Notes under the pieces: model-generated
The model's input: the letters and a program-made list of their open reading frames with translations, nothing else
What the model was told of the DNA's origin: nothing
Database searches by the model: none
DNA from: Deinococcus radiodurans R1 = ATCC 13939 = DSM 20539
GTDB lineage: Bacteria > Deinococcota > Deinococci > Deinococcales > Deinococcaceae
DNA length: 32,000 bases
Direction of reading: 5' to 3'
Assembly: GCF_000008565.1 (NCBI RefSeq)
Contig: NC_001263.1
Span: forward strand, 541,213 to 573,212
Program-made: the position numbers and the translations under genes
Part shown: positions 1 to 32,000 of the stretch, piece by piece
Layout of the letters: every line of letters begins with the position of its first letter
Numbering within the stretch: the stretch's first letter is position 1

Positions 1-226
1 TGCGTTGCACGGGTGACAGGAGCTGAGGCCGCACCGAAAGCGGCGCACGCCGGACAGCAGCGACGACTAGCTCCTGGGCCTTGCGGTACTTCACCTGATC
101 CCAGCCCGCTTGCCCCACCGCCAGAATACCGCCGATGAAAAAAATCAGGACAAAAATCAGGTTCAGCGTCAGGTCACTGAAAGCGATGTAAGGGTTGGTG
201 TCGCCCCGAAGACGCGACGTGCTCAT
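1..226 (-). CDS. MotB/ExbD/ZorB-like stator subunit, N-terminal fragment (gene continues beyond the left edge)
   Basis: Open at the window edge, so absent from the ORF track. The reverse complement of 1-226 reads ATG(226-224) MSTSRLRGDTNPYIAFSDLTLNLIFVLIFFIGGILAVGQAGWDQVKYRKAQELVVAAVRRAPLSVRPQLLSPVQR with no stop. GGAGG (236-232) lies 5 nt upstream of the ATG. A short basic N-terminus is followed by an Asp (FSDL) at the mouth of a single TM helix, which is the MotB-type layout. It starts 24 nt after the stop of the MotA-like gene. Confidence 0.6.
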   Translation of the reverse strand, partial: MSTSRLRGDTNPYIAFSDLTLNLIFVLIFFIGGILAVGQAGWDQVKYRKAQELVVAAVRRAPLSVRPQLLSPVQR

Positions 227-250
227 CCTTCCCTCCAGGCACGGCGGCGC

Positions 251-1486
251 TCAATCCCCACTTTGTACCTCGGCGCGCGAGCGGCTCAGGGCGCGGGACA
301 ATTCGCTGAAGGAGTGATCGAGACGTGCGGCGTAATTGCTCTGCTCGGTGCGGAAGGTCTGGCCCGACTCTTCAAAGCTGTTACTTGCCCGGCCCAGTTG
401 ATCGCCGACACGGGTGATCTGCTTGAGCAGTTCGGACGTGGTGGCCTGCACCGTGTCCTGGAGGCGACTGACCGTCGTCGCTTGCTGAGCGAGGTTCTGC
501 TGCAACTCCGTGCTGCTCGTGCGCAGGGACGAGGCGGCGCTTTCCTGAGCCTGCACCAGGTCCGACACGCCGCGACTCAGGCCCACAGTGAGTTCCTTGA
601 CAGACGTGTCCATCTGCCCGAAAACTTGCTCAATCTGTACACTGGTGTCCGAGAGTTGCGTCAGGCTCTGGCCCAGAGTGTCGCCCGCCTTGCCGAGCAC
701 GCTTTCGAGTTGGACCGCCACGTCTTGCAGCCTCTTGTGAATGTCCTGAAAGCTATTGCCCGCGTCGCGCAGGTAGCGGCCCATGCGCTCCATTTGCGAA
801 GTGATGGCGCGGGGGAAGGTGGCTGGGACAAGTTCGGCGTGTACAAAGGCGTTGAGTTCGTCCTCAAAGGTTTCCTGCGCGCGGGCGGCCAGCGCAAAGG
901 CTACCCCGGTGCCCAGGCTTAGCAGGATGCCCCACAGACTTGCCCCAAACGCCCCCTGCATGACACTCATGGTGCTGGCAAGGGCGTCGGCAAGTTCTCC
1001 CGGCTCTGTGGCCCGCGCGGCGTTGCGGATCGGAGTCACGAGGGTTCCGATTGACCCGGCGAGGCCCATCACCGTGCCCAGCAAACCAGCGAGCATCAGC
1101 AGGTTGGGAATGTTGCGCGCCGACGAGAGGCCAGCTTGTGCGGCGGCGCCCACGGCCTGCGTCGCCGCCTGCAAGTCCGGCGTGGCAAGAGTCCGGGCGC
1201 GGGTCACAGCCACCACCGCTTGCCGCACGGCGCTGGTGGCGGGCAAGGCCTGCGCGGCACGCCAGGCGTCCTCAGCCACTTCGTCGGATTCTGGCGGGTC
1301 CTCGGTGTCTAGGGCAGGCAAGACTACCTGGCGGATTTGTTCTAGAAAGCTCCGTTCCTGTTGGCGCCGCTGACGAGCCACGGCCAGGGCCCGCATGAAG
1401 TAAAGAGTAAGCGGCAACATGACGGCGAGCAGGACCAGCCAGCCTTCGGGCCTCAACTGAAAGAGGGTATTCAGAAATTCACTCAT
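251..1486 (-). CDS. MotA/TolQ/ExbB-family channel subunit with a ~210-aa C-terminal helical/coiled-coil tail (ZorA-like architecture)
   Basis: 411-aa ORF. TM1 is GWLVLLAVMLPLTLYFMRALAV. The hallmark MotA/ExbB core is NIPNLLMLAGLLGTVMGLAGSIG (compare the LGLLGTV.G motif of TolQ/ExbB), followed by ADALASTMSVMQGAFGASLWGILLSLGTGVAFALAA. Residues ~205-411 are Ser/Thr/Gln/Leu-rich with heptad-like periodicity. Only 3 nt separate it from the upstream gene's stop. Confidence 0.8.
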   Translation of the reverse strand: MSEFLNTLFQLRPEGWLVLLAVMLPLTLYFMRALAVARQRRQQERSFLEQIRQVVLPALDTEDPPESDEVAEDAWRAAQALPATSAVRQAVVAVTRARTLATPDLQAATQAVGAAAQAGLSSARNIPNLLMLAGLLGTVMGLAGSIGTLVTPIRNAARATEPGELADALASTMSVMQGAFGASLWGILLSLGTGVAFALAARAQETFEDELNAFVHAELVPATFPRAITSQMERMGRYLRDAGNSFQDIHKRLQDVAVQLESVLGKAGDTLGQSLTQLSDTSVQIEQVFGQMDTSVKELTVGLSRGVSDLVQAQESAASSLRTSSTELQQNLAQQATTVSRLQDTVQATTSELLKQITRVGDQLGRASNSFEESGQTFRTEQSNYAARLDHSFSELSRALSRSRAEVQSGD

Positions 1487-1489
1487 GGT

Positions 1490-4400
1490 TTACCCGAACA
1501 CGCTGTAGCGTTGGCCGAAGGGATGCTCAACGTCATCAGGGTGGTATTCGCACTTCAGGCCCTGGCCGATGACGTCCTCGAAGGTTTCGCCCACTGGGCC
1601 ACCACAGACCCGGCAGTAGTACCCCTGAGTGTTGGCAACGCGGCCTTTGGGCAGCCGTTCTCCCTTGTCCTTGTACAGGCCGTCAATGAGGTTGTTATCG
1701 GGCGGAAATGTCTCCAGCAGGGCCTGTCTCAGGTCAGCATCCTGCGTCAGGTACGCCATCAGGGCCGTCTGGGCTGCCTGATCGCTCCAGTCCCGAACAG
1801 CGCGGGCGCTGCTGCTGCTCATATTGTCGTGTAGCCATTTGACGTAAGCCTGCCTTCCCTCGGCGGGCGTGGGGTAACGGCCCACGATGGCTTTGCGCCG
1901 TGCCTCTATCTCGCTACGCAGGTACGTCGCGGCATTTGTGAGGCTCTTGGAGGGCCGCGAGCTGTCCTGCGGCTCAAAGGCCAGTTGCCGCGCGGCCTTG
2001 CCGAAGCTGCCCGCAAAGCGCCGCGCCCGCTTTTCCGGTTCAGTGGGTTCGCCGGGCTGCTGTGGCCACTCCATGACCAGGTGCCCGCCCGTCAGTTGCA
2101 GGTTGCCGTGGAGAGCTGAAAGGAAGACCAACTGCTCTGCTTCCTGGAGCTTGCGAATTTCCGCGTCGTTGATGGGTGTCCAGTCAATGTCGCTGCGTTT
2201 GCGGGTAAAGTAGGTGTTGAAGCGGGTGGGCTTGCTGTACGACAGTTCACGCACGTCGTCTGCACCGCGCAGAGCAAAGCGGTACCACTCCTCGAGCATC
2301 ACGACGCGGTAAGGATCGATGCCCTCGGTTTCCTTTGCCTCGGGGGACTTGTTCACCCACGGCTGGATAGCGCGGCGGAAGTCGGGAGTCATGTGCATGC
2401 CGACCAGCAGCTTGCGGCGCGGCAAAGGGCTCATGGGGTCCACCTGACCGAGGGGCTCATTGAGCTGCAAGAACAGCTCGGCCTGGGTGGCGGCGTGCAT
2501 GGCCTGACTGTCCGGATCGAAGCTCGGGCTGCGCTGCTCGTAAAGGCGGCGAATCACGTCCTTACCACTGCTGCGTAGGCTGCTCTCGAACGGTTCTACA
2601 GCGGCCTGTTCCAGTGCGTTGAGCTGCGCCCGCTCGAAGTTGTCCTGGCCGACGGCCCAGGCTCCCAGCAACCAGTCGGGGTCGTTGACGCCTGGCAAGA
2701 CGCCCTTGACCAGTGCGTCCCAGGAGCGGATCAGGCGTGCCGCGTGGGCCTCGCGCTGCTTGTCACTGACCGCCAGTTCCTGCTCCTTGTCCACCGAGCC
2801 ATTCGGAGAAGGCTCGAACAAAGACAGACCGTTGACGCTGGCTGAGTCGTTTTCCAGACGGGCACGGGTATCGCGCCAGCGGTCGGCCTGGTTGGTCAGG
2901 CGGCGGCGCAGCATGGTCAGGCGCCGGGTCAGCTTCTCGGCTTCCTCCTCGACGATGCTGAGTGTGCCGGCCTCGGTCTTCTGGCCGCTGCCCCGGTCGG
3001 CAAAGACCTCGCGGACCTTTTGATTGACGCGTGACTTGATCTCGTCGTCCAGAGCGCGGCTTAGGGCGGGATACAGTTGCTGCGACGCCTTGCCTTTCAG
3101 GAAGAACATGCCGAGCAAGGTGTTGGTCCGGATGGTGTCGAGCTCATCCAGCACGCCGTTCGCCGCGCCTGACTTGCCCTCGCTGGGTTCCCAGCCACGC
3201 AGTTCGCCCACGCGGGGCTGCACTCCCTGCATAACCTCCAGCAAGACGTTGGGGCCTTGGTCATAGTCGAGCAGGCGGCTGCTCACTAGGCCGCGCACGT
3301 TCTCCATGACGCGTTCAGCCGCCACGCGGCGGTTGTCGTTAACGGTGCGGTGAACCAGGCCGCGCAGACCCTCGCCGGTGTCCCGGTCAAAGGCACTCCG
3401 CAGGTCTTTCACAGCGTCGCGTGCGCCCTGTACGTTGCCATTACGCACAGCACGCATCACTTCGTTCTTCTTGGCGTCCAGGCTGGCACGGACACTCGCG
3501 CCGGAGGCGTCCAGCAACAGGGATTCGGTCAGGTTAGGGATGGTCAGCCCCATGGTGTCCAGGTCCTCTTCGAGCCGGCCCTCGTACTTGCGGTCTTTCC
3601 AGCGGTCGACGGCGTGCACCAGCGTCCGGTATTTCAGCGCTTCCAGGATGCGCCGCATCGGGTACTCAATGGTGGATAGACCAAAGGTGGAGAAGGCGAA
3701 GGCGCGGCCCTGTTGCACGGTCACGGGGCCAGCGTTCACCATGTAGGCCATCGGGTCGGTCTCCGGCACAAATACGTTCAGGAACATGCGGTCGGCAATG
3801 GCATTGGACAGGCGCAGCAGATCCATCGTCTCCGTACTGTTCGGGCGTAGCAGGTAGACGAGGTCATAGGGCATGGCGTCCCCCGGCAAGATGGCCGTTC
3901 CCTCGGGTTTATCGGGGTACTTGATGCTCTGGTAGCGCTCGCGGTCGTTGTGCAGGTGGTACTGGTTCAGTTCGGCGAGGGCGTGATAGGCGTTCGTTTT
4001 CCAGATTTCCGCGTCGGGTTTTTGGGCGATCCCCAGGTCAGGATGCGGCAGGGTAAACATCCCCAGCGTCTTCTCTTCCTCACTCAGGATGGTGCGCAGC
4101 AAAATGCCTACATCACTGGCGGTGCCGCTACAGGTTCCGCCGCAGAGCGTGCCCACGACGATGACACGGACCCCGGTCTGTCCGCTGGCCTGGTTCACCG
4201 CAAACTGCACGGACATTTCCAGGCCGGCATTGTCCTTGTTGAGTGCGGCTTTGGCCTGCGCTTCAGTCAGGTTCCGCAGCCGTGCCACTCGTTGCGAAAT
4301 GGCATTCTTGATCTCATTGTAGTTGGGCGGATAAAGCAGAGCGAGCCGCCCCACCATACGGATATGACCTGCGCCGGAGTCAATGCTCTGAGCGGGCAAT

Positions 4401-4702
4401 TGCCCCAGCGTTTCCAGGTCTGCCCAGGTGTTCAGGGCGATGCTGGCGTCGTACAGCTCAGGGCGATTGAGCATGTCCCGCCACGCCGTAGCTGGCACCC
4501 CGAGCGTCTTGAAATCGTCCGTGCCGTTGAAACGGTTGGGCTTCGCCACGTCCGTCTCCACCGCCAGAAACTCCACCCACGGGGCGCGGCTGAGGCCTCC
4601 GACTTCCCAATCGATTCGGTCTGCCAGAGATTCCAGAATTTCCGTCCCGGTGCTGCCCAACCCGATGACGAGAGTTTTAAAGACGCGCATGTTTTCTGCC
4701 AT
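1490..4702 (-). CDS. Giant tubulin/FtsZ-superfamily GTPase-like protein (1070 aa) with a long helical C-terminal region and a terminal Cys/His knuckle
   Basis: The N-terminal ~350 aa carry three loops in canonical order. T1-like: LVIGLGSTGTE (res 11-21; FtsZ GxGGGGxN). T3-like: DSGAGHIRMVGR (res 108-119; FtsZ GLGAGxNPxxGR). T4 signature-like: VVGTLCGGTCSGTASD (res 182-197; FtsZ/tubulin GGGTGxG). The C-terminus ends in YYCRVCGGPVG...LKCEYHPDD. The ATG overlaps the upstream TAA (TAATG at 4700-4704). Confidence 0.85.
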   Translation of the reverse strand: MAENMRVFKTLVIGLGSTGTEILESLADRIDWEVGGLSRAPWVEFLAVETDVAKPNRFNGTDDFKTLGVPATAWRDMLNRPELYDASIALNTWADLETLGQLPAQSIDSGAGHIRMVGRLALLYPPNYNEIKNAISQRVARLRNLTEAQAKAALNKDNAGLEMSVQFAVNQASGQTGVRVIVVGTLCGGTCSGTASDVGILLRTILSEEEKTLGMFTLPHPDLGIAQKPDAEIWKTNAYHALAELNQYHLHNDRERYQSIKYPDKPEGTAILPGDAMPYDLVYLLRPNSTETMDLLRLSNAIADRMFLNVFVPETDPMAYMVNAGPVTVQQGRAFAFSTFGLSTIEYPMRRILEALKYRTLVHAVDRWKDRKYEGRLEEDLDTMGLTIPNLTESLLLDASGASVRASLDAKKNEVMRAVRNGNVQGARDAVKDLRSAFDRDTGEGLRGLVHRTVNDNRRVAAERVMENVRGLVSSRLLDYDQGPNVLLEVMQGVQPRVGELRGWEPSEGKSGAANGVLDELDTIRTNTLLGMFFLKGKASQQLYPALSRALDDEIKSRVNQKVREVFADRGSGQKTEAGTLSIVEEEAEKLTRRLTMLRRRLTNQADRWRDTRARLENDSASVNGLSLFEPSPNGSVDKEQELAVSDKQREAHAARLIRSWDALVKGVLPGVNDPDWLLGAWAVGQDNFERAQLNALEQAAVEPFESSLRSSGKDVIRRLYEQRSPSFDPDSQAMHAATQAELFLQLNEPLGQVDPMSPLPRRKLLVGMHMTPDFRRAIQPWVNKSPEAKETEGIDPYRVVMLEEWYRFALRGADDVRELSYSKPTRFNTYFTRKRSDIDWTPINDAEIRKLQEAEQLVFLSALHGNLQLTGGHLVMEWPQQPGEPTEPEKRARRFAGSFGKAARQLAFEPQDSSRPSKSLTNAATYLRSEIEARRKAIVGRYPTPAEGRQAYVKWLHDNMSSSSARAVRDWSDQAAQTALMAYLTQDADLRQALLETFPPDNNLIDGLYKDKGERLPKGRVANTQGYYCRVCGGPVGETFEDVIGQGLKCEYHPDDVEHPFGQRYSVFG

Positions 4703-5031
4703 TAGGCTCGGGCTCCCATTTTTGAGAAGATGACGTGAAGGATGATGGCCAGCAGCAGGAAGGTCAGGGTCACTGCTCCCAGGTAGATCAGGTCGGTCGG
4801 TTTGAAGAGGAAATAAGCTCCGGCTGCCAGCGCTACGGCCAGCAACAGCAGGGCGATGTTCATGCCCTGATTGGCCGCATCAACCGCCGACCGATTGCCC
4901 GCACCGAAAAACACATGCGCGAACGCCACTGAAACCGCGTACCACAGCAGCACGGTGCCCAGAATGGTCAGCCAGAAGTTCATCTGGGTATAGAGAGGAA
5001 CAACTTGCTTGAAAATGTCGTTGAAATCCAT
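4702..5031 (-). CDS. Small 3-TM membrane protein (109 aa), function unknown
   Basis: Three hydrophobic helices: FWLTILGTVLLWYAVSVAFAHVFF, MNIALLLLAVALAAGAYFLF and LIYLGAVTLTFLLLAIILHVIF. The start overlaps the upstream stop (TGATG at 5029-5033) and the stop overlaps the downstream start. Confidence 0.7.
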   Translation of the reverse strand: MDFNDIFKQVVPLYTQMNFWLTILGTVLLWYAVSVAFAHVFFGAGNRSAVDAANQGMNIALLLLAVALAAGAYFLFKPTDLIYLGAVTLTFLLLAIILHVIFSKMGARA

Positions 5032-6350
5032 CAGTGGTCTCCCTGCTGATAAGAAAGGGTGAGAGAGCGTGTGATTTCACGCGGCACGCCGCCCGCGCCG
5101 CGCACCTCGCCGGTCAGTTCAAGTTGATGGTCAGGCTGATCGAGGCGCAGGGGAAAAGAAGCCGCGTTTCCCACCGCCACACGGCCATCGACGCTGCTCA
5201 GCGTGACGGCTTCACTCGTGCCGCGCACCTTAAGGTCCTTGCCGACCCGGACGAGTTCGGCAATCCGTTCGGCTGGAAGGCCCTGCACCGGCACGACCGC
5301 TACCCCTTCCTCGCTGTAGCCAGGGCCAGCAATCACGCAGAAGGGCCTGCCGTTGGGCATATCGCGGAGGCTGAAGTTCGAATCTCCAACGCGCAGGCTG
5401 CCCCGCGCTCCACCTTGCCCGCCGCCCTTGATGAGCATCCAAACCAAGCCTCCGATCAGCCCAAGCCCCAGCAGGCCCAGAAGAAAGGGAGCAGCGGAGC
5501 CGTTCTTCTTTTCTGCTTTGACCGGCTGAGCACTCTGGTCAAGTTGCTGTGTACGGGTGGTGTTGCCCAGAGGAGTGGCCGTAAACGTCTTGGGCAGCAA
5601 CACGACGGCTTGCATCTGCCCCGGTACGGCGCCGCCGGGTGTTTTGATGGTGTAGGGAATATTCAGGGTGGCGCCGTCCTGCGTCCCAGCGACCCGCGTC
5701 CATGTCTCCAGCATCTTCTGATAACTCCCAGCATTGGTGCCGAGCAGCTTCGTACCTGCTGAGCCGACGCTGGCTGCCGTATTGGTCAGCAGAATCAAAA
5801 CGGTATCTGGTGAATTCGCGAATTCCTTCGTGAACGATACAGCGGCCCTTTCCGTATCGTGCCCTCCCGCGCTCCCTACTGCGGGCGTGGTGGGCCACAA
5901 CCGCTCCACACCGCCTTTATCGGCCTGACTGTCTGTGCCGATCTGCTGGGTAAGCCCCTGGGCATTCCTAAACGCCCAGGGCTTGAGTTCCCAGGCGCGT
6001 GCTGTCACCTGGTCGCCGGTCATTGCTTCACGTGCAATGAACTGCGAGGCCACTTCCCGTGCCGCCTGTGCGCCCAGCGGATCAGACTTGAAGTGCCCAG
6101 TGCTGAACGCCATTACCCAATGGACGTTTTGCTTATCCAAGTCGCCGCCCGCCGCTGTGACAGCCTCATTCACACTGCTCAATAAGCGGTCAACTCCTGG
6201 CTTGAGGCTAGAGCGCATCAATTCGGTTTTACCTCTGACATCTTGCGCCTGCACTGTGCTTGAGAGCATCAAGGCCGCTGTCAGCCAACCAATAAGGGGT
6301 AAGTCTGGGCTTCTGAAATGAGGTCTAAGGGAACGTGAAGTTTTGTACAT
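5031..6350 (-). CDS. Bitopic membrane protein: signal peptide, ~290-aa extracytoplasmic domain, one TM helix, ~125-aa cytoplasmic domain; function unknown
   Basis: The ORF extends to 6467. The Met at 6350 gives MYKTSRSLRPHFRSPDLPLIGWLTAALMLSSTVQA/QD, which looks like a signal peptide. Alternative starts are 6395 and 6467. TM helix AAPFLLGLLGLGLIGGLVWMLIKG lies at nt ~5427-5495. It is the first gene of the operon. Confidence 0.7.
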   Translation of the reverse strand: MYKTSRSLRPHFRSPDLPLIGWLTAALMLSSTVQAQDVRGKTELMRSSLKPGVDRLLSSVNEAVTAAGGDLDKQNVHWVMAFSTGHFKSDPLGAQAAREVASQFIAREAMTGDQVTARAWELKPWAFRNAQGLTQQIGTDSQADKGGVERLWPTTPAVGSAGGHDTERAAVSFTKEFANSPDTVLILLTNTAASVGSAGTKLLGTNAGSYQKMLETWTRVAGTQDGATLNIPYTIKTPGGAVPGQMQAVVLLPKTFTATPLGNTTRTQQLDQSAQPVKAEKKNGSAAPFLLGLLGLGLIGGLVWMLIKGGGQGGARGSLRVGDSNFSLRDMPNGRPFCVIAGPGYSEEGVAVVPVQGLPAERIAELVRVGKDLKVRGTSEAVTLSSVDGRVAVGNAASFPLRLDQPDHQLELTGEVRGAGGVPREITRSLTLSYQQGDH

Positions 6351-6419
6351 AAGAATGATGTAACCTCGCTTAACCGAAGCATACGACCTTCTCATGACAC
6401 TGCTGTCACATTGTTGGGC

Positions 6420-6447
6420 TTTATAGGTGGAGGCAAGGGAAAAGTAA
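6420..6447 (-). promoter_or_regulatory. Candidate sigma70-type promoter of the tubulin-like/MotAB-like operon
   Basis: The minus strand reads TTACTT (6447-6442), a 16-nt spacer, then TATAAA (6425-6420). It sits in a locally AT-rich stretch between the DUF72 terminator and the first operon gene. Pattern match only. Confidence 0.3.
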
Positions 6448-6525
6448 GGACCAATGTGACGTTTCACTTGTGGTCCCTAAACAGGGTAGGCTGCCCGCAC
6501 GTGCTGATAGTTCGACTGCTAACTA

Positions 6526-6560
6526 AACGAAAAATCCCTTGCCTGCGGGCGGGGATTTGT
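6526..6560 (-). terminator. Rho-independent terminator downstream of the DUF72 gene
   Basis: The minus strand reads AAATCCCCGCCCGCAGGCAAGGGATTTTTCGTTT. A 7-bp stem (AAATCCC/GGGATTT) is followed by a T-run, immediately after the DUF72 stop at 6561. Confidence 0.6.
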
Positions 6561-7358
6561 TCATTTGGGGTCAGGCTGGCAAGAGGTTTGCCTTTCCGAC
6601 TGTGCTGAACTCAACAAGTTCCGTAAAATCAGCCCGTTTTCTACCGCTGCCCCCACCGCCGTGTTGTCGAAGATGACCCATACGTCGCCAGAATTCGCCT
6701 GCACCTGCGCTGCCAACCTTGCCAGTTGTGAATCCAAGTAGCTGCTGGAATACATCTTCGGTGAGCCGTGCCAGCGGTAATACACCATGCTAAGGCTGCC
6801 GCCAGGGTGCGCGGCGGCGGGCACCTTCGCGGGGTCGGCGGCCACGCGGCTCACGTTCAGGTCGCGCAGCAGGGCGTCCACTTCCGGGGTGAACCAGCTG
6901 GCGTGACGCGGTTCGCACACAGTCCGGGCGAGGGTCATCCCGTGCAGCAAGCTGAAGAAGTCCTCTACAACGTCCCGCTCGAAGCTCAGGCTGGGTGGCA
7001 ACTGCACTAGCAGTGGCCCCAGCTTTTCACCCAGATGGCTGACCTGCTCTACAAACTCGGCCAGCGGCGCGGCGCACTCTCGCAATCTGGCCGTGTGCGT
7101 CACGGCTTTGGGCACCTTGACGCTGAAGCGAAAGCCCTGCTGCACGCTGGCCGCCCAGCGCGCGTAGGTGGCCGGGCGGTGGGGGCGGTAAAACGACGAA
7201 TTGATTTCGGCGGCATTGAAGCGGGTGGCGTAGCGTTGCAGCACGCTGTCGCCTGGGCCGAAGCGCTCCTGCTGCTCGCGGCTCAGGCCCCAGCCTGCCG
7301 TGCCCAGGGCGACATGCTGTGTCTTCTGGTGCTGCGGCGGTTCGAGCAGCTTCATCAC
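6561..7358 (-). CDS. DUF72 (UPF0759/YecE-like) family protein
   Basis: LGTAGWGL...LQRYATRFNAAEINSSFYRPHRPATYARWAASVQQGFRFSVKVPKAVTH matches the characteristic DUF72 N-terminal pattern (GTSGW ... vEiNstFY ... W ... gF.FsvK). Confidence 0.85.
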   Translation of the reverse strand: MMKLLEPPQHQKTQHVALGTAGWGLSREQQERFGPGDSVLQRYATRFNAAEINSSFYRPHRPATYARWAASVQQGFRFSVKVPKAVTHTARLRECAAPLAEFVEQVSHLGEKLGPLLVQLPPSLSFERDVVEDFFSLLHGMTLARTVCEPRHASWFTPEVDALLRDLNVSRVAADPAKVPAAAHPGGSLSMVYYRWHGSPKMYSSSYLDSQLARLAAQVQANSGDVWVIFDNTAVGAAVENGLILRNLLSSAQSERQTSCQPDPK

Positions 7359-7379
7359 CTGAGGCTACTGCAAGACCCT

Positions 7380-8057
7380 TCAGCGAGCAGGCAGCAGATG
7401 CGCGGGCACGTCGCCGATCAGGCCGTCCACCCCCAATGCGGCGAGCCGTTGCACGTCGGCCACCTCATTGACGGTCCAGGCATTGACCCGCCAGCCCCGG
7501 CGCCGGGCCATTGATATGAGCGGTGCATCAATGAGTTGGTGCTGCGGATGCAGCGCCGCACAGTCCACCCAGCGGCCCACAGCTTCCGGCAGATTCAGGG
7601 GGCCGAGGCGGTAGGGCCGGTGATACAGCAACCCACGTTCGACCTCCGGCGCGAGTTCGCGGGCGGCCCGCAGCAGCAGCGGATTGAAACTGCTCACGAT
7701 CACGCGGCGGCTCAGGCCATGCACCCGAATGCTGTCGAGCATACGCACCACCCGGTCGTCAGGCAGAGGAGACTCCCACTTGAGTTCCAGATTGACGTAA
7801 GCCTCACAGTCGACAGCCCACGCTAGGACTTCGGGCAGCGTCGGCACCCGCTCGGGCAGTTCAGCGCGGGTCAAGTGGGGCAATTGGCGGCCATCCGGCA
7901 GGGCTGCGTCGTGGTGGACCGCCAGCGTGCCATCGGCAAGGCGGCGCACGTCGAGTTCGATGCCGTCGAGCCCGGCGTCTAAGGCCGCTTGAAAGCTGGC
8001 CAGAGTGTTTTCGGTGTGTTCGCGGGGGGAACCGCGGTGGCCGAGCAGCAGGGGCAT
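7380..8057 (-). CDS. Glycerophosphodiester phosphodiesterase (GDPD family, cytoplasmic UgpQ-like)
   Basis: MPLLLGHRGSPREHTENTLASFQAALDAGLDGIELDVRRLADGTLAVHHD matches the GDPD signature HRG...ENT...E.DV....DG..V..HD. No signal peptide. Confidence 0.85.
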   Translation of the reverse strand: MPLLLGHRGSPREHTENTLASFQAALDAGLDGIELDVRRLADGTLAVHHDAALPDGRQLPHLTRAELPERVPTLPEVLAWAVDCEAYVNLELKWESPLPDDRVVRMLDSIRVHGLSRRVIVSSFNPLLLRAARELAPEVERGLLYHRPYRLGPLNLPEAVGRWVDCAALHPQHQLIDAPLISMARRRGWRVNAWTVNEVADVQRLAALGVDGLIGDVPAHLLPAR

Positions 8058-8059
8058 GG

Positions 8060-8159
8060 GCTCAGGGTAGCGGGCCTGCCTGGTGTGGTCGCCCGCAGGA
8101 GCACCAGTGGGATTAAGCCCCCCCGGATGCCTGCGCGCCTCCCAGCCGCTACCCTGAGC
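8060..8159. repeat. Perfect 14-bp inverted repeat bracketing the whole divergent intergenic region
   Basis: GCTCAGGGTAGCGG (8060-8073) and CCGCTACCCTGAGC (8146-8159) are exact reverse complements. Each arm ends 2 nt from a start codon (8057 minus strand, 8162 plus strand). Confidence 0.9.
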
Positions 8160-8161
8160 AC

Positions 8162-8845
8162 ATGGCTAACCTCAGCTCCTCCACCGTGATGCTCACAGGC
8201 GCGGGCGGCTCGCTCGCCAACGCCATTGCCCAGGAACTCGAAGACGCGGGCGCCCAGATGGTGCTGGTCGGGCGCGGCGAAGACCTGGCCTGGGCGGCGG
8301 ACCGCTACCCGGCCAAGGACGTGCTCGACCTCGACCTGACCGACCCCGCCAGTGTGGAGGCGCTGCGCAAGGTCAAGGTGGATACCCTGGTCCACACTGC
8401 CGGTCACTACAGCGTGCAGGACATCCAGAAAGCGGGCGCGGAAGACTACGCTGACATGTTCGACTCCAACATGCTGACCCTCTTTCACGCGGTGCAGGGT
8501 GTGCTGCCCGCCATGCTCAAGCAAAAAGACGGGCAGGTGCTGGCGGTGAGCGCGGGGCAGGCAGCGCGGCTCAGCGGCCCCAAAGCGGCGCTCTACACCG
8601 CGAGCAAGGCGGCGGTGGCGGCGTACATCCTGAGCCTGCACGACGAACTCAAGGGCAAAGGCGTGCGCGGCTGCGTGCTCTACCCGATGGGCGCCGTGGA
8701 CACCCCCGAAAACCGCGACGAGGGCATGAAATGGGACGCCATGATCGACCCACGCGGCCTCGCCAAGAGCGTGGCACATATCCTTTCGCGCCCTGACCGC
8801 GCTCACATCACCGAGTTGAAGGTCTACCCAGACGAGGAAGAGTGA
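8162..8845 (+). CDS. Short-chain dehydrogenase/reductase (SDR) family oxidoreductase
   Basis: Glycine-rich NAD(P) motif VMLTGAGGSLANAI and catalytic YTASKAAV (YxxxK). Confidence 0.85.
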   Translation: MANLSSSTVMLTGAGGSLANAIAQELEDAGAQMVLVGRGEDLAWAADRYPAKDVLDLDLTDPASVEALRKVKVDTLVHTAGHYSVQDIQKAGAEDYADMFDSNMLTLFHAVQGVLPAMLKQKDGQVLAVSAGQAARLSGPKAALYTASKAAVAAYILSLHDELKGKGVRGCVLYPMGAVDTPENRDEGMKWDAMIDPRGLAKSVAHILSRPDRAHITELKVYPDEEE

Positions 8846-8921
8846 GCTACCTGCACTCAGACTCAGACAGCCTCCCCGACCCCCGCAAAGCATGGGCTAA
8901 GCTCCGGGGCGTGAGGAACAG

Positions 8922-9689
8922 ATGATTTCGGCGATGATGCTCGCGGTCATTGGCGTGGGACTGCTCGCCGGGGTGCTGGGCGCGATTCTGGGTCTGGGCG
9001 GCGGCGTGGTGGTGGTCCCGGCGCTGGAATTCGTGTTGCCGCGCTTTGGGCATGACATCACCATCAGTCAGGCGGTAGCAGTGTCACAAATCGGCGTGCT
9101 GGCCGTGGGCCTGAGCGGTGCCGCCGCCTACTTGCAGCAGGGTTTGGTTCGCGCTCGCACCGGCTACCTGCTCTCCCCCTACACCATTATTGGCGGGGCA
9201 GTAGGCAGTTTCCTGGGCCTCGTGCTGCCTGCCCGCGCAGTAGCGACCGTGTTCGCGTTACTGCTCTTTTACTCCGCTTACAACCTGTTGCGTGGTCTCA
9301 AGCGGGTCGAGGTCGAACGCGAGCCGTCGAAGTTGGTGCCTCCCGCCATGACTTTCGCGGGCGTCATGAGCGGCCTGCTCGGGATCGGCGGCGGCACGGT
9401 GCAGGTGCCGGTGCTTAACCTGATGCAGGGGATGCCGATCCGGCAGGCCATCGCCACCTCGACCTTCATTATGGGTCTCACCGCCGTAGGGAACGCATTG
9501 GTCTATCAAGCGGGCGGCCTCCTCGATGTGAAACTCGCTGCTGGAGTTGCTCTGGGCGTCCTTATCGGTGCCAAAGCCGGAGCGAGTCTGCAAAGCCGTA
9601 TCCCCGCCGCACAACTCAAGCTCTTTTTCAGCTTGCTGCTGATCTTTACTGCCGGGCAACTCCTCTGGAAGTATTGGGGGCACGCATGA
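8922..9689 (+). CDS. TauE/SafE (TSUP, DUF81) family anion exporter membrane protein
   Basis: Polytopic protein with duplicated halves. The typical [22 protein letters not shown] motif recurs as [19 protein letters not shown] lies upstream of the ATG. Confidence 0.85.
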
Positions 9690-9961
9690 CCGGGCCTGAG
9701 CGCACGCCGGACACCGAACTCGCTGGGCTGCCCAGTTGGCTGTATCCGGCTGGTTTCTGGGTCGCCGTGGTTTTGCTCGCTGTAGGCGTCCTCTTTCCTG
9801 ATTTCGCGGTTTTGGGTGTGGCCTGGGTGGGTCTGGTGCCGGTGCTCGCGGCCCTGTGGGTTTTGGTCACGGGCTGGCAAAGAGACCGCCGCCTGGGGAT
9901 GGCGGCGGCGCTGGCGCTGGCGGGGTTGGGGTTGGTGGTGGTAGTCAAGGGATTTCTCTAA
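9686..9961 (+). CDS. Small hypothetical membrane protein (~91 aa)
   Basis: The ATG at 9686 overlaps the TauE stop (ATGA). There are 2-3 hydrophobic helices ([46 protein letters not shown]) and GC-rich third codon positions. No recognisable family. Confidence 0.5.
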
Positions 9962-10322
9962 AGCCACCCTGATCGTAGGTAAAGGTCTTGCCACTTTGTG
10001 AAAGAGCACTAATGGTATAAGCAGTGCCACTGCTGGTAACCGTAACTTGTGATTGTTTGACCGATGCCGGCTTGCTCTGCGCATTGACACCCAGTGCTGG
10101 ATCCTCACAACTGGTTGGTGGGGGACTTGGCAAAACTCCTAGATCGTCTCGTGAGATTTCAAGCGCTGAGGCGCAATGGCGAAGGTAGGATGTCGTGGCG
10201 CTGTCATAAGCTTTACTTCTGGCGCCCGCGAGGCTAGGTACAAGCACAGAGATGAGAATGGCGATTATCGTCATCACTACGAGAAGCTCGATCAGTGTGA
10301 ATGCCTCAGTGGCCTTTTGCAT
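9945..10322 (-). CDS. Type IV pilin-like protein (paralog of the pilin at 11916-12392) with an atypical Ala at the -1 cleavage position
   Basis: MQKATEA/FTLIELLVVMTIIAILISVLVP is a class III (prepilin) leader plus hydrophobic helix. AAGGAG lies 9 nt upstream of the ATG at 10322; the ORF track extends to 10358. It shares ARxKAxDSATxSYxRxC and KTFxxD motifs with the downstream pilin. Confidence 0.75.
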   Translation of the reverse strand: MQKATEAFTLIELLVVMTIIAILISVLVPSLAGARSKAYDSATTSYLRHCASALEISRDDLGVLPSPPPTSCEDPALGVNAQSKPASVKQSQVTVTSSGTAYTISALSQSGKTFTYDQGGFREIP

Positions 10323-10436
10323 CAAGTGCAGCTCCTTTACCTTGGAACTGTAAAACATCTGTGAGAGAGAATGGGTTTCCCAACGGACTTCCAGAGCTTC
10401 TGTCTTTAGTGAGGCGAGTGACAGTTAAGATTGACG

Positions 10437-11873
10437 ATGATGAGTCTGGCTCAGCAAGATGCGAATACTTTTCGCCTGGCATGGTTTGCCCGGGCCTGGG
10501 CCATAGCGGTCTGGTTACATCTGGCTGCTGAGCCCAGGGGTGCGTGGGCGACGCAACCGCCACTAGCCGTCCTCTCTGTGCTACTAGCCTTGGCAGCGGC
10601 AAGAGCGTTTCTCGCGCCGCGTGATAGACGTGCTGTGCTGGCCTTGTGTGTCTTACTCCCTTTGCATGCCTGGGCTGAGGCACCCGTAGTGGGCAACCAC
10701 TGGGTACTCGCTGCCCTTGTGAGTTTGAGTTTTTGTCTGGACGCAGTTCGCCGTTTTCTTTTGCCTTCTTCCTCCTTCATGCCTGGAGAGCTTGTGCGGA
10801 GTGCCCGGCTGACTCTGCTGATCGCCTATGCGTTCGCCGCATTTGCCAAGCTGAACTGGGATTTCCTGAACCCGGCTGTCAGTTGCGCGGTCTTTTATCA
10901 GGATCAACTTGTTCGGTCCTGGAACCTGCCAGATCTCAGCGTTGCTTCTGTGCCTGTATTGGGCCGGTCCTTGGCTGTATTGACTGTCGTGATTGAGTTG
11001 GCGGTGGCAAGCTTACTAGCATTTTCCCGCACGCGGCGCTTCGGGCTGGTGCTGGCGTTTGGCTTTCACTGGATGCTGGCCCTGGATCTGGAGCAGCACT
11101 TCTGGGACTTTTCCTCTGTCCTATTTGCTGGATTTCTCCTCTTTCTGGACGATGGGCAAGTGGCCTGGCTGCGTCAGCAGTTCGGAGCGTGGCCTAAGTG
11201 GCGACCCAGGCCTTTTTTTCTGCCCCTCCTGATCGGATGCTTGGGTGCGGCAATAGCCGTCCTTAACATCTTGCCGCTGGAGTTGGGCTCCGCCGCCACC
11301 TTGCAGCAATGGGGACATGTGGCTTGGTGGGGCTACGGAACCGCTTGGGTAGGTCTGATAGCAGCCAGCCTGTTTGCTCCCAAATTGCCCTCGCATCGCG
11401 CTTACGAACGGCACCGTGTTCCGGCGATACTCTTGGTGCCGCCCATTTTAGCTGCTTTCAACGGTTTAACTCCGTATCTGGAAATCAAGACAGGTTTCGG
11501 TTGGAACATGTACAGCAATCTCAAGACGGTGGCGGGTCAAACGAATCACCTGCTTTTGCCAGGAACCTGGGATTTAACGGGCGCCCAACGCGAGCTGGTA
11601 CAGATCGTGTCCTCCACCGACCCGGCCTTGCAGCGGCTTCATGACGAGGACTACGGCCTGACCTTCTCCGAATTCAAAAATTATGCCCACCGTTTTCCAA
11701 ACAGTGCCGTGACCTACCGCTGGCAGGAACGGGTTCACCACGCCCCCCGTCTGGGGGACGACCCGGTAGTGCAGGGGTCGGTCAATGTGGCAGCTCAGAA
11801 ACTCATCTCCTTCCGGGCAGTGGACTTGCAGGCGGCGCAGCGTTGCCAGCCGAATTTCAGCCCGGCCCGCTAA
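10437..11873 (+). CDS. Polytopic membrane protein, possibly HTTM (vitamin-K-carboxylase-like) domain family
   Basis: About 10 hydrophobic segments. N-terminal FRLAWFARAWAIAVWLH and GNHWVLAALVSLSF resemble HTTM-domain motifs, but that is a weak assignment from memory. There is a soluble C-terminal ~130 aa. Start could be TTG 10431 or ATG 10437/10440. Confidence 0.65.
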   Translation: MMSLAQQDANTFRLAWFARAWAIAVWLHLAAEPRGAWATQPPLAVLSVLLALAAARAFLAPRDRRAVLALCVLLPLHAWAEAPVVGNHWVLAALVSLSFCLDAVRRFLLPSSSFMPGELVRSARLTLLIAYAFAAFAKLNWDFLNPAVSCAVFYQDQLVRSWNLPDLSVASVPVLGRSLAVLTVVIELAVASLLAFSRTRRFGLVLAFGFHWMLALDLEQHFWDFSSVLFAGFLLFLDDGQVAWLRQQFGAWPKWRPRPFFLPLLIGCLGAAIAVLNILPLELGSAATLQQWGHVAWWGYGTAWVGLIAASLFAPKLPSHRAYERHRVPAILLVPPILAAFNGLTPYLEIKTGFGWNMYSNLKTVAGQTNHLLLPGTWDLTGAQRELVQIVSSTDPALQRLHDEDYGLTFSEFKNYAHRFPNSAVTYRWQERVHHAPRLGDDPVVQGSVNVAAQKLISFRAVDLQAAQRCQPNFSPAR

Positions 11874-11900
11874 AACAAAACCGCCCCGGAGGGCGGTTCT
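11872..11900. terminator. Bidirectional rho-independent terminator between convergent genes
   Basis: AAAACAAAA-CCGCCC-CGGA-GGGCGG-TTCT. A 6-bp GC stem and tetraloop are followed by TTTTGTTTT on the minus strand (strong for the pilin gene) and TTCT on the plus strand. Confidence 0.7.
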
Positions 11901-11915
11901 GAGAAGAGGTGGGGA

Positions 11916-12392
11916 TTAGTTGCTGCCGGTACCAGTGCCGGTGCCAGTGCCGGTACCAGTGCCGGTACCAGTGCCGGTGCCGGTGCTGGTGCTGAAGGTG
12001 CAGGCACCAGTAGCGCCAGTGCCTTCGCCCATCTTCGCGCCGTCGAAGCAGAAGGTCTTGTTGGTCACGCTGGTGGCAGTAACGGCAAACTTGCTACCAG
12101 TACCATCCAGGCTGTAAGCGCCTGCCGCAGTGATTGCACCAGGGGTAGCCACAGCGTTGGTACCCAGGTTGGCCGTGCTGTCGCAGTTGCCAGCAGCAGG
12201 CAGGCGGCCGTCAGCACCACGGGCCACTTCCACGGCGGTGTAGCAGTTGCGGATGTAGCTCTGGGTGGCGCTGTCGTTGGCCTTGGCGCGGGCGCCCAGC
12301 AGGTTGGGGATCAACACGGCGGCCAGGATGCCGATGATGGCGATGACGATGAGCAGTTCGATCAGGGTGAAGCCTTGGGTGGTGTTCTTCAT
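11916..12392 (-). CDS. pilA: Type IVa pilin (158 aa) with a C-terminal (Thr-Gly)10 tail
   Basis: MKNTTQG/FTLIELLIVIAIIGILAAVLIPNLL is a canonical prepilin leader with the G-F cleavage site, Glu5 and a hydrophobic helix. AGGAGA lies 6 nt upstream of the ATG at 12392. The ORF track's 337-aa version is an upstream in-frame read-through. There are two Cys pairs. The terminator is at 11872-11900. Confidence 0.9.
   Translation of the reverse strand: MKNTTQGFTLIELLIVIAIIGILAAVLIPNLLGARAKANDSATQSYIRNCYTAVEVARGADGRLPAAGNCDSTANLGTNAVATPGAITAAGAYSLDGTGSKFAVTATSVTNKTFCFDGAKMGEGTGATGACTFSTSTGTGTGTGTGTGTGTGTGTGSN
11925..11984 (-). repeat. Imperfect 6/12-nt tandem repeat (ACC/ACT GGC/GGT)x10 encoding the (TG)10 pilin tail
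   Basis: Read directly. The minus strand reads ACC GGC ACC GGC ACT GGT ACC GGC ACT GGT ACC GGC ACT GGC ACC GGC ACT GGT ACC GGC, then AGC AAC TAA. Confidence 0.9.
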
Positions 12393-12825
12393 GGTGAATC
12401 TCCTGTGGTTCGGCGCGGCGGATAAGGTATGTATGGTCCCGCGTTGCCTACTTATGGCATTGGCAGTGACGGGGATTCCCGCTCCTGCTTGGCCGTAGAG
12501 TAATCGGAAGTTTCTAACATTTCTCTTACGCGGCTTGACGTTGCCTTGAGTCGGACCCCAGCGAAAGTTTTGGCCGGCTGGACGCGCTTGAGCCTTTTGG
12601 GAAAGTACGGTACAGGTTCTGTCAGACGGTGAGGCCGCGGCCAAGGCCCGGGCCAGGGTGCTATGCTGCCGGGCAGTTCGGCCCGCCTTCGCCCCCGGCG
12701 AGGAGCAGGCGAATAGAGACGCTGCTTCAGGCAGAGTCTCCCAAACCATTTCACTTCCTCCCTGGCGTTGCGGCCCCCTTTGCCGGGCCTGCTCGCCGCC
12801 TTGTCCGGGAAAGGGGCCAACCGCC

Positions 12826-14172
12826 TTGGAAACGACTCCGCGTGTGCCGCCGCACAGCAACGACGCTGAAATCAGCGTGCTGGGCAGTGTGCTGCTCGAC
12901 AACGACACCCTCGCCGCTCTGGGCGACACCGTGACCCCCGAAATGTTTTACCGCGAGGGCCACCGCAAGATTTTTGCTGCCATGCGCCAGCTTCAGGACC
13001 ACCGCGAGCCGGTCGACCTCGTGACTCTGTCCGAGCACCTGCGCGTTGCGGGCGAACTCGACAACGTGGGCGGCAACGCTTACCTCATCGGCCTATCCGA
13101 GCAGGTGCCCACCGCCGCTTACGCCGAGCACTACGCCCGCATCGTGCAGGAGAAGCACACCCTGCGCCAGCTGATTCAGGCGTCGGGCAAGGCGATGCAG
13201 CTCGCCTATGAGCAGCAACTTCCGCTCGAAGACCTGCTCGATAAGGCCGAGAAGATGATTTTCGAGGTCGCCGAGCAGAAGAAAAAGGGCGAGGCGTTCC
13301 AGGCGATGAACGAGGTCGTCTCCGACACTTTCGAGTACATCACCCTGCTGCACGCCAACAAGGGGATTCCTGACGGCGTGAGCAGTGGCTTTCGCGACCT
13401 CGACGAGCAGATTTCGGGCTTGCAGAAGGGCAGTCTGAACGTGCTGGCGGCTCGCCCGAGCATGGGGAAAACTGCCTTCGCCCTTTCTATAGCCCAGAAC
13501 GTCGCCTTGCGCGGCGAAAAGACCGTTGCGGTGTTCAGTCTGGAAATGCCCGCCGTGCAGCTTGCTCTGCGTATGTTGTGCAGCGAAGCGCGGGTGGATA
13601 TGAACCGCATCCGCAGCGGGCACCTCAACGAGCGCGATTTCGAGCGGCTGGCGCACGCGGCGGGGCGGCTCGCCGAGGCACCGATGGTCATCGATGACGA
13701 ACCCGACCTCACGCTCAACGCCCTGCGCTCCAAGCTCCGGCGGATTGCCGCGCAGCACGGGCAGCTCGGTCTAGTCGTTATCGACTATCTGCAACTGATG
13801 TCGGGCGGCAAGTCCTCGGGCGGGTCGGACAACCGCCAGCAGGAAATCAGCACCATCTCGCGCGGCCTCAAGGGGCTGGCGCGTGAGCTGGAAGTGCCCA
13901 TTGTGGTTCTCAGCCAGCTCAGCCGCGCGGTCGAGCAGCGGCCCAACCACCGGCCCATGCTCTCGGACCTGCGCGAGTCGGGCGCCATCGAACAGGACGC
14001 CGATATCGTGATGTTCATCTACCGCGACGAGTACTACAACAAAGAAACCGACCAGCAAGGCATCGCTGAAATCATCATCGGCAAGCAGCGCAACGGCCCG
14101 GTCGGCACGGTCAAATTGCAGTTTCACAGCGCCCATGTCCGTTTCAACGACCTGGCGCCGGAGGGGATGTGA
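12826..14172 (+). CDS. dnaB: Replicative DNA helicase DnaB
   Basis: N-terminal PPHSNDAEISVLGSVLLDND, Walker A ARPSMGKTAFAL, and further DnaB motifs (IDYLQLM, SRGLKGLARELEVPIVVLSQLSR, SDLRESGAIEQDADIV, IIGKQRNGPVG). The start is uncertain. TTG 12826, preceded by GGGAAAGGGG, gives 448 aa. The track's GTG 12658 adds an implausible Cys/Pro/Arg-rich extension. Confidence 0.9.
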   Translation: METTPRVPPHSNDAEISVLGSVLLDNDTLAALGDTVTPEMFYREGHRKIFAAMRQLQDHREPVDLVTLSEHLRVAGELDNVGGNAYLIGLSEQVPTAAYAEHYARIVQEKHTLRQLIQASGKAMQLAYEQQLPLEDLLDKAEKMIFEVAEQKKKGEAFQAMNEVVSDTFEYITLLHANKGIPDGVSSGFRDLDEQISGLQKGSLNVLAARPSMGKTAFALSIAQNVALRGEKTVAVFSLEMPAVQLALRMLCSEARVDMNRIRSGHLNERDFERLAHAAGRLAEAPMVIDDEPDLTLNALRSKLRRIAAQHGQLGLVVIDYLQLMSGGKSSGGSDNRQQEISTISRGLKGLARELEVPIVVLSQLSRAVEQRPNHRPMLSDLRESGAIEQDADIVMFIYRDEYYNKETDQQGIAEIIIGKQRNGPVGTVKLQFHSAHVRFNDLAPEGM

Positions 14173-14921
14173 TGGCGGAGGAAGGCAAGAGCGGGCCACG
14201 GCCCAGGCAGGGCGAGCAGCCCCAGAAACGGCAGGGGCCCCCGCAAGGCCAGGGCACCCAGCAGGCGCAGGGCGGCCAGCGGCGGCGACGGCGGCGGCGC
14301 ACCCCGCCCCAGCAGCCGCAAAACCCGCGCCCTGGACAGGTCACGAACACCACCGCCACACCGACCCCGGCCCCACCCAAAAAGCGCGGCCAGAAGCGGC
14401 CAGCCGGCGAGCCGCGCATCGGCGTGGGCTGCATCGTGCTGCGCGGCGAGGAAATCCTGCTGGTGCGCGAGCGGGGACGCTGGTCGCTGCCCAAGGGCGG
14501 GCTGGAAGCGGGCGAGCTCATTCAGGACGGCGCCCGGCGCGAGACTTTTGAGGAAACCGGACTGGTCGTCGAACTGCGCGACCTCGCCTTCATCGTCGAG
14601 TTTCAGGCCGAAACCTGGGGGCACCACCTCCAGTTCTTCTACACCGGGCGCGAGGTGAGCGGCACCCTACAACCGCGTGACCCCGACCGCGACGTGCAGG
14701 AGGCCCGTTTTATTCCCATCCGGCAACTGCGCGAATTTATCCGCTTTCGCCCCCGGCTGGTCGCGCTCGAAACCTGGCTGCGTGAGCGCCGGCCCCGGCA
14801 CTTCGTCTTCAACCTCGACAAGGAACCCGCCATGCTCCGTAAGCGCCGGCGGGTGGGGGAGGGCGGCGTCGTCGTGCCAGTTCCCAGTTTGGACGATGCC
14901 GACGGCGAGCCTGACTTTTAG
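14172..14921 (+). CDS. Nudix hydrolase with an ~85-aa basic low-complexity N-terminal extension
   Basis: Nudix box GGLEAGELIQDGARRETFEETGLVV (GX5EX7REUXEEXGU). The start (GTG 14169 or ATG 14172) overlaps the dnaB stop (14170-14172). Confidence 0.85.
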   Translation: MAEEGKSGPRPRQGEQPQKRQGPPQGQGTQQAQGGQRRRRRRRTPPQQPQNPRPGQVTNTTATPTPAPPKKRGQKRPAGEPRIGVGCIVLRGEEILLVRERGRWSLPKGGLEAGELIQDGARRETFEETGLVVELRDLAFIVEFQAETWGHHLQFFYTGREVSGTLQPRDPDRDVQEARFIPIRQLREFIRFRPRLVALETWLRERRPRHFVFNLDKEPAMLRKRRRVGEGGVVVPVPSLDDADGEPDF

Positions 14922-14984
14922 TCGTGCTCTGCTTTGAAGCGGCGCCCCGAGGAGTCAGGGGGCGCCGCTTCAAGTTCAAGTTTT

Positions 14985-16343
<1,359 letters not shown>

Positions 16344-16442
16344 CTTCCCGTTATAGGCCGCAGAAGAGCGGAGAAGTGTAGCGGAGAATAACAGGGCTTC
16401 ACGGCGTTTTTACGCAGCGGCCTGCGCTCTACACTGCTGCCC

Positions 16443-17063
16443 ATGCTCGCCTGGATTCTGGTCGGTGGTCGGCTGACCCCTACGTTCGCCCTTGCTGGGC
16501 TGCCGACGCCAGAGCTGGTGGTCGCGGCGGACGGAGGTGCCCGGCACGCGGCTGCCCTGGGGGTGAAGGTCGACCTCTGGGTGGGCGACTTCGACTCGTC
16601 GGACGGGCTCGAACTGGACGCGCCGCGTGAGGTTCACCCCGTCGCCAAGGACCAGACCGACGCGGAACTCGCGGTGTCGCTTGCCCGGCGGCGGGGGGCC
16701 ACGGAGCTGGTGTTCATCGGTGCCTTTGGCGGACGCTTCGACCATGCGGCGGCGCTGCTGCTCGGCGGGGTGCGGCTGGCCCGTGAAGGGCTCACGGTGA
16801 CGCTCACGAGCGGCGACGAATGGGGCTGGCCGCTGTTGCCGGGGCGCCCGCTGCGGCTGGGGCTCCCGGCAGGCGTGACTCTCAGCGTCCTCGCCTGCAC
16901 GGACCTCGGCGGCCTGTCACTCTCCGGGGTGCGCTGGCCGCTGACGGGGGCAGACATTCCCCTCGGCAGCGGCTGGACACTGAGCAACGAGACGCTGGGC
17001 GGCCCGGTCACGGCCCACCTCGAAACCGGGCACGCGCTCGTCACGGCGCTGTGGGCTGAGTGA
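16443..17063 (+). CDS. thiN: Thiamine pyrophosphokinase
   Basis: VAADGGARH...VDLWVGDFDS...VHPVAKDQTDAELAV matches the TPK catalytic-domain pattern (GDFDS, KD.TD.E.A). Confidence 0.8.
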   Translation: MLAWILVGGRLTPTFALAGLPTPELVVAADGGARHAAALGVKVDLWVGDFDSSDGLELDAPREVHPVAKDQTDAELAVSLARRRGATELVFIGAFGGRFDHAAALLLGGVRLAREGLTVTLTSGDEWGWPLLPGRPLRLGLPAGVTLSVLACTDLGGLSLSGVRWPLTGADIPLGSGWTLSNETLGGPVTAHLETGHALVTALWAE

Positions 17064-17066
17064 GCC

Positions 17067-18485
17067 TCAGGGCTTCCCGGCGGGGCACGCCGCGACGCCG
17101 GGACGCGTCTCGCGGGTAAAGGTGCAGCCGTAGGTGGGGTCGGCCACCACGCTGGGGGTGAGCACGTCGTCGCCCGCCGGTTTCTGCCCGGTCTGCTCCC
17201 AGGCCATCAAGTCGCGGAAGCCCTCGGCGAGTTCGGCCTTCACGAAGTCGCAGTGGCCCGGCGCCCGCACCGCCCGCTGGGCCAGCCATCGCCCGTTGCC
17301 CTGGCCCTCCACGGCGCGGCGGTAGTTCTGCTCGTGTTTGAACGGCACGTAAAAGTCGCCCAGCGTATGCATGGTCAGCACAGGGACCTTGACCCGGCCC
17401 TCGACCACCGGCAGCCAGCGCACGCTGCCGGGCAGCCGGGGGTTGGCCCCCTGATCCGCCGCCACGCGGGGCAGCGCCGCGTTGAAGCTGACCTCGGCGG
17501 GCGTGGGCACGGGGCCGGTGGTCCAGCGGTAGGTCACGGTGCGGTTGTCGTACAGGTTGCGGGCCAGGATGCCGTTCACGGTGCCGTCCGAGCCGCCGGT
17601 GCCGAGGACGGCGTTTTGCAGCGCGCCGGTGCGGAAGCCCAGCTCGAAGACGGGCCGCTCGCCGCCGGTCAGTTGCCGGGCGAGGTCGCGGAGATTGGCC
17701 CCGGCCCCCCCGTTCTCCTGCCAGAGGGGGCCGCTGCTCGACGTGAACAGCGCCGCTTTGATGGCCGGGAGGTTTTTCTGAAAGTCCGCGTTGGGATAGG
17801 TGCCGCCGTACCCGGCGAGCTGCGCGGCGGCCTGCGTGTAGTCCCCGAGCCACTGAAACTCGTACACCGGGTCGAGCACCGCGCACACCGGCATGGACGC
17901 GGCGTAGTTCACCCGCGAGCGCGCCGTTTGCTGCGTCTCGGCTTCCACGGCGGCGCTCGCGACCTGCCCGCCCATGCTCACACCCATGATGACCGTCTTG
18001 CGCGGCGCGGCCTGCCCGGTGAGGCGGGAAAACTCCAGCGCGAGGGCGTTGGTGTCTTCGAGGCCCGCCCGCACGTCGTAGTAGTTGCTCGAGTAGCTGC
18101 TCGCCCCCCACGCGTAGCCCTGCGCGAGCCACTCGGCGCGCAGGGAGGGCGTCTGCACCTTGAGGTCAGCCCCCATTCCCGCGTAGCCGTGGGCGTACAT
18201 CACCAGCGTGCCGTTCCAGTTGTGCGGCACCTCCACCACGTACGCCGCCTGCCCCTGAATGCCCGGGTAAAGCCCCTGAAAGAGCTGGGCGCCGGGCAGC
18301 GCCGTCAGCGTGGGTGTTATGGGATTAAAGGTTCGGGTGTCCTGAAGCCGCTTGGGTATGGCAGCCGGTTCCGGCTCTGAAGAGGTGCAAGCAGTGAGAA
18401 GGGCCGGCACGAGCAGCAGGGCAGAGAGCCAGAGCGGAGAACGGGCAGTGACACGGCGGGGCGCAGACGGGGCAGAACGCGGCAT
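17067..18485 (-). CDS. Alpha/beta-hydrolase-fold lipoprotein (putative esterase)
   Basis: The ATG at 18485 is preceded by GGAGAGG. The leader MPRSAPSAPRRVTARSPLWLSALLLVPALLTAC carries a lipobox. Nucleophile elbow GVSMGG; C-terminal GHCDF. The track's 753-aa ORF is an in-frame upstream extension that overlaps a better plus-strand gene. Confidence 0.75.
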   Translation of the reverse strand: MPRSAPSAPRRVTARSPLWLSALLLVPALLTACTSSEPEPAAIPKRLQDTRTFNPITPTLTALPGAQLFQGLYPGIQGQAAYVVEVPHNWNGTLVMYAHGYAGMGADLKVQTPSLRAEWLAQGYAWGASSYSSNYYDVRAGLEDTNALALEFSRLTGQAAPRKTVIMGVSMGGQVASAAVEAETQQTARSRVNYAASMPVCAVLDPVYEFQWLGDYTQAAAQLAGYGGTYPNADFQKNLPAIKAALFTSSSGPLWQENGGAGANLRDLARQLTGGERPVFELGFRTGALQNAVLGTGGSDGTVNGILARNLYDNRTVTYRWTTGPVPTPAEVSFNAALPRVAADQGANPRLPGSVRWLPVVEGRVKVPVLTMHTLGDFYVPFKHEQNYRRAVEGQGNGRWLAQRAVRAPGHCDFVKAELAEGFRDLMAWEQTGQKPAGDDVLTPSVVADPTYGCTFTRETRPGVAACPAGKP

Positions 18486-18635
18486 AAAGACCTCTCCAAA
18501 AGGCAAAAGGGGGAAGGCGGCAACGGATTGTGCAAGGAACGGCTCCCATTGAGCGCCCGGCGGGCAAGGGCATTCGTGACCGAAGACGCATTTCGCTGGA
18601 ACGTCCGGCATGGCGTCCGCGTATTCTCCAGCGTG

Positions 18636-19262
18636 ATGAACCGACGTGGGCCGGGCTGTGGCTGTTTGGGATGTGGCGGCACGACGCTGCTGGTGCTGGC
18701 GCTGCTGGCGTTTGCCGCGTGGACTTTCGTGGTCAAACCGGCGCGCGACTTCGTGGCGGGTTGGCAGACCCCAAGTACCCAAAGCACTGCCGCCCGGCCC
18801 CCGGCGCCGCAGGGCGACGTGAACGCGCCGCTCACCCAGGCCGACGTGCAGAGGTTCGTGCGGGTGCGCCGGCAGGTCCGCAGCGCGCTCGGCCCGAGCT
18901 TCGGCGAGTTGCAGAAGGTGTGGCAGGACGCGCAGAGCGGGCAGTCGCCCAGCCTGACGCAACTCCTCGCCGTGATGCGCCAGACTGCCGACCACGTGGG
19001 CGCCGCCCGCCAGGCCCAGCAAGCGGCGCTCGCCAAAGAAGGCATGAGCAACGAGCGCTACGCCGTCGTCCGCGCCGGGGTCAACCGGGCGCTGGGGCTG
19101 CCCTCGTTCGACCTGAAAAAGATTGCCGAGGGGCTGCAAAATGGTCAGCTTCCCGACCTCGATACCAGCGTCAAACCGGCCACCCCTGAAGAAAAGGCGC
19201 TCGTGGCGCCCTTCGACCCGGAGCTGCGGGCTTCGGCAGCGGCGGGGCTGCTGGGGCTCTGA
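18636..19262 (+). CDS. Hypothetical N-terminally membrane-anchored protein
   Basis: MNRRGPGCGCLGCGGTTLLVLALLAFAAWTFVV (Cys-rich stretch plus TM helix) is followed by a helical Gln/Ala-rich domain. Third codon positions are strongly GC-rich. A hairpin plus T-run follows the stop. No family recognised. Confidence 0.6.
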   Translation: MNRRGPGCGCLGCGGTTLLVLALLAFAAWTFVVKPARDFVAGWQTPSTQSTAARPPAPQGDVNAPLTQADVQRFVRVRRQVRSALGPSFGELQKVWQDAQSGQSPSLTQLLAVMRQTADHVGAARQAQQAALAKEGMSNERYAVVRAGVNRALGLPSFDLKKIAEGLQNGQLPDLDTSVKPATPEEKALVAPFDPELRASAAAGLLGL

Positions 19263-19337
19263 TACGTGCTGCGTCCAATTCCCTAAAACCCGGAAAAACG
19301 CCGGATTTTTGTCCATTTCCCGCAGCACGTATTTTTT
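19262..19337 (+). terminator. Long-loop hairpin with T-run (terminator-like or small repeat element)
   Basis: ATACGTGCTGCG (19262-19273) pairs perfectly with CGCAGCACGTAT (19321-19332), followed by TTTTT. The loop holds a nested AAAACCCGG/CCGGATTTT hairpin. Confidence 0.5.
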
Positions 19338-19375
19338 GCCACTCGCTCCGCTCTGCTTTGCAGCTTTACAAGTCG

Positions 19376-19406
19376 GGTTTCATCGCTAAGTGTTAGCGAT
19401 GAAACC
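19376..19406. repeat. Perfect 14-bp palindromic hairpin (3-nt loop) upstream of hemL
   Basis: GGTTTCATCGCTAA-GTG-TTAGCGATGAAACC. There is no flanking T-run on either strand. Confidence 0.85.
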
Positions 19407-19502
19407 GCATTTCGTATGAGAGAGCTGTCTCAAGGCCAGGTCAATCTCAGAACCTGAGCGGCAAGACGCTTGCCCTCACCTCGGTTCGCTAGCCTACGGA
19501 AC

Positions 19503-20837
19503 ATGACCCTTTCCGAAACTCACCCCACCGCACGCTCCGAGGCGCTGTTTGTCCGCGCCCGCGCCGTGACCCCCGGCGGCGTCAACAGTCCGGTGCGCGC
19601 CTTTCGCAGCGTGGGCGGCGTGCCGCGCTTCATCGCCTCGGCGCAGGGGGCGTACCTCACCGACGCCGACGGCGCGCGTTACCTCGACTACATCGGCTCG
19701 TGGGGGCCGATGATTCTGGGCCACAACCACCCGGCGGTCAGAGACGCGGTGGCGCAGGCACTGGCGAGCGGCACGTCCTTCGGGGCACCCAACGAGCGCG
19801 AGGTCGAACTCGCCGAACTCATCGTCGAACTGACCGGGGCCGAGCGGGTGCGCTTCGTGAGCAGCGGCACCGAGGCGACCATGAGCGCGCTGCGGCTGGC
19901 ACGCGGCTATACCGGGCGCAAGTTCATCGTCAAATTTCGTGGGAATTACCACGGACATGCCGATGGCCTGCTCGTTGAGGCGGGCAGCGGCCTGCTGACG
20001 AACGCCGAAGGCGACCTCGGCGCGGCGGCCCCGAGCAGCGCGGGCGTGCCCGAGGAGTACGCCGGGCTGACGCTGGTGCTCGACTACAACGACCCGGAAG
20101 CGCTCGACGCCCTGATGGCGCAGCGCGGCGACGAGATTGCCGCCGTGATTTTCGAGCCGGTGGTGGGCAACGCCGGGGTGCTTATTCCCACGTCCGACTT
20201 TCTGGCCGCGCTGCACCGGGTGCGCGACTTCGGCGCCGTGTTGATTGCCGACGAGGTGATGACCGGCTTCCGGCTCTCGCTCAACGGGGCAACTGGGCTG
20301 CTGAGCCTTGACCCTGACCTGCGCTGCTGGGGCAAGATTGTGGGCGGCGGGCTGCCGGTGGGTGCCTACGGAGGCCGCGCCGACATCATGGATTTCGTGT
20401 CGCCGCAGGGGCCGGTGTATCAGGCGGGCACGCTGAGCGGCAACCCGCTGGCGATGGCCGCCGGAATCGCCACCCTGCGCGAGCTGAAGGCGAACCCGGG
20501 GCTTTACCGGCAGCTCGACGAGTACGCGGCCCGGCTGGCAGCGGGCCTGCGCGGAGCGGCGGAGCGGGCCGGGGTGGCGGTCAGCATCAACCACATCGGC
20601 TCGATGCTGACGGTGTTTTTTCAGGACGCGCCCGACGGCTCGGTGCGCGACTACGCGGCGGCGGCCCGCAGCGACACGGCGGCGTTCGCGGCGTGGTTCC
20701 AGGGGCTGCTCGCGCGCGGCATCTACTGGGCGCCCTCGCAGTTTGAAAGTATCTTCATCAGCGCGGCACACGGCGAGCCGGAGTTGGCTGCCACACTGGA
20801 AGCCGCCGCACAGGCCTTTGAAGGAGTCAAACCGTGA
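19503..20837 (+). CDS. hemL: Glutamate-1-semialdehyde 2,1-aminomutase
   Basis: SEALFVRARAVTPGGVNSPVRAFRSVGG, YLDYIGSWGPMILGHNHP, ADEVMTGFR, WGKIVGGGLPVGAYGG and YQAGTLSGNPLAMAAG are all classic HemL motifs. The ATG at 19503 is the first Met after the TTG-extended track start. Confidence 0.95.
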   Translation: MTLSETHPTARSEALFVRARAVTPGGVNSPVRAFRSVGGVPRFIASAQGAYLTDADGARYLDYIGSWGPMILGHNHPAVRDAVAQALASGTSFGAPNEREVELAELIVELTGAERVRFVSSGTEATMSALRLARGYTGRKFIVKFRGNYHGHADGLLVEAGSGLLTNAEGDLGAAAPSSAGVPEEYAGLTLVLDYNDPEALDALMAQRGDEIAAVIFEPVVGNAGVLIPTSDFLAALHRVRDFGAVLIADEVMTGFRLSLNGATGLLSLDPDLRCWGKIVGGGLPVGAYGGRADIMDFVSPQGPVYQAGTLSGNPLAMAAGIATLRELKANPGLYRQLDEYAARLAAGLRGAAERAGVAVSINHIGSMLTVFFQDAPDGSVRDYAAAARSDTAAFAAWFQGLLARGIYWAPSQFESIFISAAHGEPELAATLEAAAQAFEGVKP

Positions 20838-21262
20838 CCGAGCTGCGTCAACCGTCCGAAATCGCCCAGGCCCTGAGTCAGAGCAAAGTCGTCGCCGTGG
20901 TGGGGTTTCACCACGACCCGATGAAACCGGCCCACTACGTGCCCGAGTACCTCAGCCGCCAGGGCTACACCGTTATTCCCGTCAACCCCAGCCTCGCCGA
21001 GCGTGGTCAGAGCTTCTTCGGACAAAAAGCCGTGTCCAGCCTGGCCGAAATCGCCACGCCGGTAGACATCGTCGAGGTGTTTCGCCGCAGCGACAAGGTG
21101 CCCGAGCACCTGCCCGACATCCTGTCCATGTCGCCCGCGCCCCGGCTGGTGTGGATGCAGCAGGGCATCCGCAACGAGGCCGTGGCCCGCACGCTGCATG
21201 AGGCCGGCATCGACGTGGTGCAGGACCGCTGCATGCTGACCGACCACCGCGGCCTGCTGTAA
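20834..21262 (+). CDS. CoA-binding domain protein (YccU/YneT-like)
   Basis: KVVAVVGFHHDPMKPAHYVPEYLSRQGYTVIPVNP matches the CoA_binding_2 pattern. The GTG start overlaps the hemL stop (GTGA). Confidence 0.8.
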   Translation: MTELRQPSEIAQALSQSKVVAVVGFHHDPMKPAHYVPEYLSRQGYTVIPVNPSLAERGQSFFGQKAVSSLAEIATPVDIVEVFRRSDKVPEHLPDILSMSPAPRLVWMQQGIRNEAVARTLHEAGIDVVQDRCMLTDHRGLL

Positions 21263-21271
21263 AAGCCAGTG

Positions 21272-22101
21272 TCAGGAAACAGGTGAGGGAACTTCCCCGC
21301 CTGTTTCTTCTTTGGTCTCGGCCTGCGCCGCGTGGACCCGGATGTCGCCGTACATCTCTGGCTGCTCGACCTGAAAGCTGCCTTCCTTGACGCCTTCGAG
21401 CAGCGCCGCGAAATAGGTGGTGCGCTCGCCCCAGTCGTCCGCGTGCACCGTCCAGAAGTCGAAGACCCGCAGCCGTGACCCGAAGGCCCGCAGCGCCGTG
21501 AGCGCGTCGGCGAGGCTCAGGCGTTCGCGGGCCAGCAGCGGCACCTCGACCTGTCGCACGGCATTTTGGGCGGCGCGTACCAGCTTGGCGAGGCTCCCCT
21601 GCGGATTGCGGGGCCGCTCGCGCCGGGGAAGCGTGACCGGCGCTGGGCGGGCAGGCAGCAACCCCTCCCGCGCCTGCCGCCGCGCCGCCAGAAAAGCGAC
21701 CAGCGAGCCGAGTTCGGCCAGTGCCTCCACCCCTTCCAGGACCTCGTCGAAGCCATCGTCAGCGCCCCAATCGTCCGCTACGTCCTCGGGTTCGGGCCGG
21801 GGCAGCAGCAACCGCGCCTTGAGGGCAATCACACCCGCCAGCGTGGGCAGCAGGTCCGGGTGGGCGTCGGCAAAAGCGGCGGGACTCTGCCCAGTAACGC
21901 CCAGCCCAGTAACGCCCAGCCCGGTGACGCCCTCCGCCCACGCCAGCACCTCGCGGGTGAGCTGAAGCAGGGGCACTTCGCCCGGCAAGAGCCGCTCCGA
22001 ACGCAGCGCGGCGGCGAGTTCGCCCAGAGTGCCCTCGAAGACGGGAAGCTGAACGTGAAAGCCGGGGTGGGTAGTTTCTTTCGTGACCGCTTTGCCCGCA
22101 A

Positions 22102-22105
<4 letters not shown>
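21272..22105 (-). CDS. scpA: Segregation and condensation protein A (kleisin ScpA)
   Basis: N-terminal FHVQLPVFEGTLGELAAALRSERLLPGEVPLLQLTREVLAW fits the ScpA pattern (FeGPLDLLL.LI....i....i.i..it.qyl). The GTG start overlaps the trpS stop (GTGA at 22102-22105). Confidence 0.8.
21890..21934 (-). repeat. In-frame 15-bp tandem triplication inside scpA
   Basis: CCCAGTAACGCCCAG occurs twice exactly (21890-21904 and 21905-21919), followed by the diverged copy CCCGGTGACGCCCTC (21920-21934). Together they encode GVTGLGVTGLGVTG. Confidence 0.9.
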
Positions 22106-23094
<989 letters not shown>

Positions 23095-23132
23095 ACCGGG
23101 GAATTGTAGCGGTCAGGCTCGGCGTGGGGGGC

Positions 23133-23161
23133 TTGCCAGATTGCCCCGCGCTCTGTTAATC
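23133..23161 (+). promoter_or_regulatory. Candidate sigma70 promoter for tRNA-Ala
   Basis: TTGCCA (23133-23138), a 17-nt spacer, then TTAATC (23156-23161), about 14 nt before the tRNA 5' end. Confidence 0.4.
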
Positions 23162-23175
23162 TCACCACTCGCTGA

Positions 23176-23250
<75 letters not shown>

Positions 23251-23253
23251 GAG

Positions 23254-23290
23254 AAACCACTGTCTACGGGCGGTGGTTCTTTTTTGTTTC
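23254..23290 (+). terminator. Possible terminator after tRNA-Ala
   Basis: The AACCAC/GTGGTT stem (23255-23260 and 23273-23278) has a 12-nt loop and is followed by CTTTTTTGTTT. Confidence 0.45.
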
Positions 23291-23324
23291 GGCGGAGACT
23301 TTTGTGTCACAAGACAGCACAGAA

Positions 23325-23356
23325 ATAAAAAGCCCCCGGCGTTCACCGGGGTTTTC
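23325..23356 (-). terminator. Rho-independent terminator after tRNA-Val
   Basis: The minus strand reads CCCCGG-TGAACG-CCGGGG followed by CTTTTTATTT. On the plus strand the stem spans 23334-23351. Confidence 0.6.
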
Positions 23357-23358
23357 TC

Positions 23359-23433
23359 TGGTGGGCGATGAGGGATTTGAACCCCCGACCAATCGCTTGT
23401 AAGGCGAGCGCTCTACCGCTGAGCTAATCGCCC
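23359..23433 (-). tRNA. tRNA-Val (anticodon UAC)
   Basis: The reverse complement is GGGCGATTAGCTCAGCGGTAGAGCGCTCGCCTTACAAGCGATTGGTCGGGGGTTCAAATCCCTCATCGCCCACCA. Acceptor GGGCGAT/ATCGCCC, anticodon loop CTTACAA, T arm GGGGG-TTCAAAT-CCCTC, encoded CCA. There is one C27-U43 mismatch in the anticodon stem. Confidence 0.9.
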
Positions 23434-23503
23434 GCCGCGCTACGGGGCACAGCGAAGAGCAATCCTAGCGGCTTCCCCCAGTCAGCGCAAGGGGCGGGGA
23501 GGC

Positions 23504-25066
<1,563 letters not shown>

Positions 25067-25190
25067 GGCGGACCTCCAACGGGGCACAAAAGTGGGAACG
25101 TCGTCATCGCTCTATCTTGAGGGCAAACGGCGCGGGAAGAGTCACGGGCAGCACACTGGCCCCCGCCTCCCTTCCCCTCAGGACAGACTC

Positions 25191-26216
25191 TCAGCGCGTG
25201 GCGCGGGCGACGTCGATGAGCTGAAGCACCGCCGCCGTGTCGAAGGGATTGCCCACCCGGTAGCCGTCCACGAACACGGTGGGGGTGGCATTCAGGCCCA
25301 GTTGCTGTGCCTCGGCCAGTCCCGCGTCCACCCCGGCCTTGCCGCCGCGCAGGGCGAGGCAGTCCTTGAACTTGCCCGGGTCGAGCTTCAGGTCGCCCGC
25401 CAGCCGCAGGAAAGTCTCGTTGGGGTTGTTCTGGAGCCAGGAGCGGTCACGGAACAGCGCGTCCTTGTAGTCCCAGAAGCGGCCCTGCTGCGCGGCGCAT
25501 TCGCTCGCTTCGGCGGCGGGACGGGCGAGCGGGTGAATCTGCTCCAGCGGAAACTGGTGAAACTCCACGCGCACGTCGTCGGGCAGGGCGCGCAGCAGCG
25601 CCGGCATGGTTTCAAGTTCGAGCTTCTGGCAGTAGGGGCACTGGAAATCGCTGTAGACGCGCAGCACCACGTCCTTGCCGGGCTTGGCGGCCGGGCGCAG
25701 GTTCTTGGTCGCCGTGAACTGTCCGGCGGGCACCTGGGTCATGGACAGCTTGAGCACCAGCGCCCGGCCCTGCACCTGCGCCTGAATGGTCAGGGGGGGC
25801 GCGTCCACCGTCACGCCCTGCGGAAGCTGCTTGACCACGTCGGGCTGGCGCAAAAATTGAAGCAGCGGAGCGCTTAGACCCTCGCCGTAGCCGGTGACGG
25901 CCCCGACGGTCTGGGCGGCCAGCGCCGACCCGCCCACGCGCTGCTCGACGCTGCCGGCGGCCACCGCCGTGTCGCTGCTGCCGCTGATGCCCTGCGGCTC
26001 GGTGTACGGCGTGGTGATGGTCACGGTGGTCAGCCGGCCCCCGCGCTGGCCGAGCACCACGTTGACTCCACTCTTCAGGGTGATGATGCCGGCGCGGCTC
26101 GTCTGCGCCCCCACGAACAGGGGAGACTTGAGCAGCGCGTCGGTCGGCTGGCCGAGCTGGGCGTGGGCCGAGGGCAGCAGCAAGGCGCCGAGCAGCGCCG
26201 CGAGCAATCTTTTCAT
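25191..26216 (-). CDS. Secreted DsbA-like thiol:disulfide oxidoreductase with an N-terminal extra domain
   Basis: The ATG at 26216 gives the signal peptide MKRLLAALLGALLLPSAHA/Q. The C-terminal thioredoxin fold carries YSDFQCPYCQ (CxxC). Confidence 0.8.
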   Translation of the reverse strand: MKRLLAALLGALLLPSAHAQLGQPTDALLKSPLFVGAQTSRAGIITLKSGVNVVLGQRGGRLTTVTITTPYTEPQGISGSSDTAVAAGSVEQRVGGSALAAQTVGAVTGYGEGLSAPLLQFLRQPDVVKQLPQGVTVDAPPLTIQAQVQGRALVLKLSMTQVPAGQFTATKNLRPAAKPGKDVVLRVYSDFQCPYCQKLELETMPALLRALPDDVRVEFHQFPLEQIHPLARPAAEASECAAQQGRFWDYKDALFRDRSWLQNNPNETFLRLAGDLKLDPGKFKDCLALRGGKAGVDAGLAEAQQLGLNATPTVFVDGYRVGNPFDTAAVLQLIDVARATR

Positions 26217-26300
26217 GGCCCACAGCATAGAGGCGGGTGCTGGCGATTTTCTGACTTCTGCGGCGAAGCAGCGGGCACACATCCGGAGCAGTGGCCCACC

Positions 26301-26380
26301 CCACCATGCCCACCCCAGCATGCCCGGCCCACCATGCCCGGCCTACCATGCCCGGCCTACCATGCCCGGCCTACCATGAG
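26301..26380. repeat. 14-bp tandem repeat array (~5.7 copies) in a divergent intergenic region
   Basis: Copies are CCACCATGCCCACC (26301), CCAGCATGCCCGGC (26315), CCACCATGCCCGGC (26329), CTACCATGCCCGGC (26343), CTACCATGCCCGGC (26357) and the partial CTACCATGAG (26371). Confidence 0.9.
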
Positions 26381-26584
26381 TGTCAGTTCAGGAAAAAACA
26401 TAACCGGGGGTCGGTTATACTGCTGCCGAGCCATACCGACTCACCACCGCCGGGCCTGTCCCGCCCCTTTGCTGCCTTGACCTCCACGGAGCGGCCTCCC
26501 CCTTGCTTGGGCCGTGCTCGCTCACGGGCCGGGGCCGCGCGGTGACCAACCCCTTAGAGCTCTCCCTTTTCGAGCCCTTTTCAG

Positions 26585-26598
26585 TGGAACCGGTTCCC
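26585..26598. promoter_or_regulatory. LacI-family-type palindromic operator candidate upstream of the sugar ABC operon
   Basis: TGGAACCGGTTCCC contains the perfect 12-bp palindrome GGAACCGGTTCC. It fits 13/14 positions of the generic LacI-family pattern TGnAAnCGnTTnCA. It ends 29 nt before the malE-like ATG. Confidence 0.45.
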
Positions 26599-26627
26599 TC
26601 TTGTGTGGGAGCCGCCCGAGGAGACCC

Positions 26628-27809
<1,182 letters not shown>

Positions 27810-27823
27810 CAGAATTCCCCGGC

Positions 27824-27870
27824 TCAGAGGCGCGGCATAGTCCGTGCCCCTGGGCCTCTTTTCCTTTTTA
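27824..27870 (+). terminator. Possible intercistronic attenuator/terminator after the binding-protein gene
   Basis: The AGAGGC (27826-27831) / GCCTCT (27854-27859) stem has inner GGCA/TGCC pairing and is followed by TTTTCCTTTTT. Confidence 0.4.
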
Positions 27871-27919
27871 GCCCGCTGAGGGTGCTCGCTCTTCGTGCTG
27901 ACTGTTTCTGGGAGTTTCT

Positions 27920-29322
27920 ATGACCGTGACTGCGCGTCCCCGCTCACTGCGCTCCGCTGTTGCGCCGCAAGGTGCGGGCGGGGTCTTGCTGGCCGTCCTG
28001 ATTTTGCTGCTGCTGCTCGCGGCGGCGGCGGGCATCGGCTGGCTTCTTTCTTCGGCCACGGCGGCGGTGTGGCCCTCGGCGCCGCCCTACATGATTCTGG
28101 TGTGGGGCGCGCTGGCGCTGCTGCTGCTGACCCCGCTGGTGGGCCGGGCCTTTCCCTGGATTCGTGACTGGTTCTACCTGTTCCCGGCGCTGGTGTTCGT
28201 GCTCGCCTTTACCGTGCTGCCGGTGGTTTTGACCGTCAACTACGCCTTTACCAACTACTCGGGGGAAAACAGCGGTAACCCCGACAGCGCTGCGCGCACG
28301 GCGGCGGTCCTCAGCCCCGACCGCCTGAGCGTGCGGCTGCCCGAGCGCGGCAGCGACACGCCGCTGAGCGAGGCCCTCAAGTGCCGCACGCCGAGCTGCG
28401 TCGGCGACACGCTGGTGCTCTACGATGAGGACGCCGCCACGCCGCACGAGGTCAAAATCGCCAGCATCGGCAAGGACCGGGTCACGCTGGCGGCCCCCGC
28501 ACCTGCCGGACTCGACGTGGCCTACGCCACCCGCATCAACCGCTATCAGTACGTGGGCCTCGCCAACTTTCAGGAGATTTTCGCCAAGGCGAGCCGGGCG
28601 CTGTGGCCGGTGTTTGTCTGGACGGTAGCCTTCGCCTTTTTCACGGTGATTCTGAACGCGCTCGCCGGGCTGATTCTGGGCATCCTGCTCTATAACAAGC
28701 GTCTCAAGGGCCGCAACATCTACCGTACGCTGCTGTTTTTGCCCTGGGCGATTCCAGCGGTCATCAGCGTGCAGATGTGGAAGGCGCTGCTCGACCAGAA
28801 CTTCGGCATCGTCAACAAGACGCTGGGGCTGCTCGGCCTGTTCGCCGTCCCCTGGCTGAACGACCCGCTGTGGGCCAAAATCAGCATCCTGTTCGTGAAC
28901 CTGTGGCTGGGCTTTCCGTACATGATGACCGCCACCATCAGCGCGCTGGCGACCATCAACGAGGACCTGTACGAGGCCGCGAGCATTGACGGCGCGAGCC
29001 GCTGGCAGCAGATCACGAACATCACCCTGCCGCTGCTTCGGCAGTCGTTCACGCCGATTTTGCTCTCGACTTTCGCCTTCAACTTCAACAACTTCGGCAT
29101 CATCTACCTGCTCACGGCAGGCGGCCCGGCGCAAGAAGGGCGCGAAAGCACCGCGCAGAGCACCGACATTCTGCTGTCGTGGGGCTACAACACGGCGTTC
29201 GCATCGAGCGGCGGACAGAACTACGCGCTCGCGAGCGCCATCGCGCTCATCATCTTCTTCCTGACGCTCGCTATCTCGCTGGTGAACTTCAAGGCGGCGG
29301 GCGTATTCGACGAGGCCCGCAC

Positions 29323-29326
<4 letters not shown>
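27920..29326 (+). CDS. malF: Sugar ABC transporter permease (MalF-like)
   Basis: GGGAG lies 5 nt upstream of the ATG. Polytopic protein with a ~90-aa extracytoplasmic insert after TM3 and the EAA loop [23 protein letters not shown]. Confidence 0.9.
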
Positions 29327-30699
<1,373 letters not shown>

Positions 30700-30726
30700 G
30701 CCCTTTTTTCCGGCGCGTCTCTCCGG

Positions 30727-30754
30727 CCCCCTGCCTCAGTGGCGGGGGGTTTTT
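30727..30754 (+). terminator. Rho-independent terminator of the sugar ABC operon
   Basis: CCCCCTGCC-TCAGT-GGCGGGGGG (one mismatch) is followed by TTTTT. Confidence 0.7.
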
Positions 30755-30927
30755 GATGAGCAATCGCTCACCAGACAAAATCTGACCTTTCTTGTATTCT
30801 TTTGCGGTTGCCGTGCCCGCGCTCCTTTTCCGAACGGAAGGAAAATACAGCCCCGGACGGCGTGGCATAGAGTTCGTGCCAGAGCAGTCTGTGTACGTGA
30901 GTCACAAGGCCCCCGAGGAGGCCCCCC

Positions 30928-31713
30928 ATGAAAAAGTCATTGCTGAGTTTGAAGCTTTCGGGTCTGCTGGTTCCGAGTGTGCTGGCCCTCTCGCTGAGCG
31001 CGTGCAGTTCGCCGTCGAGCACCCTGAACCAGGGCACCCTCAAGATCGCCATGGAGGGCACCTACCCGCCCTTTACCTCCAAAAACGAGCAGGGCGAACT
31101 CGTCGGCTTCGACGTGGACATCGCCAAGGCGGTGGCGCAGAAACTCAATCTCAAGCCCGAGTTTGTGCTCACCGAGTGGAGCGGCATTCTGGCGGGGCTC
31201 CAGGCAAACAAGTACGACGTCATCGTCAACCAGGTGGGCATCACGCCCGAGCGGCAAAACTCCATCGGTTTCAGCCAGCCCTACGCTTACAGCCGCCCGG
31301 AAATCATCGTGGCGAAGAACAACACCTTCAACCCGCAGTCGCTCGCCGACCTCAAGGGCAAACGGGTGGGCAGCACGCTCGGCAGCAACTACGAAAAGCA
31401 GCTCATCGACACGGGCGACATCAAGATCGTGACCTACCCCGGCGCCCCTGAGATTCTGGCCGACTTGGTGGCGGGCCGCATCGACGCGGCGTACAACGAC
31501 CGCCTGGTGGTCAACTACATCATCAACGACCAGAAGCTGCCGGTGCGCGGCGCCGGGCAGATCGGCGACGCGGCCCCGGTGGGCATCGCGCTGAAAAAGG
31601 GCAATTCGGCGCTCAAGGACCAGATCGACAAGGCCCTGACCGAGATGCGCAGCGACGGCACCTTCGAGAAGATCAGCCAGAAGTGGTTCGGTCAGGACGT
31701 GGGCCAGCCCTGA
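30928..31713 (+). CDS. Polar amino-acid ABC transporter substrate-binding lipoprotein (family 3)
   Basis: GAGGAGG lies 8 nt upstream of the ATG. Lipobox LSLSAC. GTLKIAMEGTYPPFT, LVGFDVDIAKAVA, WSGILAGLQANKYDVIVNQVGITPER and GFSQPY are typical of the SBP_bac_3 family. Confidence 0.9.
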   Translation: MKKSLLSLKLSGLLVPSVLALSLSACSSPSSTLNQGTLKIAMEGTYPPFTSKNEQGELVGFDVDIAKAVAQKLNLKPEFVLTEWSGILAGLQANKYDVIVNQVGITPERQNSIGFSQPYAYSRPEIIVAKNNTFNPQSLADLKGKRVGSTLGSNYEKQLIDTGDIKIVTYPGAPEILADLVAGRIDAAYNDRLVVNYIINDQKLPVRGAGQIGDAAPVGIALKKGNSALKDQIDKALTEMRSDGTFEKISQKWFGQDVGQP

Positions 31714-31748
31714 GTGAACTGGCTGAGTCCTGAAGAAAAAGAGGCCCG

Positions 31749-32000
31749 ATGAACACCGAGCAACTGCAATCCATTCTCCAGAGTGCCTGGCACGCGCTGC
31801 CCACGCTGCTGGCGGCGACGCCGGTCACGCTGGGCTTTGCGCTTGCCGCCATGGTGCTGGGGCTGCCGCTGGGCTTCGCGGTGGCGCTGGCGCGTCTTTC
31901 GCGGCTAGGGTGGCTGCGGACGCTGAGCGGGCTGTTCGTGTCGTTTATTCGCGGCACGCCGCTGCTGGTGCAGATTTTCGTCATCTACTACGGCCTGCCG
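31749..32000 (+). CDS. Polar amino-acid ABC transporter permease, N-terminal fragment (runs off the right edge)
   Basis: Open at the edge, so not in the ORF track. ATG 31749 follows AAGAGG. It reads MNTEQLQSILQSAWHALPTLLAATPVTLGFALAAMVLGLPLGFAVALARLSRLGWLRTLSGLFVSFIRGTPLLVQIFVIYYGLP. FIRGTPLLVQIF.IYYGLP is the HisM/GlnP-type permease motif. Confidence 0.85.
   Translation, partial: MNTEQLQSILQSAWHALPTLLAATPVTLGFALAAMVLGLPLGFAVALARLSRLGWLRTLSGLFVSFIRGTPLLVQIFVIYYGLP

What the first reader, a model, noticed from the sequence alone, without database searches (positions are those of the whole stretch)
1..6467. Tightly packed operon of at least five genes joining a giant tubulin/FtsZ-superfamily GTPase to a MotAB/ZorAB-like ion-channel stator: candidate undescribed membrane machine
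Seen directly: five consecutive minus-strand genes with almost no intergenic space. The stop/start junctions are TGATG at 5029-5033, TAATG at 4700-4704, a 3-nt gap at 1487-1489, and a 24-nt gap with GGAGG before the last gene. The gene order is: (1) signal-peptide/TM bitopic protein, (2) 109-aa 3-TM protein, (3) 1070-aa protein with T1, T3 and T4 FtsZ/tubulin GTP-binding loops, (4) MotA/ExbB-type channel subunit with a ~210-aa helical tail, (5) MotB-like subunit with the Asp-before-TM hallmark, cut by the window edge. Established: MotAB/ExbBD/TolQR/ZorAB complexes convert ion flow into mechanical or signalling output. In Zorya anti-phage systems, a MotA homolog with a long tail couples envelope perturbation to cytoplasmic effectors. 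Inference: here the cytoplasmic partner is a polymerising-type GTPase rather than the nuclease/helicase-type Zorya effectors. That suggests a PMF-powered sensor or actuator that controls, or is localised by, a tubulin-like filament, for phage defence, envelope stress or membrane remodelling. Four hand-counted 60-nt samples inside the operon give 53-58% GC, versus 63-67% in DUF72 and dnaB samples, which is consistent with horizontal acquisition. Comparative-genomics work has described FtsZ-like families embedded in predicted membrane-remodelling operons. I cannot verify from memory whether this exact gene set was covered.
Basis: partly seen in the sequence, partly recalled or inferred. Interest (0 to 1): 0.9.

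Follow-up and report, generated by a model that had tools for sequence, protein, structure and literature searches.

The report
Tubulin-like GTPase operon with ion-motor
This is the Deinococcus radiodurans DR_0540–DR_0534 operon, which links a giant tubulin/FtsZ-like GTPase to a MotAB/ZorAB-type ion-driven membrane motor; a 2010 comparative-genomics paper already lists this exact locus, but nobody has shown what it does.

Summary
Five minus-strand genes are packed exactly as described, and the identical locus on D. radiodurans chromosome 1 shows two more operon genes beyond the window edge: an LRV-repeat protein and a membrane-spanning Ser/Thr kinase.

- **GTPase:** the 1070-aa protein matches Pfam Tubulin_2 (E=1.4e-73).
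- **Motor:** the 411-aa protein has a MotA/ExbB/TolQ/ZorA fold, keeps the Thr and Ser ion-filter residues, and carries a roughly 200-aa helical tail. Its partner has the conserved Asp, one transmembrane helix and an OmpA domain.
- **First gene:** it most likely encodes a periplasmic vWA-like domain that lacks the metal-binding motif.
- **Conservation:** the core cassette is colinear in every relative with a full-length GTPase match and enough downstream sequence. It lies in unrelated genomic contexts and is plasmid-borne in four Deinococcus species.

It is not undescribed. Makarova & Koonin (2010) named the family FtsZl1, and their supplement lists DR_0540–DR_0534 with the MotA and OmpA labels. 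No experimental work was found.

My best reading, which is an inference, is a Zorya-like envelope-sensing 5:2 motor whose tail acts on the FtsZl1 GTPase. The GC argument for horizontal transfer is weak: 61.7% in the operon against 65.2% in the rest of the window.

The parts
1..226 (-). g5 (DR_0536), 5' part only. MotB/ZorB-type B subunit: N-terminal cytoplasmic stretch, Asp18 (codon 173-175), single transmembrane segment at residues 19-37. The full protein is 201 aa with a C-terminal OmpA-type peptidoglycan-binding domain beyond the window edge.
   Evidence: Reading of the sequence. Full-length protein at L002:11261-11863 matches Pfam OmpA at E=1.4e-20 and PADLOC ZorB1 at E=5.9e-7 over residues 9-155. 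The Asp in the 'NPYIAxxD' motif is kept in 13/13 homologues.
251..1486 (-). g4 (DR_0537), 411 aa. MotA/ExbB/TolQ/ZorA-type A subunit: three transmembrane segments, ion-filter residues Thr138 (1073-1075) and Ser183 (938-940), then an all-helical cytoplasmic tail of about 200 aa.
   Evidence: Pfam MotA_ExbB is below threshold (E=0.4). A transmembrane-only profile has ZorA chains as its top four PDB hits, best E=0.008. Foldseek on the AF2 model (pLDDT 67.7) returns TolQ/ExbB/ZorA/PomA for its top 45 hits; the TolQ, ExbB and ZorA hits have probability 0.99-1.0 and the PomA hits 0.84-0.98. Thr138 is invariant and position 183 is Ser or Thr in 14/14 homologues. Tail length in homologues gives proteins of 407-900 aa.
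1490..4702 (-). g3 (DR_0538), 1070 aa. FtsZl1-family tubulin/FtsZ-superfamily GTPase: T1 loop at 4646-4663, T3 at 4367-4375, T4 at 4124-4144. A central coiled-coil/helical region follows, then a conserved C-terminal CxxC...C...H motif (1493-1630).
   Evidence: Pfam Tubulin_2 E=1.4e-73, full model length. Invariant loop residues in 17 homologues. Coordinates verified. Listed as FtsZl1 in PMC2875224. Family size: 4431 representative clusters at E<=1e-3 and 407 at E<=1e-30.
4702..5031 (-). g2 (DR_0539), 109 aa. Small three-transmembrane protein, translationally coupled on both sides.
   Evidence: Three hydrophobic segments. A small multi-transmembrane ORF of about 80-190 aa sits between g1 and g3 in most related loci, and is absent in 6 of the 16 loci checked. 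No family match.
5031..6350 (-). g1 (DR_0540), 439 aa from the ATG at 6350 (478 aa if the GTG at 6467 is used). Signal peptide, periplasmic vWA-like alpha/beta domain with a degenerate MIDAS site (AFSTGH at 6093-6110; LLTNTAAS at 5769-5792), transmembrane helix (5430-5486), and a cytoplasmic beta-rich domain of about 125 aa.
   Evidence: AF2 model pLDDT 81.6. Foldseek best hit is the CLCA1 VWA domain (probability 1.0, E=0.0095, 116 columns, rmsd 3.3). The C-terminal domain weakly resembles the FHA protein OdhI (probability 0.97). No Pfam match. It occupies the position that vWA genes hold in other FtsZl1 operons.
6351..6560 (-). Upstream non-coding region (49% GC) between the DUF72 gene and g1, presumed to hold the operon promoter. 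It contains a GC-rich hairpin followed by a T-run just after the DUF72 stop (6537-6554).
   Evidence: Composition. Hairpin reported on the + strand by the scan; the T-run on the minus strand was read directly. No sigma-70-like promoter was found, so the promoter is inferred only.

Best explanation
**Identity (near-certain).** This is the FtsZl1 operon of Deinococcus radiodurans chromosome 1, DR_0540 to DR_0534. It is a seven-gene unit whose conserved core is vWA-like sensor, small transmembrane protein, FtsZl1 GTPase, MotA-like subunit, MotB-like subunit.

**Mechanism (inferred, not shown).**
1. DR_0537 and DR_0536 form a peptidoglycan-anchored, proton-driven 5:2 motor of the MotAB/ExbBD/ZorAB type. 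Its A subunits extend a helical tail into the cytoplasm.
2. As in Zorya, the motor is normally idle and switches on when the envelope is perturbed. The perturbation is sensed through the peptidoglycan-binding domain, perhaps together with the periplasmic vWA-like domain of DR_0540 and the receptor kinase DR_0534.
3. The signal travels down the tail to the cytoplasmic partner. Here that partner is the 1070-aa FtsZl1 GTPase rather than a nuclease.
4. The GTPase then assembles or switches state at that membrane site. The outcome would be local membrane remodelling or repair, or abortive-infection-type defence.

The module behaves as an accessory, horizontally moving cassette rather than as housekeeping cytoskeleton.
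For: **Identity.**
- The g4 protein is encoded identically on D. radiodurans chromosomes CP015081, CP031500 and CP150840.
- The locus is listed gene by gene in PMC2875224 Additional file 5.

**Motor.**
- The g4 fold matches TolQ/ExbB/ZorA/PomA in all of the top 45 PDB hits.
- The top four sequence-profile hits are ZorA chains.
- That alignment places ZorA Thr147, Ser184 and Pro136 on g4 Thr138, Ser183 and Pro127. In ZorAB, Thr147 and Ser184 form the ion filter around ZorB Asp26 (PMC11946911). They are conserved in 14/14 g4 homologues, and the matching Asp18 in 13/13 g5 homologues.
- g5 has an OmpA domain (E=1.4e-20) and matches ZorB1 (E=5.9e-7).

**Functional linkage.**
- Start and stop codons overlap or lie 3-24 nt apart.
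- g3-g4-g5 are colinear in every one of the 17 genome loci where the FtsZl1 match covers nearly the full protein and downstream sequence exists. The same holds for two Abditibacteria loci found by HMM and three metagenome loci. Together these span Deinococcota, an Actinomycetes MAG and Armatimonadota.

**Accessory behaviour.**
- The cassette is plasmid-borne in four Deinococcus species, once interrupted by an IS630 element.
- No D. radiodurans flanking gene recurs beside the cassette in 26 other loci.
- Some copies sit next to defence genes: an McrBC-like pair, DISARM-like genes and a BrxHI/SngC-like helicase. A more distant vWA-FtsZl1 locus in Thermus oshimai, with no MotA/MotB-like genes annotated, sits next to BrxL.

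**Kinase link.**
- Ser/Thr kinases recur in FtsZl1 operons and are fused to FtsZl1 in Planctomycetes.
- The g1 cytoplasmic domain is weakly FHA-like.
Against: - No step of the mechanism has been shown experimentally, and no functional paper was found.
- g4 fails the curated thresholds: Pfam MotA_ExbB 10.9 bits against 22.9, and NCBIfam ZorA_2 18.6 bits against 100.
- g1, g2, g3 and g6 match no PADLOC defence model.
- No nuclease or other obvious toxic effector is encoded.
- Many copies are flanked by housekeeping genes, and the defence neighbourhood was not tested statistically.
- Whether FtsZl1 polymerises is unknown. The published analysis could not find the T6-H7 elements or the FtsZ/tubulin C-terminal domain.
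- The g4 tail here is short, about 200 aa, compared with the E. coli ZorA tail of about 70 nm.
Confidence: 0.45

Rival explanations
1. Constitutive membrane-remodelling or vesicle-biogenesis machine, as Makarova & Koonin proposed in 2010. FtsZl1 forms a membrane-associated scaffold. The vWA, OmpA-like and membrane proteins anchor it to the envelope to shape or pinch membrane. No threat-sensing role is involved.
For: This is the published prediction for the family. Every core partner is membrane-bound or envelope-bound. FtsZ/tubulin relatives typically act by assembly at membranes. Several copies lie among housekeeping genes.
Against: The distribution is patchy and copies are plasmid-borne, which fits an accessory function better. 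The paper read the OmpA-like protein as a beta-barrel porin. Here it is a single-transmembrane MotB-type subunit with a conserved ion-binding Asp. That points to an energised and gated device rather than a passive anchor. No vesicle phenotype is known.
Confidence: 0.2
2. Outward force transduction. The 5:2 motor energises the periplasmic vWA-like protein DR_0540, as proposed for transmembrane-tethered vWA 'force transducers' of TolQR-like motors. It would pull on or stabilise the outer envelope or S-layer. FtsZl1 and the kinase would only position or regulate the motor.
For: A 2025 study proposes inner-membrane-tethered periplasmic vWA proteins as partners of TolQ/TolR-like motors (PMC12204202). 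g1 has a periplasmic vWA-like fold and one transmembrane helix. g1 co-occurs with the motor genes in every locus with a near-full-length FtsZl1 match where upstream sequence exists.
Against: The topology differs: g1 has the vWA domain N-terminal to its transmembrane helix, with a cytoplasmic C-terminal domain. The g1 helix has neither an SHLS motif nor an Asp (sequence). vWA genes also accompany FtsZl1 where no MotAB-like genes exist, so g1 tracks the GTPase, not the motor. The MIDAS site is lost.
Confidence: 0.15
3. The genes are neighbours without a shared function: an unrelated stator-like pair that happens to lie beside a tubulin-like gene.
For: None beyond the sub-threshold family scores for g4.
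Against: Start and stop codons overlap or nearly touch. The same order is kept across phyla down to about 30% identity, in unrelated flanking contexts.
Confidence: 0.02

Closest known systems
FtsZl1-centred predicted 'membrane remodelling' operons (Makarova & Koonin 2010, Biol Direct 5:33, PMC2875224)
   Same: It is the same thing. DR_0538 is one of the sequences that defined FtsZl1, and DR_0540-DR_0534 is one of the tabulated neighbourhoods, with the MotA, OmpA, 'LLR' and kinase labels. The architecture matches the family description: N-terminal GTPase domain, coiled coil, helical C-terminal region.
   Different: The paper's text never treats the MotA-like and OmpA-like pair as an ion-driven stator, and it describes the OmpA-like family as beta-barrel proteins. 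DR_0540 is left as 'hypothetical'; here it models as a vWA-like domain without MIDAS. Function remains a prediction only.
Zorya anti-phage system, ZorAB core (Hu et al. 2025, Nature 639:1093, PMC11946911)
   Same: The A subunit has three transmembrane segments, the Thr/Ser ion filter and a long helical cytoplasmic tail. The B subunit has the essential Asp, one transmembrane helix and a peptidoglycan-binding domain. The pair is encoded beside soluble cytoplasmic partners. ZorA is the best PDB sequence match and ZorB1 the best PADLOC match.
   Different: Scores fall far below the ZorA family cut-offs. There is no ZorC/D, ZorE or ZorF/G. The tail is shorter, about 200 aa here. g5 has a linker of about 50 residues with a conserved helix after the transmembrane segment, which is more MotB-like, whereas ZorB's peptidoglycan-binding domain is fused directly. 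The partners are a tubulin-like GTPase, a vWA-like protein and a kinase. No anti-phage activity is known.
MotAB/PomAB flagellar stators and ExbBD/TolQR motors
   Same: The A subunit has the same fold, the Asp and Thr chemistry is conserved, and the B subunit has an OmpA-type domain like MotB (its best PDB hit is MotS, E=2.3e-5).
   Different: There is no flagellar, TonB or TolA/Pal context. The A subunit carries a long coiled tail that those motors lack.
TerY-P type vWA + Ser/Thr kinase defence triads, and transmembrane-tethered vWA force transducers (PMC12204202)
   Same: A vWA-fold protein combined with a Ser/Thr kinase, or with a 5:2 motor (TerY-P is recalled from my own knowledge of Gao et al. 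2020 and was not tested).
   Different: No PP2C phosphatase is present, the MIDAS site is lost, the topology differs, and a tubulin-like GTPase is present.

Membership tests
FtsZ/tubulin superfamily, FtsZl1 family (Pfam Tubulin_2, PF13809) | Significant full-length match to the family profile | tested here: met
   E=1.4e-73, 248.7 bits against a cut-off of 27; model positions 1-356 of 356 on residues 11-366.
FtsZ/tubulin superfamily, FtsZl1 family (Pfam Tubulin_2, PF13809) | GTP-binding loops T1 (GxGxxG), T3 (GAG) and T4 (GGGTG[ST]G-like) | tested here: met
   GLGSTG, GAG and CGGTCSG; the Gly, Ser and Thr residues are invariant in 17 homologues down to 27% identity.
FtsZ/tubulin superfamily, FtsZl1 family (Pfam Tubulin_2, PF13809) | T7 catalytic loop and C-terminal domain that make the filament interface (polymerisation-dependent GTPase) | not tested
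A profile search of PDB sequences found no FtsZ or tubulin. The 2010 paper could not identify T6-H7 or the C-terminal domain in FtsZl1.
FtsZ/tubulin superfamily, FtsZl1 family (Pfam Tubulin_2, PF13809) | GTP hydrolysis and filament formation | not testable with these tools
   Needs biochemistry and electron microscopy.
FtsZl1 operon (Makarova & Koonin 2010) | FtsZl1 gene with vWA, OmpA-like, kinase and membrane-protein neighbours; this locus listed | tested here: met
   DR_0540-DR_0534 is tabulated in Additional file 5. OmpA, LRV and Pkinase domains confirmed. The vWA-like fold of g1 is supported only by a model.
MotA/ExbB/TolQ/ZorA (A subunit of 5:2 ion-driven motors) | Match to Pfam MotA_ExbB above the gathering score | tested here: not met
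   10.9 bits against 22.9, E=0.4.
MotA/ExbB/TolQ/ZorA (A subunit of 5:2 ion-driven motors) | Fold of the transmembrane and membrane-proximal domain | tested here: met
   AF2 model pLDDT 67.7. The top 45 Foldseek PDB hits are all TolQ, ExbB, ZorA or PomA; the TolQ, ExbB and ZorA hits have probability 0.99-1.0 and the PomA hits 0.84-0.98. TM-score normalised to the target is up to 0.65, best E=9.7e-4. The top four sequence-profile hits are ZorA chains.
MotA/ExbB/TolQ/ZorA (A subunit of 5:2 ion-driven motors) | Conserved polar ring (TM2 Thr, TM3 Ser/Thr) facing the B-subunit Asp | tested here: met
   Thr138 is invariant and position 183 is Ser or Thr in 14/14 homologues. They align to ZorA Thr147 and Ser184.
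MotA/ExbB/TolQ/ZorA (A subunit of 5:2 ion-driven motors) | 5:2 stoichiometry and ion-driven rotation | not testable with these tools
   No multimer prediction was available. Needs cryo-EM or AlphaFold-Multimer.
MotB/ExbD/TolR/ZorB (B subunit) | Single N-terminal transmembrane helix with a universally conserved Asp near its cytoplasmic end | tested here: met
   Asp18 in 'NPYIAFSDLTLNLIFVLIFF'; Asp present in 13/13 homologues.
MotB/ExbD/TolR/ZorB (B subunit) | C-terminal OmpA-type peptidoglycan-binding domain (MotB/ZorB branch) | tested here: met
   Pfam OmpA E=1.4e-20, residues 91-188. Best PDB hit is the MotS peptidoglycan-binding domain.
Zorya anti-phage system | ZorA and ZorB recognised by curated models | tested here: not met
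   NCBIfam ZorA_2 18.6 bits against a cut-off of 100. PADLOC ZorA1 E=8.4e-5, mostly over the coiled tail. PADLOC ZorB1 E=5.9e-7.
Zorya anti-phage system | Type-defining soluble partners (ZorC+ZorD, ZorE, or ZorF+ZorG) | tested here: not met
   No PADLOC match for g1, g2, g3 or g6. g7 matches only generic kinase models.
Zorya anti-phage system | Protection against phage | not testable with these tools
   Needs phage challenge of deletion strains or heterologous hosts.
von Willebrand A domain (for g1) | Profile match and Rossmann-like vWA fold | tested here: inconclusive
   No Pfam or PDB sequence match. hhalign against a Thermus vWA neighbour found nothing. The AF2 model (pLDDT 81.6) hits VWA domains first in Foldseek (CLCA1, probability 1.0, E=0.0095), but only over 116 columns.
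von Willebrand A domain (for g1) | MIDAS metal-binding motif DxSxS | tested here: not met
   The equivalent strand end reads A-F-S-T-G-H, and the 'TDG' position reads T-N-T. Both are conserved as such across homologues.

The most novel reading that the evidence does not exclude
A proton-driven 5:2 rotary motor of the ZorAB type uses its rotating cytoplasmic tail to control the assembly or GTPase cycle of a tubulin-superfamily protein. This would be the first known coupling of an ion-driven rotary motor to a tubulin-like element. The result is a mobile envelope-surveillance module, for anti-phage defence or membrane repair, whose output is a GTPase scaffold rather than a nuclease. It would be tuned by a receptor Ser/Thr kinase and a MIDAS-less periplasmic vWA sensor.
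Probability: 0.3. Interest if true: 0.85.

Novelty: already known. Interest (0 to 1): 0.5.

Why it matters
If the inferred mechanism is right, Zorya-like motors are a general signal-transduction chassis that can be wired to very different cytoplasmic outputs. It would also give the large, 15-year-old orphan FtsZl1 branch of the tubulin superfamily a testable function; the family has about 4,400 representative clusters.

The locus is in a genetically tractable organism, and it offers clean point-mutant tests: g5 D18N, g4 T138A/S183A, and the g3 T4 loop.

As it stands, the finding re-discovers a published but neglected computational prediction. What this analysis adds is the stator reading, the conserved ion-path residues, and the likely vWA identity of DR_0540.

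Tried and rejected
- **Full-length g4 profile against PDB sequences.** The hits were swamped by coiled-coil proteins such as spike, haemagglutinin and designed bundles. I cut the profile to the transmembrane region, which then worked.
- **g1 and g3 family profiles against PDB sequences.** Nothing useful came back.
- **hhalign of the g1 family against the vWA protein beside a Thermus oshimai tubulin-like gene.** No similarity. A single-sequence target is too weak for this test.
- **Structure prediction with homologues taken from loci.** I redid it with database homologues.
- **Promoter scan.** No sigma-70-like site was found.
- **Pfam on neighbours of distant FtsZl1 loci in Abditibacteria.** Uninformative. 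My guess that these loci carried BREX or Shango genes was wrong; the BrxHI/SngC-like helicase is in the D. radiomollis locus L021.
- **GC content as evidence of transfer.** Rejected as weak.
- **Flagellar or TonB/Tol role.** Considered and rejected, because none of those partner genes are present.
- **Literature searches.** I searched for FtsZl1, Tubulin_2/PF13809, the DR_053x locus tags, and ZorA, ZorAB or Zorya together with tubulin or FtsZ. These found only the 2010 paper, a 2023 phylogeny that sets the family aside, and a STRING mention of DR0534.

Full report
**1. Where the window comes from**

The 411-aa product of the fourth gene is encoded identically on three complete Deinococcus radiodurans chromosome 1 records: CP015081, CP031500 and CP150840, each about 2.65 Mb. 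Those records let me read past the window's left edge. The five genes in the finding are DR_0540, DR_0539, DR_0538, DR_0537 and DR_0536.

**2. Checking the observation**

The ORF coordinates match the finding. I read every junction directly:
- TGATG at 5029-5033 and TAATG at 4700-4704 are 1-nt stop/start overlaps.
- 'acc' separates g3 from g4.
- 24 nt containing GGAGGG precede the g5 ATG at 226.

There is no excess of terminator-like sites inside the operon. Hydropathy analysis gives one transmembrane segment plus a signal-like N-terminus for g1, three segments for g2, none for g3, three for g4 and one for g5.

Three corrections are needed.
- The operon has seven genes. After g5 (201 aa) come an LRV-repeat protein (864 aa, 3-nt gap) and a Ser/Thr kinase (700 aa, 32-nt overlap). 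A gap of about 400 nt follows.
- g1 probably starts at the ATG at 6350 (439 aa). Homologues do not have the first 40 residues of the 478-aa ORF.
- The GC difference is small: 61.7% for the operon against 65.2% for the rest of the window.

**3. What each protein is**

*g3 (DR_0538).*
- It matches Pfam Tubulin_2 over the whole model at E=1.4e-73.
- The T1 (GLGSTG), T3 (GAG) and T4 (CGGTCSG) loops are invariant across 17 homologues down to 27% identity.
- A C-terminal CxxC...C...H motif is also conserved.
- I did not test whether it can polymerise.

*g4 (DR_0537).*
- It fails the Pfam MotA_ExbB threshold (E=0.4).
- It matches ZorA models only weakly, and mostly through its coiled tail.
- A profile limited to the transmembrane region ranks four ZorA chains first among 177,635 PDB sequences, followed by MotA and PomA.
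- An AlphaFold2 model (pLDDT 67.7) finds only TolQ, ExbB, ZorA and PomA among its top 45 Foldseek hits.
- The profile alignment puts ZorA Thr147, Ser184 and Pro136 on g4 Thr138, Ser183 and Pro127. In ZorAB, Thr147 and Ser184 form the ion filter around ZorB Asp26, and the double mutant is dead (PMC11946911).
- Thr138 is invariant, and position 183 is Ser or Thr in all 14 homologues.
- The tail is all-helical. Homologues range from 407 to 900 aa, so tail length varies widely.

*g5 (DR_0536).*
- It has Asp18 just before its single transmembrane helix; the Asp is kept in 13/13 homologues.
- It has an OmpA domain at E=1.4e-20.
- It matches PADLOC ZorB1 at E=5.9e-7 across the transmembrane helix, linker and domain.
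- A conserved amphipathic stretch right after the transmembrane helix may be a MotB-like plug. This is an inference from the alignment.

*g1 (DR_0540).*
- It has no family match.
- Its model (pLDDT 81.6) hits VWA domains first: CLCA1 at probability 1.0 and E=0.0095, then a bacterial vWA protein and MDN1 MIDAS.
- Its cytoplasmic C-terminal domain weakly resembles FHA domains.
- The MIDAS motif is replaced by AFSTGH.
- It sits where canonical vWA genes sit in other FtsZl1 operons.

*g6 and g7.* g6 has nine or more LRV repeats. g7 is a kinase with a transmembrane helix near residues 311-329 and an extracytoplasmic domain of about 370 aa, which makes it a receptor-type kinase.

**4. Is the cassette conserved?**

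A scan of one genome per species returned 26 loci.
- In all 17 loci where the GTPase matches DR_0538 over nearly its full length and downstream sequence exists, g4 and g5 follow in the same order.
- g1 precedes the GTPase in every one of those loci that has upstream sequence.
- They come from Deinococcus, Meiothermus, an Actinomycetes MAG, Armatimonadota and an unclassified MAG.
- HMMs add two Abditibacteria loci that carry g3-g4-g5.
- Three metagenome loci show the same five-gene core with properly called genes.
- A small multi-transmembrane ORF like g2 is usual but missing in six of the 16 loci checked.
- The LRV gene and the kinase are restricted to closer relatives.
- Four distant loci, where only the N-terminal domain matches, lack the motor pair.
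- The 2010 tables show the same trio in cyanobacteria: FtsZl1, a 'B7' membrane protein, and COG1360 'flagellar motor protein'.
- The GTPase family has 4,431 representative clusters at E<=1e-3 and 407 at E<=1e-30 among 1.84 billion.

**5. Mobility and neighbourhood**

- The cassette is on plasmids in D. actinosclerus, D. deserti, D. sp. QL22 and D. radiophilus. The last copy is interrupted by an IS630 element.
- None of the D. radiodurans flanking genes appears near the cassette in the other 26 loci.
- In D. radiodurans the operon is followed by HTH_17 and PrimPol/DUF3987 genes, typical of an integrative element.
- Some copies adjoin defence genes:
  - an EVE-AAA_5 ATPase with a DUF2357/PD-(D/E)XK partner;
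  - SNF2, DUF1156 and MZB helicase genes;
  - a BrxHI/SngC-like helicase.
- A more distant vWA-FtsZl1 locus on a Thermus oshimai plasmid, with no MotA/MotB-like genes annotated, adjoins BrxL.
- BrxD, SngB, PbeA, Cas6b and WYL also appear among 120 flanking ORFs.
- Many flanks are housekeeping genes.
- I ran no statistical control, so the defence context is suggestive only.

**6. What was already known**

Makarova & Koonin (Biol Direct 2010, PMC2875224) defined FtsZl1, with D. radiodurans in their alignment figure. [quoted passage not shown]

Their Additional file 5 lists DR_0540..DR_0534 one by one. DR_0537 is 'MotA/TolQ/ExbB membrane protein', DR_0536 is 'OmpA family protein', DR_0535 is 'LLR' and DR_0534 is a kinase. 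So the gene set was covered.

The paper did not do the following:
- It never discusses a MotAB-type stator.
- It describes the OmpA-like family as beta-barrel membrane proteins.
- It leaves DR_0540 unassigned.

A 2023 phylogeny sets Tubulin_2 proteins aside as divergent. A 2026 preprint mentions DR0534 only through a STRING network. No search linked Zorya, ZorAB or MotA with this family.

**7. How it most likely works**

*Shown.* The core encodes a tubulin-superfamily GTPase, an A/B pair with the fold and ion-path residues of 5:2 motors, and a peptidoglycan-binding domain. These are tightly coupled and co-inherited.

*Inferred.*
1. The pair forms a peptidoglycan-anchored proton motor whose helical tail reaches the cytoplasm.
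2. By analogy with Zorya, envelope perturbation activates it and the tail relays the signal.
3. The recipient is FtsZl1, which then assembles or switches state at the membrane.
4. The periplasmic vWA-like domain and the receptor kinase provide further input. The FHA-like g1 tail is a possible phospho-dependent link.

I put this at about 0.45. The rivals are a constitutive membrane-remodelling machine (0.2), outward force transduction through the vWA protein as proposed for other TolQR-like motors (PMC12204202; 0.15), and chance adjacency (0.02).

**8. Verdict**

The claim of an undescribed system is not right. The locus is a published, experimentally untouched member of the FtsZl1 operon class. 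It is not a Zorya system by membership, although it probably works like one at the membrane. Interest is moderate: the stator reading and the conserved ion-path residues turn an old prediction into direct experiments.

Noticed in passing
L002:16939-21236 (beyond the window's left edge, downstream of the kinase gene): About 400 nt after the operon lie a 276-aa ORF, an HTH_17 (excisionase-like) gene, a 206-aa ORF and a PrimPol/DUF3987 primase gene. These are typical of an integrative mobile element. No tRNA was found in that stretch.
   Followed up: partly
window 9500-12930: A low-GC stretch (54-58% GC, AT skew down to -0.35) holds two PilA4-type pilin genes (about 9945-10322 on the minus strand and 11916-12929 on the minus strand). 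Between them is a 480-aa ORF (10431-11873, plus strand) with only a weak HTTM-domain hit. dnaB follows at 12658-14172.
   Followed up: partly
window 5034-5410 (g1 C-terminal ~125 aa): The cytoplasmic domain of DR_0540 models as a beta-sandwich whose best non-vWA structural match is the FHA protein OdhI (probability 0.97, E=0.025). The canonical phosphothreonine-binding residues are not evident. It could link to the operon's Ser/Thr kinase.
   Followed up: partly
window 1493-1630 (g3 C-terminus): A YYCxxCGG...C..H motif is conserved in homologues down to 27% identity, suggesting a zinc-ribbon-like module at the end of FtsZl1. It is not mentioned in the 2010 description.
   Followed up: no
L028:9977-13381 and L029:9992-13390 (Abditibacterium MAGs); L031, L032: These distant FtsZl1 homologues keep an upstream ORF of about 440 aa and a g2-like multi-transmembrane ORF, but have no MotA/MotB-like genes downstream. 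The GTPase module can therefore exist without the motor.
   Followed up: partly
H4, NZ_CP086382.1 96078-100362 (D. radiophilus plasmid): The FtsZl1 gene is split into two pieces by an IS630-family transposase, so the cassette is probably inactivated in that strain.
   Followed up: no
window 23176-23433: A divergent pair of tRNA genes, tRNA-Ala(TGC) on the plus strand and tRNA-Val(TAC) on the minus strand, lies 108 nt apart.
   Followed up: no
window 6537-6554: A GC-rich hairpin followed on the minus strand by a T-run sits just after the DUF72 stop codon. It probably insulates the operon from upstream transcription. The 210-nt region before g1 is only 49% GC.
   Followed up: partly

Follow-up and report, generated by a model that had tools for sequence, protein, structure and literature searches.

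A probable ZorAB-like motor module with a long helical tail in the FtsZl1 operon of Deinococcus radiodurans

The neighboring genes DR_0537 and DR_0536 of Deinococcus radiodurans most likely specify an ion-driven motor of the membrane that is anchored in the cell wall, carries a long internal stalk, and is kin to the anti-phage motors of Zorya systems. In its fuller form, we consider it probable that the two proteins constitute a ZorAB-like 5:2 motor that the FtsZl1 system uses as its envelope module. Both genes, with their names, are already public. What is new is the interpretation, which is drawn from remote homology and synteny.

Both genes lie at the left end of a 32,000-nucleotide stretch of the D. 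radiodurans R1 chromosome (the window), to which all coordinates refer. An earlier note made from the letters of this stretch had described a MotA/ExbB-type subunit with a long helical tail and a MotB-like partner, and had likened the pair to ZorAB. As a whole, that observation is confirmed by the analysis below, and its interpretation is supported. The features of the two genes are as follows.

251..1486, minus strand: DR_0537, 411 aa, a ZorA-like A subunit of the MotA/ExbB/TolQ superfamily (open reading frame listing, Pfam, Foldseek, family profile)
1376..1441, minus strand: DR_0537 TM1, a peripheral transmembrane (TM) helix, residues 16-37 (hydropathy scan; AF2 helix 13-60)
1112..1375, minus strand: DR_0537 membrane-proximal cytoplasmic domain, residues 38-125 (four short AF2 helices; alignment A1)
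1037..1111, minus strand: DR_0537 TM2, residues 126-150, with PNLLMLAGLLGTV (alignments)
875..961, minus strand: DR_0537 TM3, residues 176-204, with QGAFGASLWG (alignments)
254..814, minus strand: DR_0537 C-terminal tail on the cytoplasmic side, residues 225-411, a single long amphipathic helix (AF2, periodicity, conservation)
1..226, minus strand: first 75 codons of DR_0536 (full length 201 aa), a MotB/ZorB-like B subunit (Pfam OmpA, ZorB1, and MotD/MotB-family matches)

The channel core and its partner subunit

A hydropathy scan of DR_0537 yields three TM segments at approximately residues 16-37, 126-150, and 176-204, and the cytoplasmic domain at residues 38-125 includes an acidic run, DTEDPPESDEVAEDA. 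Core motifs had been placed at about residues 125-200, and they were located as LAGLLGTVMGLAGSIG at residues 132-147 and ALASTMSVMQGAFGASLWGILLSLGTGVAFALAA at residues 168-201. The best-conserved part of the protein is this TM2-TM3 MotA/ExbB core (entropy 1.01 bits). Thr138 in TM2 (nt 1073-1075) is never substituted across 85 family representatives, and at the position of Ser183 in TM3 (nt 938-940), every DR_0537 orthologue has Ser or Thr. HMMER alignment pairs these residues with the Thr and Ser of Shewanella ZorA, placing GLLGTV of TM2 opposite GVIGTF and AFxx[ST]LWG of TM3 opposite AFLTSVWG. Likewise, solved Zorya ZorAB complexes (EcZorAB 8QYD; Shewanella 8VVN; type II 8VVI) have a three-TM A subunit with a ring of TM2 Thr and TM3 Ser residues (the ZorAB features compared here are from PMC11946911 and PMC11890865). 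By analogy, Thr138 and Ser183 would be oriented toward the Asp of the B subunit.

Assignment of DR_0537 to the MotA/ExbB superfamily was borne out by several searches. Pfam MotA_ExbB (PF01618) was matched by all 14 orthologue cores (best 1.7e-5) and by 36 of the 85 wider-family representatives (best 9.8e-12); DR_0537 alone gave E=0.055-0.4, which is under the gathering cut-off. In a 5.8-billion-sequence database, a core profile matched proteins labelled MotA or ExbB/TolQ at E values of 1e-5 to 1e-3; the core profile recovers approximately 790 clusters (50% identity) at E<=0.001 and 180 at E<=1e-10. The AF2 model of DR_0537 has a moderate overall pLDDT of 70.8, falling below 50 at residues 266-293. 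Its best 50 Foldseek matches are all TolQ, ExbB, ZorA, and PomA chains, almost all with a probability of 1.00 and with modest E values (1e-3 to 1e-1). The fold of its TM2-TM3 hairpin is common to solved A subunits, with TM-scores of at most 0.65 (ExbB).

Sequence profiles place the family closest to ZorA. When the wider-family profile (A4) was compared with the PDB, the closest solved relative was ZorA 8vvn (E=1.6e-15), and EcZorA 8qyd (2e-8), the ZorA tail-deletion construct 8qyk (1e-7, with the match spanning the core), and type II ZorA 8vvi (3e-5) were also matched. MotA, ExbB, and TolQ were absent among the best 60 PDB matches of this profile, the only one to give ZorA as a PDB match. The full-length profile (A1) found only generic helical bundles in the PDB because the tail dominates it, and the Deinococcus-only core profile (A2) found no significant PDB match. 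PADLOC ZorA models match 44 of the 85 family representatives and NCBIfam antiphage_ZorA_4 matches 39. ZorA models are the commonest matches of the family in both collections, every one of them under its cut-off, and TolQ, ExbB, and MotA models are absent from the best 25 NCBIfam models. DR_0537 itself matches PADLOC ZorA at E of about 1e-4. The low-complexity helical tail accounts for some of the resemblance to ZorA models, and the family match of DR_0537 taken singly is weak and remote.

The open reading frame of DR_0536 runs off the left edge of the window, and its full 201 aa were taken from the D. radiodurans chromosome, with whose records the window agrees at 100% identity across 11,486 bases. 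The protein begins with MSTSRLRGDTNPYIAFSDLTLNLIFVLIFF, exactly as had been quoted for the open reading frame running from 226 down to 1. Two Asp residues are found there. D9 is variable among orthologues, and Asp18 (nt 173-175, in NPYIAFSD; NPYIA[LF]xD in the family) is unchanged in 20/20 loci (10 genome and 10 metagenomic). Asp18 abuts the cytoplasmic end of a single N-terminal TM helix (nt 104-172), in keeping with the earlier claim of a MotB-like Asp before the helix. After the TM helix comes an amphipathic helix, at the position of the MotB plug.

A peptidoglycan (PG)-binding domain, if there was one, had been placed beyond the window, and leftward extension recovered it: Pfam OmpA is matched by residues 91-188 of the completed protein (E=1.4e-20, above cut-off). 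The best named matches of DR_0536 are MotS, MotB, and MotD, with the PG-binding domains of MotS and MotB matched in the PDB and MotD and MotB-family models matched in NCBIfam. PADLOC ZorB1 is matched under its cut-off (E=6e-7) over residues 9-155, which cover both the TM helix and the PG-binding domain. This match, together with the family's preference for ZorA, upholds the comparison with ZorAB. ZorB similarly has one TM helix, an essential Asp, and a short link to an OmpA-type PG-binding domain. MotAB and PomAB are also encoded as A-B gene pairs, with a MotB-type Asp at the start of the TM helix and a C-terminal OmpA-like PG-binding domain. An OmpA-domain gene comes after the A gene in all 20 loci.

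Canonical PG-contact motifs comprise the Asp of GHTD and the Asn and Arg of NxxLSxxRA. DR_0536 has GHTQ in place of the former and Asp in place of the Asn. Across orthologues, Q, L, K, or M stands in place of the GHTD Asp and D, E, T, or A in place of the Asn, with the Arg invariant. Thus, relative to ZorB, two canonical PG-contact residues are replaced, and wall binding by DR_0536 is not assured. Deinococcus peptidoglycan is of the Orn type. Residues Y151/N152/L155/R159 of ZorB were also used in defining the contact motif (PMC11946911).

The cytoplasmic tail of DR_0537

Three lines of evidence concur that DR_0537 carries the long helical cytoplasmic tail described in the earlier note: the AF2 model, residue periodicity, and face-specific conservation. 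AF2 calls residues 225-270 and 285-409 helical, and the tail would measure approximately 28 nm, provided that the helix is unbroken. From residue 225 to the C terminus, the composition is 14% Ser, 12% Gln, 11% Leu, and 9% Thr. Hydrophobic periodicity is coherent across 187 residues with its phase unbroken, and its power of 230 compares with 16 +/- 10 for shuffled sequences (0/2000 shuffles as high). The fine peak lies at 3.58 residues. A Ser/Thr/Gln/Leu-rich, heptad-like tail had been claimed, and the composition and coherent periodicity stand, whereas the period is near a heptad but not strictly so. Peaks at 3.56-3.62 are found in 55 of 58 family tails.

The hydrophobic stripe coincides with the conserved face of the tail (entropy 0.97 versus 2.16 bits; Spearman -0.57, p=2e-17), and the inner hydrophobic face has about twice the conservation of the outer face. 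One conserved patch of the tail, GxxxLxxAQ, lies at residues 306-315. Such strong conservation of one face suggests that the tail is functional. Two findings had been named in advance as contrary to a ZorAB-like reading, namely a partner without an OmpA/MotB-type domain and a disordered tail. Neither was observed: DR_0536 has such a domain, and AF2 predicts a helical tail.

ZorA likewise has a very long, Ser/Gln-rich, single-helix C-terminal tail whose length is variable. The tail of EcZorA is about 500 aa, whereas that of DR_0537 is about 190 aa and near type II size. The Shewanella ZorA tail resembles that of DR_0537 in its Ser/Gln-rich composition and peaks at 3.64. The ZorA tail is reported to be right-handed; the DR_0537 period of 3.58 versus 3.64 would imply a slightly left-handed or near-straight bundle. 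A search of the D. radiodurans tail for internal sequence repeats found none besides the helical periodicity. The tail of one distant orthologue (P0045) contains an 85-residue duplication.

The FtsZl1 operon and a proposed mechanism

DR_0537 and DR_0536 belong to an operon whose upstream genes are as follows.

1490..4702, minus strand: DR_0538, 1070 aa, FtsZl1 tubulin-like GTPase with a C-terminal extension of about 700 aa (Pfam Tubulin_2, E=1.4e-73)
4702..5031, minus strand: DR_0539, 109 aa, small hydrophobic, predicted membrane protein (its ends overlap both neighboring genes)
5031..6350, minus strand: DR_0540, 439 aa counted from Met40 of a 478-aa open reading frame (AF2 and Foldseek)

The stop codon of DR_0538, the gene directly upstream, is 3 nt ahead of the DR_0537 start, and the operon genes are tightly packed throughout, with overlaps or gaps of 3 nt to 24 nt. 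A Tubulin_2 gene is found beside the A-B pair in 10/10 genome loci and in 5/10 distant metagenomic loci. DR_0538 is the obvious candidate partner for the DR_0537 tail. DR_0539 is kept in Deinococcus-type loci. The order vWA-like gene, small TM protein gene, Tubulin_2, A, and B is retained from Deinococcus to an Actinomycetes MAG, and other operon partners are an LRV-repeat protein and a Ser/Thr kinase. Both the published operon membership and the GTPase gene had been missed in the earlier note.

This locus is one of the FtsZl1 operons of Makarova and Koonin (2010), whose Additional file 5 lists DR_0534 to DR_0540 gene by gene, and the gene sizes and order found here agree exactly with their table. 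Those authors labelled DR_0537 a "MotA/TolQ/ExbB membrane protein" and chose DR_0536 to represent their "OmpA-like" family. They took the OmpA-like proteins to be beta-barrel-type membrane transport proteins, whereas we read DR_0536 as a stator-type B subunit, and their paper does not discuss the MotA-like gene, the tail, or a stator-type A-B complex. Our literature searches gave no match for the locus tags DR_0536, DR_0537, and DR_0538, and found no paper joining Zorya or MotA with tubulin or FtsZl1.

DR_0540 was "hypothetical" in the 2010 table and is vWA-like here. The AF2 model (pLDDT 87) gives a signal peptide, a vWA-like ectodomain, a TM helix, and an FHA-like cytoplasmic domain. In Foldseek, the ectodomain matches CLCA1 and a Catenulispora VWA (6pyo, probability 0.99; 4fx5) and the cytoplasmic domain matches the FHA domain of OdhI. 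Several homologues are called "VWFA domain-containing" in UniRef. A Pfam scan of DR_0540 and nine orthologues found no family, and the MIDAS DxSxS motif was not found in DR_0540.

Taken together with homology to ZorAB, these data are consistent with the following mechanism. Five DR_0537 subunits, each with three TM helices, would encircle the TM helices contributed by a pair of DR_0536 subunits, whose OmpA-type domains would tether the complex to the cell wall. Ions passing Asp18 along a path lined by Thr138 and Ser183 could cause the DR_0537 ring to turn or re-set. The five tails (residues 225-411) may join through the conserved hydrophobic stripe, forming a cytoplasmic stalk of about 25-28 nm that would act as the output element. 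Through this stalk, the motor might relay an envelope event to the cytoplasmic operon products, with the DR_0538 GTPase, the FHA-like domain of DR_0540, the LRV-repeat protein, and the Ser/Thr kinase as putative targets.

A bolder proposal, which we regard as unlikely, is that FtsZl1 operons form a Zorya-like, envelope-triggered class in which the stalk of a PG-anchored 5:2 rotary motor controls the polymerization or recruitment of a tubulin-family GTPase, with the vWA ectodomain/FHA protein and the Ser/Thr kinase as input. If true, it would for the first time connect an ion-driven rotary motor functionally with a tubulin-type cytoskeletal element in prokaryotes, and it would describe a Zorya-type sensor with a cytoskeletal rather than a nuclease effector arm. 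In the sixteen years since FtsZl1 proteins were described, their operon has been given no reading other than that of a vague "membrane remodelling" system. Should the MotA/OmpA pair be a ZorAB-like tailed motor, the FtsZl1 hypothesis would become concrete and testable.

Alternative readings and genomic context

The same ZorAB-like motor could instead serve a housekeeping function in membrane remodelling or envelope homeostasis, which we judge possible though rather unlikely. This is the published hypothesis for the FtsZl1 operon (Makarova and Koonin), and every component is membrane- or envelope-associated. Moreover, TolQR, the best structural match, serves envelope maintenance during division (PMC12583513), and one family member (L027) is surrounded by metabolic and other non-defence genes. 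However, the operon has a patchy, accessory distribution. It sits on megaplasmids in four Deinococcus species, and in D. radiophilus it is interrupted by IS630 in a viable strain. In a sample of four plasmids and one chromosome, which is anecdotal, its neighbors are IS elements, McrBC-like genes, CRISPR-associated genes, MazF, and nuclease-helicase genes. The A-B module also swaps partners in the manner of Zorya types, and its closest sequence relatives of known function are anti-phage ZorA proteins. We therefore lean toward a role in conflict and defence or in the response to envelope damage, and this is the least certain part of our interpretation.

It is very improbable that the pair is an ExbBD/TolQR-type energiser of a TonB/TolA-like periplasmic transducer with the tail as decoration. 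TolQ and ExbB do lead the Foldseek matches and are the best structural matches of the DR_0537 core (5sv0, TM-score 0.65; 9ddm, E=1e-3), and they share its three-TM topology. Yet ExbB and TolQ lack the long tail, whose hydrophobic face is strongly conserved in DR_0537, and the family is closer to ZorA in sequence, with ExbB/TolQ sequence models not among its matches. Furthermore, ExbD and TolR lack an OmpA domain and act via TonB or TolA, whereas DR_0536 has the MotB/ZorB-type OmpA domain. The operon contains no TonB/TolA-like gene, DR_0539 being merely a 109-aa hydrophobic protein.

We give still less credence to a genuine Zorya system (type I-III) or a degenerate remnant of one, even though ZorA and ZorB are the sole PADLOC families matched by the pair and the tail architecture is alike. 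DR_0537 misses the ZorA cut-offs widely (18.6 bits versus 100 for NCBIfam ZorA_2; 17 versus 700 for ZorA2). As the earlier note had stated of the Zorya effectors, PADLOC ZorC-G models gave no match on DR_0538, DR_0539, DR_0540, the LRV protein, the kinase, or the three genes that follow, and the conserved neighbors are instead Tubulin_2 and the vWA-like protein. With the ZorA and ZorB cut-offs missed and adjacent type-specific effectors not found, this assignment was rejected.

The idea that DR_0537 is no motor, and instead resembles a chemoreceptor or is a coiled-coil membrane protein of a generic kind, is scarcely credible: the tail profile matches the MCP signalling domain 2ch7 (E=3e-8) along with many helical bundles, and NCBI PGAP calls the D. 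radiophilus orthologue of DR_0537 a "methyl-accepting chemotaxis protein," but the wider-family profile gives such matches to designed helical bundles and apolipoproteins as well, so that they reflect periodic composition, while Pfam MCPsignal is listed neither for DR_0537 nor among the best 25 families of the wider family, the most conserved region is the MotA/ExbB core, and an obligatory B subunit with an invariant Asp lies alongside. A flagellar stator was also rejected. MotA lacks a tail and has four TM helices plus a large cytoplasmic domain that generates torque, whereas DR_0537 has three TM helices, no torque domain, and the tail; PomA matches the DR_0537 model weakly (TM-score 0.25-0.38). 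Deinococcus is not known to have a flagellum.

The preferred reading, a ZorAB-like tailed motor, would extend the principle of a wall-anchored motor with a long signalling stalk past Zorya. ZorAB is similarly joined to interchangeable cytoplasmic partners. In Zorya these are ZorC-G, whereas the FtsZl1 operon supplies the tubulin-like GTPase DR_0538, the vWA/FHA membrane protein DR_0540, an LRV protein, and a kinase. Related loci combine the A-B module with kinase/PP2C, vWA, or NERD-UvrD partners. This variety of partners, together with the number of clusters (roughly 790), suggests that envelope-to-cytoplasm transducers of this kind make up a broad and modular family. A paper on MotAB evolution left ZorAB out of its trees and mentions neither Deinococcus nor tubulin. 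In the table of Makarova and Koonin (2010), cyanobacterial operons combine B7, a family left unassigned (549 aa), with a COG1360 "flagellar motor protein," and this pair may be the same A-B module.

The operon and its prior description

A series of tightly packed minus-strand genes, delimited by an ORF scan, occupies the left end of the window.

6467..5031, minus strand: DR_0540, 478-aa ORF
5031..4702, minus strand: DR_0539, 109 aa
4702..1490, minus strand: DR_0538, 1070 aa
1486..251, minus strand: DR_0537, 411 aa
226..1, minus strand: DR_0536, first 75 codons

All motifs cited in the earlier note were found where it had placed them. An exact-sequence look-up located the 411-aa DR_0537 protein in many Deinococcus radiodurans assemblies, and the D. 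radiodurans genome record (L001) used to extend the window is 100% identical over 11,486 compared bases.

The gene sizes and order match those of DR_0540, DR_0539, DR_0538, DR_0537, and DR_0536 in a table published by Makarova and Koonin in 2010 (PMC2875224 Additional file 5). [quoted passage not shown] The locus, and a plain designation for both DR_0537 and DR_0536, were thus already public. In the same source, DR_0536 is followed by the repeat protein DR_0535 (labelled “LLR”) and the Ser/Thr kinase DR_0534. OmpA-like proteins are discussed there as beta-barrel-type transport proteins, and the pair is not treated as a stator-like complex. A later paper on FtsZ and tubulin evolution adds nothing further on FtsZl1 function, and the Zorya papers (including PMC11946911) and MotAB-evolution paper examined make no mention of FtsZl1, tubulin, or Deinococcus. 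A targeted literature search, incomplete in coverage, revealed no paper linking a ZorAB-type motor with the FtsZl1 operon, and an earlier description is possible. The combination of a ZorAB-type module and tubulin-like partners would be a new variation on a known type; the operon itself was known.

The membrane subunits DR_0537 and DR_0536

Hydropathy and an AF2 model place three transmembrane (TM) helices in DR_0537 (residues ~16-37, 126-150, and 176-204); TM1 and TM2 are separated by a helical cytoplasmic domain of 88 residues. The model is of moderate confidence overall (pLDDT 70.8; core ~65-91). DR_0537 alone is a poor match to the Pfam family MotA_ExbB (E=0.055-0.4). This family is matched by 14 of 14 orthologue cores (best 1.7e-5) and by 36 of 85 sampled family members (best 1e-11). 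A profile of the core, when searched against 5.8 billion sequences, retrieves proteins named MotA or ExbB/TolQ (E 1e-5 to 1e-3). An exhaustive profile search with the core yielded 792 clusters at E<=1e-3, and the majority of the matches listed are 400-950 aa long with the core at the N terminus. Furthermore, the best 50 PDB matches of the AF2 model (Foldseek) are exclusively A subunits of 5:2 motors, with modest E-values, and include TolQ (9ddm, E=1e-3), ExbB (5sv0, TM-score 0.65), ZorA (8qyd, 8vvn), and PomA. The MotA/ExbB-type channel core proposed earlier is thus borne out by the orthologue matches and the structural comparison. Residues 60-74 (window 1265-1309, minus strand), in the membrane-proximal cytoplasmic domain, form an acidic run, DTEDPPESDEVAEDA; the equivalent domain of EcZorA binds Ca2+ (PMC11946911).

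The best solved match of a wider-family profile of the A subunit in the PDB is the type I ZorA of Shewanella (8vvn, E=1.6e-15), the alignment starting at TM2 and extending into the tail. Other ZorA matches are EcZorA (8qyd, 2e-8), the core in a tail-deletion construct (8qyk, 1e-7), and a type II ZorA (8vvi, 3e-5); MotA, ExbB, TolQ, and PomA are not among the best 60 PDB matches. Likewise, PADLOC ZorA models are matched by 44 of the 85 family members (best 7e-13). The leading NCBIfam family is antiphage_ZorA_4 (39/85 members, best 9e-12), and no TolQ, ExbB, or MotA model is among the best 25 NCBIfam families for these proteins. By sequence comparison, the family is nearer to ZorA than to the classical MotA, ExbB, and TolQ families, with a share of the ZorA-model similarity stemming from tail composition. 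All ZorA-model scores are far under the ZorA cut-offs; the DR_0537 family represents a related clade rather than ZorA.

HMMER aligns GLLGTV to GVIGTF of ZorA and AFxx[ST]LWG to AFLTSVWG. Therefore, Thr138, which is invariant across the 85 sequences, lines up with a ZorA Thr, and Ser183 with a ZorA Ser. Hu et al. described a ring of Thr147 and Ser184 around Asp26 of ZorB (PMC11946911), and we infer that Thr138 and Ser183 are the counterparts of these ring residues.

When completed from the genome record, DR_0536 is a 201-aa protein (L001 11261-11866) whose start occupies window positions 1-226. The earlier note had allowed for a peptidoglycan-binding domain beyond the window edge, and leftward extension recovered an OmpA-type domain at residues 91-188 (Pfam, E=1.4e-20, above cut-off). 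Among solved structures, its closest relatives are the MotS and MotB peptidoglycan-binding domains, the first-listed NCBIfam models are MotD and MotB-family, and PADLOC ZorB1 aligns to residues 9-155, spanning the TM helix and the domain (E=6e-7). The N terminus reads NPYIAFSD-LTLNLIFVLIFF. An Asp had been noted immediately before the TM helix, as in MotB, ExbD, and TolR, and this residue (Asp18) is invariant in all 20 homologues compared (ten genomic orthologues and ten distant metagenomic homologues); Asp9 is variable. The linker from the TM helix to the OmpA domain is short (~45 residues) and starts with an amphipathic helix.

In the OmpA domain of DR_0536, two positions that usually contact peptidoglycan are not conserved: GHTD is changed to GHTQ, and the Asn of NxxLSxxRA to Asp. 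Among orthologues, the first position is Q/L/K/M and the second D/E/T/A, with the Arg invariant. Deinococcus peptidoglycan is of the ornithine type. The changed residues may reflect this wall type, or wall binding may be altered or lost.

Collectively, the assignment of DR_0537 as a MotA/ExbB-superfamily A subunit of a ZorA-like clade, partnered by a MotB/ZorB-like OmpA-domain B subunit with a putative essential Asp, is well supported.

The cytoplasmic tail

AF2 predicts residues 225-411 of DR_0537 to be helical, and their hydrophobicity shows one sharp, coherent period of 3.58 residues (power 230 versus 16 +/- 10 in shuffles), in agreement with the long helical tail suggested earlier. The phase drifts smoothly and without a jump through the low-confidence segment 266-293, which argues for one continuous helix and not a hairpin. 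Among 22 orthologues, entropy is 0.97 bits on the hydrophobic face versus 2.16 bits on the outer face (Spearman -0.57, p=2e-17). A hydrophobic face with half the entropy is characteristic of a stripe buried inside a homo-oligomeric bundle.

Across the family, the period peak lies at 3.56-3.62 in 55 of 58 tails, and tails are 140 to 493 residues long (median 364). In one distant orthologue (P0045/P0046), an internal duplication of 85 residues has made the tail longer (autocorrelation z=5.3). The Shewanella ZorA tail, as reconstructed from alignment text, gives a like period signal (peak 3.64) and has a similar Ser/Glu/Gln-rich composition. If continuous, the 187-residue tail of DR_0537 would span ~28 nm, which is shorter than the 70-nm tail of EcZorA. 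Judged by the size of the whole protein, DR_0537 (411 aa) lies nearer to type II ZorA (378-383 aa). The D. radiophilus orthologue (megaplasmid locus L024, 14004-15233) carries the NCBI name “methyl-accepting chemotaxis protein”, which is almost certainly wrong and prompted by the periodicity of the helical tail.

Operon partners, surroundings, and related loci

Gene context was sampled in a small set of 20 loci (ten genome loci and ten distant family representatives). The order vWA-like protein, small TM protein, Tubulin_2, A, and B is kept in the ten genome loci, which include a Deinococcales MAG, an Actinomycetes MAG, and an uncultured bacterium. The LRV-protein and kinase genes are accessory: they are matched in 8/10 and 5/10 of these loci, respectively, and the Actinomycetes MAG and the uncultured bacterium gave no match to either.

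DR_0540 matches no Pfam family. Its AF2 model (pLDDT 87, confident) has a signal peptide, an alpha/beta ectodomain, a TM helix (287-308), and a beta-sandwich. By Foldseek, the ectodomain resembles VWA domains (CLCA1 6pyo, probability 0.99; 4fx5) and the cytoplasmic domain resembles FHA domains (OdhI 2kb3, probability 0.90); several homologues are named “VWFA domain-containing” in UniRef. The ectodomain is without the MIDAS motif DxSxS; invariant motifs of the protein are GGHDTE and LLTNxAxS. The 478-aa ORF (window 5031-6467, minus strand) is probably over-extended, with 412-439 aa called in other assemblies. DR_0538 (window 1490-4702, minus strand) has the tubulin signature loop CGGTCSG and a ~700-aa C-terminal extension that matches no family and terminates in a Zn-ribbon-like motif, YYCRVCGG...KCEYH.

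The DR_0537 tail (window 254-814, minus strand) is 14% Ser and 9% Thr, and the operon kinase (L001 14433-16535) has a TM segment. Because the operon combines this Ser/Thr-rich tail with a Ser/Thr kinase and an FHA-like domain, it may operate by phospho-signalling, with a hint of phosphorylation-dependent docking on the DR_0537 stalk. By homology to solved 5:2 motors (PMC11946911, PMC11890865), five A and two B subunits would form a complex with a pentameric stalk, and ion flow would drive its rotation or re-setting. Judging from operon structure, the stalk may address the FtsZl1 GTPase, the other components (FHA, LRV, and kinase), or both.

Four other Deinococcus species carry the operon on megaplasmids (L022, L023, L024, and L025). 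It adjoins a transposase and genes for an AAA ATPase and a DUF2357 protein, a pair we read as McrBC-like, in strain QL22. In D. radiophilus, cas6, csx2, integrases, and MazF are close by, and the tubulin-like gene is interrupted by IS630. The D. deserti operon is flanked by IS3 copies and adjoins PD-(D/E)XK nuclease and UvrD helicase genes; downstream of the D. radiodurans operon are an HTH_17 gene and a Prim-Pol/DUF3987 gene (L001 16939-21236). These anecdotal observations are suggestive of an accessory, conflict-type system. We lean tentatively, at less than even odds, towards a role in conflict or defence, or in the response to envelope breach; a housekeeping role in envelope remodelling seems only slightly less likely.

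The OmpA-domain gene directly follows the A gene in all ten distant loci, and conservation across them is higher for the B subunit (40-47% identity) than for the A subunit (24-32%). Both the obligate A-B pairing and the long conserved single-helix tail are well supported. An FtsZl1 gene is nearby in five of these loci (L017, L021, L026, L029, and L030). The tubulin-like gene is absent beside the tailed A and OmpA-domain B genes in five:

L018: kinase-PP2C-kinase partners
L028: kinase partner
L019: vWA partner, also NERD/UvrD_C_2
L020: vWA partner
L027: no evident partner

The presence of the A-B module with varied partners and without a tubulin-like gene points to a modular family in which the FtsZl1 operon is one branch. 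In cyanobacterial FtsZl1 operons (for example Cyan8802_4287-4290, Ava_1849/1850), an unassigned membrane-associated family of 549 aa, “B7”, precedes a COG1360 “flagellar motor protein” (PMC2875224 Additional file 5), and these two may constitute the same ZorAB-like module, unrecognised in 2010.

Follow-up and report, generated by a model that had tools for sequence, protein, structure and literature searches.

What a bacterial protein of 1070 residues with the nucleotide loops of the tubulin/FtsZ superfamily and a long C-terminal extension might do is the question raised by this locus. The window analysed is a stretch of 32,000 nucleotides from Deinococcus radiodurans R1 (NC_001263.1, positions 541,213–573,212), in which the gene occupies positions 1490–4702. 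A first-pass annotation, made from the letters alone, had described this open reading frame, which is confirmed and assigned to the minus strand; the plus-strand translation contains many stops. The ATG shares bases with the stop codon of the upstream gene (TAATG), and the start may be M1 or M5, a 1066-aa version also being present at NCBI. The 1070-aa product is identical to the D. radiodurans protein AAF10122.1/Q9RWX7 (exact sequence match) and matches PF13809 (Tubulin_2) over the entire model (1–356 of 356; E = 1.4e-73), with a score of 248.7 bits where 27 is the cut-off, well past anything expected by chance. Since the neighbours DR_0540–DR_0534 also have lengths equal to those listed in 2010, the gene is identified as DR_0538. 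This protein (1070 aa, gi 15805565) was named FtsZl1 in Additional files 1 and 5 of Makarova & Koonin (2010) and is among the founding sequences of the family ('Deira' in their Figure 1). It thus belongs to an FtsZ-like clade that had already been described, and the novelty implied by the annotation is not borne out: DR_0538 is a rediscovered, already known member of the FtsZ-like 1 family published in 2010. Its identity and fold can be regarded as virtually certain.

FtsZl1 proteins were described as approximately 1050 residues long, with an FtsZ-like N-terminus and a coiled-coil and helical C-terminus; T6-H7/T7 could not be identified, alignment was impossible past H5, and conventional FtsZ is typically also encoded in the same genomes (Makarova & Koonin, 2010). 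The full-length homologs of DR_0538 comprise 1040–1130 aa. New with respect to the 2010 report are a structure of DR_0538 predicted with confidence and searched for related folds, a conserved C-terminal Cys/His site (putatively metal-binding), a MotB-like invariant Asp in DR_0536 and the observation that DR_0540 occupies the place of the vWA gene in the Deinococcus-type operon. In addition, the FtsZl1 'coiled coil' appears from the model to consist for the most part of packed helical and alpha/beta elements.

The first ~370 residues of DR_0538 are predicted to adopt the tubulin/FtsZ N-terminal nucleotide-binding fold, with the GTPase domain delimited by PF13809 at residues 11–366 (positions 3605–4672, minus strand, as are all features given below). 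The AlphaFold (AF2) model of residues 1–400 has a pLDDT of 85.9, and a Foldseek search with it retrieved CetZ, FtsZ, BtubA and tubulins with probability 1.0 and E = 1e-6 to 1e-4, the top matches being 4b45 (CetZ2; E = 1e-6), 3zid (CetZ), many FtsZ structures and 2bto (BtubA). In total 112 PDB chains were found at E <= 0.001, and models of phage FtsZ, tubulin and PhuZ were also retrieved. The order of strands and helices in the model is common to the N-terminus of DR_0538 and CetZ, FtsZ, BtubA and tubulin, and the target-normalised TM is 0.43–0.48. At the sequence level, a profile HMM of the DR_0538 family did not reach the tubulin/FtsZ chains of the PDB, and hhalign paired the S1-H1-S2 stretch around the T1-like loop with its counterpart in Escherichia coli FtsZ without statistical support.

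The strings on which the annotation had based its reading, LVIGLGSTGTE (11–21), DSGAGHIRMVGR (108–119) and VVGTLCGGTCSGTASD (182–197), are all present in the translation. The T1-like glycine loop, G14-L-G16-S-T-G19-T (4643–4663), retains G14, G16 and G19 in 69 homologs. The T3-like loop, D108-SGAGHIRMVGR119 (4346–4381), has G110, G112, I114, R115, M116, G118 and R119 unchanged among homologs, G110 and G112 in the set of 69. The T4/tubulin-signature-like loop, G184-TLCGGTCSG193 (4124–4153), has G184, L186, G188, G189, T190, S192 and G193 unchanged, and all of these except L186 are so recorded in the 69 homologs. The T1 and T4 signatures are present in variant forms, GLGSTG and GGTCSG; loops of the latter type were noted to correspond, in FtsZl1, to GGGTG(S/T)G (Makarova & Koonin, 2010). 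A further pair, E49-T50 at the T2 position, is nearly invariant. The tubulin/FtsZ GTPase-type domain with T1, T3 and T4 loops that the annotation had proposed is therefore upheld by the PF13809 match, the Foldseek probability of 1.0 and the invariant loop residues, and the predicted structure retrieves the relatives CetZ, FtsZ, BtubA and tubulin. DR_0538 would be expected to bind GTP.

Past S6 the modelled secondary structure is mainly helical, and the FtsZ/tubulin C-terminal beta domain (H8 and the S7–S10 activation domain) is absent from the model. Given these helices, the target-normalised TM of only 0.43–0.48 and the lack of any 2010 alignment past H5, the canonical C-terminal domain appears to be missing. 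The NxDxxD/E T7 motif was not found in DR_0538 and the T7 loop is not assignable on the model, in agreement with the annotation, which could not recognize it either. We infer, from conservation, that the loop F337-STFGLSTIEY-P348 (3659–3694), which precedes a helix at 349–369, is a candidate T7/H8 equivalent: F337, G341 and P348 are invariant and position 346 is Glu in 96% and Asp in 4% of the sequences. Residues 341–348, inside this loop, are the only part of the 1–400 model with pLDDT below 50. If DR_0538 forms filaments, the contact cannot be the canonical insertion of T7 into the nucleotide pocket. Canonical FtsZ was rejected as an assignment on the grounds that PF13809 alone and no FtsZ_C was found and that the context consists of membrane, stator and kinase genes and unrelated housekeeping genes; a TubZ/PhuZ segregation tubulin was rejected on the length of 1070 aa, the lack of adaptor genes and of a match in phage records, and the membrane operon that accompanies the plasmid copies. 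The annotation had likewise concluded against a canonical tubulin of cell division or plasmid segregation.

In place of the activation domain, DR_0538 is predicted to carry approximately 700 family-specific helical and alpha/beta residues. The AF2 model of residues 381–1070 has a pLDDT of 91 and a pTM of 0.64, and none of the PDB folds matched it at E < 0.001; the long C-terminal extension of 690 residues thus stays without assignment, as first noted, and without a solved structural relative. A middle helical region at about residues 381–750 (2453–3562) is followed by mixed alpha/beta and helical domains at about residues 751–1020 (1643–2452), with modelled strands at about 762–768, 789–793, 801–806 and 868–897 and helices at 846–865 and 924–1009. 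The helical character claimed for residues 380–1020 holds for long helices at 536–567 and 580–618 and fails for the beta-containing sub-domains at about 760–900. One continuous coiled coil across that span is contradicted by the lengths of these two helices, the longest in the model, which are only 32 and 39 residues; the pair contains the coiled-coil-like run EEEAEKLTRRL..., which is present in the translation as quoted.

Only nine columns of the C-terminal 690 residues are invariant; R799, R834, D838 and W841 are invariant among homologs, and so are C1030, C1051 and H1060. The last three belong to a Cys/His motif, C1030-x2-C1033, a helix, C1051 and H1060 (1514–1624), that forms a putative zinc site. 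C1033 is at least 90% conserved; of 114 homologs, 95 have Cys at this position and 13 have Asp. In the model, strands 1027–1029 and 1036–1038 form a beta-hairpin followed by a helix at 1041–1046, and solved structures with a matching fold were not found for this region. The C-terminal string YYCRVCGGPVG...LKCEYHPDD is present, and the zinc knuckle suggested from it survives in part: the conserved set consists of three Cys (or Asp) and a single His, which is H1060 ('HPFG') rather than H1054, a His at the latter position (Cys+3) occurring in only 21/108 homologs. C1030, C/D1033, C1051 and H1060 are thus the putative metal ligands.

DR_0538 is embedded in the gene order DR_0540, DR_0539, DR_0538, DR_0537, DR_0536, DR_0535, DR_0534, in which adjacent genes either share bases of their stop and start codons or are separated by 4 nt. 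DR_0540 (5031–6467), predicted to be a membrane protein, has a longest open reading frame of 478 aa and is called as 395 aa by the gene caller. Read by eye, its N-terminus resembles a signal peptide and is followed by an extracytoplasmic domain, a single transmembrane helix and a cytoplasmic tail rich in beta structure. It could not be placed in a family: it had no Pfam or PDB sequence match, a vWA domain was not detected, and hhalign against a vWA protein of a Thermus FtsZl1 locus was negative. DR_0539 (109 aa; 4702–5031) has three hydrophobic helices, predicted by eye to be membrane helices; its gene is translationally coupled to DR_0538, and a gene of its type precedes the tubulin-like gene in 16 loci. 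On the other side, DR_0537 (411 aa; 251–1486) is a predicted three-helix channel subunit of the MotA/ExbB/TolQ type that ends in a helical C-terminal tail of ~210 aa. Its homologs are named 'MotA/TolQ/ExbB proton channel family protein', and the 2010 supplement annotated DR_0537 in the same way (Makarova & Koonin, 2010). PF01618 (MotA_ExbB) is matched by 11/19 family members (best E = 6.2e-5), DR_0537 alone falling below the threshold of 22.9 bits (E = 0.053; 13.7 bits). DR_0536, MotB/ExbD-like with an OmpA-type domain, runs off the window, which holds its 5' part (1–226); the full gene (201 aa; contig L001, 14477–15082) matches the OmpA-type peptidoglycan-binding domain PF00691 with E = 1.4e-20. 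P12 and D18 are invariant in 28 DR_0536 orthologs, D18 lying in the N-terminal transmembrane helix. Zorya was rejected as an assignment of DR_0537/DR_0536, the ZorA scores being sub-threshold and ZorC/D/E-like genes lacking. Two further members of the cluster in Deinococcus are DR_0535, a leucine-rich-repeat-variant (LRV) protein (E = 5e-57), and DR_0534, a Ser/Thr kinase (Pkinase; E = 9e-18). The OmpA and Pkinase genes are those expected of FtsZl1 operons (vWA/OmpA/kinase/GTPase), many others of which contain vWA proteins and P-loop GTPases instead (Makarova & Koonin, 2010).

The association extends over Deinococcota, Armatimonadota, Actinomycetota and other phyla. A DR_0540-like gene is adjacent upstream in 37 of the 54 loci with enough sequence; among the 44 with enough downstream sequence, the tubulin-like gene adjoins a MotA-like gene in 22 and an OmpA-like gene in 24. 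As a MotA-like neighbour was not detected in about half of the loci with enough sequence, the coupling could be confined to a subfamily. Occurrence is patchy and of the accessory kind, at 1149 of 1.84 billion cluster representatives. Orthologs are located on megaplasmids in four Deinococcus species, where the same membrane operon is retained, and the genes flanking the cluster differ between Deinococcus species. The D. radiodurans cluster is followed directly downstream by an HTH_17/Prim-Pol-DUF3987 element, and brxL is found two genes downstream of a distant Thermus FtsZl1 gene.

DR_0538 most likely serves as a cytoplasmic partner, regulated by GTP, of a stator that is proton-driven and anchored to the cell wall. 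DR_0537 and DR_0536 would form the stator, of the MotAB/ExbBD/ZorAB type, and DR_0538 would act in the cytoplasm as the working component of a machine that spans the envelope. By analogy with the topology of ExbB, TolQ and ZorA, the DR_0537 tail would be cytoplasmic and could contact the helical or the putative zinc-binding part of DR_0538. A GTP-dependent self-association or conformational switch of DR_0538 might then be linked to envelope state, with the kinase controlling this coupling. As a whole, FtsZl1 identity combined with a stator-linked envelope machine is a probable explanation; the stator-coupling mechanism itself is offered tentatively, at somewhat below an even chance. Membrane remodelling was the role proposed for FtsZl1 in 2010 (Makarova & Koonin, 2010), and either this or envelope surveillance could be the output of the machine. 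The literature reports no phenotype for DR_0538 or DR_0537.

Anti-phage or anti-invader defence of the Zorya kind, in which a MotAB-like complex would sense envelope perturbation and signal through its tail to the tubulin-like protein as effector or scaffold, is an unlikely reading. DR_0537 does have a ZorA-type layout, a three-helix channel and a long helical tail, with weak ZorA matches (PADLOC E = 8.4e-5, in the tail only; NCBIfam antiphage_ZorA_2 E = 7.8e-4), and across loci the MotA-like subunit ranges in overall length from 411 to 900 aa, which implies a variable tail. The scores, however, are far under the curated cut-offs (18.6 bits against 100 for antiphage_ZorA_2), PADLOC models, candidate systems included, did not match DR_0538, DR_0539 or DR_0540, and a nuclease, NADase or other usual effector was not found in the cluster. 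The patchy distribution, the megaplasmid orthologs and the non-conserved flanks also fit defence, as do the HTH_17/Prim-Pol-DUF3987 element, the Thermus brxL gene and flanking ORFs of some related loci that match Shango SngB/C, BrxD, Cas6b/Cas3c, PycTIR and a type II REase. The flanks are nevertheless mostly housekeeping genes (e.g. SecA, EF-Tu, GrpE, TsaD and DnaB), the flank scan had no control and so does not establish an enrichment of defence genes, and the literature does not link Tubulin_2 to defence.

Less probable still is a pseudo-GTPase, a catalytically inert tubulin-like fold acting purely as a structural scaffold in the membrane complex. It would account for the unassignable T7-type catalytic loop and activation domain and for a signature that reads GGTCSG, not GGGTG(S/T)G. 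Against this, the Gly and Thr/Ser residues of T1, T3 and T4 are invariant across homologs that are only 36–88% identical to DR_0538 in the N-terminal domain; this conservation, together with that of E49-T50, would be difficult to account for if no nucleotide were bound. A classical cytomotive filament for division (FtsZ-like) or DNA segregation (TubZ/PhuZ-like) is highly improbable, for despite the tubulin/FtsZ N-terminal fold with its nucleotide loops and some plasmid-borne orthologs, DR_0538 lacks FtsZ_C, Tubulin_C and the T7 motif, is about three times as large as FtsZ or TubZ/PhuZ, has membrane and cell-wall partners rather than TubR/TubY-type DNA-binding or division genes, has no homolog in 50,697 phage records and belongs to a family that typically coexists with a conventional FtsZ.

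The stator-linked FtsZl1 machine that we favour can be compared with known systems. CetZ, FtsZ, BtubA and tubulin, the best structural matches to residues 1–400, share glycine-rich loops at the T1, T3 and T4 positions; DR_0538 differs from them in its sequence (13–16% identity), in large inserts between T1 and T4 and in lacking the C-terminal GTPase-activating domain and the T7 motif. TubZ and PhuZ are also divergent prokaryotic members of the tubulin superfamily, and phage models were retrieved with the DR_0538 fold, but they comprise 300–450 aa, polymerize by canonical longitudinal contacts and act with DNA adaptors, whereas the DR_0538 locus has membrane and cell-wall partners and no phage homologs. 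The predicted three-helix core of DR_0537 resembles that of the A subunits of ZorAB, MotAB, ExbBD and TolQR; DR_0536 resembles the B subunits in its single transmembrane helix, conserved Asp and OmpA-like peptidoglycan-binding domain. ZorA likewise has a long helical C-terminal tail, that of D. radiodurans DR_0537 being shorter (~210 aa). Unlike the DR_0538 cluster, none of the stator systems described in the literature has a tubulin-fold GTPase as its associated soluble protein. Within the FtsZl1 family, DR_0538 is a member that shows no difference in kind, and where many operons of the family carry a vWA gene, the Deinococcus-type operon carries DR_0540.

The 1070-codon open reading frame that the first-pass annotation had placed at 1490–4702 exists and lies on the minus strand; a plus-strand reading of this interval was discarded because of its many stop codons. 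Every string quoted in that annotation is found in the minus-strand translation at the residue numbers given, namely LVIGLGSTGTE (residues 11–21), DSGAGHIRMVGR (residues 108–119), VVGTLCGGTCSGTASD (residues 182–197), the EEEAEKLTRRLTMLRRRLTNQADRWRDTRARLE run and the C-terminal end YYCRVCGGPVG...LKCEYHPDD. The translation matches AAF10122.1 / UniProt Q9RWX7_DEIRA (Deinococcus radiodurans, 'Tubulin like') exactly and corresponds to DR_0538. Its ATG shares bases with the stop codon of the upstream gene (TAATG), and an alternative NCBI version of 1066 aa starts at Met5. The Pfam family PF13809 (Tubulin_2) aligns over its full model length with residues 11–366 (E = 1.4e-73; 248.7 bits, cut-off 27), so the likeness to tubulin/FtsZ goes beyond chance agreement of motifs.

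DR_0538 is a founding member of the FtsZ-like 1 (FtsZl1) family, Tubulin_2 in Pfam, and is already known. The family was defined in Biology Direct (Makarova & Koonin, 2010; PMC2875224), with members of approximately 1050 aa in which T6–H7 and the C-terminal tubulin domain were unidentifiable and helix H5 was the last alignable element. The supplementary tables of that study list 'DR_0538, 1070 aa, FtsZl1' together with two hypothetical proteins, DR_0540 (478 aa) and DR_0539 (109 aa), the MotA/TolQ/ExbB membrane protein DR_0537 (411 aa), the OmpA-family protein DR_0536 (201 aa), DR_0535 (825 aa, labelled 'LLR'; LRV repeats by Pfam here) and the Ser/Thr kinase DR_0534 (700 aa). The ORF lengths in the window and the matching contig are the same, barring the choice of start in the contig gene calls of DR_0540 (395 aa) and DR_0534 (692 aa). 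A later phylogeny of tubulin and FtsZ mentions Tubulin_2 solely as left out for being too divergent (Santana-Molina et al., 2023; PMC9871819). Literature searches for FtsZl1, PF13809, DR_0538, DR_0537 and tubulin-like proteins with Zorya or defence returned no functional study of the family and no published experiment on DR_0538 or DR_0537, while DR_0534 appeared in a STRING network only. Given the 2010 listing and these searches, the finding is a correct, independent rediscovery of a published, experimentally uncharacterized family. The protein and its family, along with the unusual architecture and the operon, have been public since 2010 and are in Pfam, and so carry no weight as a discovery. 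Three residual leads are left: a confidently predicted yet unmatched C-terminal fold, a conserved Cys/His site and the stator-like partners.

The N-terminal domain was modelled with AlphaFold2 (residues 1–400, 69 homologs; mean pLDDT 85.9, pTM 0.81). Foldseek retrieved 112 PDB chains at E <= 0.001, and the top matches, all from the tubulin superfamily at probability 1.0, comprise CetZ2 (4b45; E = 1e-6), CetZ (3zid), FtsZ of many species, BtubA and eukaryotic tubulins; the tubulin/FtsZ fold suspected from the sequence is thus recovered. Searched against viral models, the same prediction retrieved phage FtsZ, tubulin and PhuZ. Searches of PDB-chain sequences with DR_0538 alone and with the family profile gave spurious coiled-coil and transposase matches and no tubulin or FtsZ; the kinship is visible solely through Pfam and the fold. 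The proposed alignment of loops T1, T3 and T4 is borne out by the 69 homologs: G14, G16 and G19 (T1), G110 and G112 (T3) and G184, G188, G189, T190, S192 and G193 (T4) are invariant, and E49-T50 at the T2 position is nearly so. Invariance of T1, T3 and T4 among homologs at 36–88% identity to DR_0538 over this domain argues for the retention of nucleotide binding.

Beyond strand S6 (281–285) the model contains helices 292–311, 317–324 and 349–369 and no S7–S10 sheet, and the canonical activation domain is therefore missing from the predicted structure. The T7 loop could not be located in the first reading, and likewise no NxDxxD/E motif was found in DR_0538. An hhalign comparison of the family with Escherichia coli FtsZ aligned S1–H1–S2 alone at a probability of 1% and was of no help in placing T7. 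If DR_0538 polymerizes, it must use a non-canonical contact.

DR_0538 thus consists of a domain with the nucleotide-binding fold of tubulin, its glycine loops intact, followed by about 700 residues of family-specific domains bearing a conserved Cys/His site. A second AlphaFold model (residues 381–1070; pLDDT 91, pTM 0.64) shows packed helices, the longest being 536–567 and 580–618, where the coiled-coil-like run is situated, with β-containing sub-domains at approximately 760–900 and further helices up to about 1010. The helical character ascribed to residues ~380–1020 therefore holds for the packed helices, including that run, but not for the β sub-domains. A fold search of this model against the PDB gave no match at E < 0.001. 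The tip (1027–1046) is predicted to form a β-hairpin knuckle followed by a short helix. Only nine columns are invariant across the C-terminal 690 residues, and C1030, C1051 and H1060 account for three of them. C1033 is conserved to at least 90%; at this second putative ligand position 95 of 114 full-length homologs have Cys and 13 have Asp. A His at Cys+3 (H1054) occurs in only 21 of 108 homologs, whereas a His within 3–9 residues is universal. The Cys positions of the suggested C-terminal zinc knuckle are hence conserved, but the conserved His is H1060 rather than H1054, and a putative metal site at this terminus is plausible from the pattern of conservation.

Five window genes, DR_0540 (5031–6467), DR_0539 (4702–5031), DR_0538 (1490–4702), DR_0537 (251–1486) and DR_0536 (1–226), are all on the minus strand, with start and stop codons that overlap or lie <=25 nt apart; the full source contig supplies the rest of DR_0536 as well as DR_0535 and DR_0534. 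Judging by the overlapping codons, DR_0538 is co-transcribed with the genes for a channel of MotA/ExbB type, a MotB-like anchor to peptidoglycan, a kinase, a repeat protein and two further membrane proteins. A promoter and terminator scan of 1–7000 gave none above shuffled expectation. Pfam assigns OmpA to DR_0536 (E = 1.4e-20), LRV repeats to DR_0535 (E = 5e-57) and Pkinase to DR_0534 (E = 9e-18). DR_0537 has three hydrophobic helices with an LLGTVxGL ... GAFGASLWGILLSL pattern; by itself it matches MotA_ExbB at E = 0.053 only, while 11 of 19 orthologs match this model (best E = 6.2e-5) and public annotation labels the orthologs MotA/TolQ/ExbB. Its helical C-terminal tail (about 210 residues) matches ZorA weakly and below threshold, and a search of the PDB with a family profile was dominated by hits of the tail to helical bundles and spike proteins. 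Across loci L001–L061 the MotA-like subunit is 411–900 aa long with a conserved transmembrane core; the cytoplasmic helical tail is thus its variable part. In the N-terminal transmembrane helix of DR_0536, Pro12 and Asp18 are invariant in 28 orthologs, a feature that is a hallmark of MotB/ExbD/TolR/ZorB-type subunits. The partners in the Deinococcus-type operon resemble a proton-driven stator that is anchored to peptidoglycan and has a helical tail in the cytoplasm.

By eye, DR_0540 has a signal-peptide-like N-terminus (in the longer ORF version only), an extracytoplasmic domain, one transmembrane helix and a β-rich cytoplasmic tail. Its 395-aa gene call drops the hydrophobic signal-peptide-like segment LIGWLTAALMLSSTVQA, whose position is conserved in homologs, and the true start probably lies between the 395-aa and longer versions. 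Pfam on 22 members and a PDB profile search yielded no family. A likeness to vWA proteins can be seen by eye (AFSTGH / GGHDTE / LLTNxAAS), but both these searches and hhalign against a vWA protein of a Thermus FtsZl1 locus were negative, and DR_0540 is therefore not assigned to vWA.

The remaining window is ordinary chromosome (DUF72, GDPD, TauE, pilins, DnaB, NUDIX, an aminotransferase, a TrpRS/TyrRS-class synthetase, an NFACT protein and two tRNAs). At 9000–12000, especially 10001–11000, the G+C content is 0.54–0.59 against 0.62–0.72 elsewhere and the AT skew is −0.21 to −0.28; this stretch carries a 359-aa gene without a Pfam family (~10794–11873, plus strand) beside PilA4-type pilin genes. 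The convergent genes for tRNA-Ala(TGC) (plus) and tRNA-Val(TAC) (minus) at 23176–23433, with about 110 nt between them, lie between a class I tRNA synthetase gene and an NFACT-family gene.

The FtsZl1 family is small: 1.84 billion proteins yield 1149 cluster representatives at E <= 1e-3, a number that drops to 113 at E <= 1e-30, and full-length representatives are nearly all 1000–1130 aa. Synteny was surveyed in 61 related species-genome loci plus the source contig, from Deinococcota, Armatimonadota, Actinomycetota, Hydrogenedentota, Myxococcota, Poribacteria and Verrucomicrobiota. Where enough sequence is available, a DR_0540-like gene adjoins upstream (37 of 54 loci), and a MotA-like (22 of 44) or OmpA-like gene (24 of 44) adjoins downstream. 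A second, paralogous cluster type in Deinococcus (three loci, L018, L021 and L023; about 40% identity in the tubulin-like domain) has the kinase gene directly after the OmpA-like gene and, in L018 and L023, an LRV-repeat gene upstream on the opposite strand. Orthologs are megaplasmid-borne in D. deserti, D. actinosclerus, Deinococcus sp. QL22 and D. radiophilus. On D. radiophilus plasmid NZ_CP086382.1 (96078–100362) an IS630-family transposase interrupts the tubulin-like ortholog; because the element splits the gene, the cluster is dispensable in at least that strain. A search for phage orthologs of DR_0538 found none, and the D. radiodurans flanking genes are not beside the operon in other Deinococcus species. 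Outside the window beyond position 1, directly 3′ of DR_0534 (source contig L001, 20155–23213), an unknown ORF of 276 aa is followed by an excisionase-like gene (HTH_17), an ORF of 206 aa and a primase gene (Prim-Pol/DUF3987), and the whole looks like an integrated mobile element next to the cluster. On Thermus oshimai plasmid pTHEOS01 (2730–12381), a TROVE-domain gene lies two genes upstream of a distant, vWA-associated type of FtsZl1 gene, and brxL, the gene for the Lon-like protease of BREX, lies two genes downstream of it.

We tentatively propose, at somewhat short of even odds, that DR_0537/DR_0536 would form a proton-driven stator of 5:2 type whose DR_0537 cytoplasmic tail touches DR_0538. 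GTP-dependent self-association or switching of DR_0538 would thereby be tied to the envelope under phosphorylation control, with membrane remodelling, as proposed in 2010 by Makarova & Koonin, or envelope surveillance as the possible output. A stronger version, in which FtsZl1 is the cytoplasmic output of a proton-driven 5:2 motor of MotAB/ZorAB type and the DR_0537 tail, by rotating or changing conformation (upon envelope damage or invasion, gated by the DR_0534 kinase), controls GTP-dependent assembly of the tubulin-fold protein, we consider unlikely; if true, it would give the tubulin superfamily its first member coupled to an ion-driven stator, and the cluster might also represent a new Zorya-like system of immunity or envelope surveillance. 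That the cluster is itself a Zorya-like defence system is improbable. The ZorA-like architecture of DR_0537, the patchy, plasmid-borne distribution, SngB/C, BrxD, Cas6b/Cas3c, PycTIR and a type II REase in the flanks of related loci and brxL two genes downstream of the Thermus homolog are in keeping with it, but the core proteins have no PADLOC match, PADLOC and NCBIfam assigned the cluster to no defence system and no recognizable effector enzyme is present. Moreover, the flank scan (126 ORFs from 26 related loci, no control set) gave few defence matches among mostly housekeeping genes and is not evidence for a defence island. A nucleotide-free scaffold is highly doubtful, being hard to reconcile with the invariant nucleotide loops. 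A classical division or segregation filament, already doubted on first reading, is contradicted by both architecture and gene context and is hardly credible.

The stator-like look of the operon partners has become a testable mechanistic lead since the Zorya structures. FtsZl1 is also worth recalling as one of the most divergent branches of the tubulin superfamily. Compared with solved structures of the superfamily, the DR_0538 N-terminus shows only 13–16% identity and target-normalized TM scores of 0.43–0.48, values that, on the predicted model, fit a common nucleotide-binding half into which large inserts have been placed and a second half that differs.
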